A stretch of 64,000 nt of DNA from Octopus sinensis (taxonomy: Eukaryota): contig NC_043007.1 in assembly GCF_006345805.1 (NCBI RefSeq), positions 64,604,001 to 64,668,000 on the forward strand. Direction: 5' to 3'. Under the pieces are notes generated by a model. It did no database searches and was not told the origin of the DNA. It saw only the letters and a program-made list of their open reading frames with translations. This document shows positions 1-64,000 of the stretch, piece by piece (within the stretch, counting starts at the first letter, position 1; each line of letters begins with the position of its first letter). The translations under genes were made by a program, and so were the position numbers.

Positions 1-587
1 TTCTTTACAGAAGAATAAATTGTAACAATAATTGTAAAAGAAATAATATTAGTAAAAATAATAGTAATTTAATATATTCTAAATGTTTAATGTTATTGTT
101 AAACCAATAATAGCAAATTTAATATAAGTAGTATTATTAGCAGGAGATCATACAAAATCTAATATCAACTAGTGAAATATATCTTGCTATTTTAGATGCA
201 AGTCTTTAATCAAATATTTAAAACAGTATCTAAATCATAAATAATAATTTGAAATATATAATCAAGCAACCTTGTAAAGAGAAGAAAAAAGAAAAGCAAG
301 AAAATTGTGCCAAGTCAATAAGTGAATAGTGACAAGCTGTTCTTATTGTATTCCTCAGAATTGAAAAAGCTGCAGTAATGGTGTCATTTTTAATTATAAA
401 ATGTGTAAATCTTTCAATTACAATTTCTTAACTAAAAGTATGAGTGTATGTGTGTGTGTATGTATTTGTGTGTGTGTGTGAGTGAGTGCATGTGTGCATG
501 CGCATAATATATATACATACACACACACATATATATACACACACGTGCACACACACACACATACATATATATATAAATATATATATA

Positions 588-642
<55 letters not shown>

Positions 643-755
643 GCAATTAATTCGGTGGGATTAGTAATATTTTTGGTAGAAATGACTAATTGTCCCTCTT
701 AGCGTGTGGCATGTATGTATAATGCCCTGGCATGTATGTATAATGCCCTCTATAT

Positions 756-806
<51 letters not shown>

Positions 807-1558
807 TTATTTATATATATCAAAACAATAATAAAAGTAACATCAAAATGTTCTTCTGTGTCCCATGTGGTGTCCACTAGAATCTCAAACTGAAATCCAT
901 GTTCAAATAGAAAGAAACAAAGAGATTATTTTGAACATGGTTTACAGTAAAATGAAGGACTTTTTTTTAAAACTTAAATGAAAAAATAACTTTCAAGAAG
1001 TTAACTGATTTTAAGACAATTATTTTTCTTTAATTTAACAGTTTTACAGGCTTTTTTTATATAAAAATGTATTTATAAACATTTGCAACACAAGGTGATC
1101 TTATGTAAAAATTTTGGTATTCTCATTGAATGAGAAGCAAAAAGCTAACAAACTACTATGTGAAAAAAAAAAAAACCAACTTTATAGCTTAAAGGAACGC
1201 AGGAACGTGCACAGATATAAATATGTATATGCATGAGCATGTATTAGTTTGTGTGTGGGTGTATGTAGGTGAATATGCATGTTTATAAAACAAAATATAT
1301 GCACAAAGAATTTTGTGTGTATGTGAATATATGTATATGTATATTTGTATGTATGTATGTATGTATGTATGTATGTATGTATGTATGTATGTATGTATGT
1401 ATGCATGCATGTATGTATGTATGTATGTATGTATGTATGCATGTATGTATACTTTCGTGTGAATATATATATAGTTATGGTATATTCTGTTAAGAACGTA
1501 GTATAGTACAGTATAAAGCTTGTCCACCTTCAGATTTCTTCAATTATATATATATATA

Positions 1559-1735
1559 TATCATCATTGTTTAACGTCTGTTTTCCATGCTGTCATGGAT
1601 TGGACGGTTTGACTGAGGGCTGGCAAACCAGTAGGCTGCACCAGGCTCCAATCTGATCTGGCATGGTTTCTATAGCTGGATGCCCTTTCTAAGCCAACCA
1701 CTTCAAGAGTGTAGTGGGTGATTCTTACATGCCAC
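1559..1735 (-). mobile_element. 3' end fragment of RTE-type LINE (GAT-repeat tail family)
   Basis: Reverse complement of the 3' end of the element at 24880-25102 (gtggttggc.tagg aagggcatccagct...ggacgttaaac gatgat). Confidence 0.75.
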
Positions 1736-1774
1736 ACACACACACACACAAACAGTAACAATTACACAACTACG

Positions 1775-1806
<32 letters not shown>

Positions 1807-1920
1807 CATATATACATTAACATAATTATATGTATATATAACTATAAAATGATATATATAATTGTATACACACATAACTATATAAACAAACACACACACA
1901 CATATGTAATTATATATATT

Positions 1921-1951
<31 letters not shown>

Positions 1952-3714
1952 AAATACAAAAGCATTTTCCTATCTGTCTGTATATATGTATGTACAATAT
2001 ACAAATTTTATATATGAATTAAAGAAGTAGTTAGAAGTCAGAGAAATAATTTTCATTATTGCTTATACTCATAGAGTGAAAACATGTGGCCTTGTGTTTA
2101 GGATGTTGCACTCATGATTGTAAGGTTGCGGTTTTAATTCCCTAACTGGGGAATTGTGTTTTTGAGGAAAAACACAACATTTCAAGTTGCTCAGTCTGCT
2201 CAACTGGAAATGAGTTCAGGCAATAATTGTCAAGTTGAATTGCAATGGGCCAGCATCCTGTTCAAGGTGGAGTGTTCTAATCTCTGTTACTTATATGCCA
2301 AGTGAACCAGGTTTAGATTCAGTTTTATGAGTACCTGGGCCTCAATATTTTATTGTTTTAGCATTTCAATTCCAATTGGAAGTTTTCTAAATTTGAGGAA
2401 TATTGAGTATATTGCTTTACATATATGTGCGAGGAATGTCAGCTGCTTGTTAAAAAATATCAAATGTCAGGAATTCAAATATTTTAAATAAGTTTGTTTG
2501 CTTGGGTCTTGGAGTGAGAACAAAGAATATTTGAGAGTTACCACTTAAAATGTTTGACCATTCTGATTGATTGTTTTGATGAAAAATATGTTCAGAAAAG
2601 TCTAGATGCTTATTAATTTCAATAAACTGTCAAATTTAATTTATTGAATAAATCTCTTTAAATATGTATAATTATGTCTATGAATATATATTTATAATTT
2701 TATGTAGAAATATATATGTGTGCGTATACATATCTACATATACAAACTTTAGGTTATTTCAAATATGTTTGTGACATATTTTAACATCTAAAGGTAATTT
2801 CACTGGAGTTTACTACAGAGTGGCCTTGAGGTGACAGAAAGTTATAGCTTTATAATACCAGTGACTGATTTACATTTGCAGACCACCTGGTCCAAATAAA
2901 TACATGAATAGTAGCATGGAGTAGTGATGGGAAACCAATAGTAAGAAATTTTTTCTCCAAAGTAAACTGCAGTGAAACTGCTTTTAGAAGTTAAAATTTG
3001 TAAACATTTGAACTAACCCAAAGTTTGTTTATTTGACATCACTGCTTCACGCTACTACTTATGTTTATTGGCACATACATCATTTATATATATACAATAA
3101 GTTATATATTTATAATTTTGTGCACACACACACACACACACACATATTGAAGAAGGCTTTAATTTTAGTCATTAGACTGTGAACAAAAATTTCCATATAA
3201 AAGCTAACTATTTCATCCTCAGAGGAGAAGAATATTCGTAGTAGTCAGTTCCACTATCGATGGAATATTTGGCTTTTATATGGAAATGTATACACACCCA
3301 ATCTAGAAACAGTTGTAAGAGACTTTTTGCACAGCTTCTTACTCCCTTATTCATATGATACCTTTACTCCAACAACTCCATTATAATGACTCTACAATTG
3401 TTTCAATTATAAATTCCATGCTCTAAAGGGATACTACATGTTTTGCTTGTTCATTCTTTTTTTTCTAATATACATCTACCAACTCAAGGATGAACTATAG
3501 TCATTCATTGCTAGGCAGCTACAACACCACCTTTGTTTTAGTTATAATTCAAATTGGAGTTTTAGTGGTAAACCAGCCTGAGCATTTATTATATATGCTT
3601 GTTACATTTTGTCATTATATGCAAATTTATCTGCTTACACACACATACACACACACAATACACTCACACAAACATATATACATGTATACACGCAATAACA
3701 AAACAGTACTTCTG

Positions 3715-4860
3715 TAGACTCTGGAAAATATGGAAATCAGAGCTGTCTGCATTTAACAAGATCATATTTCAATGTTTTTGCAGTGCCAGCACTAGCACTG
3801 GGATATTGGACTGGACAGTTGATGAGATCTGCAGCTTGGACATCAAAACTAGAAAGGTAATGACCATCACTAGCAATTTGCACATCAACAGCAACTCTGA
3901 TGGGATCTATGTGAGATGAAGTGATGGTACGAGAGACCTAAGGTTAGTCTAAACAGCCTTTGAATATCACACTGTGTCACTCAGACAACACCTGCTGAAC
4001 AGTAAAGAAAGAAATAAGTACACTCCATGCATACTCAAAAGTGAGAGCAGCAACATATTCAAAGTTAGAGAAGAACTACTGTGCAAGTACCTTAAGAATA
4101 CATCTGTCTGATATGACTCAAAGAAGGCTGAACTGGCCTACTTAAAGAGACACTGGGAGAACCAGCAAAAAGCAATGCATGAATATATATCCTGTAAGCT
4201 AAAGAATAACAGCATTGACAAGAAGAGTAGCCTCTCCTAGACTTGTGATAGATTCATTACATTCCATCTAGAAGGATATGCCTTTGCTATCCAGGAACAG
4301 GAGGTAGCAACTAAATATCTGATAAACAAGAGCGACAAAGATATCACCAAAGCTCCATCATTGAAGTTGCCCCCAAATGTCCATGAGGTACTATCTGCCC
4401 TTGTAGCATAATATAGTTGCAAAGACTATTTGCAGTGCTATCCATAGGAAGGACTGCCCTGATGCATACATCAAAGGCATGTCAGAACCAGCAGGTATTC
4501 ACACCTTTAAAAACAATGGAATACTGGTGAAACATTCCAATAGCAATAACTTGTGCAAACATAATAGACCCGATATTGCTCTGTGGGATAGGGAACAAAT
4601 GTTATAAACAGTTGTAGAGGTCAGCTGCCCAACAGATGTAAATCTACCATCCAAAGTCCAGGAAAACAAGAACATTAATGGTGAATTAATGTGGAATTTA
4701 CAGCTCTTGTACTTTGATTATAAATCCTCATTTGTACCTATGATCATAGGTGCCATTTGGCTATGTAACTACAAGTTTATACAAAACTTAGAAATATTAA
4801 GTTTTTATTGTAGAAAGAGCAAAAGAAACTGGACATCACTGCACAGCTCCAAAGGTTCAA
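3715..4860 (+). mobile_element. Decayed R4/Dong-like non-LTR retrotransposon (RT C-terminus plus REL endonuclease)
   Basis: KIWKSELSAFNKI...LDIKTRKVMTITSNLHINSNSDGIYV matches the R4-clade post-RT motif; PDIALWD...VVEVSCP near 4570-4630 resembles the restriction-like endonuclease; many stops and frameshifts. Confidence 0.7.
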
Positions 4861-5261
4861 CCCATTCCATCTAGAGTGAGGACTAGGTATTGCAATAACT
4901 TGAGGATCAAAGGTTCACAGTTATTTAATATTTTACCAAAGAATCCAAGAGATCTATCATACATGGAGTAGATGTTTTCAAGATGAAACTTGACCTGCTG
5001 TCCAAGATCTCAGATGAACCTATATCATAGCAAAAAACTCAATATTGAACGTCTTCCTTCATCAAAAGCCAATCACAAATGAGTGGCCATGCACACACAC
5101 ATATACATGTGTGTGTGTGTATACACACACACACACACACACATTTATATATATATATATATATATATCTCCTTCTTCTCCACCTCATCATTATTTATAT
5201 ATATCATCATCATCTTAACGTTTGTTGTCCATTAAACGATTATACACACACACACATATCC

Positions 5262-5535
5262 ATAACAGCCATTTCATTAGTTATGACAAGTGTTCCAGTT
5301 AATCTGATTGATGGAACAATCTGCTCATGAAATTAACGTGTAAGTAGCTGAGCACTCCACAGACTTCTGTACCCTTATCATAATTCTCAGGGAGATTCAG
5401 CATACAACTCATTTTTTCTGAGTGGACTGGAGTAATGTGAAATAAAGCATCTTGCTCAAGGACATAATGTGCTGCTGGGAATTAAACTCATGATCACGAA
5501 GAGAATACCCTAACCACTAAGCCACACACCTTCAC
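5262..5535 (-). mobile_element. tRNA-derived SINE (octopus-type)
   Basis: Minus-strand head gtgaaggtgtgtggcttagtggttagggtattc...gagtttaattccc shows A/B-box-like motifs followed by a SINE body. Confidence 0.6.
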
Positions 5536-7639
5536 ACACACACACACACACATTTTTATATACATATATATTTTTCTTAATATTTAGCAGAAGCAACAAA
5601 GTGACTCAAGAGCTGAGAGTTTTGTACATTGGCACTTATCACGTATATATATGTACACACACACACACAAATTTGTAATGTGATATATGGATTCATAGAA
5701 GTCTCTTTTACTGTTCCAAGCATTTCAGTCATACATAATAATCCTATCTTGGACAGAAAAAAAATTATCAATGAGGAAGGGCTCTAAGCAATTGCTTGAC
5801 ACACAAGAAATAGCAGCCTAATCTCCCTTCCACCAAATTTATTGTCTAAAACAATACAATGGAGAATGTGACTTTGTATATACTATGTGTCAAAATAAAT
5901 AAATCAGAAAAAAATCCCCAAAAAGGATTGTTGTTGGAACATCTTTCATCATATGTTTACTTGTTCAGGTTTAATCAACAGCAATAACTCTCAGTAGCTT
6001 CATGATTCTCACTATAAAAGTACAGTGTCTGACTTTTAATTTCAAAATATAAATACTACTTTGAGGTGACTTGGAAGTTAGATGCTTTTAAGTTTCCGCA
6101 TTCACTGTCTTACTTAAGGTTTTTGTTTATATAGTATTTGCTTTGAAATCACCAGGCCACTCACTGATGATTGTGAAAAATGTTTGTAACACACTATGTT
6201 GTACTTATAACTTTTCTGGCTAGTTGTTTTACTAGCCTGGACAATGTCCTTTTTGTCTTTGGTCATTAGTCCTATCTAACTACTAGATGTCTAGTTGGGA
6301 TAGGTGAGAGGCTTCCTATGTTTGCTGGTTAGCCCCCAGGTCTATCCTAATCAAAAGGACAAAAAACAGAAATTATAGACAAAGGCATACTAACCATGGT
6401 CATTCAAACATCCTATATCTTTTAGAATCATCGAGGTCTTCATTATTTAGTGTGAGTCTGTCACATCTTTTAAGAGGATGGAGTATGATTTGAAGGAGAT
6501 TTGACTGCAATTTCTGGCAGGTTGAGCTATTACATAAATGCTTTCTCTGACTCCTGGAGTTATATTTCCTCTTTATTTCTTACATTACAAACATAGTTTA
6601 TATGAATATCAGTCCTTTCTGATACACCTTCATGATAATCTGGTATAGCAATGAAATTCTTGTGATTTATATTTTAGGTAATTTTTACTGCTTAAGTGTG
6701 GACCCTTTGCAAATGTGTGTGTATGTGTGTTTATAATTTTCTGAGTCATTAGGTTACTTCTAAAGAAAATGCCAAAAGAACCATATTTTCTCTCATAAAT
6801 TACTGGGCTCTAAGACAAAAATGCATAACAATGTCAATTTTCAAACAATTTAATAATCATTATTGAAATGATAGCTACCTCCCAGCAAGGCAAACTAAAG
6901 GATATTTAATAAAAACCAATATGGATGTTATTTATTTCAATCTTTCAATTAATGAAGCAAGACTAAAACATGCAAATTTGCTTGTTTTCCCACATGATGG
7001 ATTACAAAGAAGAAAAAAGCAAATAAATTTAACAAAAAAAGTTAAAGAAAAAAAGAAGTGGAGAGGTATTTCTTTTCAGCCCAAAACAACACAGCAATGT
7101 GTAAGGAGAGCTACATGTGGATAATAAAACTGAATAGATTGAACTAGCTAATTTGAGCCAGCAGTGGAAATAATAACAAGGCTATTTCTAATTAAATTCA
7201 GTAGAATAATATTTTTTGTTTAGTAAAGGAAGTTTTAGTCTAAATTTATCAGAGGACTAACTGGATCAATGAGGCAGATTATCAATAAACTGTGTTGGTG
7301 CAATTTTTTTTCTTTTAAAGTAATATTTTTTTTTATCAGATACTCATAAATTAACTCATTTTCATATATAAAGAAAAGAAAATGGTGAACTGACTGAGAC
7401 GTGAATAAATAAACTGACAAATGCATACACACACACACATACGAATTGTCCTATTTATGAATTGGTGTCTAGAAGTGAATATATCTAAATACATTCATAC
7501 AAACACACAACACATGCACTTAACATAGTGCTTGTCAAAAATGACAAGTAGGTATCTGAGTTTGGAATAAATTATATAATCATAATGTGTGTAAAAAGAG
7601 CCAAACAGTGACATTGCTTTCTATATCCTATACACTATA

Positions 7640-8550
7640 GATCTTTATTGCAATCAGACCTGGACACAATGCAGCAGTTGATCATGGACTGGCAACTCAA
7701 GCTGGTTGTGGACAAATGTACCACCATGCATTTTGGGAGGAAAAACCCAGCGTCTACTTACTCCCTCTGCAACACTAATCTCAAAAAGTCTTCTTGTGAA
7801 TGCAACCTGGGCATTATTGTCGACAGTGATTTGCGTTGGACAAAACACATTGCAAAAATTGCCAAAAAGGCTGAGGGTGTCTTGGCATCACTTACCAAGT
7901 CCTTTGTGAGCTGCTCTCTGGCTATCTATCTGAGGCTTTATATAGCTATGGTGTGGCCTCACCTGGAATTTGCATCACTGGTCTGGAACCCCTATCTTGC
8001 TCAGGATATTCGTCTGGAAACTGTTCAGTAACGTGCAACCAAGAGAATACCCTCCATCAGGCATTTGTCATATTCTGAACGCCTTACTTCCCTGGGCATG
8101 GATACATTGAAACTCCAACATCTGGCAGTTGAATTGGCAGACACCCATAAAATTATCAACCATCTTACTAACAATAACTCTGAGCACCTTTTCAAACTCC
8201 ACCTGTCTAACACCTGTGGACATGTTTACAAAGTCAGAAAACAGCACAGCTCCCATGACTTTTGGAAACATTTTTTCACGCTAAGAGTTGCTGAAGTATG
8301 GAACAAACTGCCAGCATCAGTTGTTAGTTGTCGGAGTACTGCATCCTTCAAAACTTCCATGCTTCCTGAGATTCACCAACACTACACCTGATTTTCTCCC
8401 CTCCATACACACGCAAGCATGTATCTGACTCATACACTGTTCACTTCCCAGACATTTGTACATTACTGCATATGCTTTTTATGCACTTTTGACAAGTTGT
8501 GGTGCACCTGAGCACTGTATACAATAATTTCATTATTATTTTATTATTAT
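7640..8550 (+). mobile_element. 5'-truncated CR1-clade LINE (RT C-terminal region and 3' tail)
   Basis: LQSDLD...WQLKL..DKC..MHFG..N...LGIIVDSDL...Y..MVWPHLEFAS.VWNP...LETVQ*RATK.I...SYSERL..LG; in-frame stop at 8029-8031; (ATT)n-like tail near 8530-8550. Confidence 0.9.
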
Positions 8551-9290
8551 ACAGAAAGATATAGATACAGCTAACCCAAAAGTAGAAGAGAAAGAAAACA
8601 TAGCTATCATTGTGTGTGTGTCAGGTCAGTTAGAAAAATAAACTCTCATTCTTGCCAATAGCTTCATCTACCAATTTATCTATGTGTGTGTGTGTTAATT
8701 ATAATTACAATCATAAGAAACTGATGATCTTCATTTAAGTTTGGATTTCTAAAATATTATTGTAGAAAGAGGATTATCAATTTAGCTTTATGACAAAATT
8801 CATTTAATAAAAGCTCTTGTGAACATATGTATGTGTGTTTGTGTGTGCGCATGGCTGTATGCATGTTTTTAAGTAGTACATGTGTATATTTATATATTCA
8901 CATGTTTCTGCAGTGGGACAGAACCTACAAAGTTTAGCACATTTATTTCTCAATACTAACATGGGAGAGGTGATTTTTGAAAATATAGATATTTGTGTAT
9001 TATTTACTGTTTACCCTTTCTAATGCCAACCACACAGCTACACAGCAAAAGTAGACACTATAGACATGTAGGTGGAAAAAAACAAAAATAATGCTTTGCC
9101 TTGGTAAGAGGTATAACAATCACTACCAACCTTTTTGATTAACCTTAACTCATATTCATTTAATTAGTAGTTCAATACATTCAGCTCAGTCCCAGAACCT
9201 TTTAAATATTTGTGTGTGCATCTACATGCACACGCACACACACACACTCACTTTAAATGCAAAAATGATATAATAATATACACTTACACA

Positions 9291-9351
<61 letters not shown>

Positions 9352-9532
9352 TTATATATATATATATACACATATCTTTATACATACACTCATGTGGCTT
9401 TACATTTCTTTTTCTAAACATTTAAATGTAATTTACAATATAACTTATTTACTTTAATTAGAACTATGTTCTTATTTTTTAAAGACATATTATTAATATT
9501 CTGAAAATTGATTTAAAAAAACCCAGATGTTG

Positions 9533-9563
<31 letters not shown>

Positions 9564-10227
9564 CGTGCACATGCATGCATTTGTGAATTTGTAGATACAT
9601 GTTTCCATGAATGATAAATCTGAAACCAAATTGATGAAAAAGAAACCATGCTATCATAAATATCTAGCAGTCTGTCATGAAATCGATTTGACTTTAAGGT
9701 TGTAGTTGTTGTGGTAGTATTGTATATGGACTGTATTAGAATAAGTAACAGTAATTGTAGCTAACTGAATATTTTAGTATGAGCATTAAATGTTAAAACT
9801 AGCAACAGTAGAAGCAGTGCCAATAAAGTGCCACTGGATATTTACATGCAAAAAGATTTTAGTGACTGGAAACAGTTCTCCTAACCAGAAATACATACAT
9901 TCATACATACATAGGTATGTATTTATATGCATGTATATGTATTTAGGTATATATTCATGTATGTATGTATAAACTAACTATATTATACCATACACACTCA
10001 CATGCATAGATATATGTGAGTCTGTGTGAGTTGCTATTTTGAGTTTCTTCTTCCAGATCCTCAGAGGATTTATGATAACATGTTTATATACACAAAACTG
10101 TCTACAGGAAACAACTCACACTGACTCAAATTTGAATAAATATTATTCCACACTTCTTAACACTTTTGAGTAGATTCACTAAATTGATACAATCATTCTC
10201 ATACAATCATCCATTATGTATATATAG

Positions 10228-10321
<94 letters not shown>

Positions 10322-10380
10322 TGTGTGCAATAGAATAAAAGAATAGACAAGCAAACTACAGGTACTGAATCAGATTATGA

Positions 10381-12024
10381 CATATTTATACAAAATTTAG
10401 TGAAAAACAAATGCATAAAGGAGTATAAAAATCAGGAAGCCAGTAAAAATTTGACTGTGGGAAGTTCTTAAAAGTTGCAATGTAAACAGGTAGAATAACA
10501 AGAAAAGGCAGAAGATAAGTCCATAGTATTGATATGACATACTTTAGCATGCAGATGAAGGTTATCACAAGGACAGTCTTGAAACTGAAAGAAGAAAATG
10601 CTGTGCAGAATAATCCTGACAGCTGTTTCAACAATTGTTGCATAATTGGTGCAGTTTCCTGCATCCAAATCTTTGTGGCAACCAATTCTATCTTTAGAAG
10701 GATAATGGGTAGAAACTCACTAAAGAAATTAGTATATAAAGGGAGAGGCAGATTTATAGAAGTGAGCATACATGGAGAGGGGCAGATTTATTAAGGTTTA
10801 AAACTAGAGGAAGATATGTAAGTGGCATACATTTATATATGAAGTGCCACCATTAAGTTTAAGTGTCAATATTTAGCTCTCCTTATTTATTTCTGCAAAA
10901 ACACAAAAATCTATCTCACTAGCTAACTGCATAAGTAAATAATAAAGAATAATAGCATACCATATAGTATTACTTGGTCTCTCATCGATACTGGAATGCC
11001 ATATCAGAGCAATAATGCTCATGCAATTTATGCTTGAAAGAGTCCATGCAGATCTTAATGCATGACCTCATTACCTATCAAATTGTCAGAGAAGCTATTA
11101 CCACTTGTGCTCAGATTCTTTGAAACTTTCCAATTTTATCACAGATCAAAGTGTCCTGCCTTAAATATATTCACACAATGCATATCCAAATAAATACTAG
11201 GCTCCTTCATTAACTGCCACATATCTTCCTCTATTCCTCACATTAAAAAATACTTGATTCTTATTTCTCTTAACTATATTTTGAAATCCTTATTGATAAA
11301 ACCACTTAATGCAATAAATTATACCATACACATTATCCTTGTTTACCACTACTTTCTTTGATTTAATAAATTGCTGCATACTTCATATGAACTTTTTACC
11401 AATGGTCTAGACCTACCACACAGATAGCTCATCTGAATTTATATATATCATCTTTTAGTATCCTACTCCACACCCCATTAACTTTAGGTTCTATATCACA
11501 CTTCACCACCTCCTGACAGACTGGCCAAGCTAATAACCCCTAATCCTCCCCACTTCACAACTACACTTCTATGTCTCATCCCTCCCATATCATCCCCCGT
11601 TAGTACATCTAACTTCTATCTATATAATCACATAGCATTTCTTATTTACATATCTTTCTCTGGATTTAGACCTTAATAAATCTGCTCCTCCTCATTTATA
11701 TTCATTTCTTCAATGAGTTTCAGTCCATTAACCTTCCAAAGATGGAATAGGTGGCTATAAAATTAGGATGCAGGCAACATACAGAGAACTGTACCAATTA
11801 TGCACCATTCTTGAAACAAGTGTGAAGGAAATTTGCACAACATTTTTCTCTCAGTTCCAAACTATGTCATATCAATACTATAGACTTACCTTTTGCCTCT
11901 TCCTGGAGTCTATCTGTTTACATTGCAACTATTAAGAACTTCACATAGTGGAACTTTTACTGACCTCCTGCTATTTATACTCCTTTATGCTTTTGGATTT
12001 TTCTTTGTATGGTGTGTGAATATG
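10381..12024. repeat. Diverged long inverted repeat (arms ~10381-10820 and ~11645-12024) carrying decayed hammerhead motifs
   Basis: Reverse complement of the right arm aligns colinearly with the left (e.g. gcataaaggagtataaa; ttgcaatgtaaacag; atagtattgatatgacata; tgcataattggt; gcagatttattaagg). Confidence 0.85.
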
Positions 12025-12233
12025 CCAAAGTCTGATTCAGTACCTGTTGTTTGCCTGTCCTTTTGTTCTGTTATACACACACCAACTATATTGATACATT
12101 GCCTATAGCTAGTTTCACTTAGGCATCAACCACATCCCAAAATTTGAAGTTGGAGTTTAGGCACAAATTTGACTTAAGCACTAATTGCATGTACCTATTA
12201 TCCTACATCATTTGACATTGTATTACACACAAA

Positions 12234-12323
<90 letters not shown>

Positions 12324-12602
12324 CATCATACACAGATATATATGCATATATTACATATGGTTACACATACAAATTCTATTGAAATTCTTACACTCATGTA
12401 TGTATTTATGTATTTAGTATTTGAATGTGAATTAAGCATACATATCCACACATGCAAACACATATATGCACCCATTCTTGTGTACCATTGTATATCCTCA
12501 AGCAACACACATTTGTGTGTAAATGTGTTTGTGTCTATATCTAAATGTTACTGCTTGATTACAAGATCATATTTGTTGATGATAATAGGTAGTAGTTGTA
12601 GT

Positions 12603-12603
12603 A

Positions 12604-12639
<36 letters not shown>

Positions 12640-12777
12640 TGTCATGCTTTGGCCATTTTAATAAAAATGCAATACTGAAATAATGTATAGTAAAAATCAG
12701 ATATATTTCCATTTTTCAAGTAGCTAAAAAAATACATGCAGGTAATTTTCCAGAAGCTGTAGAAAAACATTTAGAGC

Positions 12778-12821
<44 letters not shown>

Positions 12822-12851
12822 GTAGTAGTAGTAGTAGCAGTAGTAGTAGTA

Positions 12852-12893
<42 letters not shown>
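12603..12893. repeat. (AAT)n/(AGT)n trinucleotide microsatellite tracts
   Basis: Directly visible runs at about 12603-12638 and 12778-12893. Confidence 0.95.
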
Positions 12894-12899
<6 letters not shown>

Positions 12900-13469
12900 G
12901 ATTATGACAATAGAAATATCATTAATAATAATGATAACGTACAGTAATGTGATGGTGATAATAACAAAAGTAGAGATAATGATATTGGTGATAGTGATAA
13001 TAGTGGTAGTGATTGCAGTGTATATTCATCAGTGTAACAAACTACTGCTTTCTTCTTTATTTCAGAAACATTTATGTCTATCCAATTTGGAAAGACATTT
13101 TTTGTTTCTGCTTTTTCTATAAAGCAACAGACCTGTTATCTTTAATAATTATTCAATTTCAGTGGGAAGTGCCAACAAACAAGGTTAAACTTTGTGTTAA
13201 CATTACTTTTTTAAAGATCTCTCTTCCATTTTTTAAAAGAAAAGAAATATGCTTCAATTCCTTATCAAACCGGATAATAATAATGATTAAAAAGAAAACA
13301 ACATAAATAAAGAATTTGGTGAGCGAGAGAGGAATAAAAAAAAATCAGAAAAGGGTATGCTTTTTGAAAAGAATATGTGAAGGTGTATCATGAATTGATA
13401 CATAAACCTTTGCAGACTATCAAAGTCATATTTGCTGATTAAAGTAATTTGTAATCTACAAAATCTTAC

Positions 13470-13682
13470 CCTTTTACTTTTTCCAGAGAGCTTTACACTA
13501 AGCTTCCGCTTAACATCGCTCCCTGCCTCTGAGTGGATACTCATGCGATCACTCAAGTCTCCTTTGTCTGCAGCATCCACTGTGACAGCAGGCAGTTCGA
13601 CACTTTTACATGAATAGTCTGATGTACTGCGAACTATTGCCTCTTCTCTACTTTTCTCTTCACACTGTTTCTCTTCTTCTTG
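13470..13682 (-). CDS. para: Nav1 exon in cytoplasmic I-II loop
   Basis: aaactttcacag|CAA GAA GAA... to ...AAA AGG|gtaaga; 213 nt, phase 0, continuing the acidic helix of the previous exon; QEEEKQCEEKSREEAIVRSTSDYSCKSVELPAVTVDAADKGDLSDRMSIHSEAGSDVKRKLSVKLSGKSKR. YSCxS and (D/E)RMSIxS resemble the Drosophila para loop as I recall it. The 3' boundary could instead be 13497. Confidence 0.85.
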
Positions 13683-13752
13683 CTGTGAAAGTTTAATGTT
13701 AGTATCAAATTTTACTTGTCGTTACAGTAAAGAAATAAAACAGTAATAAAAA

Positions 13753-13791
<39 letters not shown>

Positions 13792-14049
13792 TATATATAT
13801 ATATGTAATTGTGTGTGTATATATATATATATATGTATATATATGGCGAATAAATTTTTCAGTATGCAGAATTCTAAGATAGAACCAAAATGGATTAGTT
13901 GGTGCAACAGTTTCAATTTATAGGTATATATTGCATGATATACACCCATAAAAACAAAGTACATGAATTAGGTTTGAATACAAGGTGGATATTAAGGCAA
14001 GAGCTCTGAGGATAAAGTTAATTATTTTGTTAGTTATGACATTATTATT

Positions 14050-14081
<32 letters not shown>

Positions 14082-15010
14082 GATTATCAATAATAATATT
14101 ATAAAGGAAAAGAAACATTCAGTTTAGAATAAGTGAAATTGTTCACTGCTTTCCAAAGAAGTTAATTTGAACTGATGGCCAAGGATTTATCACAAATGAA
14201 ATATAATTCATATCTGCACAAAACTTGGAAATAGTTCAAGACAAGTTTTAAGAATAACTTTTCACTTGTCATTTGATATCAAGAGTGTTAGAGGAGATTA
14301 TTCAATTGATGGGGAGGAGGCTATAAAATAGATAGCCAATAATAATAATAATTAATAAAACATTGTTATAACTTTTAGTTTCTCTTTTTAATTCTTTCTT
14401 TCTTAAAATGAAGTCTTTGAAATCTTCCTTAGACTCAAAATATAGTGGTGTACCTTTTCAATATATAGTTCATATCCTATAGTATAAATATAATGAATGT
14501 ATCTCCCATAACAAAGTGCCTTGTGTTAAGGAATAGCTTACAACTGTCTAAAAAGTTTATCACATTAAATAATAGAAAAATTCTTATTTAACAATAATTG
14601 TTATCATTATTATTATAATTTTATGAGCATTTTATTTATTTTAATTTTTTTTCCTTGGTAGCATAATTACAATTGCTTTTATAAATTCACATATTTAGAT
14701 ATCATTGAAATAATTATTTTTTATATCTAACCTCTTGCCTTTGAAGTTCATTAAAATTTAAAGTTGAAATTCTATTTCAATATCTGCAAAGGATTTTTCA
14801 GCTTGTTATGTAAATTAATCAAATCAGGTATTAGCGATAGATGTTTAAAAATATATTGTTTTTAAAAAAACAATAGCACTATCGATTATAGCTTTCCAGT
14901 GAGCTACTCATTGGTTTACTGTGTTTCTGACAATGAGACTAATATGGAAGAGCTTATAACTCAGTGGACTTCATTCAAACACACACACACACACACCACA
15001 CACACACACA

Positions 15011-15041
<31 letters not shown>

Positions 15042-16534
15042 CTACAAGGTTAAACATGGTTTCCAAATCCCACTCATAAGATATCGGTCAACCTGACACA
15101 ATGATAAAAGATACTTGCTAAACATGCAGTAAGGTGGGACTTAAACCAGAAACTCATGGTTACAAAGAAAACATCTTAATCACAAAGCCATACCAGATCT
15201 CTGTATTTCCAGTCACCACATAAAACACTTCAATGCACTATCTCACATTAGAAAACTTGCCTTTTTGAGTTATTTATCATTGAGAGTTTAATCTTTTAAT
15301 CATGGAACATTCAGTTTATTTATGTAAAAATTATAAATCAACTAAACTGAAGCAGAAAAATGAATTTCTCTATCATTTTCTTAAAAAACAAAACAAACAA
15401 TAATTTAAAATTCTTCTAGAATTTTTGAAATCTGATAGACATCCATAATTAGATTTAATATTACTTAAATAAGGTTTACTTGACTTTTTGACCTAAGATT
15501 TACCTAATTTTATAAAACCTATAAAATCTGTGAAATGTGGATCTTGTTTAACTGTATTATAATTTTAATGAAGTCTGATTGTTTAAGCATATTTAATGTT
15601 TATACAGGGCATCTATATGACTCTAAATGTTTCTCTCAATAAAGATCTTTTCTATCAGTTCAAAGCAGTGTTTTTTAAGTAATTCTTTTCAAATCCAAAC
15701 AAAATTTAGATACAGAAGTTAGTGTTTACAAAATTAATATCAGAAGTATCCAAAAGATAACTAGAAATAATTATGTGGTGATGACAACTAACAATACACA
15801 ATGATTAATATATTTTAATTATTGTGGCATATACAAGAGAAAATGCTGTTTGGTCTTATTATGAACTCATCAGCAAAGCATAAACTTCACTTGCTGCAGT
15901 AAAGATGGAAGAATCCCTAAAATGTACAAAATAGTACAATTATGGCTTAGGAGAATAGAACTGTCTTGAAACTAAATAACTCAGAGATGTCATCTGCATG
16001 AAAACAACACTTAGTATTAACATATTTAATGTAAGTAGCATTAAAAATAACCATCTGGAAATAATAGTGCATTGAGGAAAAAATATTAGTCAATATTGTT
16101 TTAAATTACTGAAGCAAATATGAGAGACCACTCATATATTTTGGTCACATGATATCCTCACCAGTGAAGCACAAACTTTACTGTACTTGCTGAAGAAGTG
16201 ATAGAAAATTCACAAAGTACAAGATTGTACACTGGTTGGTTTAGAAAAATAAGATTATTTAGAAAATGAATGTGGTGATGCTTTTACTCAGCATACATAA
16301 AAATAAACAATAAATAAAAAGCAAGCAAGTACTTGTTAAAAAAATAATTGTTTATTCTCTTACAAGATCTTTTATATGATATATACAAGAATTACTAGCT
16401 TAGCCTTGGTGGCAAACTAAAAATGATGTTCAGTATTGGAGTTGAACAGTAATTGACTGACCTTTCTGAGATTAAGATTATTAGATCAATATAAATTCTA
16501 CTATGGAAGTCAATCTTTATCATCTCTGCTATCC

Positions 16535-16634
16535 ACACAGACACAGGTACACACAGACACAGGTACACACAGACACAGGTACACACAGACACAGGTACAC
16601 ACAGACACAGGTACACACACAGACACAGGTACAC
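16535..16634. repeat. 16-bp minisatellite (ACACAGACACAGGTAC) x6 grading into (CA)n
   Basis: Units at 16535, 16551, 16567, 16583, 16599 and one with an extra ACAC ending at 16634. Confidence 0.95.
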
Positions 16635-16653
16635 ACACACATGCACACACACA

Positions 16654-16708
<55 letters not shown>

Positions 16709-16829
16709 GAGGAAGACATACTCTACACCACACTCAGAAACAATACAAAACACTGGATAATAAACTACTTGTGTATTTGTTAAGTGTAGGTAGTATACAA
16801 GAACAATACGTGTACAATTTAGCTATTTC

Positions 16830-17600
16830 TTGAAATGGAATGCCATAGGGATCTGTCCTCTGACTCACGCTTCCATAGAATATATACAAACTCATATGCA
16901 GATGGCATCACACTCACATGCACCTACAATTTTGCAGACACTTGTTTAATCACTAAAACTATATAAATCACCTAAAAGCTTAGTTCCAAAATAAACTTTT
17001 ACTAGAACATACCATAACCAATGTCACCCTTATAGCCAGTAACATCAGAGAACATCAAAATGTATCCAACCATCATAATCAACAACATAAACACACTACA
17101 CACACATAGAAAACAAAAATATTAGAAATGAGATATTATACTGCCACAATGTACACTATACACAAAGAAGACATAGTAAAGAAAGCTAAACAATGCACAA
17201 TCATACTTAATGCACTTATCAGTACCTCACTTGGCCAACAGAAAGAAACAACAATAGTATACAAATACAACAGATTCCATCATGAACTATGCCAGCCCTA
17301 CCTGAACCCTCACATAAACAGAAGAGCAAACAATGAACCATATGTTGTACACTAATCACCTACACAATAAAGTAAAAATATTAGAAATGAAAGATCATCT
17401 GGACACGCAAGGAGTAAAGTATATTACTATAGAACATTTCAACCCCAGAAGTCTCTGCTACTACATTAAAAATCAATACCAAACACTCAAACACACATAT
17501 ATAACTTGTCATAGCACTGCTACAACAGTACCACAAAACATTAACCCTTCCACTGAGCCCGGAAAATCATAAAATACATATAAACAAAGAAATAGCCACA
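16830..17600 (+). mobile_element. Highly decayed LINE reverse-transcriptase relic
   Basis: GMP*GSVL (GxPQGSxL motif) near 16836 and LNALISTSLGQQKET..VYK near 17200-17270, typical of the non-LTR RT thumb region. Confidence 0.6.
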
Positions 17601-18445
17601 CATCATTAACTTCACTAGCACTAAAAATGTACTGGGATGTACATCAACAATAAGTTGCACTCAAACAAGTCTACCAAGCATGCCACTGCAGTGGCCACTG
17701 CAAGTCAGTACTGGAGAGAGCACAAACTTCCCTGATAGTCGCACTGAATTTTATAAGTGAGAAGATGGAACTGTGGGTTGCACATTACTAGCCAACAAAC
17801 TAATTACATGCATATCTGCTTGATAAACACTGACCAGGAGCAACACAATAATAATGCTCCAATTCCTTACAGCAGATATTTTGCAATAGTAACTAGTTAA
17901 GATGGGGAGCAAAAACAGCTTTCAGTGAGGAGGCAGGCAATTTACATAAAACTGTTAAGAAAATGTGGAAACACAGAATTCTCAAGACAGATGTGCACAA
18001 CAATCATTGAATAATCTTTTACATTTTCTTTATCAACCTCATCAATCATGCTTTTTCAATCAGTAGAGAATGGTTTTCAACACAATTCAAAAAGAAAGAT
18101 GTAGACAGCTGAGGTATAATCTAAAAAGCATGTATAGGTTTGGCAAATTTTTATTCAAATCAAACTTTGATAAAAATTTTAGTTTACATCAAATAATCAA
18201 CACAAGAACAATAATTGTAAAATGAAAAGGCTGAACAGGACTAAGTAATGTTAAAATAAATACATGTTGGTATATATATATATATATACATAATATCATC
18301 TGAGTAATCACCCTATAAGGTGCATTTCGAAGCTCCTCTACAGTTATCAGTTACCATATGCCATCATTCTGCAGGAATACTCCTTTTACAGAATATATAT
18401 GTGGAGATCTATTAGTGTACTCAGAATTCATATATAAATTTATAA

Positions 18446-19330
18446 AACAAGAAGATGGAATGAACAAGCTTTAATCATAAATCACAACAATTGTTTCTAT
18501 GCATTATTAACATCTGTTAGTTGCTAAGTTATCCATATTATACATATTATTATATGAATATTATATAAATATGATCCAGCAGTAGCTGCGTACTCACATG
18601 TCATCAAATGAGTAGCTTTGAAGTGAATAAAGATATGTATGTGTATAAAGGTGTGGGTGAATAAATTTCTTCCTGTGTGATAGCATCTATTAATGACTGA
18701 TTAAGCAACTGTGATGGAAGCCAAGGATGGCTGAAATTAAGTTTCACAAAAAAACTGGCAGACAAGTTGGTATCCCACTGGAGTACTAAGGTGACCATGC
18801 ATCCTTTGTAGAAAAAAACTTATAGACAAAAAAGATAACAAATCTTTCTAGCTAATATTATGGCATTTTAGTGTGTTAATCTATCTTCATGAAAAGTGGG
18901 GCATATTTATACTAAAAAAAAAGACTGAATTTGAGGTTTTACTAATTTATATTTGATATATTTGCTTTTTATTTTTATTTCCATTGACTTGTATTGGTCT
19001 ATTTATTTTATAATATACATTTTCATATTTTTATTTCCATTAATATTTTTGGCATTCTTTATGACATATGTCTGTTTGAATATACACGTTGCTCTCTATC
19101 AAGGGAATGCTAAAAATATTATTTGGGTATAAAACAATGGGAAGCTGGATGAGATCTCGCAGTACTTCTGAAGCTACTCACCTGATGATGTGTTGAGTAC
19201 ACAGCTACTGCTGGATAATATTCATATAGTAATATGTATAATATGGAAAATTCAGCAACTAACAGATGTTATTAATGCATAGAAACAATTGTTGTGATTT
19301 GTGACTAAAGCTTGCTCATTTCATCTTGTT
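18446..19330. repeat. Inverted repeat (arms ~18446-18625 and ~19163-19330, ~540-bp spacer) with hammerhead motifs
   Basis: Arms share long reverse-complementary blocks, e.g. aatcacaacaattgtttctatgcatt / aatgcatagaaacaattgttgtgatt, and atccagcagtagctg / cagctactgctggat. Confidence 0.92.
19171..19312 (+). ncRNA. Putative type I hammerhead ribozyme motif with intact core (antisense to Nav1)
   Basis: Stem I UCAC(19178-81)/GUGA(19294-97); CUGAUGA 19182-88; stem II UGUGU/GCAUA with long loop; GAAAC 19282-86; palindromic AAUU; GUU triplet 19291-93; distal AAGCU/AGCUU pairing. Motif match only; activity untested. Confidence 0.6.
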
Positions 19331-19355
19331 ACACACACACACACACACACACACA

Positions 19356-19721
19356 CCAAAATTAGAGAATAGAGTAGATAAAATCCAAGCTACATGTTTC
19401 ATAGCTAGAACCTCAGAAGTAATAATTACCCAAACAAGGGGTAATCCACAAGCTACTCATCAGGCCAAAGATAACTTGGTCAAATGAAGGTTACATTGTC
19501 GTCAAGGGATTTCATGTTAACTTACTGGAGATTTGGTCAAAAATAAAATTGATAAAATCTCCTACAAATTAACATGGTATCCCTTCATTTGACCAAGGTA
19601 TATTTGGCTTGATGAGTAGGTAGTGGATTACCCCTTGTTTGAGTAATTACTACATCCAAGGTTCTGCAAGCTATGAATCATATGTGGCCTTGATTTTATC
19701 TATTCCATTCCCTAATTTTGG
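19356..19721. repeat. ~365-bp foldback element (arms ~19356-19490 and ~19582-19721; spacer also self-complementary)
   Basis: ccaaaattag...caaatgaagg versus ccttcatttg...ctaattttgg; inner gggatttcatgttaa/ttaacatggtatccc and ggagattt/aaatctcc pairs. Confidence 0.92.
19383..19472 (-). ncRNA. Putative minimal type I hammerhead ribozyme with intact core on the Nav1 sense strand
   Basis: Minus strand: AUCU-UU-GGC CUGAUGA GUAGCU [..AUUACCC/GGGUAAU hairpin..] AGCUAU GAAA CAUG UA GCU-U-GGAU. All core nucleotides are canonical; the helix III loop is the palindrome CAUG, as in Penelope-associated minimal hammerheads. Confidence 0.7.
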
Positions 19722-19916
19722 ATTTTTATTTGCATACACAGCAACCCCAGCTGCTGACAGTGAATTATAAAATAACTTTTTACAGCTTAAAAATTTACAA
19801 CTTTTTAAGTCAATAAACCACTGTTGTTCCTGAAAGTTGTTTTTTATACATCCTTTGGACTGCTCGAAGCTTATTAACTTCATACACCTTGATGTTTGGA
19901 TCTTACCTTTAGACAT

Positions 19917-19970
<54 letters not shown>

Positions 19971-20462
19971 TCATTATTTTAACATCCACTTTTCCATGCC
20001 TAGCATGCATCAGACAGCATTCATTGAGGCAAATTCTCTATGACTGAATGCTCCTCCTGACATCAATCTTCACTTGCTTCCAAGCAAGGTAATATTTCCA
20101 ATATTTCCCCATGACCATACATATTTCCATGGAAAATTGCAAACAAATGACATTGTTCGCATGATGGTGACATTTGTTTACAATTGTCAAGCAGAGGAGT
20201 CACAAACTTACATACATATATATACAATGGGTTTCTTTCCATATCTAGCCAGAAAATCCATTCACAAAACTTTGGGAGGCATGGGGCTATAGCAGAATAC
20301 ACTTGTGCAAGGTGGAATACAATGGGACTGGACCTGAAACCATGTAGTTGCAAACTTGCATGTGCAGTGAGAGTTAACAGTGACCTCTCACTGCACATGC
20401 AACTGTGTGCTGCCATCTGTTGATGCCCTACAGAACAAGTCCATGAACTTTTGACACCACCT

Positions 20463-20502
<40 letters not shown>

Positions 20503-20541
20503 CATATATATATATAATACATATATATATATTTATATATG

Positions 20542-20579
<38 letters not shown>

Positions 20580-20617
20580 ATACATATATATATATATAAT
20601 ACATATATATATATTTA

Positions 20618-20651
<34 letters not shown>

Positions 20652-20664
<13 letters not shown>

Positions 20665-20856
20665 TTAGAGACAAAACCACTATTTTGCAAATCAAACAAA
20701 GAAAGACTTAATCCAATACATAAAAATTTATTATAAATTAAATAAAATAAAATAAAATTAAATTTTATTTAATTTATAATAAATTTTATGTATTGGATTA
20801 AGTCTTTCTTGTTTGATTTGCAAAATAGTGGTTTTGTCTCTAATTAATATTATATA
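20652..20856. repeat. Near-perfect palindrome (~95-bp arms, ~13-nt loop) abutting (TA)n
   Basis: tatataatattaattagagacaaaaccactattttgcaaatcaaac... mirrored by ...gtttgatttgcaaaatagtggttttgtctctaattaatattatata; only two 1-nt homopolymer length differences seen. Confidence 0.95.
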
Positions 20857-20938
20857 ATATTTTACTATAAAATTGGATTCAATCCTAAATCTAATTTTTC
20901 CCTGTAAATTTGGATTTATTCCCTAATATTTATTATTA

Positions 20939-20985
<47 letters not shown>

Positions 20986-20993
20986 TTTATATA

Positions 20994-21041
<48 letters not shown>

Positions 21042-21289
21042 TACTTATGTGTGTATGCTACACCTCCGCACATGCACACTCTAGCAGTGTATAATAGTAA
21101 CCTCACTATCTAGGTTGTAAAAGTTCTTCCTCACGGTGATCTTGTGTCATTCTGGGAAGGGATTTGAAATATAAACAAGCAGCATAGCTATGATGTTATG
21201 TGGTTAGATAGGCAATGGGATGAGTAAGTGAGTACTGTGCAAATACCTCTCTAAAGACTAACAATATCAATAGCAGAACTTTCCTTACA

Positions 21290-22440
21290 GTTATTGCAAA
21301 ACTATCAAACAGAAAATTACAGAAAGCTTGAGATCTACAGAGCAGCACTTTTAAATGTCTTCCAAAACAACAATGAACCCTGAACTTATTGTATTGGACT
21401 GGCTGGCAGTTGCATGCACAACACTAGTAATGAAGAAAACAGGATAAGCATATAGCCAAAATCTACAGGTTCTTAGATTGTCAGAATGTGATGAAGTCTT
21501 AAACTTGAACATCAGGACTAGGAAGATACTAACAACAACTAATTATGTCCACTCCAACAGTGACTGACAGGATCTATGTTAAACAAGGGGATGGAGGAAG
21601 AGACATAAAATCAGTCCAAACAGCCTCTGAGTGCCATATCATGTCAGACAACACCCACAGAATAGCAGAGAGAGGAATGAGTATATCATATGTATACTCT
21701 AGACTGAAACTAATATCATGAGATTAGGAACATAACTCTTTAACAGGAACTCTAAGGGTATAGCTGTTCCATGGCTGAACTGACCTGCAAGAAATAGACA
21801 TTTGTACCAACAAAAAATTATGCATGGGTATCCCACACGTTAGAGAATACCAACAACATTGACAGGAGTCTCCTTAACCTACAATGAATACAACACATTT
21901 TCAAAGAAGGCTATGCCATTGGTATTCAAGAACAGGAGATAGTTGCTAAATAATTGATCAACAAGAGGTAAGGATACCTGTAGACCTGTATGTTATCACA
22001 GAAAACGTTGATAGTGCTAGTGTGGAAGATATCCATATCATCAGCAGTTGTCACCAAGTTACTACCTTCCCATTATCTCTAAAACTGTTTACCAAGAAGA
22101 ATTGTCTGAGAGCCATACAAAAGGAAAACAAGAACTGGAATGTAATCACATAAGGAACATTCTAATAAAAATAATAGCCCAGTGTAAGCAAAATAGACCA
22201 GATATTAGTCTATGAGTCAGGGAGCAAAGGTCAAGCCCTGTTGGAAAGCTCAGCTGCCTGGTAGACTGAAATGTCTAATGAAAAGTTACAAAAAAAGGAG
22301 AACATATATGTAGAACTAATGACAAACCTACAGATCTTATATCCAGGTCATAGATTTTTATTTGTAGTTGGTGAACTTAGCTACATAGCAACAAATTTGC
22401 ATAAAATCTAGAAAAGTTGAGTATTATAATTGAGGTTCCT
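21290..22440 (+). mobile_element. Second decayed R4/Dong-like non-LTR relic
   Basis: RTRKILTTTNYVHSNSD...RIYVKQGDGGR near 21515-21605 and RPDISL near 22195; parallels 3715-4860. Confidence 0.65.
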
Positions 22441-22794
22441 AAGATGAACACATACACAGAATGGTATACACAAATGGAATATACATATTTACAGACACAC
22501 ACAAGCAGTAACTGAGCATCAAGATACTTCAGTAATAAAGTGACATGCAAACCCAATACACAAGTGAAACTTTATACACACACACACACACACACTCACA
22601 CACATGCACACACATACACAGATGCCCACACATGCACACACACACACACAATTCAGAGAACCACAAATGTCAAGAAATGACTCAACTGAAAGAAAGGAGG
22701 CTTGCAGCATTGTTACTGGCAGGCTTGAATTTTGCAAAAGAAAACCTACAATAAATATTAAGAAAATACACAAACATACACACATATACAAATA

Positions 22795-22796
<2 letters not shown>

Positions 22797-22839
<43 letters not shown>

Positions 22840-22955
22840 CATGTATATATACACATATATATATATATATATATACATGTATGTATATATATATGTAATA
22901 TATATGTATGTATGTATATATATATATATACATACATACATATATATATACATAC

Positions 22956-22999
<44 letters not shown>

Positions 23000-23002
23000 A
23001 TA

Positions 23003-23052
<50 letters not shown>

Positions 23053-23058
23053 GTATAT
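22797..23058. repeat. Long compound (TA)n microsatellite (representative of dozens of TA, CA and TATG tracts)
   Basis: Directly visible; similar tracts at about 430-640, 1340-1450, 10230-10325, 12238-12323, 20465-20660, 26775-27170, 28620-28780 and 39670-39730. These generate most ORFs in the track. Confidence 0.97.
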
Positions 23059-25099
23059 AGGAAACTAGGGATTGGTCAATGAGGAAACTAGGGATTGGTC
23101 AATGAGGAAACTAGGGATAGATGAATGGCTGGTGAGGACTGTGCAAGCCATGTACAGAGATGCCGTAAGTAAGGTTAGGGTTGGCAACATGTACACAGAA
23201 GAATTCAAAGTAGAGGTTGGGGTCCACCAGGGTTCAGTACTCAGCCCCCTCCTATTTATCATAGTACTCCAGGCAATTACGGAGGAATTCAAGACAGGCT
23301 GTCCCTGGGAGCTCCTCTACGCTGACGACCTTGCTCTTATTGCTGAGTCACTATCAGAACTGGAGGAGAAGTTCCAGGTGTGGAAGGAGGGTTTAAAATC
23401 AAGGGGCCTTAGAGTCAACCTAGCTAAAACCAAAGTACTAATAAGTAGAAAGGTAGACAATCCACAAATATCTTCAGGAAGATGGCCCTGCTCGATCTGT
23501 AGAAAAGGTGTAGGTAGAAACTCTATAAGATGTACCCAGTGTAAGCTATGGACACATAAGAGGTGCAGCAATGTCAAAGGTAGGCTAACTGGGAAGATAG
23601 TTTTGTATGTGGCAGATGCTCGGGAGCATTAACCTCCGAAAATCTGCAGAAAACAACTTCCGTTCCTTTCAGGGGGAAAAACTAGAAGTAGTTGATAGCT
23701 TCCGTTATCTAGGTGACCAAGTCAGTAGTGGGGGTGGGTGTGCTGAAAGTGTAACTGCTAGAATAAGAATAGCCTGGGCAAAGTTTAGGGAGCTCTTACC
23801 TCTGCTGGTGACTAAAGGCCTCTCGCTCAGAGTAAAAGGCAGACTGTATGATGCGTGTGTACGAACAGCCATGCTACATGGCAGCGAAACATGGGCCTGA
23901 CTGCTGAGGACATGCGTAAGCTCGTGAGGAATGAAGCCAGTATGCTCCGATGGATGTGTAATGTCAGTGTACATACTCGCCAGAGCGTTTGCACCTTGAG
24001 AGAAATGTTGTACCTAAGAAGCATCAGTTGTGGTGTGCAAGAGAGACGATTGCGCTGGTATGGTCATGTGGCGAGAATGGATGAAGATAGGTGTGTGCGA
24101 AAGTGCCAATCCCTAGCAGTTGAGGGAACCCGTGGGAGAGGTAGACCCAGGAAAACCTGGGACGAGGTGGTGAAGCACGACCTTCGAACTTTAGGCCTCA
24201 CTGAGGAAATGACCAGAGACCGAGACCTTTGGAAGTATTCTGTGCGTGAGAAGACCAGGCAGGACAAGTGAGCCCAGCCCACTTATGAATGCCTTCCCTC
24301 CCTTGGACACAAAGACCGGCTGAGGCAAGCGAAGTCGATATAGAACCTCATCCGACGACAGACACCCATGCCAACCCCCCATGCTTGCGAAGACATGTTG
24401 GGGCAAGCGAAATCGAAATCGAAACCGAATTGAACCAGCCAGGATCCCTGGCCTGGTGGTACGTAAAAAGCACTATCCGACTCATGGCCGTGGCACGTAA
24501 AATACTCCAATGCGACCGTACGACAGGCACCCATGCCAACCTCCTTTGCTTGTGAAGACATGTTGGGGCAAGCGAAATCGAAATCGAATTGAACCAGCCA
24601 GGATCCCTGGTCTGGTGGTACGTAAAAGCACTATCCGACTCGTGGCCGTGGCACGTAAAATACTCCAATGCGACCGTACGACAGGCACCCTTGCCAACCC
24701 CCTTTGCTTGTGAAGACATGTTGGGGCAAGCGAAATCGAAATCGAATTGAACCAGCCAGGATCCTGGTCTGGTGGTACGTAAAAGCACTGGTACGTAAAA
24801 AGCACTATCCAACTCGTGGCCGATGCCAGCACCGCCCGTCTGGCTTCCGTGCCGGTGGCACATAAAATACACCAATCTGACCGTGGCCGTTGCCAGCCCC
24901 GCTGGCACCTGTGCAGGGGCACGTAAAAAGCACCCACTACACTCACGGAGTGGTTGGCGTTAGGAAGGGCATCCAGCTGTAGAAACATTGCCAAATTAGA
25001 CTGGAGCCTGGTGCAGCCTTCTGGCTTCCCAGAACCCGGTCGAACCGTCCAACCCATGCTAGCATGAGAACGGACGTTAAACGACGATGATGATGATGA

Positions 25100-25102
<3 letters not shown>
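23059..25102 (+). mobile_element. 5'-truncated RTE-clade LINE with frameshifted RT, long 3' UTR and (GAT)n tail, inserted in (TA)n
   Basis: GVHQGSVLSPLLF, LLYADDL, NLAKTKVL, FRYLGD, LRWYGHVARM..., RGRPRKTW motifs across ORFs 23072-23632, 23607-23900 and 23855-24271; stop at 24271; ends ...ggacgttaaacgacgatgatgatgatgatgat. Confidence 0.95.
24366..24830 (+). repeat. ~160-bp tandem repeat (about 3 copies) in the RTE 3' UTR
   Basis: gacatgttggggcaagcgaaatcgaaatcg recurs at 24392, 24557 and 24715 (periods 165 and 158). Confidence 0.95.
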
Positions 25103-25137
<35 letters not shown>

Positions 25138-25739
25138 TGCATATATACACGCATATATAGTAAAAACAATGGATATGGTAGAGTGAGTACACTGGAAACT
25201 TTATTTGTCATGACATTCATTTTGATATATCCCATATCACTCCTTCGTGGGTGGGAAACTATACAGTGAATTATGGTGCATCTCATGGTGGCATTCTGCC
25301 TCAATGTATTTTAGATACAACTACTATCAACATACTTTAGTTCAGATTAAGAGTGAAACATTACTTATGTAGTGAAAAGCTGTGTTATGTCATCAGAAGA
25401 GATGCTTCTACACCATAGAGTGCACCATAATTCATTGCATAGTTTCTCACCTCTGAAGGAGTGATGCAGGATGTATTGAAATGATAGTTGTGATAAAAAA
25501 AGCTTCCAGCATACTCTATCTTCCATATTCATTGATTCTACTATACATAACGTACACTGAGGAATTCCTAATGTAGATCCAGAGACGATTGTGCAATTAC
25601 CATAGATGACACACCAGGTAGCCATAAGCAGTGAATGTGCTTTGTCAGTATACTTCTATAGACATAACCAACGTGCAAAGTTTAAATTTAAACTTTAATT
25701 TCAATTTGCACACATGTATACACATACAGACACCACACA

Positions 25740-25797
<58 letters not shown>

Positions 25798-25895
25798 TAC
25801 ACAAGTATGTCAGGTATATACCCAATAGGTATGTGTGTCAGTGTACACATATATGTATACTTATATATAAATGCATACACATCCTTATATATACA

Positions 25896-26774
25896 CAGGG
25901 TAGGTAGAAAGTAACTAGGCATTAGAAATTGCTTATGATAAAAACAATTTTTAAGCAGACAACATTAATGGGGATTTTTTATTTTCTTATTTCTTATTTT
26001 CCAGATGGCCAGCCACTTGACTGTTCAGGAGTGAGCTAAGATACCACCACATTTTAAAGTGCGGAATTCCATTGTTTTGGTTCAGAGATGGTGATGTGCA
26101 TGAAAAGGTAAGCATGCAACACTACATTCAGAGACAATAAAAAGTTGTCATGCAAAGCTGATGACCATGGGCTCTGTGAAAGAAGCAAGATGTGGCCATA
26201 CAATCACACCCCGATCAGGGGAAAACGTAGCAACAGTGCAGGAAATGTTTAATCACAGCCTGCAAAATTCAACACGTCAGCAGCTCATGAAAGTGGACTA
26301 ACAAGATAATGCAATACATATGGTGTTGCATAAAGAATTGAATTTTCATTTGTGGAAATCCCATTAGATGCAAGAGCTAAAACCTGAAGACTGTGATCAC
26401 AGAAGTTCAGAAGTCCAGCACTCCAAGAAGTCCAGCACTCCAAGAAGTCCAGATCTCACTTCATGTGATTTTCACCTGTGGGGGTTACACAAAAGAGGTG
26501 TACAAAACAAAACTTTGCACAAGGGAGGACTTTGAGACATGGATTCAGGAGGTTCTCAATGATATCCCAGATGACGTTCTTCAGCAGGTTGTTCATTCCA
26601 TTCCTGACCATTTGAGGAAATTGGTTGATGTCACTGGTTCTTACATTGAAATGTGAAGATTTACTTTCAGTTCCCCATGTAATAGAGAATGTATCATTGG
26701 TGTCAATAAATTTGTAAAAGGAATATGAATTTTATTACCAATTTTTAATGCCTACTTACTTTTCACCCACCCTG
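25896..26774 (+). mobile_element. Internally deleted Tc1/mariner-superfamily DNA transposon
   Basis: Imperfect TIRs cagggtaggtagaaagtaactaggcattagaaattg / caatttttaatgcctacttacttttcacccaccctg, followed by TA; N-terminal MASHLTVQE...VQR and C-terminal PRSPDL..CDF.LWG-like remnants; 17-nt internal duplication at about 26410-26445. Confidence 0.8.
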
Positions 26775-26804
26775 TATATATATATATATACATATATATG
26801 TAAA

Positions 26805-26858
<54 letters not shown>

Positions 26859-26982
26859 TATACATATATACATATATTTACATATATATATATACATATA
26901 TATGTGTGTGTGTATACATATATATATATATTTACATTTATATACATATATGCATTCATGTATATACATATTTATATATGTG

Positions 26983-27035
<53 letters not shown>

Positions 27036-27103
27036 ATGTATATATATATGTACACACACATATGTGTATAATACATATACATATGTATATGTATAAATAT
27101 GTG

Positions 27104-27140
<37 letters not shown>

Positions 27141-27170
27141 GTGTGTGTATATAGTATATATATATATATA

Positions 27171-27387
27171 CTCTTTTACTCTTTTAATTGTTTCAGTCAT
27201 TTGACTGTGGCCATGCTGGAGCACTGCTTTTAGTCGAACAAATCGACCCCGGGACTTATTCTTTGTAAGCCCAGTACTTATTCTATCGGCCTCTTTTGCC
27301 GAACCGCTAAGTGACAGGGACGTAAACACACCAGCATCGGTTGTCAAGCAATGCTTGGGGGACAAACACAGACACACAAACATATAT

Positions 27388-27428
<41 letters not shown>

Positions 27429-27593
27429 TATACAACAGGCTTCTTTCAGTTTCCGTCTACCAAATCCACTCACAAGGCATTGGTCGGCCCGAGGCTATAG
27501 CAGAAGACACTTGCCCAAGATGCCATGCAGTGGGTTTGAACCCGGAACCATGTGGTTGGTAAGCAACCTACTTACCACACAGCCACTCCTGCA

Positions 27594-27594
<1 letters not shown>
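27171..27594 (-). mobile_element. tRNA-derived SINE with internal (TA/CA)n tract
   Basis: Head on minus strand: gcaggagtggctgtgtggtaag...ggttccgggttcaaaccc (A and B boxes); body ...cttgggcaagtgtcttctgctatagcctcgggccgacc...; tail ...gactgaaacaattaaaagagtaaaagag. Confidence 0.85.
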
Positions 27595-27661
<67 letters not shown>

Positions 27662-27679
27662 ATATATATATATTTATAT

Positions 27680-28444
27680 ATAATACAAAATAAGAAAATG
27701 GAGAAATACATCTAAATCATTTATCAACTACCAGATAATACCCAATCACATACTTTATTAAACCACTACATAAAATTAAATAACAAAACAGCGTACATGA
27801 ATGAGTAATACAATACAATAAGTATAATCATTATAAGAGGATATAAATAAATAAATATAAATAGATATAAATATAAATATACACTATATCTTACAACTGT
27901 TTCGGCCATGCAGATAAATATGCCTCATTTTACTTATATTAGCCATGTATAGTATGTCAATATGAAGTTAAAAATGAGACATTTACAAAGACATCTTAAG
28001 GCCTGTTCGGAGATTCTAAAGTATAAACCAAATTACATATATACTCATAAAGTGTGGGTACATACCCACACTTTTATGAGTATATATGTAATTTGGTTTA
28101 TACTTTAGAATCTCCGAACAGGCCTTAAGATGTCTTTGTAAATGTCTCATTTTTAACTTCATATTGACATACTATACATGGCTAATATAAGTAAAATGAG
28201 GCATATTTATCTGCATGGCCGAAACAGCTGTAAGATATAGTGTATATTTATATTTATATCTATTTATATTTATTTATTTATATCCTCTTATAATGATTAT
28301 ACTTATTGTATTGTATTACTCATTCATGTACGCTGTTTTGTTATTTAATTTTATGTAGTGGTTTAATAAAGTATGTGATTGGGTATTATCTGGTAGTTGA
28401 TGAATGATTTAGATGTATTTCTCCATTTTCTTATTTTGTATTAT
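27680..28444. repeat. 765-bp near-perfect palindrome (381/382-bp arms, 2-nt centre)
   Basis: Centre gggta-ca-taccc at 28061-28062; arms pair end to end with two substitutions (27722/28402, 27896/28228) and one 1-nt indel next to the centre, as far as seen by eye. Confidence 0.97.
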
Positions 28445-28648
28445 TAATTTATGGTAAAAATAATTTTACCTTTGCCCATGTAATACAGTAAATGAATTAA
28501 TTGCATCACAATTCTTAACATTTATGTATTAACTTTGTTGGGTACTTCATTAGCAGTATATTGGATATATGTTATCCCATGGAGGGTTGAATTTGAAACC
28601 CCTATCTCAATTTGTAACTATATTTATATATATATATTTATGTATGTG

Positions 28649-28699
<51 letters not shown>

Positions 28700-28700
28700 G

Positions 28701-28780
<80 letters not shown>

Positions 28781-31700
28781 ATGGATAGACAGATAGATAG
28801 ATATCCATACAGACATGCACAGAAAGAGATACCGAGAGAGAGTGAGCAAAAGAAATATATACAGGGAAAAGAAAAAAAAAACCTTCATCTAATAATATTT
28901 CCTTAATGGAATATTTGATGTGAAGGAAGGTTTGCATGTAAAATTGATGTAACTTGTTTGTTTGAATCAATGATTACATTGAGAATAATTGATGTGTATA
29001 TAAAAATCTACATGTAAAAAGGTTCTTTAGTTATAGATGTAGTCTATAAAATTAAGAACAATTTACAGACTGACATACTTTATATATAGTTATCTAGTAT
29101 CTAGCAAGCTGTAGTAGGTGAAGCCATGTGGCCAACCTATCATTATTACAGTCATGGTATCCAAACAATGAAGACAATTTAAGGACAGCAAAATATTTTT
29201 AAGAGTAGAATATGTTAAGCAAGTAAACGAAGCTCCTAACCCGGCTCAATAATTGTAAATTTAGTTATATCCAATTGCTTTTTGTTTAAATTGACAAATA
29301 ATATATAATATTTTCCAGTTCATGAACCAACAAAATATATCCTGTCAGCATCTAAAATATTTCTGTAATATTCATATTTATATTTTTGATTTTGAAATAT
29401 TAAACACAATATAGCAAAAACTAAAAAAATTATAACAGAATTTTTAACAAATTATAACTATTTTACTTTTATAAATATTTTTTTTGTTATAGTTCCTCCT
29501 TTGAAAATGTTATCCATTTTTGAAAAAAAAAAAGGAGTTTAATTTCCCTTTATATATGATTAGCATTTACCCTAACTTGCTTCAGCAATTATTCCTTGAA
29601 TTTTGGTTATAAATCTGAAGATAAAATCTGATGTCTGAAAATTACACAAAAGCCAGCTAATAAAAAAAGTCAAAGCATTAAATAAATTGGAAAAAAAAAA
29701 TACAAGAAAGCTATTCTAAAATAATACTAAGCATATAATATTAATTCTTAAAATATTTTTAAAGAATACAATCAATGAGAAAGATTTTCATGAGAGAGTT
29801 TTCAGCAGGTGATTTTTTTTTATCTACATATCCAGTGCTAAGCAGATTACTACCACTAGCAGAATGTGGCCACTGTTACCACCTAAACTACACTTCTAAG
29901 AGAGCTATCATCTGGAACATCATGCATTAGGAAACAGAAAATTCTGTTTTTAAAAGTTGCTCCATTACTCTTTCCTGTAAAGCTTAATGACTCAATTATG
30001 TATCGAATATGTTTATATACACAATATTGTAACCTGTTCATGAAAAACAAATTTTCTTTGTGCAAGAAAATAATCAATAATAAATTACAGTGATATGTAA
30101 AGAAAATGAAATAACAACACATAACAAACAAATACAGGGAAATAGTAGACATTAAAGAAGAATGTAATGAATCTAAAAATTTTATATCAAGATAAGATCA
30201 GGATAAGTGACAGAAAAAAAAACCAAAGCAAAAAATAATTATTGCTTGTAAGTCATCACTTTCAGAAAATATGAGAAAGAGAGAGAGAGAGAGAGAGAGA
30301 ACAACAAAATGTTCTTATTTGATTTATTTTTTTCCCTTATTCTGCTTAATACTGTTTTAAAGATCTTTCTCATCATAAACATGTTTAAAATTATTTTCAA
30401 AATCTTTAATTTTTATGTTAGTAACAAATTTACATAATAGCTTATGCACATACTTATTCTAGTCTTAGGTCAGAATCTATACTTCTATAAACAGCCGCAA
30501 TATTTTTGATATAGTAATCTGAACCCCAAATTAGTAGTTCTTTTGCCCAACTCATTTTTATTGCTACCTAACTATTTTCATTCTCTCTCTGAGTCACTTA
30601 CCAAACATTTGATGCAGGTCTTCATTTTGAGGACTGTGACTCTGTTTATTTACTTCCATCCCATGTTGTCTTATAATGAAATGAACATTTTAGAATGTAT
30701 ATCAGCCATGGCAGTTTCACATATCCACCACAAATTTTATTTAAGAAAACTTTCATAGCTATTGGTGGACCAGTTGATAAAAGAAAATACAGCTTATTCT
30801 GTTAATACATTCTATTTTTCTTTACAAATAATATTCTTGCAACTTTCAGTATTTGCTTATTTATATGGGCAAATTCTCATGAGTATCATCTATAATCATG
30901 GATTATTCAGAAAGCTTTAAGTCAATGATAACTACACATGATATAGACAAAATCTCAGCTATGCCCACAAAGATATAATATCCTCTCCTAAAATAATAAA
31001 TTCTATTGTAAGAAATTTACTAATACAACTGTGAATGTGAATCAGTTTTTAAATGGAACTTGAATATCTAGCACCCTTTTATAAAGAAACAAATCATTTG
31101 TGAAACTAACTAAAATTGTAAATTACTATTCAATTAACCAAGAGGAATGACTGAACAAATACACCTTTTATTTACAAGCCTATCAAGGAAGTAAAGAGAA
31201 TAAATTTCAACATTTTATGAATATTAATTTAATGACTCATATTCCTTTAACAATCGATATCTTTCAATGCAGAGCACATTATAAATAATATTATTATCAA
31301 ACAAAAAATAAAAAGAGAAAAAAAGAAACTAGTTTAAATTCATAAAAAAAGCAGTATAATATATATATTTATTTAGTTAAAATGAAACTCAAAGATGAGG
31401 CCCACTATTTGAATGTGAGGGTATACATTAAATGTTTTCAAAGGCATGATTAAAATGCAACCTAATTCTTAACTATTGATACAGTTTCAAATGATCCTAG
31501 CAATGTTTATCAACCATTAAACTTTAAAAAAAATGCCAATTTCAATCTTAGATGTACTTGTAAAAATGAGGTGCATATTCATACACATACATAGCTATAT
31601 TATATATGATTACACAAATATGGTACATATATGTTCACATAAACAGTCAAATACACAACAACACATGTATGAATATATTTTTAGTGACTAATTCAACTTC

Positions 31701-31899
31701 CATACAATAGTATCACACCAGTATCCAGGAATTTGAATATGGCAACCTTCAAAGGACTCTCTTGTAAGTGTTGAAACAAATGTCATGATGCTGGCATGTC
31801 ACATATGTGACACTACCTATGTTCTGTTGCCTCCAAAAGAGAGAGGAAACATTTCAGTCTGACAAATTGACATTTTTTATTTAAATCTTTTTTTTTTAT

Positions 31900-33180
31900 T
31901 AATCATTGGTGCGGGGTGGTTTATGAAGAGTGAAATATAAATTACACTGTTTTGGACTATCATTGTATGTGGTAGCACTCTTCTGATAAATGATGTAATA
32001 TCAGTAAGCTAATTTTTTTTATCTTTCTTTTGCCAAGACTACAAGGAGAAATTTGCAACAAATCTCAAGTCCAGGTTAAATCCTGCAAAAAGTGAGTTTG
32101 GAAAAGTCACCAAACCCAACCTAAAGAGGTGTACGCTTGCTTCATAGAACTCAAAAATGCATATGACCACATACTGCTGGACATGCATGTGAAGGGTTTT
32201 ACAGGAGTTTGGAATTAATGAGCAACTTTTTTTAGTTGGGAAATCCCTATATAAAAAGTTCAGATGTTTGTATTCAGATAAATGGTGTTAAGTTGAAACC
32301 TTTCAATGGTGGGTGTTGGGTTTCAGCAGGGATGCATTTTGTCACCTCTCTTCATAATTTTTATGAACTGGATTGACATGTGCAGCCATTGTGAAAGTGG
32401 TATCACAATCAGTTGGTGTAGGATTGGTTGGTTGATATTTGCAGATGACATGGTGCTACTTGGCTCATCAGCAAGTGATCTCTAGTATATACTGAATTAA
32501 TTTGCTACCAAGTTTTGCAAAGTAGGAATGAGAATTAGTGTTACAAAAACTGAAAACAGGTCTTTTCAAGAAAGTTTTCCCAGTGCACTCGGCATATTAG
32601 TGGAACATTGCTGAGACAAGTGGTGAAGTTTAAGTATCTTGGGGTTCAATTCATGAGTGATGAGAAGCAGGATGCTAGATTTGCAAGTGCTGGCACCTGG
32701 CAGTAATACACTAACTCCTGCATTCAATTCTCAAGAAAGAGGTTGGTAAAAAAGTCACACTTTTTATTTTCAAACCAGTTTAATTGTCTATCCTTACCTA
32801 TGGTCATGAATTTTGGGTAATGATCAAAAAGTATGATTGCAACTACATGCACCAAAATGTGGTTACACTGAAGGGAATAATGTTACTCAGGTTACTTCAT
32901 AACATTGAGAAATCACAGCTCTGGTACCACAAATGTATGATTAGATTGTCACAGGAAAGAATTGCAAAACAGATTCTTCGAGCCAAGTCAACCAGCAGGG
33001 GACCTAGATGTAGACCAAAAACAAGATGGATGGATAATATCCATAGTCTCAGTTGGTCATGCTTGAGAATTCAATGGAAAACTCTAAGGATGGTTGCATC
33101 AGTAATGACTAGGACTCTATGGAGGAGATGCCTGAAGGCTCTGCTCCCATGACTTTCCCAAGAATAGTGGTGAAGATGTA
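31900..33180 (+). mobile_element. Old RTE-like LINE RT relic
   Basis: YACFIELKNAYDH near 32130-32170, FADDMVLL near 32440, KYLG near 32632, RGPRCRPKTRW near 33000; many disruptions. Confidence 0.7.
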
Positions 33181-33801
33181 TGGATAAAATTTGAAATTCC
33201 ACTAAATTCAACGGGATAATACCAATACAGTAGTTTACTCTTTTAGCAATATTAGCAATGAAAACGGATGCACTTTGACTCAGTTCAATATTGTTGAATT
33301 CAACCTGTCAATTTTCAAGCCCCTCTTCAACAGAGCTGTGGAATTTGAAATGACACATTGCAATAGTGTTGATAGCAATCTCAACATGATCATGAGCGTC
33401 GGAAAGTCACAGTTTTCCATGGAGAAAGACTCATGGTTCATTTGATATTATGGTGGGCTGCTTTGTCAAAGGAGATGCATGTAATCTAGTTGGATTATTC
33501 ATCCTAAGTAATCTTAAAAAAAAACATTTAAGATTTTAGACATCAGGCCGGACAGAGATGACAACCTAGCTATCATTAAGAACATACATGAATAAGATCT
33601 ACATAACACAAGGAAACTAAATACCTAATTAGTACCTTTAAAGAACTAGGGAAGAATATCACTAATTACATATATAAATTTCTAGACATTTTAAAAAATC
33701 TCAACCAATGTAAGAACTGTACAGAAAACAAAATGAAAAGCTCATTTACATCAACAGAATCTCCACCATTTAAAAAAATCTAACTAACAACAATTTCCAA
33801 C

Positions 33802-33831
33802 CTGTGCTAGCACGGAAAACGGACGTTAAAC

Positions 33832-33856
<25 letters not shown>
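33802..33856 (+). mobile_element. Very short RTE 3'-terminal fragment with (GAT)n tail
   Basis: tgctagcacggaaaacggacgttaaacgatgatgat... matches the terminus of the 23059-25102 element. Confidence 0.75.
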
Positions 33857-33863
<7 letters not shown>

Positions 33864-36800
33864 TAGTAAAAACTCCAGCATCTCAGAAAATGGAACATTT
33901 TATAGAATTACAATCCAGTGCTACAATATACTTCTGAATAATGGATTTAGAGAAAAAAATTAAGTTTATCTCTAAACCTGAATCACTATAAAATCATAAA
34001 AAATGCAATCATGGTGAAATCTAATTTGGGCCATCATATTGCCCATGTGAATATTTGATATTGCTAGGAATTTCATAAACATGATCCATTTTCTCATAGG
34101 ATACAAACATTACAAACTAGTTCACAGTAAAACTTAAGGGTAAACTATAGATGCAAGACAAACACAGGGAACATCCTTGCATGCTGTAGGTGCCTCAAAC
34201 TACCATGTAGTTATGAGTGGCAATGACTGCAACAGTCCAAACAGAATTATACCTTTGGCAATTGATGCAATGATGTATCAATGATTTATGAGCTATCATG
34301 CTAATCCAAGGAAACATAAGATCTAGATTATATATTGAAATGTGCTAGTGCAGTTTCAAGAGCCAAGTCTACCTTTAGACATGCAGACAAAAAGAAACAA
34401 TGGTACTTGAAATATCACAATATTGATAAGTTTTAATATCACCTAATCTAAACTACTTTTCAGCAGCAAACACATCCATTGCTATGGTTTTACTTTAAAA
34501 TATTCATTGTGACCAAGACAACAAAATTACACTACTTTGACCTATTACTGTATGTGGTGGCTTCATCCTGATAAACCATGTAATGTCAATAAGCTCATTA
34601 TTAACTTTATGTTCTTCAAGACTGCAAGGAGAAATTTGCAACCCCAGAACTAATTTCTAAGTGTTAACATGAGAATAATTTCTAACTTTCTAATCTCAAA
34701 AGAATGATTGAACATGAAACATCTGAACAATTGAAAGTTCACAGACCACCATCCTATTCAAAAGACAAACCAGAAGTCAACAAAATGATGAGCCATACTG
34801 AAAAAAAGCTTTCTTCACAAAAAAATAATCTAACAAAAACAATCCATAAGTGTTATTCATTCCACCAGCTAGCCTCATCCAAAGATTGTCTAAGAACAGG
34901 GATATGAAACCCTGATTAATGGAATGCTGTAAGTTGTAACTGTAACCCTACATATTAACTATTTACTCATCTAAAGGTACAAAGTTTTCTTATATTTTGT
35001 TTGTAGTAGACACATACACACATAGACACATACACACATGCTCACATATATACAAATATTATACATATACAATCACAAAACTATTTCAAAGATAAGATGA
35101 GAAACCTATAGTTTTAAATAACTAATAGAAAATAATTAATTTTTCCATGATAACTGAAGTACTTATCTTGCATATTTATAATCCCATCTGATTATAAGAC
35201 AAGCAATTAAAGATGTAAATCCTAATGGTTGTAGGTACTATTGCAAATTTAGGTAGTCATTTCACTTTATTTAATCATTTATTATTGATCTCTTATTTAA
35301 AATAGATGTAAACCTTCAAGATATAACATGTATTTACAAAAGTAAAAACTTCAGTAGTTAAAGGAAAATTGCTAAAGTTGCTATTTAGGTGCTAAATAGT
35401 AAAAGTTAAAATTAATGTTAAAATATTTGAAGAGAGCATTAAAAAAACATGTGGTGAAGGATAAACAAACTTAATTGACTAATGTTATTTTCAATTATGT
35501 AGCAAGTATGGGACACAATTTTAGCAAGTACAGGAGATATGATTGGCTTTGGATCTCATCAGTAAAACAAAGTCTTCACAGTATTTTCCCTGGTAGTGAT
35601 GAAATATCATTAATTGTACAATAACTGTACACTGATTGTTGTAGGAAAATAGAGTTGTTAAGTAGAGGATAAAATGCTTTGCTGATTATGTCAGAACAAG
35701 ACTGAAATAGGGAAAAAAAAGACTGCCTCTGAAAATACTAGTTATTAATTAAAATTGTTTTCTTTCCTTGCAGTAGATTTATTTCTAGTGAGCTTTGCAT
35801 TGTTCTCTGCATTGAATATGCTTGCACTAACTTGGTTATTGTTTTTCATGTGGATAGTATCTCTGATTATCTGTTTCCTTGACTAGTAAATCAACATCTT
35901 GATTTTCCCAAGTATATAATATTAAACTGCCCAATATTTTAGCAAACAATAACACTAAATTGATTGTGAAATGAAGATGTAGAAAATAGTATTTTAGTAT
36001 TTAGTTTGGAATTATCTTCAATGAGTAATAATTAATGTTGAATAAAATCTTCGAAATATTTTCATACTATATGTTTATGTAATTTTTGTTTAATATGATG
36101 CAGGTTTAATATGAGCAAAATGAAGTAAATAAACAACATTATCAATATATATATATATTCAAAGCTATTCTAAGCTTGACAACTATATATTGTTCCACCA
36201 CTATTTAAACCATATAATTTCTTTTTTATATTATTTAATACATGTGACTTATTTTGTAGTAATTTTTTTTAAACAATTGTTGCTATAACTGAAAACAATA
36301 CCAATATTATAAAAATAAATAAAATAAAAAGAACTAAATGAAAACTTAAAAGAATACAAACTTTAATATGTTCACATACTGAAGGGAAACTTTGACTACT
36401 AAAATAATAAACAGACATCTTTTATAACATTAATGACATATAAGCCAAACTACTGCAATCATAGGAATATTGTGAAGGCTGTAAAGAAATTTTATGCACA
36501 GTCAGTAAATATATTATTAAAGATTACAATCTTGAAAAACATTAAAATCAATGAATTTTCTGGGATAGCAATTTAAATAAACATAGGTAATATTATTAAA
36601 CACCCTTTCCGTTCTTAGGGGTGGTATTTTTTTTTGATAGTCTTTATAAAAAAAAAATGAAATAAAATTATTATATTGGACAAATATAGCTTTGCTCTTT
36701 AGACTGGCAACACATCCTCGATTTGCATTTAAGACACATTTTTTCCTCAACATACAAATGTTTTATCAATTGTGATGTTTGCTGAAATATTTCTAGTTTG

Positions 36801-37794
36801 AAGGTATATTAATGTGTTAAAAGCATGAAGTATGATGCTACTTAGATATATTGAGTAAAGCATATGGGTGAAAAGTACAATATAATTTTGCAAAAAAAAA
36901 AAAAAAGAAAAAGGGCATTTGAATCTGACTTTTGCTATCAAAATAAAACATTATTTAAAACAGAAGAATAAAGAACAATTATCTCAGAATGAGAATTTAA
37001 ATCTTTTACTGTTGTATCCAGGGAGAGTCATTCTCTTTTAGTGCCTTATAATTTAACGCACTTACTGGTAAAATTTTCACTTATTTCCTTCTTTATTTAT
37101 TTCTTTATTTTTCTAGTAGAAATTTTACTGGTAAGTGTGTTAAATTATAAGGCACTAAAAGAGAATGACTGTTCCCAGACACAACAGTATATGCTCCAAC
37201 ACATGAACTCACATAAAGAATCTTGCAAACCAAATCCAAAAACGAAATTAAATCTTATAGCTTATTATAAATATTATCAAAGATAGTAATTAGTTAAACT
37301 TTTAGTCATCTAAAAAAAAAGCATGCATAAATATATGTGTGTTTACTTGTATATGACTCTGTGTGTGTGTGTGGGCATGGGTACACACACATACACACAA
37401 ACACACACATATATATATATATATATATACATATCAGCTCTGGCTAAAAGTTTGAATACATATTTAAAATTAAAAATTTTTCAAAATATATTTTGATATA
37501 AAGATAAAAACTAATTATTAACTGAATATTTTCAAATAACAAAGTTAATTAATTTATATTTCATATTATAAGAATGATGTAATATTTCATAATTTCAACA
37601 TCTGGCTAACATTTCTGATACTATAAATTACTACCTAGAGTGATCTAGCAGTGGTCTGCCCATGATCAGGTCCTGTGTATGTGAACACTCTCCTGCACTC
37701 TCTGCCATTCCCCTGCCACTGTCAAGTAAATTACTGCAATATCAGCTACAATGACTAGATTTGGGATGAATACTGGAGTGGTTTTTTATTGCCT

Positions 37795-37915
37795 TCACTA
37801 GGCACATGGCCTAGTGGTTACACTCATGGTTGCAAGATCATGGGTTCAATTCCCAGATTAGGTGATGTATTGGGTTCTTGAGCAAAACATTTCATTTCAT
37901 GCTGGTCTGTGGGTG
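37795..37915 (+). mobile_element. SINE head fragment (tRNA-like A/B boxes)
   Basis: ggcacatggcctagtggtt...gatcatgggttcaattccc followed by cttgagcaaaacatttcatttca. Confidence 0.55.
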
Positions 37916-38582
37916 GAAGAGTGGCAGAATTGTTGGCTGTCATAGAACAACATTGAGGATTGCTTGCAATTTTGCAAGGATGATAAAAATTGAATTATGG
38001 AAGATAGCTTAAAGTCATGTTTAATTACTAAACATCAATTAAACATTTGGTATCTAATGCTCCTTTAATTAATTTTCTATCAAACAACTGTCAGTATAAA
38101 GCTGTTGCATGAGTAAAGTAATGCTGGTATTCAGATGATGCTTTAAAGTACAGCCATAAACTCTAAAACTTATCTGGACGTTCTGAAGAATTAAGTTTCT
38201 TGAACATATGATAATCTTTAATTGCACTATATTCTAATAAGATGGTTCATCCAGTCATTCTGCAAAACCACTTAGATTTAATCTTATTATTTTATTGGAC
38301 TGATAGTCAGAATAGTCTGCTAACCTGAAGCATACAAAAATTGTGTAGGTTCATACAAAAAGGAAAATTGTAGCTTTAATTCTTTATTAATTTCAGATCT
38401 AAATGAGAAGAAATCACAGGTTTGAAGACACAAGGTTCTGCAAAAACTTAGTTAAAAGAGTAACTGATGCATTGCTGCTGTTGTACTGGAAGCAAAGGTG
38501 TATATCAGATATGAACACTATGATGTTGTACTTTTGTTCAAAGCTTTCAGGTTACCTACTTATTTTAATATTAAGTATACTT

Positions 38583-38945
38583 CATCTGAGCGTGATCGTT
38601 GCCAGAGTGGCTATCTGGCCCCTGGCCAGTGGCACGTAAAAGACACCATTCAAGTGTGATTGTTACCAGCATCGCCTTACTGGCACCTGTGCCGGTGGCA
38701 TGTGTAAAAGGATTCTAGTGAAGTCATTGCCAGTACCATCTGACTGGCCCTGTGCCGATGGTACATAAAAGCACCCACCACACTCTTGGAGTGGTTGGCG
38801 TTAGGAAGGGCATCCAGCTGTAGAAACTCTGCCAGATCAAGATTGAAGCCTGGTGCAGCCATCTGGTTCACCAGCCCTCAGTCATTCGTCCAACCCATGC
38901 TAGCATAGAAAGTGGACGTTAAACGATGATGATGATGATGATGAC
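38583..38945 (+). mobile_element. RTE 3' UTR fragment with (GAT)n tail
   Basis: Matches 24830-25102 (ggagtggttggcgttaggaagggcatccagctgtagaaac...ccaacccatgctagcat...gacgttaaacgatgatgat). Confidence 0.85.
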
Positions 38946-39667
38946 TCCTTAGTGACATTTCCAAATTCAGCCAAGGTTAACTTTGCCTTTTATCATTTTG
39001 GAGTTGGTAAAATAAGTATCAGTTGAGTATTGGGGTTGATGTAATTGACATACTCCCACCAATGAATTTGCAGGCCTTGTGCCAAAATTTGAAACCAGTA
39101 TTAAGTATACTCCTTGCTTTTGCTATACATCATCAATGATGACACCTTAATAAGAGTATTTGAACTTTTGATAAGGAATGTATATATTATATGTATATGT
39201 ATATATGCAGTGTGTGTGTGTGTGTGTTGTGTATAAACACAAACATATATATATTTACACTTACAATATAAATGTAGAAGTTTTGAAATATATATACATA
39301 TATATATATACATAAAACGAGGTGAATTTGGAACCAAATACAACTATAAGAAAGGATTGTAATATGTTGGGTTAAAAACCCTGGCATAGAAAAATGATTG
39401 AAAGCTACCTGTAGGACTTGAATCATGCATCTTCTCTCACTGTGACAGATATGCAACCAATTGTAGACTTACATTCTTGTTTGACAGAAGGGAGGCCGAA
39501 CGTTACTTTGAAGCAATTGGTAGCATGTCTATCAGGGTTACGGAAAATGTGTGGTTCAAGACCTGCATGTTACTTTTGGCCTTTTTCTCACCAAACAAGT
39601 TTATCCTGATATATTGCAAGCTAATATTTATGGCCCTACTTGTTTTGAAATAAATTATTAAATGATT

Positions 39668-39738
<71 letters not shown>

Positions 39739-40367
39739 ATGTATATGTTTGTGCGTGTGAGTATACACACACAAACGTAGGTATATAAATGTTGGTATAT
39801 ATATATATATATATATTAATAGAAATGTCTGCTTGTACATGTGCATGCGTGTGTATTCTGGAATAAAGATTATAACATAATATTAAATTTCAGTAGGATG
39901 GATCATTCATATTTGAAATTATTTTTCTGAATGACAATGAAAGTATTTAAAATGAACAGAAAATCAAGGGTTTAAATAAAACATATAAATTTTGAACAAC
40001 TGTTACATGTTAGTGTAGAAATAGAAACCAAAATTAGAATGATGAAAATAAAACAAAAATATAAAGATATGAACATACATATACATATAAAAGGTAAGAA
40101 ACACAACTAAATAATAAACAAGATTGAAGTGAGTACTTACAGTCTCCTCCCCTCCCCTCCACTCATACACTAACCTTATTAGCAGAATAAGAGTGTCAAT
40201 ATATGAAGTCTTATCTATATAATGTTACAGTCCATAAAATGAGGCCAATAATATAATAATCTCTCTAATTATATGTGTGCATGCACACACACACATCAAT
40301 AATATTTATATGTGTGTGTGAGTGTGTGTATACATACGCACACATCTACATATATAACATACACACA

Positions 40368-40436
<69 letters not shown>

Positions 40437-43400
40437 CCAAATGTTAGAGGAACTCCATATTTTCTAACATCAATGATTTTAGAAATAATTCCTGATTCAT
40501 TTCAAATCAATAATGTTTTACTTTGACCCTATTTCAACTATATCATATCAGGAAAATAATTACATTAGCATTAATTTATTATTATTTTCATCTTCTTTAC
40601 GGTGCAAACCCAGGTGACACTGTTTAGAACTTATTCCAGTTGCAATAGATTTATTTTGTTCATTTATCACGTCTTGTTACACACACAGTTTTTTGACAAA
40701 TTCCTACACAAAACTGTGAGGCATAAAATTATTCATATATGGTACCGAATTTAAATATAAATACAGAGCTATTATCTGACTAAGTAAATTCAGTATTCAC
40801 CCACTAGATATTAAAGAAATCTCATTAAACTAACTATCAAATAAGTTTGGTGGATGACTATTTACTATTAAAGAGCTGAGTGTAAAAAAAATTTTTTTTA
40901 AACCCATTTATTTATTGAAATTCTATTACTTCTCCATGAGTACACAAATTTAAATTGCTCAAAATATGTTACTTTGCCAAACTGCAGTTTAAAATAAATA
41001 AAATGCAGTATAAAACAGCCGACTAACTGCTTCTTAAAATGAAGAAGTTAGGTTTCACGTTTTTTTAATAAAACAATGTATTTATTTGTATTTACAATTA
41101 GTTTCAAATTACTAGTCATAACAGAGCTAAAGTTCATATGAACAGTAAATTTTATACACTGCATGAATAGTACATATAGAATATCCAAAATAGAATAAAA
41201 CTACACACATCCAATGACATACACACTTATATAGCCTTACTTAAAAATAATATAGCCCTACTACCATACATACATGAGTGTTGCTGACTTAATTCTAAAC
41301 AACCTATTAAAGTGTTCATAAAGGGAACCTGTACTAAAAAGCTGCTTGACCAAAAAAAAAAAAAACCCTATGGACAAGTGGAGGGAAAGTGATTTTATAC
41401 TTCTTTATTCCATTCTTTGATGGCAGTTATATTATGAGATTTACATCATGTTGTCTATTAACCAGAATAACAGGAGGAAAGAAAATATATTCTGATAGAC
41501 TAGCTACTACCTCATACACACAGACTATTCACTGCCCTAATTACACACCCCATTACATGCATGCATACCAATACATACATATACCCACCCATGCATATTG
41601 TACATTGTCAAATGGCATACTATGAAGATGGCTTTATGGAGTATACAACAATAAAATAAAGATGCCCGGAAACAGAAATATGCATAAATAATTCATATAA
41701 TACTTCCTTCAGATCAATGATTAATCTTCAAAATATTTCACTATGTCATTTTTCTTTTGTGGTTCAAGAAAGAAGCTCATATATTTATTTACAAATTAAT
41801 TTTGGAGTATTACTTAGTATTTTTTCAATTGAAATTTAATACAGTCAACATTATCATTAATTTCTTAACAAACATCCTTTTACTCAAATTGTGTATTATC
41901 AAAAGTATTTCACATAGTCCAATGTGATTAATGAGATTATAAAATATTTTAAGATAACTAATTTTAAATTGAGCTATATGCACACATGATTCACCTTTAT
42001 GCTAAATCCTTCTGAAATTAGTCATATTGTTTTACCTGAAATATTAATTCCTTGTCAAATGAAAACTAAAAAAGGTTTACTTGCTAAGACACAAATACCA
42101 AGAAAATATTAAGCTTTTTGGGCAATGTTCTCATTTCTAATACCCTTTACATCTATGAATGAAAAGCTTCCAATATAAAATGGGGAAAAATAAATTAAAA
42201 GCTTCAGATATTTTGATAAGCAACTTTTAATGAAATATGACAGCTAAAATTTATTTTATTTCAATAAATATGATTCTTTACTTTGTCAAACAATATGTTT
42301 AAATGGCTAACATTTTACTGTTATACAAAAGAATCAGTTGCATGACTGTGAATTCAGACATTTATTAAAATAAATATCTGAATTCACAGTTTTAGTACAA
42401 TTATCTGCCCTGTTCCTAATGCTAATCTTTCAACCTTTTCAGTGGCAAATGGTAGGCTTAATCTGTTACTTCCTATTTTGTTTCAATCATGTCCTTCCTA
42501 TTTTGTTTCAAGCATGTGGACTAGATCTCCACTCTGAGGATGACTTAATATTTTGATGTGTTACTTTCTATCATAGCAGCCCATGAAATGTGACTTCTTT
42601 CTCCCTTACCCTCATCAGATTCAGAGGTCTGTACAAAAATCATGGATGTTGTCCTTTCTCTTCATACTTAATAAAAAAATTTGAAAAAAAAAAGGATGAG
42701 CTCTTCACAAATAAATCCTGTTATTTCCCCTACCTATAAAATGTTAGACAATATGCCTATATAAGAAATAAAATGTTTCCAATGTTTGTAATGAATCTTG
42801 TGCAATGGGACAACTCACTATTCCCAAAGATTTAAGCAAGGGTTACTTTTATTATATTAATAACTGTTCTAACATAGGCACAGAATTAATACTATTATCA
42901 TCACTGGCACAAATGGTAGAGTGGCAAAAGTAGTAAAAATAAATCCTCTTTAGTCTAGAAAACTATCTAACCATGCATTAGTTGCTAGTGAATTTGGTCA
43001 ACAATTGAGCATTTCCAATTTCATAGTGGCCAGGTTAAGAGGTAAGATTTTAATGGCTTACTCAGGGAATAGCTAGCTTCAGTGTTAAGATATGAATTTG
43101 TTTTTAATTAAGATGCCAATGCTACATCTATTCAAATATAGTGACTCCTTGAAATAAGATGACTAATTAGATTAACTAAATTTTGAAAATATATCACAGA
43201 AATTCACTAAGAAATTAAAAAGATCTATGTATATAAATAAATTAAAGCTTCTTAAATATAATTCCAAAATACAAACTAAATCAATAGTTCATACATAAAA
43301 GTAAACCAGAAATTCTGATACATTTCCAGAAACTCTTGTAGGTCACTTGACTATGCTTATATAATTTCAAAATTGATTTTTAATGATATCATATTTCTGT

Positions 43401-44128
43401 TTAATCATCTATAGTTGGTGCACCATTTGTGTTATATTGCATAAATTCAAGAATACAAATAAACAAGTCAAACAATAAAGAAGAATAAAACAGAAAACAT
43501 GTCTTTGAATTAAATATGATTAATTGAAGAATCCGGAATCTAGTCAATAACAGAATGGAAAATAAATTTGATACATTTATTACATTAAAATTCCTTATAA
43601 ATTTTAAGCATTTCATTATTAATCATTAAAGTATACCAATTTGAGTATAAAACCATATATCTGATCTTATGGCCAAATTGGTTTCTCATTGTTTTTTAAG
43701 CAACATAATCATTTTTTATTGTTATTTTTAATCCAAAATACACACAATGTGAATAATTTAAACAAAAACAAAACTTTTAATGGATAGTTAGAATATAAAA
43801 AACATTCATAAATTGTAAATTGTAAAATAAAATTGTGCAAATTTTTGTATTTGCAATATCCTCTTTTTGTTGGATGCTCAACAAATGTTATTTTTACTTT
43901 TCCTTTTTGAGGTATCGAAGAAGTTTCAGATATTTTAGAACTATTAAATACTGAAATATGTCTCAGGAGACATCATCAATAATTTAGTTTTATATAACTT
44001 AAGTACAGCTCTGAAAAATGTTTAAAGAAATATTATTTGATGAATGTTAATCTTTGAAAATATTTGATGGTTTAAAAAGATAAGAAATAACTTTTAGCTT
44101 AATCAGATTGTTTAAAACTGTTTAGATA

Positions 44129-44202
<74 letters not shown>

Positions 44203-44606
44203 CAATGATGATGATAATAATAGTTTAATAGAAACTTAACTATATTGGAAGAAATCACTAAACATTCATAGTTAATTACAAAACACTAAAACTAGCTTTA
44301 AAAGATACCAACAAACATTAAGAAATGTTAATAAATGTTAACACTAGTTTTTAGGGGAACATTAAACATTCAGGACTATTGATGAAATGTTAAAACTAAT
44401 TTTTAATATGTTACTAAGCATTCAGGGACAGTGAAAACAAAGGCAGTACTCATCTGGTTAAAAATTGATAAAATATCAAATATTTCAAGTTGACCAAATT
44501 TTTTTTATTATAACTGATATCTTGAGACAGTAGTGAAATTAAAGGTGTTAAAAAACAATAAACTAGTTGGGAAAGGGCTTAAAATTGCCTGAAAATAATT
44601 ACTAAC

Positions 44607-44771
44607 CTTCCGTTCGGCTTCCTCTTCTTCAGCATCTGCTTGGTCTTGTTTCTGTTGCTCATCATAAGACATGGCAACAATGGCTAATATTAAATTAACC
44701 AGATAGAAAGATCCCAGAAAGATGACCAAAATAAAGAATAATGCATGAATGGGACCCTCAGCTCGTATAAC
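44607..44771 (-). CDS. para: Nav1 exon encoding DI S6 and start of I-II loop
   Basis: tttttttgatag|GTT ATA CGA... to ...CGG AAG|gttagt; 165 nt; [55 protein letters not shown]. Confidence 0.98.
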
Positions 44772-46309
44772 CTATCAAAAAAAAAAGTTTTTTCTTTAAA
44801 AAGCAAACATTTGTAATTTGGATAGGAAATTCTAAACATATATGTAAGTTTTATAATTCTTTATCATCTGCAGTTGAGTAAAATAAGTTTGGTAAACAAG
44901 TGAGTATCAACATGGCACAAAAGATTTGATGGAGCTAGAGCAGAATCCAACAGCATAGATTTTCTTCTATGCCTAAAAACAAACTTTACAAAACCTTATG
45001 TAAAGCACAAAATTATATGAAGTATTTAAACTTGGTATATTAAACAAGAGGTGGGAAACCTGTAACCCCTAGACAAATGTGGCCTTATGAAAGAAGTATG
45101 TTGTAGGGAAAATCATTATACTAGAATATATTTTTTTCATGGGCTATCTTTTCAATTACTTGAAAATTTTAGAAACATTTATATTTCTTTATCTACACTT
45201 ATAATTACTTCTTTAAAGTAATTACAATTGTGTTTAAAACAGGGATCTGAAGAACTTTTCAGAAAAAAGTTACAATGATGGTGCTTATTCCAAAACTCTG
45301 CCTTTTTTCACACTTTGTTAGAGTTTATATGAGAAATTACATTTTATAAAATGAGAATTTAGAAGTATCAATATTTTTTTAATGAAGCTTTGCTAAATGG
45401 CAGTTAACTTCAATGTGGCCTGTCAACATTAAAAAAGCTTCCCCACTGCTGCACTAAACTATCAGGAGTAACATTTACTTATAAGTCAGTATCCTTATAT
45501 ACATATACATATATGAAAGATGAGTACAAATATATTTTTGTTAAAATATTAATTATATTTTATTTTTTATATTCTTCCTTTTCCAACTGGCTGAATAAAT
45601 ATCAATTTTCCATTGAATTGCATGTCTCATTCAAAGGGTTTTATTGAAAAAACAAACAAACAAAAAAACCCCAGAGTTTTAACTCCTGATATACTTCCTG
45701 TTACCAATACTCAGAAGCAACAAAAAAGATTTTACAATAAGTGTCTTTCAAGACTTATTGTATGACACCATAAGCTCACAAGATTTTGAAGTTGACACCA
45801 TACACATTAATTTTCTACATTAAAGACCAAATTGGTTCAACATATGCAGCCTCAGCTGTTTCTCCACATTTTTAATAAATTTGACAGTACGTTATCAGAC
45901 TGATAGAGACAAAAAGATATTAATCTAGTTGAAATATAAACAATTTTTCTTAAATCAAATAAGTTTATGCTGATTTGTTGATTACTATTAATTGTTATTT
46001 TAGTACTGGTTTATCAAATTAGGTAATTAGTTGTGTACTTCACTGAATGACCTTAGATACTTCACAGTATGGCCTTAGAAGTGGTGGCTAAAACAAAATA
46101 AAATACTAAAGAGTAAGATGCAGCATTAATTTCTCCACTGTTAAATCACCGGAGAAGATCTGCATGCAAACCCTTCTTTTTTTAAAATTCTAATTTATTC
46201 TCAAAAATACTTACATTTAGGACAATTATGCATAGTAGTTAAAATAGTTCCATCAACAATTATCATCTATAATACTTAAAGAAGAAATTTTAAAGTATAA
46301 AAGACTATT

Positions 46310-47372
46310 GTATTGCCTCCCATATTTTAGCAGTCATCATTGGCTTTGTACAGGAGCTCACTTCTTCTTCCAAGAGCCACAGAAGATTGTCCAGGTAGGA
46401 ACTAAAGTTAACTACCATCTCTGACCCATCAACTGCTACAAGCAGTTGGGTGAAGTTGCTGAAAACAACACGCAACAGCCCAGAACCAAATAGCATTCAC
46501 TCTCCCAATCTGTCAAAGAGCTGATTGTGGTATTGTTGCTATGTTGCCTCCATCAAACAGCTTTTGTTCCCTAGTTCTTAAGTGCATAGGCCTCAGCTCT
46601 GACAATACAGTTTTCATGTTTGCCTGAAAGAAATGTTCAAGGACCATCCTTGCTGCTACCAAGTCAGTCACAATGCCTTTACTAGTCTGCTTTTCTAAAT
46701 TGCTAACTAGTTCTCCCTTTAATCTATTTATTTCTATTAGTAGCTCTTTGTTAAAAGCTATTAATTCTGCTCTAGTCACCCTCTTAAAGGCATCTCACCA
46801 TTGGTTATTGGTGATTGTCCCTGTCCATTGTTGCTTAGCTAATTCACTAATCCAAAACCTGTAGTCTGTGCACTGGTAAGGGTGCATTCAACTTCCAGTA
46901 ACTGGGTCTCTGTCTTCAGATCCTACCTCAGTTGTGATCTGTGTAGTTGACTAATTTGAACTATGGACATCCTATCAGCTAGCTTAACAAATAGCTTATC
47001 TAATATGATCTGGAGCTGTGGTTGTGACACTGGTACATCAAAGAAATCCAGTCAGTACTTGTTGGATAGACGGAAACTTTCAGGCAGGTTTTCAAGGTTT
47101 TCATAGCCCGTTCTCCTATACATTAGTCTCACACAGTCCTTTGTGCATCTAGAACAACCATTCCAATCCCCCATTTGTAGTAGTGATTTGGATGTCCCGA
47201 GGAATACTTCAAAATGTCTGAAAAAAATCTTGCCTTCTAACCCCTGTTGGGCCAATAGTTTAAAGGTATCAACTTTGTTGCTACTCTTGTCCAGGATCAC
47301 CAATTTATCATACAGGTCCAAGAAGGTTGCCCATACCTTAAGATCCAAGGAGTTCTGAAAAAACACTGCCAA
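46310..47372 (-). mobile_element. Decayed L1/Tx1-like LINE (endonuclease C-terminal region)
   Basis: LLQMGDWN (GDFN-like) in ORF 47052-47372 and RPSYWKLNAPL near 46880-46910, matching the YWKLNxSLL motif that follows the APE domain in L1/Tx1 ORF2. Confidence 0.6.
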
Positions 47373-47389
47373 CTACTACCCATTTACAG

Positions 47390-47740
47390 GAAAGTGGTTT
47401 GATCATGAACCAGAGGTTGTGATAAAAAATAAAAATTTCAGGATATTATGGGACTTCTCAGTAGAGATTGACTATATCATTGAAACAAGAAGATCAGTGT
47501 TATTAAAGAGGACAAAATAAACAGCGTAAGATTTTACAGTTCCCTATACTTACAGAATCAATACTAAAGCAATTGAAAGAGCCTGTGGAAAACTAAAACA
47601 ACAAGTATTCCCATAGCAATTGGTGCATTTGGCACAACACCCAAAATGCTACCTATGAGACTGAAAGATATTGGAATTGGGATCATCCTGTATTCTGTAA
47701 GATTCTTAAGAAAGACTCTTGAGATTTGAAGAGACTTTTT
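47390..47740 (+). mobile_element. REL-endonuclease fragment of an R4-like non-LTR element
   Basis: WFDHEPEVVIKNKNFRILWDFSVEIDYIIETRR... resembles W..H.P..V.EN....ILWDF...TD..I..RRPD. Confidence 0.6.
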
Positions 47741-47796
47741 ATCAACAAACCTCAAGATAACATCCCTGCTAATTGAATTAGCATGTAAAAGCTTCG

Positions 47797-47872
47797 CCCT
47801 CCTCCTCCTCCTCCTCCTCCTCCTCCTCCTACTACTACTACTACTACTACAACCACCACCACCACCACCACA

Positions 47873-47914
<42 letters not shown>
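47797..47914. repeat. Compound trinucleotide microsatellite (CCT)n(ACT)n(ACC)n(ACT)n
   Basis: Directly visible. Confidence 0.95.
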
Positions 47915-47915
<1 letters not shown>

Positions 47916-48463
47916 AATGCCCTGATGTAGAATATGGCTGTGGCTCTCATGGCTTCTGATCTTAACTGATTGGAAGTGTTATCATGTACGTTGCTTTGTC
48001 TTGGCATAAAAGATGAGCTACAGCAAATATTCTGATCAATACCATAGATTTGCTTGTCAGTTGTTTGACCCTAACCAGTTGAGCATGTTCCTTAGTGGCT
48101 GACAATATGTACATCCTTGATCATGTGCAGAAGAAGTGGGGGAGCATCACAGCCATGTGTTGAGAGGAATTCTTTGGGATTTGGGATAATTCACCTCTGG
48201 TAACATAGGTGTTTCTTTCAACATCCTTAAACAACCCTTATCCAGGGACCTTTTGAGCAGGATGGGCTACTCAACCTGAAGAAAATTCTAACTGGGCCCC
48301 ACACGCATTATTTATCTTGATATGAGATCACCATGTCACTCACACATGGTTGTGATGCATGTGCCTGGTGTATCTTTATCAGACAGGTAGTCATGATGGG
48401 TATGCTGGGCTTTGTACATTTTACCCCAGTATCACTTTGATGGCATGCACTGCTCTCTCACTC

Positions 48464-48506
<43 letters not shown>

Positions 48507-48832
48507 GTGATAACTGTTGTTAACAGAACTATGAGACCAACAAATTTGATGTGTGTTGGGGAGGAGAAGTTAGTCATCTAAACTGACCCCAGTATTTGAG
48601 TGATAATAATGATTCCTAACATAGATACAAGGTCACAAATGGTTAATCAATTAATTTATTGGTTCTGGAAAAATGAAAGTAAAGTCAACCTTGGCAGGAT
48701 TTGAATTCAGAAAGTTACTAAAGAGCTATAACTAAACAATACAAGGTATTTTATCTGACACACTAATGATTCTGCTAAATAACAATATAGAGAAAAATCT
48801 AGTACTTAATTAAATAACAAATATTATCTTAC

Positions 48833-48977
48833 AAGCTGGTATAAATTTTCCCAATAATCTTGCGTCATCAATCGAAAGGCACATAACATAGCCCAGGCAA
48901 AGTTGTCAAAACTTGTATATCCGAAATTTGGATTATCTCCTATTTCTTGTAAACATGTGAAATTTTCAGCACATTGT
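48833..48977 (-). CDS. para: Nav1 exon encoding DI pore loop (selectivity-filter Asp)
   Basis: ttatctttcag|A CAA TGT... to ...CAG CTT|gtaaga; 145 nt; [48 protein letters not shown]. The [14 protein letters not shown] motif is Nav1-type. Coding frame not in the ORF track. Confidence 0.98.
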
Positions 48978-49186
48978 CTGAAAGATAACAAAAAACATAT
49001 ATTAATAAAAAATAAAATAATTTGGCAAATAATTATTTTCCTATGTAGAAATTACAAAAGTTTACCAAATAAATCTGAAATTATAATTTTTTTATATACC
49101 TAAAAGTACCTAAGCTGAAAAAGAATTGTATATTCATCAAACTGGTAATATAAATCTGTCTGTCTCTCTCTCTCTCTATATATATA

Positions 49187-50470
49187 TCAGGTTCAGTAAA
49201 AAGTAAACAAGGTTTTGAACCATGAAGAATTTGACCCAGATTTTTGCAGAGTTTTGGATTTTTTTTAAACAATTTTTTGCAATTGTCTGATAATACAGAC
49301 ACAGACTTGCCAAAATGCATCAATAAATTAACATTGATATTTTTTTTCACTATTGTTACAATCATCTGAAATGGAACTGTTAAAGTGCGATATTTGGGCA
49401 ATTTTGCTATTCAACTTCGAAAAAGGACATAAAGCAGCTGAAACTGCTTGCAATATCAACAAAATGTTTGGTGAGGAAATGACCAATGAGTGGTCAGCTT
49501 GAAAATGGTTTAACACTTTTGCAGTGGAGACCTGAGTCTTGAAGATCGTGAGTGTAGTGGACACCCATCTGTCATTGATGATGATCAATTAAAGACCGTC
49601 ATTGGGAAAGATCCAGGCAAAACCACTTGAGAATTGGCAAAAGTACTTCATGTTAGCCAGAAAATTGCTTGTAACCATTTGCATGCAATCAGAAAATCAA
49701 AAAAGCTCGACAAATGGGTACCATATGATTTGAATGAAAATCAGAAAATGCACAGATATGAAATTTGCTTGTTGTCTCTTCTCTGTAATCAGACCAATCC
49801 ATTTCTTGACCGTATTGTAACTTGTGATGGAAAGTGGACTCTGTACAATAATAAAAAATGTTCTTCACAGTGGTTGGACCAAAATGAAGCACTGAAAATC
49901 TTCCCTAAACCTGAGCTCTTCAAAAAGGAGGTTATGGTGACTTTGGTGGTGTACTGTTGAACTCATCCTCTATAACTTCTTAAAACCCAGAAAAACCATT
50001 ACTGCAGAAACATATTGCCATGAAATTGCCAAAATGGATGGAAAACTGCAACTCCTCTGTCCAAGACTGGTCAAAAGAAGAGGGCCAATCACTCTTCATG
50101 GCAATACTCAACCACATGTTTCACTAATGATGCTCCAGAAGTTGAGGGAACTTGACTACGAAGTTCTTCCCCACCCAGCTTATTCCCCAGACATTTCTCC
50201 TACTGACTACCACTTTTACAAGCACCTTGATAGCTAACTGTGAGAGAAGGAGTTCAAAAATCAAACCGATGCTGAAAGTGTGTTCAAAGAGTTCATCAGC
50301 TACAGAACTCCAGATTTTTATGTTACCAGAATAAACAAACTTGTAACTTGTTGGCAAAAATGTGTTGATTGTAATAATTATTACTTTGATTAATAAAATT
50401 TTGGCATTATTGAAATATATCGTGATGAATTTCATGTTTTAAAACGTTGCTTACTTTTTACTCAGCCTGA
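49187..50470 (+). mobile_element. Full-length (1284 bp) mariner element with inactivated transposase
   Basis: TA at 49185-86 and 50471-72; TIRs tcaggttcagtaaaaagtaaacaagg / cgttgcttactttttactcagcctga; WVPYDL, IVTCDGKW, TLHGNTQPH and HPAYSPDISPTDY motifs spread over broken frames. Confidence 0.93.
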
Positions 50471-50622
50471 TATGTATATCAAATATTTTACACATCTGGA
50501 TATTTGCATATCAGTTGCTGAAGTGAATATCATTATAGCCACTGACATGGATTTGACAACTGCAGGAAAGTTTTGTGGAGTAGTTTAATAACATATCTTT
50601 TACAGTCACTGTTATCTATGAA

Positions 50623-51017
50623 TTATTACCTCCGCCTAGGAAGGAGGTTATGTTTCCATTGGCGTTGGGTTTTTTTTCCATCTGTCTGTCTGTGTGCAAA
50701 ATAACTCAAAACGTTGTGAACGGTATTTGATTAAACTTGCAGGAAAAGTTGGTAATGACATAAGGAACAGATGATGAAATTTTGGTAGTGATCTGAGAAT
50801 TTTTATGATTCTTGAAGGATTTTTCATCTGTTATATTTACTTTACATGAAGTATTACAATATTACGTTCTTTGATTATTTCCTTTGAAAACACGTTCATC
50901 GTTTCCATGTAACCTATGGTGGCGTTGCTGTTTCCAAAGTTTATTTTCATTTCTCTATTAGTAATTTTACTTGCGTATCTATCTTAAAATGAGCTGCTTG
51001 GTGGAGATTTGCAGAGG
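50623..51017 (+). mobile_element. DINE-1/Helentron-like non-autonomous element
   Basis: ttattacctccgcc.aggaaggaggttatg...(TCTG)n...gcaaaataactcaaaa layout, with cttggtggag near the far end roughly complementary to cctccgcc; family assignment from pattern recognition only. Confidence 0.5.
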
Positions 51018-54000
51018 ATGACATGACAAGCCTTGACTATTGGGATCGACTCATAAAGCTCAGATTTTTCTCCCTCCACCACCGCTGTGAGCTCTATATC
51101 ATCTGTATGATGTGGAAAATATTCCATCAACATTGCCCATCTTTAAAATTTTCTATTCACTTGTCATAGATTTCAAGCCACAATAAACCAAAAAGTTTGA
51201 AACTTTTTGTTTACAAATATAAATTTATAAGCAGCATGATGAACTTTAATTCACACACGCATACACACACTCTCTGTATATTTTGGTGTATATATTCATC
51301 TTTGAAACTTAAAAAATCTTTGGTTAATCTCAGAGGGATCTAATATACTACTTTATATTTTAAGTGCAAAACTCGAACCTTTGATATAATTGGGAAGAAA
51401 ATCTAATAACAGTGAAGGGGGAGCAATTCTCACAATCTCTACAAACTTTTACATATTAGTGAGATTGAGGCAATTGATGTTTAACTAAAAAAACATGTAG
51501 GTCAAAGTTTGTAGGATAAGTGTGTGTAGGGAGAGGCCTATTGGATTTATGAGTCTGGGAAGGAAAGAACTGAAGAAAGTGTTTCATAAAAAGTTTGGTG
51601 TTGTGACATAAAAAGGGCAATGGGAGAAGGAGAAACTATTGGGTCAGATGAACCTAGGTGGACAAGTGTGCAACTAGCTAGTTCAGAAGCAGTAGCATCA
51701 TCTCATATATGTGAGCAGTACTCAGTGTAGGTATATCTTTAGTTAATTTTATAAAAAGATAATAATTATGGATTGGAGCTGAAGTATATTCCTGAAGAGG
51801 AAGATTGGTCCTTGAGTGGTTTTGGTAATGCTTTATATATAAATATGATGGAATCTTTCATCGAAGATAGGAGTGTTCAGTTTTTGATGAACAACCTGCA
51901 CAAATGATTTGTTTATAGTGATCAAATATATGCACTGTATATTAGCTCATTCCCTCCATTAAATTGATGTTGCCTGAACAAGTGCACAATATATCACGTC
52001 AGACATTGAAGTGATCGCTAAGATACTAAGCATAATGTCCCCTTTAAAGAATATTCACATGATCTCTATTCCTGGAAACAGTATAAATTTGGTACTTAGG
52101 GTGTGTAGATGTTACCTGTATTAAGAAAGCAAAGGAGGAAAGGTGGATTGTCTCATCTGCATAGGAACGTATGCTGTGTGGTTAGGAGCTACAGCAATTT
52201 GAATGATTAATATGCAAAAAGGAAAGTATGGAGGACATTAGTGAATCCTGAGGTGCATTAAAATTTGAGTGTGGGTTAAAGAGAGCTTTGCCAGCATATG
52301 TAGTAGTGTGATCAAATATAGGAGATTTCTAATACAAGAAATGAAAGAAGTATGTAAGCCATAAATGAGCAATTTTGTTGGGAGCTTCTCATCTCAGACA
52401 AAGTCATAATCTTTTCTGATGTCAAGAGCAAACAGCTGTAGTCAATGTTCTCAAAGAAGAGTGACTAGTAAAGTGTGATTTATGAAAATCTCAGATAAGT
52501 CTAGCTCAAATGAAGCCAAACTGTGTGGATTCATATATGATGGAGGAGGTACTTGTTAACAATTGTTTTCATCTTTAAGATGAGGTTACTCTTATTTGGA
52601 GATGAGACATACGGGGCTCATGCACATGTGTGTGTGGTGCATGAGAGAGAGAGAGAGAGAGAGAGAGATTGAAGTATTTGGCAAGGATAAGAACTATCTC
52701 TGAAGTGATCTACTTCATAGAAGAGACACTGTCAGGATCACTCCCTTTGTTGGATTGCAGCAGTCAGAGAAGTTTTCTCACTTATATCACACTAATTGTA
52801 TTTACATGGTGGTGGAACAGGGGAGTGGGGAAATGGAAGTTGAGAAGAGAACTTTTGAGAGTGTGCAATTGAGAATTGGAAATAGAGAATGCAACAAATG
52901 TGAAGGCATAGTACAAAAAACGTTGGAAATAAAGAATGCAACAAATGTGGAGGTATAGCATAAGAAAACAACCTAAGTCTTAAATAACTTGTGTTTAGAA
53001 AATATGATATATATATATATATCAATATTATCACTGTCACTTTTATGTCCATATTTTCTGTGCAAGCATAGATTGCATGGAGCTGTAATATAGCACTTCT
53101 TCTTGCTATGAGACACCTTTCTCAGATTAGAATAATCTGTTTCCCAAAGCACCCATGTGTTACTTCTACTGTCAATTCTTGACATCTTTTCTCTCATCAT
53201 ACATCATCTATTCCTATTACATACCTTCTACAGTATAGTACTCAACAAATGTTACTTAAATCAGCTGCTTAATTTATTCATTTGTATTTGACAGTCTTAT
53301 AAGCTAGGCATATAGACTGAATAAAACTTAATATTTTTCCAGTTATATTAAAATATTTTGTATTCACTACGCATGCCTCACTGCCATACATCATATTTCT
53401 TACATGTTTCATATAAATTTGCCTTTTGTATGAAGAGAGGAATCTTTTGATTCAGGTAAAAGCAAATAGTTTATAAGAACTTATTTCACGCAGACTCTCA
53501 TAGTAGCCACTGTGCTATCACTATCGCCATCATCACAGTTAAGTATGAATCTACATAACAAAACTCTATTACTACTTCCAGTTTTCAGATGTTTAAATTT
53601 CTTGCCACTTTATCAGAAATCTCACATCACCTATTGGTATTCCTTTCAAACATACAATATCACCTTATTGTTGTTGAGTGCAGCCCTGCATAAAACTGGT
53701 ATTTACATTTTGGTAATGTTAATCTTCAGGTTTTTTGACTTGAGTCTGCATTTTAAGTTTTGAACTTGTATTTCATCTTCTTCAATATGAAATTAAGATT
53801 AGGTTATCAAAATGAAAATGTTCCCATTGGTGCCAAGTTCTGGTCTTGATGATTGGTCTTAAGGACTATGAAGAAGAGAGGATAACTGAAGATAGATCCT
53901 TAATAGATAGCAAATTTTTTTGTAAGTGTACACAAAGCAAACTCTATGAGGCATATATAAGATACCTGTAAGGCAATGAATGAGAACAGTGTGTCTGAGA

Positions 54001-54416
54001 AATTAGCTCAGTACGATCCACTTGATGTGCCAATCTAATTGCAAGAATGGTTGAATGTAAAAGATTTGAAAAGGTAGGTCATCATCAGAAAAACTTTTAC
54101 TGTCATATGGAAATGTCAAAAGAATACATGATGTATACTGAGCGACATAGTTTGTCTGTAAAGGCCACAAAAATGACCACCACCAGAGTATAGGACTTCC
54201 TGTTCTTGGTGAAATATACCAATGATAAAGGTTAGGGATCAATCGAATGAAACTGTAGTCTGTGATTGTAATCCTTATTTCTCAATTTTTCTTTCACACA
54301 CACACACACACACATACATATAATGGTAGAAAGAAAGTGTGAAAGAACAAACAATAGATAAATAGATTGTTGTTATTTCAGTAAAAAAAAAAAGAAAATT
54401 GAATAACATTACATAC

Positions 54417-54477
54417 CCTGCGCCTGAAGCATTTCCACATACGAGAGTGTTTCCATAATAATCTTCACCCCAATTTT
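54417..54477 (-). CDS. para: Nav1 small exon, DI extracellular turret
   Basis: tttttctattcag|AA AAT TGG... to ...GCA GG|gtatgt; 61 nt; (E)NWGEDYYGNTLVCGNASGA(G) with the conserved CGNxS(G/D)AG motif; phase 1 in, phase 2 out. Confidence 0.95.
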
Positions 54478-56274
54478 CTGAATAGAAAAATGTAAAATTA
54501 AGTAACTGAAGGAAAATAAACAATGGGTCCAATTAAAGCATCTTTAGAAATACATAAATATATCAAATGTCTGTGTTTTTGAAATATATATACAGTATAT
54601 TTTTGTAGTACATTTATTCTGGAAATGTTTCTCTACATGTTAAAGATAATATTTTCTTTTCTAAACATACAGATAAAATCATTTAATGAGTAGATTGCAA
54701 GTATTTCAGATCTACAGAAAGAAAGAAGATAGTGCATATTTTCTAAAGTAATAAAAAATTTACAATATTGTTAAAGTTTGTAAATTTTGATAATTTCAAA
54801 TTTTGTTGGAAAACATGAGTGTTGAGGTTCTGATCATTAGTTATTGGCAAGTTTCCTCAGACTCTGATTTTATTTGTTATTTACAAGTATTTATTAAATA
54901 ATTAGGTGAATGAAATTTTGGTCTCATAGTTCAAGAGCTTGTATGTGGTTACTTAAATGTTGTAATCTGTTCAAGATAAGACAATACAAATATCTGGTTC
55001 AAATAACTGACAACAGAGGAAGAAATGAAACAGATTGACAGTGATGTAGTGTTCAACTAATATATAACTGATGAATAGTTTGGTAATTTTTAATACTAAA
55101 CTGAATCCTTCTTTTACACAAGAATAATTGAAACTATGATGAAAAGAGAGAAAATTAACAAAATAGAGTTACTACTTGCCATGAATTGATATAGAATTGT
55201 GGTAGCCATTTAAAACATATGCACATCATTATATTCACTTTTGCTTTATTTTATAATACCATGCTATGAATGAATTAACAGCTAAGGTTTTCAATGTAAA
55301 ATGATATTTAATATTATGAGCACTATTTTGAAACAGAAAAGAGTAATAAACTCACAGACATTGACCAATAGTATTTTTTCTGTCTTAATGCTTGTGGTAT
55401 TTAATGCCATTTTAGTATTATACATTAAGCTTTTATCACAGTTTTTATATACTCTTATGACCTGGTCACTGATATTCTATTCTAGAGTATGTATTAGAAG
55501 TCATTCGTTGGTCAGATCCTGACAGGCCATGGAGGAGGTTTGTTTATTTTTTATATTCTTCTATTCCTTTATTTTCTGTCTCATTACCTATTGACAAACA
55601 TACACTTTATAGTATTATAGCAAAGCATATCATTGACTTGGCCATAGATGCACAATGAAAGATTTGATAATTAATAATACATAAAGCTATTACAAAATAA
55701 AAGGGAGTGAGAGTATCAATGTGTTTTAAATAGCGACATAGCTCTATATGAAGCAAGTGTTTCAGTTTCAATACAAGATCTCTAAAACAAATCCTTCGTT
55801 AAACAAGTACTTCACAATTAATTTTGTTATAAAATTCAATAATCTAATACATTGTAATGCTAAACAATTAAGTTATAGTGTAAGTTTTTTAAGTTTCCAA
55901 ACATTTTCAGTAAGATTACAATATTTCAGACTGGATTCAAATCCAGCTTGTTACGATCCAATAATAAAAAACCTGATAAGTGGAGATCTAATTGAAATAT
56001 ATTGTAGAAATATTGTTGATAAAAATACTGAAAATTGCTTCATCTTTAAAAGATGGGGTTAATTATCTGAAAAATTATCTTGTTAACAGCAAGTAATCTC
56101 AGATGTTTAGGCATTTAATTTTCGCTAAACTTAAGTTTCTGTTTGATATGACATGAAACTAATCACTTTCGCTATCATATCACAATGTTGCATGAGACTA
56201 ATGTATTTTCCCCTTTTAGATAGCACTCAAAAAATAGATGAATCAGTCTCAAATATAAACAGGCATATTGCAAG

Positions 56275-56440
56275 CAGAGCTGTCTTAGCAGCATTATAGA
56301 CCTCTGGGCAAATCAATATACAGGGCCCTATAATATTTATTTACTGACAAGGCAAAGCATAACTGGACCAAAATTGGGCTGCTAGACCTGTGGGGACCCT
56401 GGGCAATTGCCCAATGTGCTCATGCCTTAAAACTGCACTG
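56275..56440. mobile_element. hAT-type MITE (166 bp)
   Basis: Termini cagagctgtctt / aaaactgcactg; flanking 8-mers attgcaag and actgcaag (7/8 match), consistent with an 8-bp hAT target-site duplication. Confidence 0.7.
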
Positions 56441-56746
56441 ACTGCAAGTAGTCATTTCTTCCACAGTATGAATTGATCTTGGTGTATCAAGCCAATGAAT
56501 TATTTGTCAAGTTACAGAAGTGAATTATATCTCAATATACCTATTTAGATTTGTGTAAATTTAATAATTGAGAGTTAGGCATCTTGGACACAAATTCATG
56601 CATTATTAGTGAAACAATCTGAACTGTGGACCAATCAAGTGGTTGTTTGGTACTGACTGATTTGATCATCCATTTTCTCAGATACACCAGTAGAGAGGAG
56701 AAAAATAAAATAAAAAAGTGCAGTATGTATTTTATGTTCCTCTTAC

Positions 56747-56950
56747 CTTTATTTAAAACATGTTCCATCCACTCTTCATCTGTGATATTTTCATTATCGA
56801 CAATATCTCTAATACACTTGCTACGTAATGTTCCTTGGTAGAGTTGCATACCAATTAGTGCAAAGATGGACAACATGAAGCACGTAAGTATCATTACATC
56901 TCTTAACCGTCTGACGGCTTCTAATAAGGCACCCACGATTGTTTTTAAAC
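56747..56950 (-). CDS. para: Nav1 exon encoding DI S4-S5 linker, S5 and start of extracellular turret
   Basis: gtgttcacag|GT TTA AAA... to ...AAT AAA G|gtaaga; 204 nt; (G)[67 protein letters not shown]. Confidence 0.98.
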
Positions 56951-57169
56951 CTGTGAACACAAATAAATAAGCAAATTAGTAATTTGTACAAAGCATTTCT
57001 ATTTTACCTTATCTACTTGTCACCACTGAAGAAGAATAGAAATGAACAAAAGGTAAACAACAAAGAAAACAAAAATTATTGCTAGAAATTTAAGCTAGAA
57101 ATGAATAGGAATATAAGCCCCCATCTCAACAGAGTAAAATGATAGCACTCTAAATGTAGGCACATAGAA

Positions 57170-59707
57170 AGGTAGGTCTAGCGAGATTGTAGAGATGCTT
57201 GAACGGAGAGTGTTGATGTATGTTGCGTACAAGAGGTAAGATGGGGAGGAGCTTCAGCCAGAGTCCTCAAAGGCAAAGCACATAGGTATAAACTCTTCAG
57301 GGTAGGTAATAGTGATGGAATAGGGGGTGTGGGCATACTTCTTGCAGAGAAATGGGTGGATAAGGTCATAGAGGTAGTGAGGGTGTGCGATCGAGTACTT
57401 AAACTCAGGCTAATCTTGCAGAATGGTATAGCTACAATTATCTCTGCCTATGCCCCACAAACAGGTCTACCAAATGAATAGAAGGATCACTTTTATGATA
57501 TTTTTCTGCAGGCTACTTTAAAGATGAGTTACAATGATCTCATCTTTGTGGCTGGAGATTTTAATGGGCATGTCGGACAGCAATCTGGTATCTTCCAAGG
57601 TGTACATGGGGGCCATGAAGTTGGTACCAGAAATGAAGAGGGAACTAGGTTCCTGGAGTTCTGCAATGCAAATAACCTATTGATCTGCAACACCAACTTC
57701 AGGAAGCCAGCTAGCCACCTGATAACCTATCAATCAGGTGACTCTGCTAGACAGATTGATTTCATCCTCACCAGATAGCGGGATACATTCCCTGGTGAAG
57801 AATGCACCCCACAACATAGAATAGTTATTAGTGACTTTAGACTTTTGGCCAGAAGGATGCCAAAAAGCAGACCAAACTGGAAAAGGACTTGTAAGCTTAG
57901 GAACACTTCATATAGTCAGAGATTTAGGGATATCCTTACCGAGAAATTTGATAATAGGGAGGAGGAGCTACAGTCCTGTGACATAGAAAGCAGCTGGGAA
58001 TTCCTGCAAGACAGCTTGCTGAGTGCCACAGACCAAATCTGTGGTTGGTGCAATGTCCCTTCCAGACCTAGGGTAACATAGTGGTGGAACAATTCTGCAG
58101 ACAGGGCCATTAGAGGAAAGAAACAGGCTTGGAATGCCTGGTAGCAGGAAAATGTATCAGATAGCCAAAAGGAAAGCTAAGAGACAGGTATATATAGCCA
58201 AGGGAGTAGCAGGAAAGAAGTTTGCCAATGTTCAGCGATATGAGGATCAAAGACCTGAAGTATTTCGGATTGCAAGATAGTGTGTGAGAGAAAACAGTGA
58301 TGTCATAGGAGAGAAATGTGTCCGCATGGATGATGGTGCCCTTGCATTTAATGATTCTGCAAAGAAAGAGGTTTGGAGAAGCCATTATGAAAGACTGCTG
58401 AATGTGGAGAATGAATGGGAGGAGGAGAGTCTGCCAAAGGTTGACCCAATTGAGGAACCAGCTATCCGAATCAACAGTACTCAGGTAGATAAAGCAATTA
58501 AGGATATGAAGACAGGGAAAGCACCTGGCCCATCAGGAATCACTGCTGAGATGCTTAAAATATCAGGCGGTGTGGGTTATGGTCTTGTCACCCGCATCAT
58601 AAATCAGGTAGTTAGTGAAGGAGTCATACCAAATGACTGGTGTCGCAGCACCATAGTCAACTGCTACAAGGGGAAAGATGATGCTTTAGATAGAAATAAC
58701 TACAGGGGTATCAAATTATTGGATCAGGTGATGAAAGTTACAGAGAGAGTCATAGCCCAACTAATTAGGGAGAGAGTTAGCCTAGATGAGATGCAGTTCG
58801 GTTTTGTGCCAGGCAGAAGCACCACTAATGCTATATTTCTGGTAAAGCAACTGCAGTTGAAGTACCTAGCCAAAGATAAACCTCTGTACTTGGCTTTTGT
58901 TGACTTGGAGAAAGCCTTTGACAGGGTCCCCCCGATCCCTTATCTGGTGGTCTCTGCAGAAACTGGGGATACACCAGTGGCTGGTAAGAGCTGTACAAGC
59001 CCTGTACAAGCCCTGTACAGGGATGCTGTCAGTATGGTGAGGGTTGGCAATGAGTATAGTGAAGAATTCCGAGTAGAAGTAGGGGTTCACCAAGGATCAG
59101 TCCTCAGCCCCCTCTTATTCATCATAGTCCGCCAGGCAATAATAGAGGAATCCAAGACAGGTTGCCCCCGGGAGCTCCTCTATGCTGATGATCTTGCTTT
59201 AATAGCTGAGTCACTGCCAGAACTGGAGACGAAATTTAGGGTGTGAAAGCAAGGTCTAGAATGAAAGAGCCTTAGGGTAAACCTAGCAAAATCATAAGTC
59301 TTAGTAAGTAAGAAGGCTGTCAAATCACAACCTGCTTCAGATAGATAGCTCTGCTCAATCTGTAGAAAAGGTGTGGGTAGAAACTCCATACGATGGACAC
59401 ATAAAAGGTGCAGCAATATCAAAGGAAGGTTAACCAGGAAAATAGTTTTTGTGTGTGGTAGATGCACTGGGGCAATAAACACTGAAGACATACAGAAAAA
59501 AGATTCCATCACATGTCGGGGAAGAAACTAGAAGTAGTTAATAGCTTACACTACCTAGGTGACCAAGTCTGTAGTGGGGATGGCTGCGTTGAGAGTGTAG
59601 TGACTAGAGTAAGAATAGCATGGGCAAAGTTCAGGGAGCTCCTACCTCTGCTGGCAACTAAGTGCCTCTCGCTCAGGGTGAAAGGTAGACTGTATGATGC
59701 ATGTGTG
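57170..59707 (+). mobile_element. RTE-clade LINE relic (APE endonuclease plus RT), 3'-truncated
   Basis: GVGILL, SAYAPQ and VAGDFNGHVG endonuclease motifs (57330-57580); ORF 58284-59246 with GKAPGPSGI, NYRGIKLL, QFGF.PGRSTT, FVDLEKAFD, GVHQGS and YADDL; same family as 23059-25102. Confidence 0.95.
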
Positions 59708-59815
59708 CCACCACGTGGCACTTTGGGTAAGTGTCTTCTGCTATAGCCCTGAGCCGACCGAAGCTTTGTGATGGAGTTTGTTAGGCGGGAGTTACTGCCG
59801 TGTATGTGTGTGTGT
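59708..59815 (+). mobile_element. SINE body fragment joined to the truncated RTE
   Basis: ctttgggtaagtgtcttctgctatagccctgagccgacc matches the SINE body at 27171-27594. Confidence 0.7.
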
Positions 59816-59830
59816 AGGTGCTTGTGCCTC

Positions 59831-59875
<45 letters not shown>

Positions 59876-60102
59876 TTTACATATTTATGCATAAATGTAT
59901 TCACATATTTAGATTTATAGAATGTATTAAATCTTATCATGTCATATACATATAAAGAAACTACATCAATCAAAATACACATATATTTACAAAGGGCATG
60001 TATATCAACTCTAACTCAATCTTCATGACTTCAGTACATTCACATATATGGAAAAAGATGGTTTAAAGGGAGGTGGGTTGATATTCAATGAGGTTCACAT
60101 AC

Positions 60103-60194
60103 CTGGAATCACTGCGACAGTTTTTAGGGCTCGAAGTACCCTGAATGTTCGTAAAGCTGATAGATTACCCAGATCAACTACTTCTGTCAAGTAT
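60103..60194 (-). CDS. para: Nav1 exon encoding DI S3-S4 voltage sensor
   Basis: ...tttttatttag|A TAC TTG... to ...ATT CCA G|gtatgt; 92 nt; [30 protein letters not shown](G) with R/K at every third position; phases match both neighbours; same length as the homologous vertebrate exon. Confidence 0.98.
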
Positions 60195-60284
60195 CTAAAT
60201 AAAAAAATATAGATACCTTTAAATTATAGTTATAAATATAATCCATTGTCGATTGTCATTATAATACACACACACACACACACA

Positions 60285-61192
60285 CAATAAGTATCCAGAT
60301 TGTTACTGATCAATAAGTACCCAGATTGTTACTATAGTAATGAAGCTAAAGCATGGAGAGTGAAGCCACTTGGTACAGACTGACTGTGAACTCTGTTGTG
60401 CATGTTCACTAAGTTTTAATGCTTCAGCTCACTTCTGCTGTTTACAGCAGTGTTTGGAAGGAAGGTGTGTAGCATGTAATTGTTGCATTGACCATGACAG
60501 AGAAAGTTGAGCAGAAAAGCATCAAATTTTGCCAAAAGCTTGATGATGCCGCCTCAGAGGTCTATGCAAAGTTTCCAAGAAGTTTTCATCATTCTCAACA
60601 CAATCAAGGAGATCTTGTGCAACTGAAACCTGACTGTCCTTTTGGTCGGCTGAAAGCAATTTTGGCACAAACTTGGCAGACACATCTCACGTCCAAATCT
60701 TCAGTGATGATAGATTAAACTGAGCCATAACTAATCTGCACATCCTCTGATAACTCAAAGATGGTGACTTGATGATTTTCCCCTCATAGCTGCACACACA
60801 TCAGCAATGTTTCTCTCAGTTCCACTGGTTGTGTTTCTCCCAGAACATTCATCAATATCAACATTTTTTTGGCCATCTTGACGATGTCTGAACCACTTGT
60901 ACACTTGTGTGTGGCCCATACACTCCTCTCCATATACTTCCTGCAACTTTGTGTAGGCCTCTGAACAGTTATCACCATGAAAACTTTCTCTGTCATGGTC
61001 AATGCGACAATCACACGCTTCACACCTTCCTTCCAAGCACTGTTGTAAACAGCGGAAGTGAGTTAGAATGTTTAAATTTAATGTGCATGCACAGCAAAGT
61101 TCAAGGTCAATCTGTGTCAAGCAGCTTCACTCTGCATGCTTTAGCTACGTTACTATGGCAACAATCCGAATACTTATTGATCAGGCCTCGTG
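60285..61192. mobile_element. Foldback composite of two mariner 5' ends in converging orientation
   Basis: Plus part (about 60285-60570) reads 5' TIR then MTEKVEQKSIKFC; minus part (about 60570-61192) reads 5' TIR (cacgaggcctgatcaataagta), then HTH-like GDNCSEAYTKLQEVYGEECMGHTQVYKWF; about 220 bp of reverse-complementary arms. Confidence 0.8.
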
Positions 61193-61391
61193 TATATATA
61201 TATATATGTATCACATACATCTATGTACATCTAATGTATCTCATGTCTATGACTGTATCTATATAAGTATGTATCTCTATCTAGGTATCTACCCATATAT
61301 GTATTGTTACACTGTTATTTACATTTATATTTCATATTTATATGTATTTATGTACATGCACACAGCATACACATATGTATGTATTTATGTC

Positions 61392-61597
61392 TCATCATCA
61401 TAATCATTTAATGTACATTTTCTATGCTGGTATGGGTTAGATGGTTTAACAGAATCTGGCAAGCTGCAGGGCTATGCCAAGTTCCAGTGTCAGCTGTGGT
61501 ATATTTTCTACAGTTGGATGTTCTTCCTAAAACCAACCACTTTACAGTCTGTACTGGGTGCTTTTTTTGTGCTACCAGCACTAGTGATGTTGCCAAG
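61392..61597 (-). mobile_element. Diverged RTE 3'-end fragment
   Basis: catcatcataatcatttaatgtacattttctatgctggtatgggttagatgg...ggatgttcttcctaaaaccaaccac parallels 1559-1735. Confidence 0.65.
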
Positions 61598-61679
61598 TAA
61601 CTACTAAAACAGAAAAGGGAAATTTCCTCATGATTAAGAGGAGTGGGGGTAGATTTAAGAAAGAAATATTGGTGTTGAC

Positions 61680-62330
61680 ACCCCTATGGTAACTTGGATT
61701 AATATTAGAGAATATACTTCTGCTCATCTAAAAAAGGTGTAGATGTCTCCAATTTAGCATTTAGATACACCCCAGACATAAAGGAACTTCCAAGTATCCT
61801 TTAACTAAACGGTCTGCTTCTTTTGCTGCTATTACTGTAAAACTATATTTCTCCAACAGTTTCCATTTGATGTTGTAATCTTCAACCTTTTTCAACTGCT
61901 GTATATGCTTGGCCGGTGTAGTGATTTATGCTTGTTGTAACTCTTGAAGGTGTGGTTGTGTAGATATTTCTTGAAAGCTCTAGGTCAATTTGATGCATTG
62001 TTTCGCCCTCTGGTTTTGAGTTCTACCTCATATACAATAGCGTCTTTGTTACAGAGACCATTGAGCAAACTAGTGATGATATTCCCACAAAAATAATTAA
62101 TTTAAGAACTAGGGTGGGCTTATGCAAAAGCACACTTCTCATGTTGACTTTGGATTGGAAAAACTTTACATGTGTGTCTATTGAATAGCTTACTGTACTT
62201 GTGTATGCAAGGAAAATATTTATCAACTAACTTTAGGAAGGCCTACCTACGAGAGGTTTAATATTTAGAGAGAAAGTGGGTGTAAAGCAAATAACTTTGT
62301 GGTACTGTTGTCTTTTAGGTGAGCTTAGGC
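61680..62330 (-). mobile_element. Penelope-like element relic (RT C-terminus and GIY-YIG region)
   Basis: FTPTFSLNIKPLVGR / FLKLVDKYFPCIHKYSKLFNRHTCKV, then LNGLCNKDAIVYEVEL...FKKYLHNHT, matching PLE FNPPFS.NV..NIG..FL.L.DKHFP....L.KIFNR and C.LNG.C....IVY...FK.R..NH patterns; frameshifted. Confidence 0.7.
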
Positions 62331-63097
62331 TGAATGTATAAGTGATCTTCAGTTTATATATATTTGTTCATGCATCATTATGCATAGCTGGATGGTTTTG
62401 TATTTGAATTGCCAGAATAGTTTTCTGTTTTACAGTTAGATATTATTTCCAGTATCAAAGACTAAAAATGTAAAGCTGGCTATATTCAGCTCATCAATTG
62501 GCATGGTTTTAAAACATCAAGTCTTGGATCAATAATTCAGCTCAAATCTGGAGCTTAACTCAATTTCCAAAATGTCAAGTGTTGGGAGTAACATTTCCTC
62601 TTAGATAAATAGCTAGTCCAATTCTGCTTTCTTACTCAGAGATAGGCTTCAGCCCCAACAATTAAAAATTGTGAGTAATCAACTGTGGCATTACATTCAA
62701 TTAGTTCAATGCACTAAAACTGTCAAACCTGCCAATTTTGTTAACCTGATATTTATTTGAATATAAGGGATGAGACACAAAGTTAAGCTCAGTGGAATTT
62801 GAACTATAGAAAGTTAAATTCCAAACAAGTCAGCAAATACTGACAGTAATTTTTTATCTCTCAAAAAAAGAAAAAAGACAAAAAAACCTTTTTTCTGTGC
62901 TAGAAGAAATTAAATTAATGCATACACAAAAATAAATATATAAAAGAAACAAGGCAATTTTGCTTCCTCTGAAAATAGATTTGCTTTAAAAAATATTTAT
63001 TTGATATTTTATAATATCACAGCCTATTGTAGCATAAATGAATTATTTAAATCAAAAATATAAAAGAAAAAAAGCATCTTTTTAAAAAATGACTTAC

Positions 63098-63226
63098 GCT
63101 AAACCAATGACTACGAAATCCAACCAATTCCAGGCATCTCTGAGGTATGTAAAGGGTTCTAAGATAAATCCTCGGGCAAACAATTTTATTAATGCCTCAC
63201 ATGTGTAGATTCCGGTAAATACATAT
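63098..63226 (-). CDS. para: Voltage-gated sodium channel alpha subunit (Nav1/para-type), exon encoding DI S2-S3
   Basis: Minus strand: ...tttttctag|A TAT GTA TTT... to ...GGT TTA GC|gtaagt; 129 nt; translates (E)[42 protein letters not shown](A), with the classic Nav LRDxWNWLDF motif. Not in the ORF track. Confidence 0.97.
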
Positions 63227-64000
63227 CTAGAAAAATTCAACAAAAGAATATATGATTATTTTGTTAAAGAATAAAAGATTTCAGAATATTAGAGAAATGA
63301 AAATCCAATGATTAGAGTCAACGATTTTTATAATGAAAGTAAAAGAAAACCAATTTCTGCTTGTAGGCAAAGCAGATATAATATACACTCTTAATATCTC
63401 TTTATAATTGCATTGTTTTTATCTTTTCTAAAAATTTCAGTTTGTAGCAGTGGATAATATTTCAATAACAGAAAAAATTCAGAAAGTTTTGGAAGGATTT
63501 GATATGGAACTTGTGAATCATTCAACTGCTATGTGAAACTTTAATTGACACCTTTATTTCCTGTTGCTTTTTATTTACTGTACAGAAAAAAAAAAGAAAA
63601 AGAAAAAAAACTAGTGCTTGAGCTTAAATATTTTTTTATAATATAACATAAGATTACACATTGTCATTTGAACATTCAATTTGTTCACACATTTTTGTTT
63701 CTTATCTCAGAAGACATACTTTTACTGTTTGGCACCTTTACTACCTCAAACCCCTTAATCTATTTCTAATTAAACAGAATGGGACATGTGAACATAATTT
63801 GTAAATATAGTTTAGAATTCAGTAAGAGATCTGGATTGAGGAATAAAAATAGGATGAGAGATAAAATAACTGTCAATTTCTTGGGCCCCAAGTGGCCAAC
63901 TGTTTTCCTTATTCTTTAAGCTTGCTCTATGTAAATGAGTGACTATAGAAAAAGATGAACATTAAAAGTTAGGATACTGGTTTCACAAACTAAGGCAATA

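What the first reader, a model, noticed from the sequence alone, without database searches (positions are those of the whole stretch)
19383..19472. Intact minimal hammerhead core on the sense strand of the sodium-channel pre-mRNA
Seen: the minus strand reads AUCUUUGGC CUGAUGA GUAGCU...AGCUAU GAAA CAUG UA GCUUGGAU, with an unmutated core, a 6-bp stem II base (G-U closing), a nested AUUACCC/GGGUAAU hairpin and a stem I with an internal loop; predicted cut between 19391 and 19390. The partner arm (19606-19689, plus strand) has three core changes (UUGAUGA, GAAUC, GUG). Inference: if active it would nick the 31-kb intron co-transcriptionally and could affect splicing or channel expression. Against: helix III needs dimerisation, no second intact same-strand copy is adjacent, and the foldback may sequester it.
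Basis: partly seen in the sequence, partly recalled or inferred. Interest (0 to 1): 0.72.

Follow-up and report, generated by a model that had tools for sequence, protein, structure and literature searches.

The report
Decayed retroelement hammerhead in channel intron
A genuine hammerhead-ribozyme-like motif sits in an intron of a sodium-channel gene, but it looks like an ordinary decaying leftover of a Penelope-type mobile element that is locked inside a long RNA hairpin, so it is very unlikely to cut the channel's pre-mRNA.

Summary
The minus strand 19472->19383 carries CUGAUGA, a 6-bp helix II, GAAA, a GUA cut site (19391|19390) and a bipartite helix I. It lies in sense orientation in the ~31-kb intron after the domain-I S6 exon of a voltage-gated sodium-channel gene. 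A motif-tailored descriptor hit 1 of 3107 shuffled windows.

Helix III is only the palindrome ACAUGU. That is the dimer-dependent "minimal" type I hammerhead described for Penelope-like elements (PLEs) and animal retrozymes. The motif lies 35 nt from the outer end of one arm of a 366-bp head-to-head inverted duplication (19356-19721) that abuts an (AC)13 microsatellite, and the other arm carries a degenerate copy on the opposite strand. Both arrangements are published PLE signatures.

Nothing supports activity:
- The 10.1-11.1 pair is G-U, not G-C.
- No Rfam hammerhead model matches.
- The hammerhead fold is not the predicted fold even for the isolated 90-mer.
- In context a -204 kcal/mol hairpin sequesters it, and forcing the hammerhead helices costs 87 kcal/mol.
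- No same-strand dimer partner exists.
- Core divergence between the arms equals the background.

Verdict: a probably inactive PLE-type hammerhead relic. No other copies of the element could be retrieved, so family membership is not proven.

The parts
19356..19721 (.). 366-bp head-to-head inverted duplication (foldback). Two arms of about 183 nt meet near 19539, and both end in ...CTAATTTTGG. No target-site duplication is visible.
   Evidence: Self reverse-complement BLAST, 74% over 388 columns. Inverted repeats I1/I2. Arm alignment with 141 matches, 25 mismatches and 25 gap columns. RNA fold -204.2 kcal/mol, z -24.
19383..19472 (-). HHR1: type I hammerhead-like motif with an intact 13-nt core, in sense to the channel gene.
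   Evidence: Direct reading. Descriptor hit, with 1 hit in 3107 shuffled windows. No Rfam hammerhead match at E<=10.
19457..19463 (-). Core box CUGAUGA (positions 3-9).
19401..19456 (-). Helix II: GUAGCU (19456-19451) pairs with AGCUAU (19406-19401), 6 bp closed by G10.1-U11.1. It encloses a 44-nt insert with the hairpin AUUACCC/GGGUAAU.
   Evidence: Both arms have U at position 11.1.
19391..19400 (-). GAAA box (19400-19397), self-complementary ACAUGU (19397-19392), which is helix III only in a dimer, and A17 (19391). The predicted cut is between 19391 and 19390.
   Evidence: The ACAUGU/ACAUGU duplex is -4.6 kcal/mol.
19356..19390 (-). Helix I 3' strand (19390-19383) followed by the rest of the 35-nt tail that runs to the outer end of the arm.
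19464..19472 (-). Helix I 5' strand, AUCUUUGGC (3 bp, a 2x1 internal loop, then 4 bp with 19390-19383).
19606..19694 (+). HHR1': degenerate copy in the other arm (UUGAUGA, GAAUC, and G at the cut-site position).
19331..19356 (.). (AC)13 microsatellite abutting the outer end of the HHR1 arm.
   Evidence: Tandem Repeats Finder.
19173..19302 (+). HHR2: a second, weaker hammerhead-like motif of unrelated sequence. Core 19182-19188, helix II 5 bp around an 83-nt insert, GAAA 19282-19285, palindrome ACAAUUGU 19285-19292, cut after 19293. A 37-nt tail runs to the same (AC)13, so it lies tail-to-tail with HHR1.
   Evidence: Descriptor hit. No homology to the arms. Helices I+II only -0.2 kcal/mol. No Rfam match.
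44511..44771 (-). Context: ORF piece holding the domain-I S6 exon of the sodium-channel gene, the upstream boundary of the intron.
   Evidence: Pfam Ion_trans profile positions 200-240. ORF list.
13290..13721 (-). Context: ORF piece that probably holds the next exon (I-II linker-like, Ser/Lys/Glu-rich). It is about 5.7 kb downstream of the predicted cut.
   Evidence: ORF list. No Pfam match, so this assignment is an inference.

Best explanation
HHR1 is most likely a relic of a Penelope-like-element (PLE) or retrozyme-type minimal hammerhead.

Proposed history (inferred): an RNA 3' end carrying the ribozyme about 35-115 nt from its terminus was reverse-transcribed into the intron at or beside a (CA)n microsatellite. 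The result was a head-to-head inverted pair of about 183-nt copies. This could arise by priming on both DNA strands or by snap-back of the cDNA. The two arms have since drifted apart by about 15%. One arm lost the catalytic core, and the other, which happens to be sense to the channel gene, kept it by chance.

Proposed behaviour in the pre-mRNA: the complementary arm is transcribed first and the two arms zip into a hairpin of about 170 bp. The hammerhead cannot form, has no same-strand partner to build helix III, and almost certainly does not cleave. The likely molecular phenotype of the locus is a long intronic double-stranded RNA, not a nick.

Shown here: the motif, the inverted duplication, the microsatellite flank, the host gene and strand, the predicted energetics, and the lack of extra core conservation. 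Inferred: the PLE origin, the insertion mechanism and the inactivity.
For: Motif and anatomy:
- Core, helices and cut site are present.
- Chance expectation is 0.0025 per window (relaxed descriptor) and 1 in 3107 (strict descriptor).
- Helix III is reduced to the palindrome ACAUGU, helix II is long (6 bp) and helix I is short and interrupted. This is the architecture published for PLE minimal hammerheads (PMC4209133, PMC6765202).

Matches to published PLE signatures:
- Two copies on opposite strands with cores about 150 nt apart. PMC4209133 reports dual minimal hammerheads 100-700 bp apart on opposite strands.
- PMC8557442 describes inverted 5'-truncated PLE copies that form inverted repeats, 30-40-bp tails, and an insertion bias for microsatellites including (CA)n. 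Here the tail is 35 nt and the flank is (AC)13.
- A PLE protein cleaves and extends both DNA strands in vitro (PMC11167929).
- PLEs are abundant in Octopus vulgaris (PMC13282606), and 235 Rfam Hammerhead_1 hits are reported in the giant squid genome (PMC6962438).
- A second hammerhead-like motif of unrelated sequence lies tail-to-tail across the same microsatellite.

Inactivity:
- G10.1-U11.1 in both arms.
- The isolated 90-mer has an MFE of -22.7 that is not the hammerhead fold (z -1.25), against -13 to -17 kcal/mol for the hammerhead shape.
- The foldback is -204.2 kcal/mol, against -117.0 with the hammerhead helices enforced, and their pair probabilities are about 0.

Neutral decay:
- Mismatch fraction is 14% in the hammerhead span, against 11% and 18% in the flanks.
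- The core has 2 of 13 substitutions plus an indel, all on one arm. The probability of that under neutrality is about 0.25.
Against: - No other copy of the element could be retrieved, so a multi-copy family, covariation and linkage to an RT/GIY-YIG ORF are all untested. The window has no second copy. The metagenome, genome and viral scans with a 19-mer shared by both arms returned only chance hits or nothing.
- No PLE ORF is in the window. The reverse-transcriptase fragments present belong to APE-type LINEs.
- No Rfam hammerhead model matches at E<=10.
- The descriptors used for the chance estimate were written after seeing the motif.
- Energy models ignore proteins, helicases, RNA editing and co-transcriptional kinetics.
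Confidence: 0.6

Rival explanations
1. Chance resemblance. The 366-bp foldback is an unrelated inverted-repeat element (a MITE or foldback DNA transposon, or a local palindromic duplication) whose arm happens to contain CUGAUGA ... GAAA with pairable flanks. There is no hammerhead ancestry.
For: - No Rfam hammerhead hit.
- The 10.1-11.1 pair is G-U.
- The hammerhead fold is not favoured even in isolation.
- At 0.0003-0.0025 hits per window, a genome of several Gb would give tens of chance hits, and this window was selected by a scan.
- Symmetric arms that meet at a central loop are typical of MITEs.
- MITE families are annotated in Octopus vulgaris (PMC13282606).
Against: - No target-site duplication flanks 19356-19721.
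- The intact arm differs from the degenerate arm by three events that all restore canonical hammerhead states, which is easier to explain if the ancestor had the core.
- The 6-nt palindrome sits exactly at helix III.
- The motif reads towards the arm end, as in PLE 3' regions.
- A second, independent hammerhead-like motif lies within 300 nt across the same microsatellite. That is very improbable if both are chance.
Confidence: 0.27
2. HHR1 is an active ribozyme that nicks the sodium-channel pre-mRNA in the 31-kb intron, dimerising in trans or after the hairpin is opened, and thereby tunes splicing or channel output.
For: - The 13-nt core is intact, the GUA cut site is allowed, and the motif is in sense orientation in the intron.
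- There are precedents for intronic self-cleaving ribozymes: the CPEB3 ribozyme modulates its host mRNA in neurons (PMC10919898), and conserved intronic hammerheads exist in amniotes (cited in PMC7229834).
- A PLE hammerhead was protein-assisted in vitro (PMC11167929), so energy models may understate activity.
Against: - There is no same-strand partner. HHR1' and HHR2 are both on the other strand.
- The foldback is 87 kcal/mol more stable, and the competing arm is transcribed first.
- A local hairpin, AGCUAU with GUAGCU across the cut site, competes with helix II.
- The 10.1-11.1 pair is G-U.
- Minimal hammerheads show very low activity even as dimers (PMC4209133, PMC6765202).
- Slow hammerhead cuts in introns do not impair splicing (PMC2995048).
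- The core shows no excess conservation between the arms.
- Retrozyme copies are depleted from introns in Xenopus, which suggests that active ones are selected against there (bioRxiv 10.64898/2026.07.22.740005).
Confidence: 0.04
3. The functional unit is the hairpin, not the ribozyme. The ~170-bp intronic double-stranded RNA acts as a substrate for ADAR editing or for Dicer/Drosha (small-RNA precursor), and the hammerhead boxes are incidental cargo.
For: - The hairpin is extremely stable (-204 kcal/mol, z -24).
- Weak sub-threshold Rfam matches to long-hairpin miRNA precursor models, for example MIR828 at 34.9 bits against a gathering score of 69.
- Long intronic inverted repeats are the classical ADAR substrates (general knowledge).
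Against: - The Rfam matches are to plant miRNA families, far below threshold. They are the generic response of hairpin models to inverted repeats, as PMC6962438 notes for the squid genome.
- The arms have decayed to 85% identity with indels, and nothing suggests selection.
- No expression, editing or small-RNA data are available here.
Confidence: 0.08

Closest known systems
Minimal (dimeric) type I hammerheads of Penelope-like elements (Cervera & de la Pena 2014, PMC4209133; Lunse et al. 2017, as summarised in PMC6765202)
   Same: - Type I topology with a CUGAUGA/GAAA core.
- Helix III reduced to a short palindrome, so only a dimer can form it.
- Long helix II, and a short helix I with an ill-defined loop.
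- Copies scattered as single truncated elements, or as pairs on opposite strands 100-700 bp apart.
- Location near the element's 3' end, with inverted 5'-truncated copies and microsatellite targets (PMC8557442).
   Different: - G10.1-U11.1 instead of the conserved G-C.
[quoted passage not shown]
- A 44-nt insert in helix II.
- No RT/GIY-YIG ORF nearby, and no family of copies could be examined.
Animal non-LTR retrozymes (PMC7229834; bioRxiv 10.64898/2026.07.22.740005)
   Same: Small (170-400 nt) non-coding units with type I hammerheads that need dimerisation. They are related to PLE pLTRs and are present in molluscs.
   Different: Retrozymes are direct tandem repeats that give circular RNAs. 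Here the two copies are inverted, not tandem, and no circular unit can be defined on one strand.
Dimer-dependent hammerheads of newt satellite 2 and Schistosoma Sm-alpha SINE-like elements (reviewed in PMC6765202)
   Same: Repeat-borne type I hammerheads with an unstable helix III that act as double hammerheads.
   Different: Those repeats are tandem or driven by Pol III promoters, and they are recognised by Rfam Hammerhead_1. Here there is no tRNA-like head and no Rfam match.
Conserved intronic self-cleaving ribozymes (amniote HH9/HH10 hammerheads; mammalian CPEB3 HDV-like ribozyme, PMC10919898)
   Same: A self-cleaving motif in sense orientation within a long intron of a gene expressed in neurons.
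   Different: Those ribozymes are monomeric, stably folded, ultraconserved across species and experimentally active. HHR1 is dimer-dependent, buried in a foldback, and shows no conservation signal.
MITE or foldback inverted-repeat elements that give long intronic hairpins
   Same: A few hundred bp, symmetric arms, a near-perfect hairpin RNA, and weak matches to miRNA-precursor models.
   Different: No target-site duplication, and each arm carries hammerhead boxes reading outward towards its end.

Membership tests
Hammerhead ribozyme (type I) | Invariant core C3 U4 G5 A6 N7 G8 A9 ... G12 A13 A14 | tested here: met
   CUGAUGA at 19463-19457 and GAA(A) at 19400-19397 on the minus strand.
Hammerhead ribozyme (type I) | A15.1-U16.1 pair and a non-G nucleotide at the cleavage position 17 | tested here: met
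   A 19397, U 19392, A17 19391. The triplet is GUA and the cut is between 19391 and 19390.
Hammerhead ribozyme (type I) | Conserved G10.1-C11.1 pair closing helix II | tested here: not met
   G10.1-U11.1. Both arms have U at 11.1, so this state is ancestral to the duplication.
Hammerhead ribozyme (type I) | Helices I and II flank the core, and the fold is thermodynamically accessible | tested here: inconclusive
   The helices can be drawn (6 bp; 3+4 bp). The hammerhead shape is -13 to -17 kcal/mol against an MFE of -22.7, and pair probabilities are about 0.
Hammerhead ribozyme (type I) | Match to curated covariance models (Rfam Hammerhead_1, _3, _II, HH9, HH10) | tested here: not met
   No hammerhead hit at gathering score over the window, nor at E<=10 with lax filters on 19300-19800 and 19100-19500. 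The 44-nt helix II insert and the missing helix III may explain the miss.
Hammerhead ribozyme (type I) | Compensatory changes in the helices among homologues | tested here: inconclusive
   Only two paralogous arms are available. Their differences weaken helix II and the nested hairpin in the plus arm and are not compensated.
Hammerhead ribozyme (type I) | Site-specific self-cleavage | not testable with these tools
   Needs in vitro transcription or end-mapping of RNA.
PLE-type minimal hammerhead / pLTR | Helix III absent or 1-2 bp, with palindromic 15.2-16.2 and loop 3 (dimer formation) | tested here: met
   ACAUGU is self-complementary, and the duplex is -4.6 kcal/mol. Criterion taken from PMC4209133.
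PLE-type minimal hammerhead / pLTR | [quoted passage not shown] | tested here: not met
   GUAGCU pairs directly from the base after A9. Criterion taken from PMC4209133.
PLE-type minimal hammerhead / pLTR | Typical genomic arrangements: paired copies on opposite strands, inverted 5'-truncated copies, a 30-40-bp tail, a microsatellite target | tested here: met
   Head-to-head arms at 19356-19721, a 35-nt tail after the cut site, and an (AC)13 flank. Criteria taken from PMC4209133 and PMC8557442. These features are suggestive, not exclusive.
PLE-type minimal hammerhead / pLTR | Linkage of at least some family copies to an RT plus GIY-YIG ORF | tested here: not met
   No such ORF is in the 64-kb window. 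The RVT_1 fragments present go with an APE-type endonuclease. Most published copies are also solo, and genome-wide linkage could not be tested.
PLE-type minimal hammerhead / pLTR | Multi-copy consensus family in the same genome | not testable with these tools
   No eukaryotic genome collection was available. 19-mer scans of metagenome, prokaryote-genome and viral contigs gave only chance hits. Three window ORFs were not on record.
Non-LTR retrozyme | Direct tandem repeats, each with a hammerhead, that define a circularisable unit | tested here: not met
   No direct repeat of the unit is present. The copies are inverted.
MITE / foldback DNA transposon | Terminal inverted repeats flanked by a target-site duplication | tested here: not met
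   Inverted termini are present, but the flanks differ (...ACACAC on the left, GATTTTTATT... on the right). An old duplication could have decayed.

The most novel reading that the evidence does not exclude
The sense-strand hammerhead is kept functional. It pairs through its ACAUGU palindrome with transcripts of sister copies elsewhere in the genome, or is freed when the hairpin is unwound or edited. It then cleaves the sodium-channel pre-mRNA about 5.7 kb ahead of the next exon. That would give cephalopod neurons a ribozyme-based control of channel output, analogous to the CPEB3 ribozyme. A related possibility is that the two hammerhead-like motifs lying tail-to-tail across one (AC)13 mark a previously undescribed microsatellite-targeted hammerhead element family in cephalopods.
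Probability: 0.04. Interest if true: 0.75.

Novelty: new member of a known kind. Interest (0 to 1): 0.22.

Why it matters
If the best explanation holds, this is one more of the thousands of retroelement-borne minimal hammerheads known to litter metazoan genomes. It matters mainly as annotation. It explains a striking 366-bp intronic hairpin in a neuronal gene, and it warns against reading an intact hammerhead core as an active ribozyme. It would add a cephalopod example of the PLE-style inverted insertion at a microsatellite. Only if cleavage or cross-species conservation were shown would it bear on regulation of the sodium channel.

Tried and rejected
- Rfam at gathering thresholds over the whole window, and at E<=10 with lax filters on 19300-19800 and 19100-19500. 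No hammerhead family matched. The only hits were sub-threshold matches of miRNA-hairpin models, caused by the foldback, and I reject them as evidence for a miRNA.
- Self-BLAST of the region against the window. No further copy of the element was found, only (CA)n matches.
- Exact-match scans with GTGGATTACCCCTTGTTTG, a 19-mer identical in both arms. Metagenome contigs gave 3 loci sharing only 19-27 nt, with GC 41-47%, which are chance hits. Prokaryotic genome contigs gave one Pedobacter chance hit. Viral contigs gave none.
- Using spurious or exon ORFs of the window as handles to fetch the same or orthologous locus (19671-19916, 20063-20416, 56541-56960).
- Looking for a tRNA-like SINE head with ARAGORN. 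None was found.
- Looking for a PLE ORF in the window. Only LINE (APE + RVT_1) and mariner fragments were found.
- Aligning HHR2 to the arms. There is no homology.
- The supplement of PMC4209133 and the Lunse et al. paper were not held, so no published PLE hammerhead sequences could be aligned or modelled.
- I ran no further search on confirming the organism.

Full report
**1. What is in the sequence**

On the minus strand, 19472->19383 reads AUCUUUGGC-CUGAUGA-GUAGCU-(44 nt)-AGCUAU-GAAA-CAUGUA-GCUUGGAU. All 13 invariant hammerhead positions are present:
- CUGAUGA at 19463-19457.
- GAA at 19400-19398.
- A15.1 at 19397 and U16.1 at 19392.
- A17 at 19391.

Helix II is 6 bp and encloses a nested 7-bp hairpin. 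Helix I is 3 bp, a 2x1 internal loop, then 4 bp. Two details need correcting. The pair closing helix II is G10.1-U11.1, not the conserved G-C. The helix II insert is 44 nt. The plus-strand partner (about 19606-19694) has UUGAUGA, a 2-nt insertion that turns GAAA-C into GAAUC, and G at the cleavage position.

**2. Chance**

A relaxed descriptor required CUGAUGA, at least 5 bp of helix II abutting a GAAA within 100 nt, a self-complementary A...U segment followed by a non-G, and at least 3 bp of helix I. It gave 0.0025 hits per dinucleotide-shuffled window (400 shuffles) against 2 in the real window. A stricter version (6-bp helix II; helix I of at least 6 bp, or 3 bp + loop + 4 bp) gave 1 hit in 3107 shuffles against 1 real hit. 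The motif is therefore not expected by chance in one window. The descriptors were written after seeing it, however, and at genome scale tens of chance hits would remain. Context therefore matters.

**3. Host gene**

Five collinear pieces of one Pfam Ion_trans domain lie on the minus strand:
- Profile positions 40-77 at about 63.1 kb.
- Positions 90-115 at 60.1 kb.
- Positions 114-157 at 56.8 kb.
- Positions 159-195 at 48.9 kb.
- Positions 200-240 at 44.6 kb.

The pore piece reads [11 protein letters not shown], typical of domain I of voltage-gated sodium channels (my knowledge). No channel-like ORF lies between 44.5 kb and a Ser/Lys/Glu-rich ORF at 13.3-13.7 kb, which is plausibly the I-II linker exon although it has no Pfam match. 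HHR1 is therefore sense and intronic in an intron of about 31 kb, roughly 5.7 kb upstream of the probable next exon. The organism was not verified.

**4. Surroundings**

HHR1 is part of a 366-bp foldback, 19356-19721. Its two arms of about 183 nt are reverse complements of each other, with 141 matches, 25 mismatches and 25 gap columns (p-distance 0.151, Jukes-Cantor 0.168). Both arms end in ...CTAATTTTGG. Each hammerhead copy reads outward, with its cut site 35 nt from the arm's outer end. The HHR1 arm abuts an (AC)13 microsatellite at 19331-19356. No target-site duplication is visible. The window holds no further copy, no tRNA-like sequence and no RT/GIY-YIG ORF. The reverse-transcriptase fragments present go with an APE-type endonuclease, and there are also mariner pieces.

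**5. A second motif**

The descriptor also hit the plus strand at 19173-19302:
- UCAC, then CUGAUGA (19182-19188).
- UGUGU ...(83 nt)... GCAUA as helix II.
- GAAA (19282-19285).
- The 8-nt palindrome ACAAUUGU (19285-19292), then U, then the cut after 19293.
- GUGA as helix I 3' strand.

Its 37-nt tail runs into the same (AC)13, so it lies tail-to-tail with HHR1. It shares no sequence with the arms, and its helices are weak at -0.2 kcal/mol. It has U10.1-A11.1 and no Rfam match. On its own it would be unconvincing. Two such motifs within 300 nt are very unlikely if both are chance, which modestly favours real hammerhead ancestry at this site.

**6. Folding**

- The isolated 90-mer has an MFE of -22.7 kcal/mol, and that fold is not the hammerhead (z -1.25). 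AGCUAU prefers the second GUAGCU, which spans the cut site.
- The hammerhead shape scores -13.0 kcal/mol, or -16.8 with the rest free to fold. Its helices have pair probabilities of 0.007 or less.
- A double hammerhead through ACAUGU/ACAUGU (-4.6 kcal/mol) would be about -31 kcal/mol, against -50 for the unconstrained dimer.
- In context, the 378-nt transcript folds into one long hairpin at -204.2 kcal/mol (z -24). Enforcing helices I and II gives -117.0, a penalty of 87 kcal/mol.
- In the pre-mRNA the complementary arm is transcribed first, so HHR1 meets its competitor as it emerges (inference).

**7. Selection**

The mismatch fraction is 14% within the hammerhead span, against 11% in the tail and 18% in the inner arm. 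The core has 2 of 13 substitutions plus one indel. All three core-breaking events are on the plus arm. For three events the two-sided probability of that under neutrality is 0.25. If the arms were identical at birth, each has diverged by about 0.084 per site. A 13-nt core then survives intact with probability of about 0.3 per arm (my calculation), so one intact arm needs no selection. Using the calibration quoted for Octopus vulgaris repeats (JC 0.09 is about 25 My; PMC13282606), the insertion would be roughly 20-25 My old. That estimate is rough and assumes the organism.

**8. Comparison with what is known**

- PLE minimal hammerheads (PMC4209133) have a helix III of 0-2 bp with a palindromic loop, so they can act only as dimers. 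They have a long helix II and a short helix I, thousands of mostly solo copies per metazoan genome, and pairs 100-700 bp apart on opposite strands. They cleave very poorly in vitro even as dimers (also PMC6765202).
- PLE insertions often include an inverted 5'-truncated copy that forms an inverted repeat, carry a 30-40-bp tail, and favour microsatellites including (CA)n (PMC8557442).
- A purified PLE protein nicks and extends both DNA strands, and its hammerhead needs the protein to cleave (PMC11167929).
- PLEs are abundant in Octopus vulgaris (PMC13282606), and 235 Hammerhead_1 hits are reported in the giant squid genome (PMC6962438).

HHR1 fits this picture in architecture and arrangement. 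It fails two sequence criteria (G10.1-C11.1 and the extra nucleotide after A9). Linkage to a PLE ORF and membership of a multi-copy family could not be tested.

**9. Consequence for the channel gene**

Experimental introns cut by a slow hammerhead are still spliced efficiently. Only a fast ribozyme abolishes splicing (PMC2995048, summarising Dye 2006 and Fong 2009). The CPEB3 ribozyme shows that an intronic ribozyme can tune a neuronal gene, but it is a conserved, monomeric, fast motif (PMC10919898). Retrozyme copies are depleted from introns in Xenopus (bioRxiv 10.64898/2026.07.22.740005). HHR1 has none of the properties needed for such a role.

**10. Verdict**

The motif is best read as a hammerhead relic of a PLE or retrozyme-type retroelement inserted as an inverted pair beside a microsatellite (confidence about 0.6). 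The main rival is a chance motif in an unrelated foldback (about 0.27). Activity on the channel pre-mRNA is unlikely (about 0.04). It is a new member of a known kind and of low interest unless cleavage or cross-species conservation is shown.

Noticed in passing
window 19173-19302 (+): A second hammerhead-like motif of unrelated sequence: CUGAUGA at 19182-19188, GAAA at 19282-19285, the 8-nt palindrome ACAATTGT, and a cut after 19293. Its 37-nt tail meets the same (AC)13 as HHR1 from the other side. The helices are weak, and there is no Rfam match.
   Followed up: partly
window 24355-24789, and about 38570-38880: A 158-bp unit repeated 2.7 times in tandem (93% matches) in a GC-richer stretch just after a LINE fragment. 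ORFs with similar peptides recur near 38.6-38.9 kb, which suggests a dispersed repeat family.
   Followed up: no
window 23072-24271 (+) and 57524-59746 (+): Two related LINE fragments inside introns of the channel gene, antisense to it. They carry RVT_1, one has a PHD-like finger, and the second is preceded by an APE-type endonuclease piece.
   Followed up: partly
window 49634-49960 (+), 60755-61120 (-): Mariner-type transposase fragments in the introns (Transposase_1, and the HTH_48 domain of Mos1-like transposases).
   Followed up: partly
window about 63097-63255, 60098-60223, 56770-56975, 54400-54532, 48827-49051, 44511-44771 (all -): Exon-bearing ORF pieces of sodium-channel domain I (S2-S3, S3-S4, S4-S5/S5, extracellular loop, pore, S6) spread over about 19 kb of the minus strand. 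Splice sites were not mapped.
   Followed up: partly
window 19466-19606 (both strands): The inner part of the foldback gives sub-threshold Rfam matches to plant miRNA-precursor models (MIR828 at 34.9 bits against a gathering score of 69). This is the generic response of hairpin models to an inverted repeat, not evidence of a miRNA gene.
   Followed up: yes
window 47564-48007 (-): An ORF with long poly-Ser, poly-Gly and poly-Arg runs, reflecting trinucleotide-type simple repeats in the intron.
   Followed up: no
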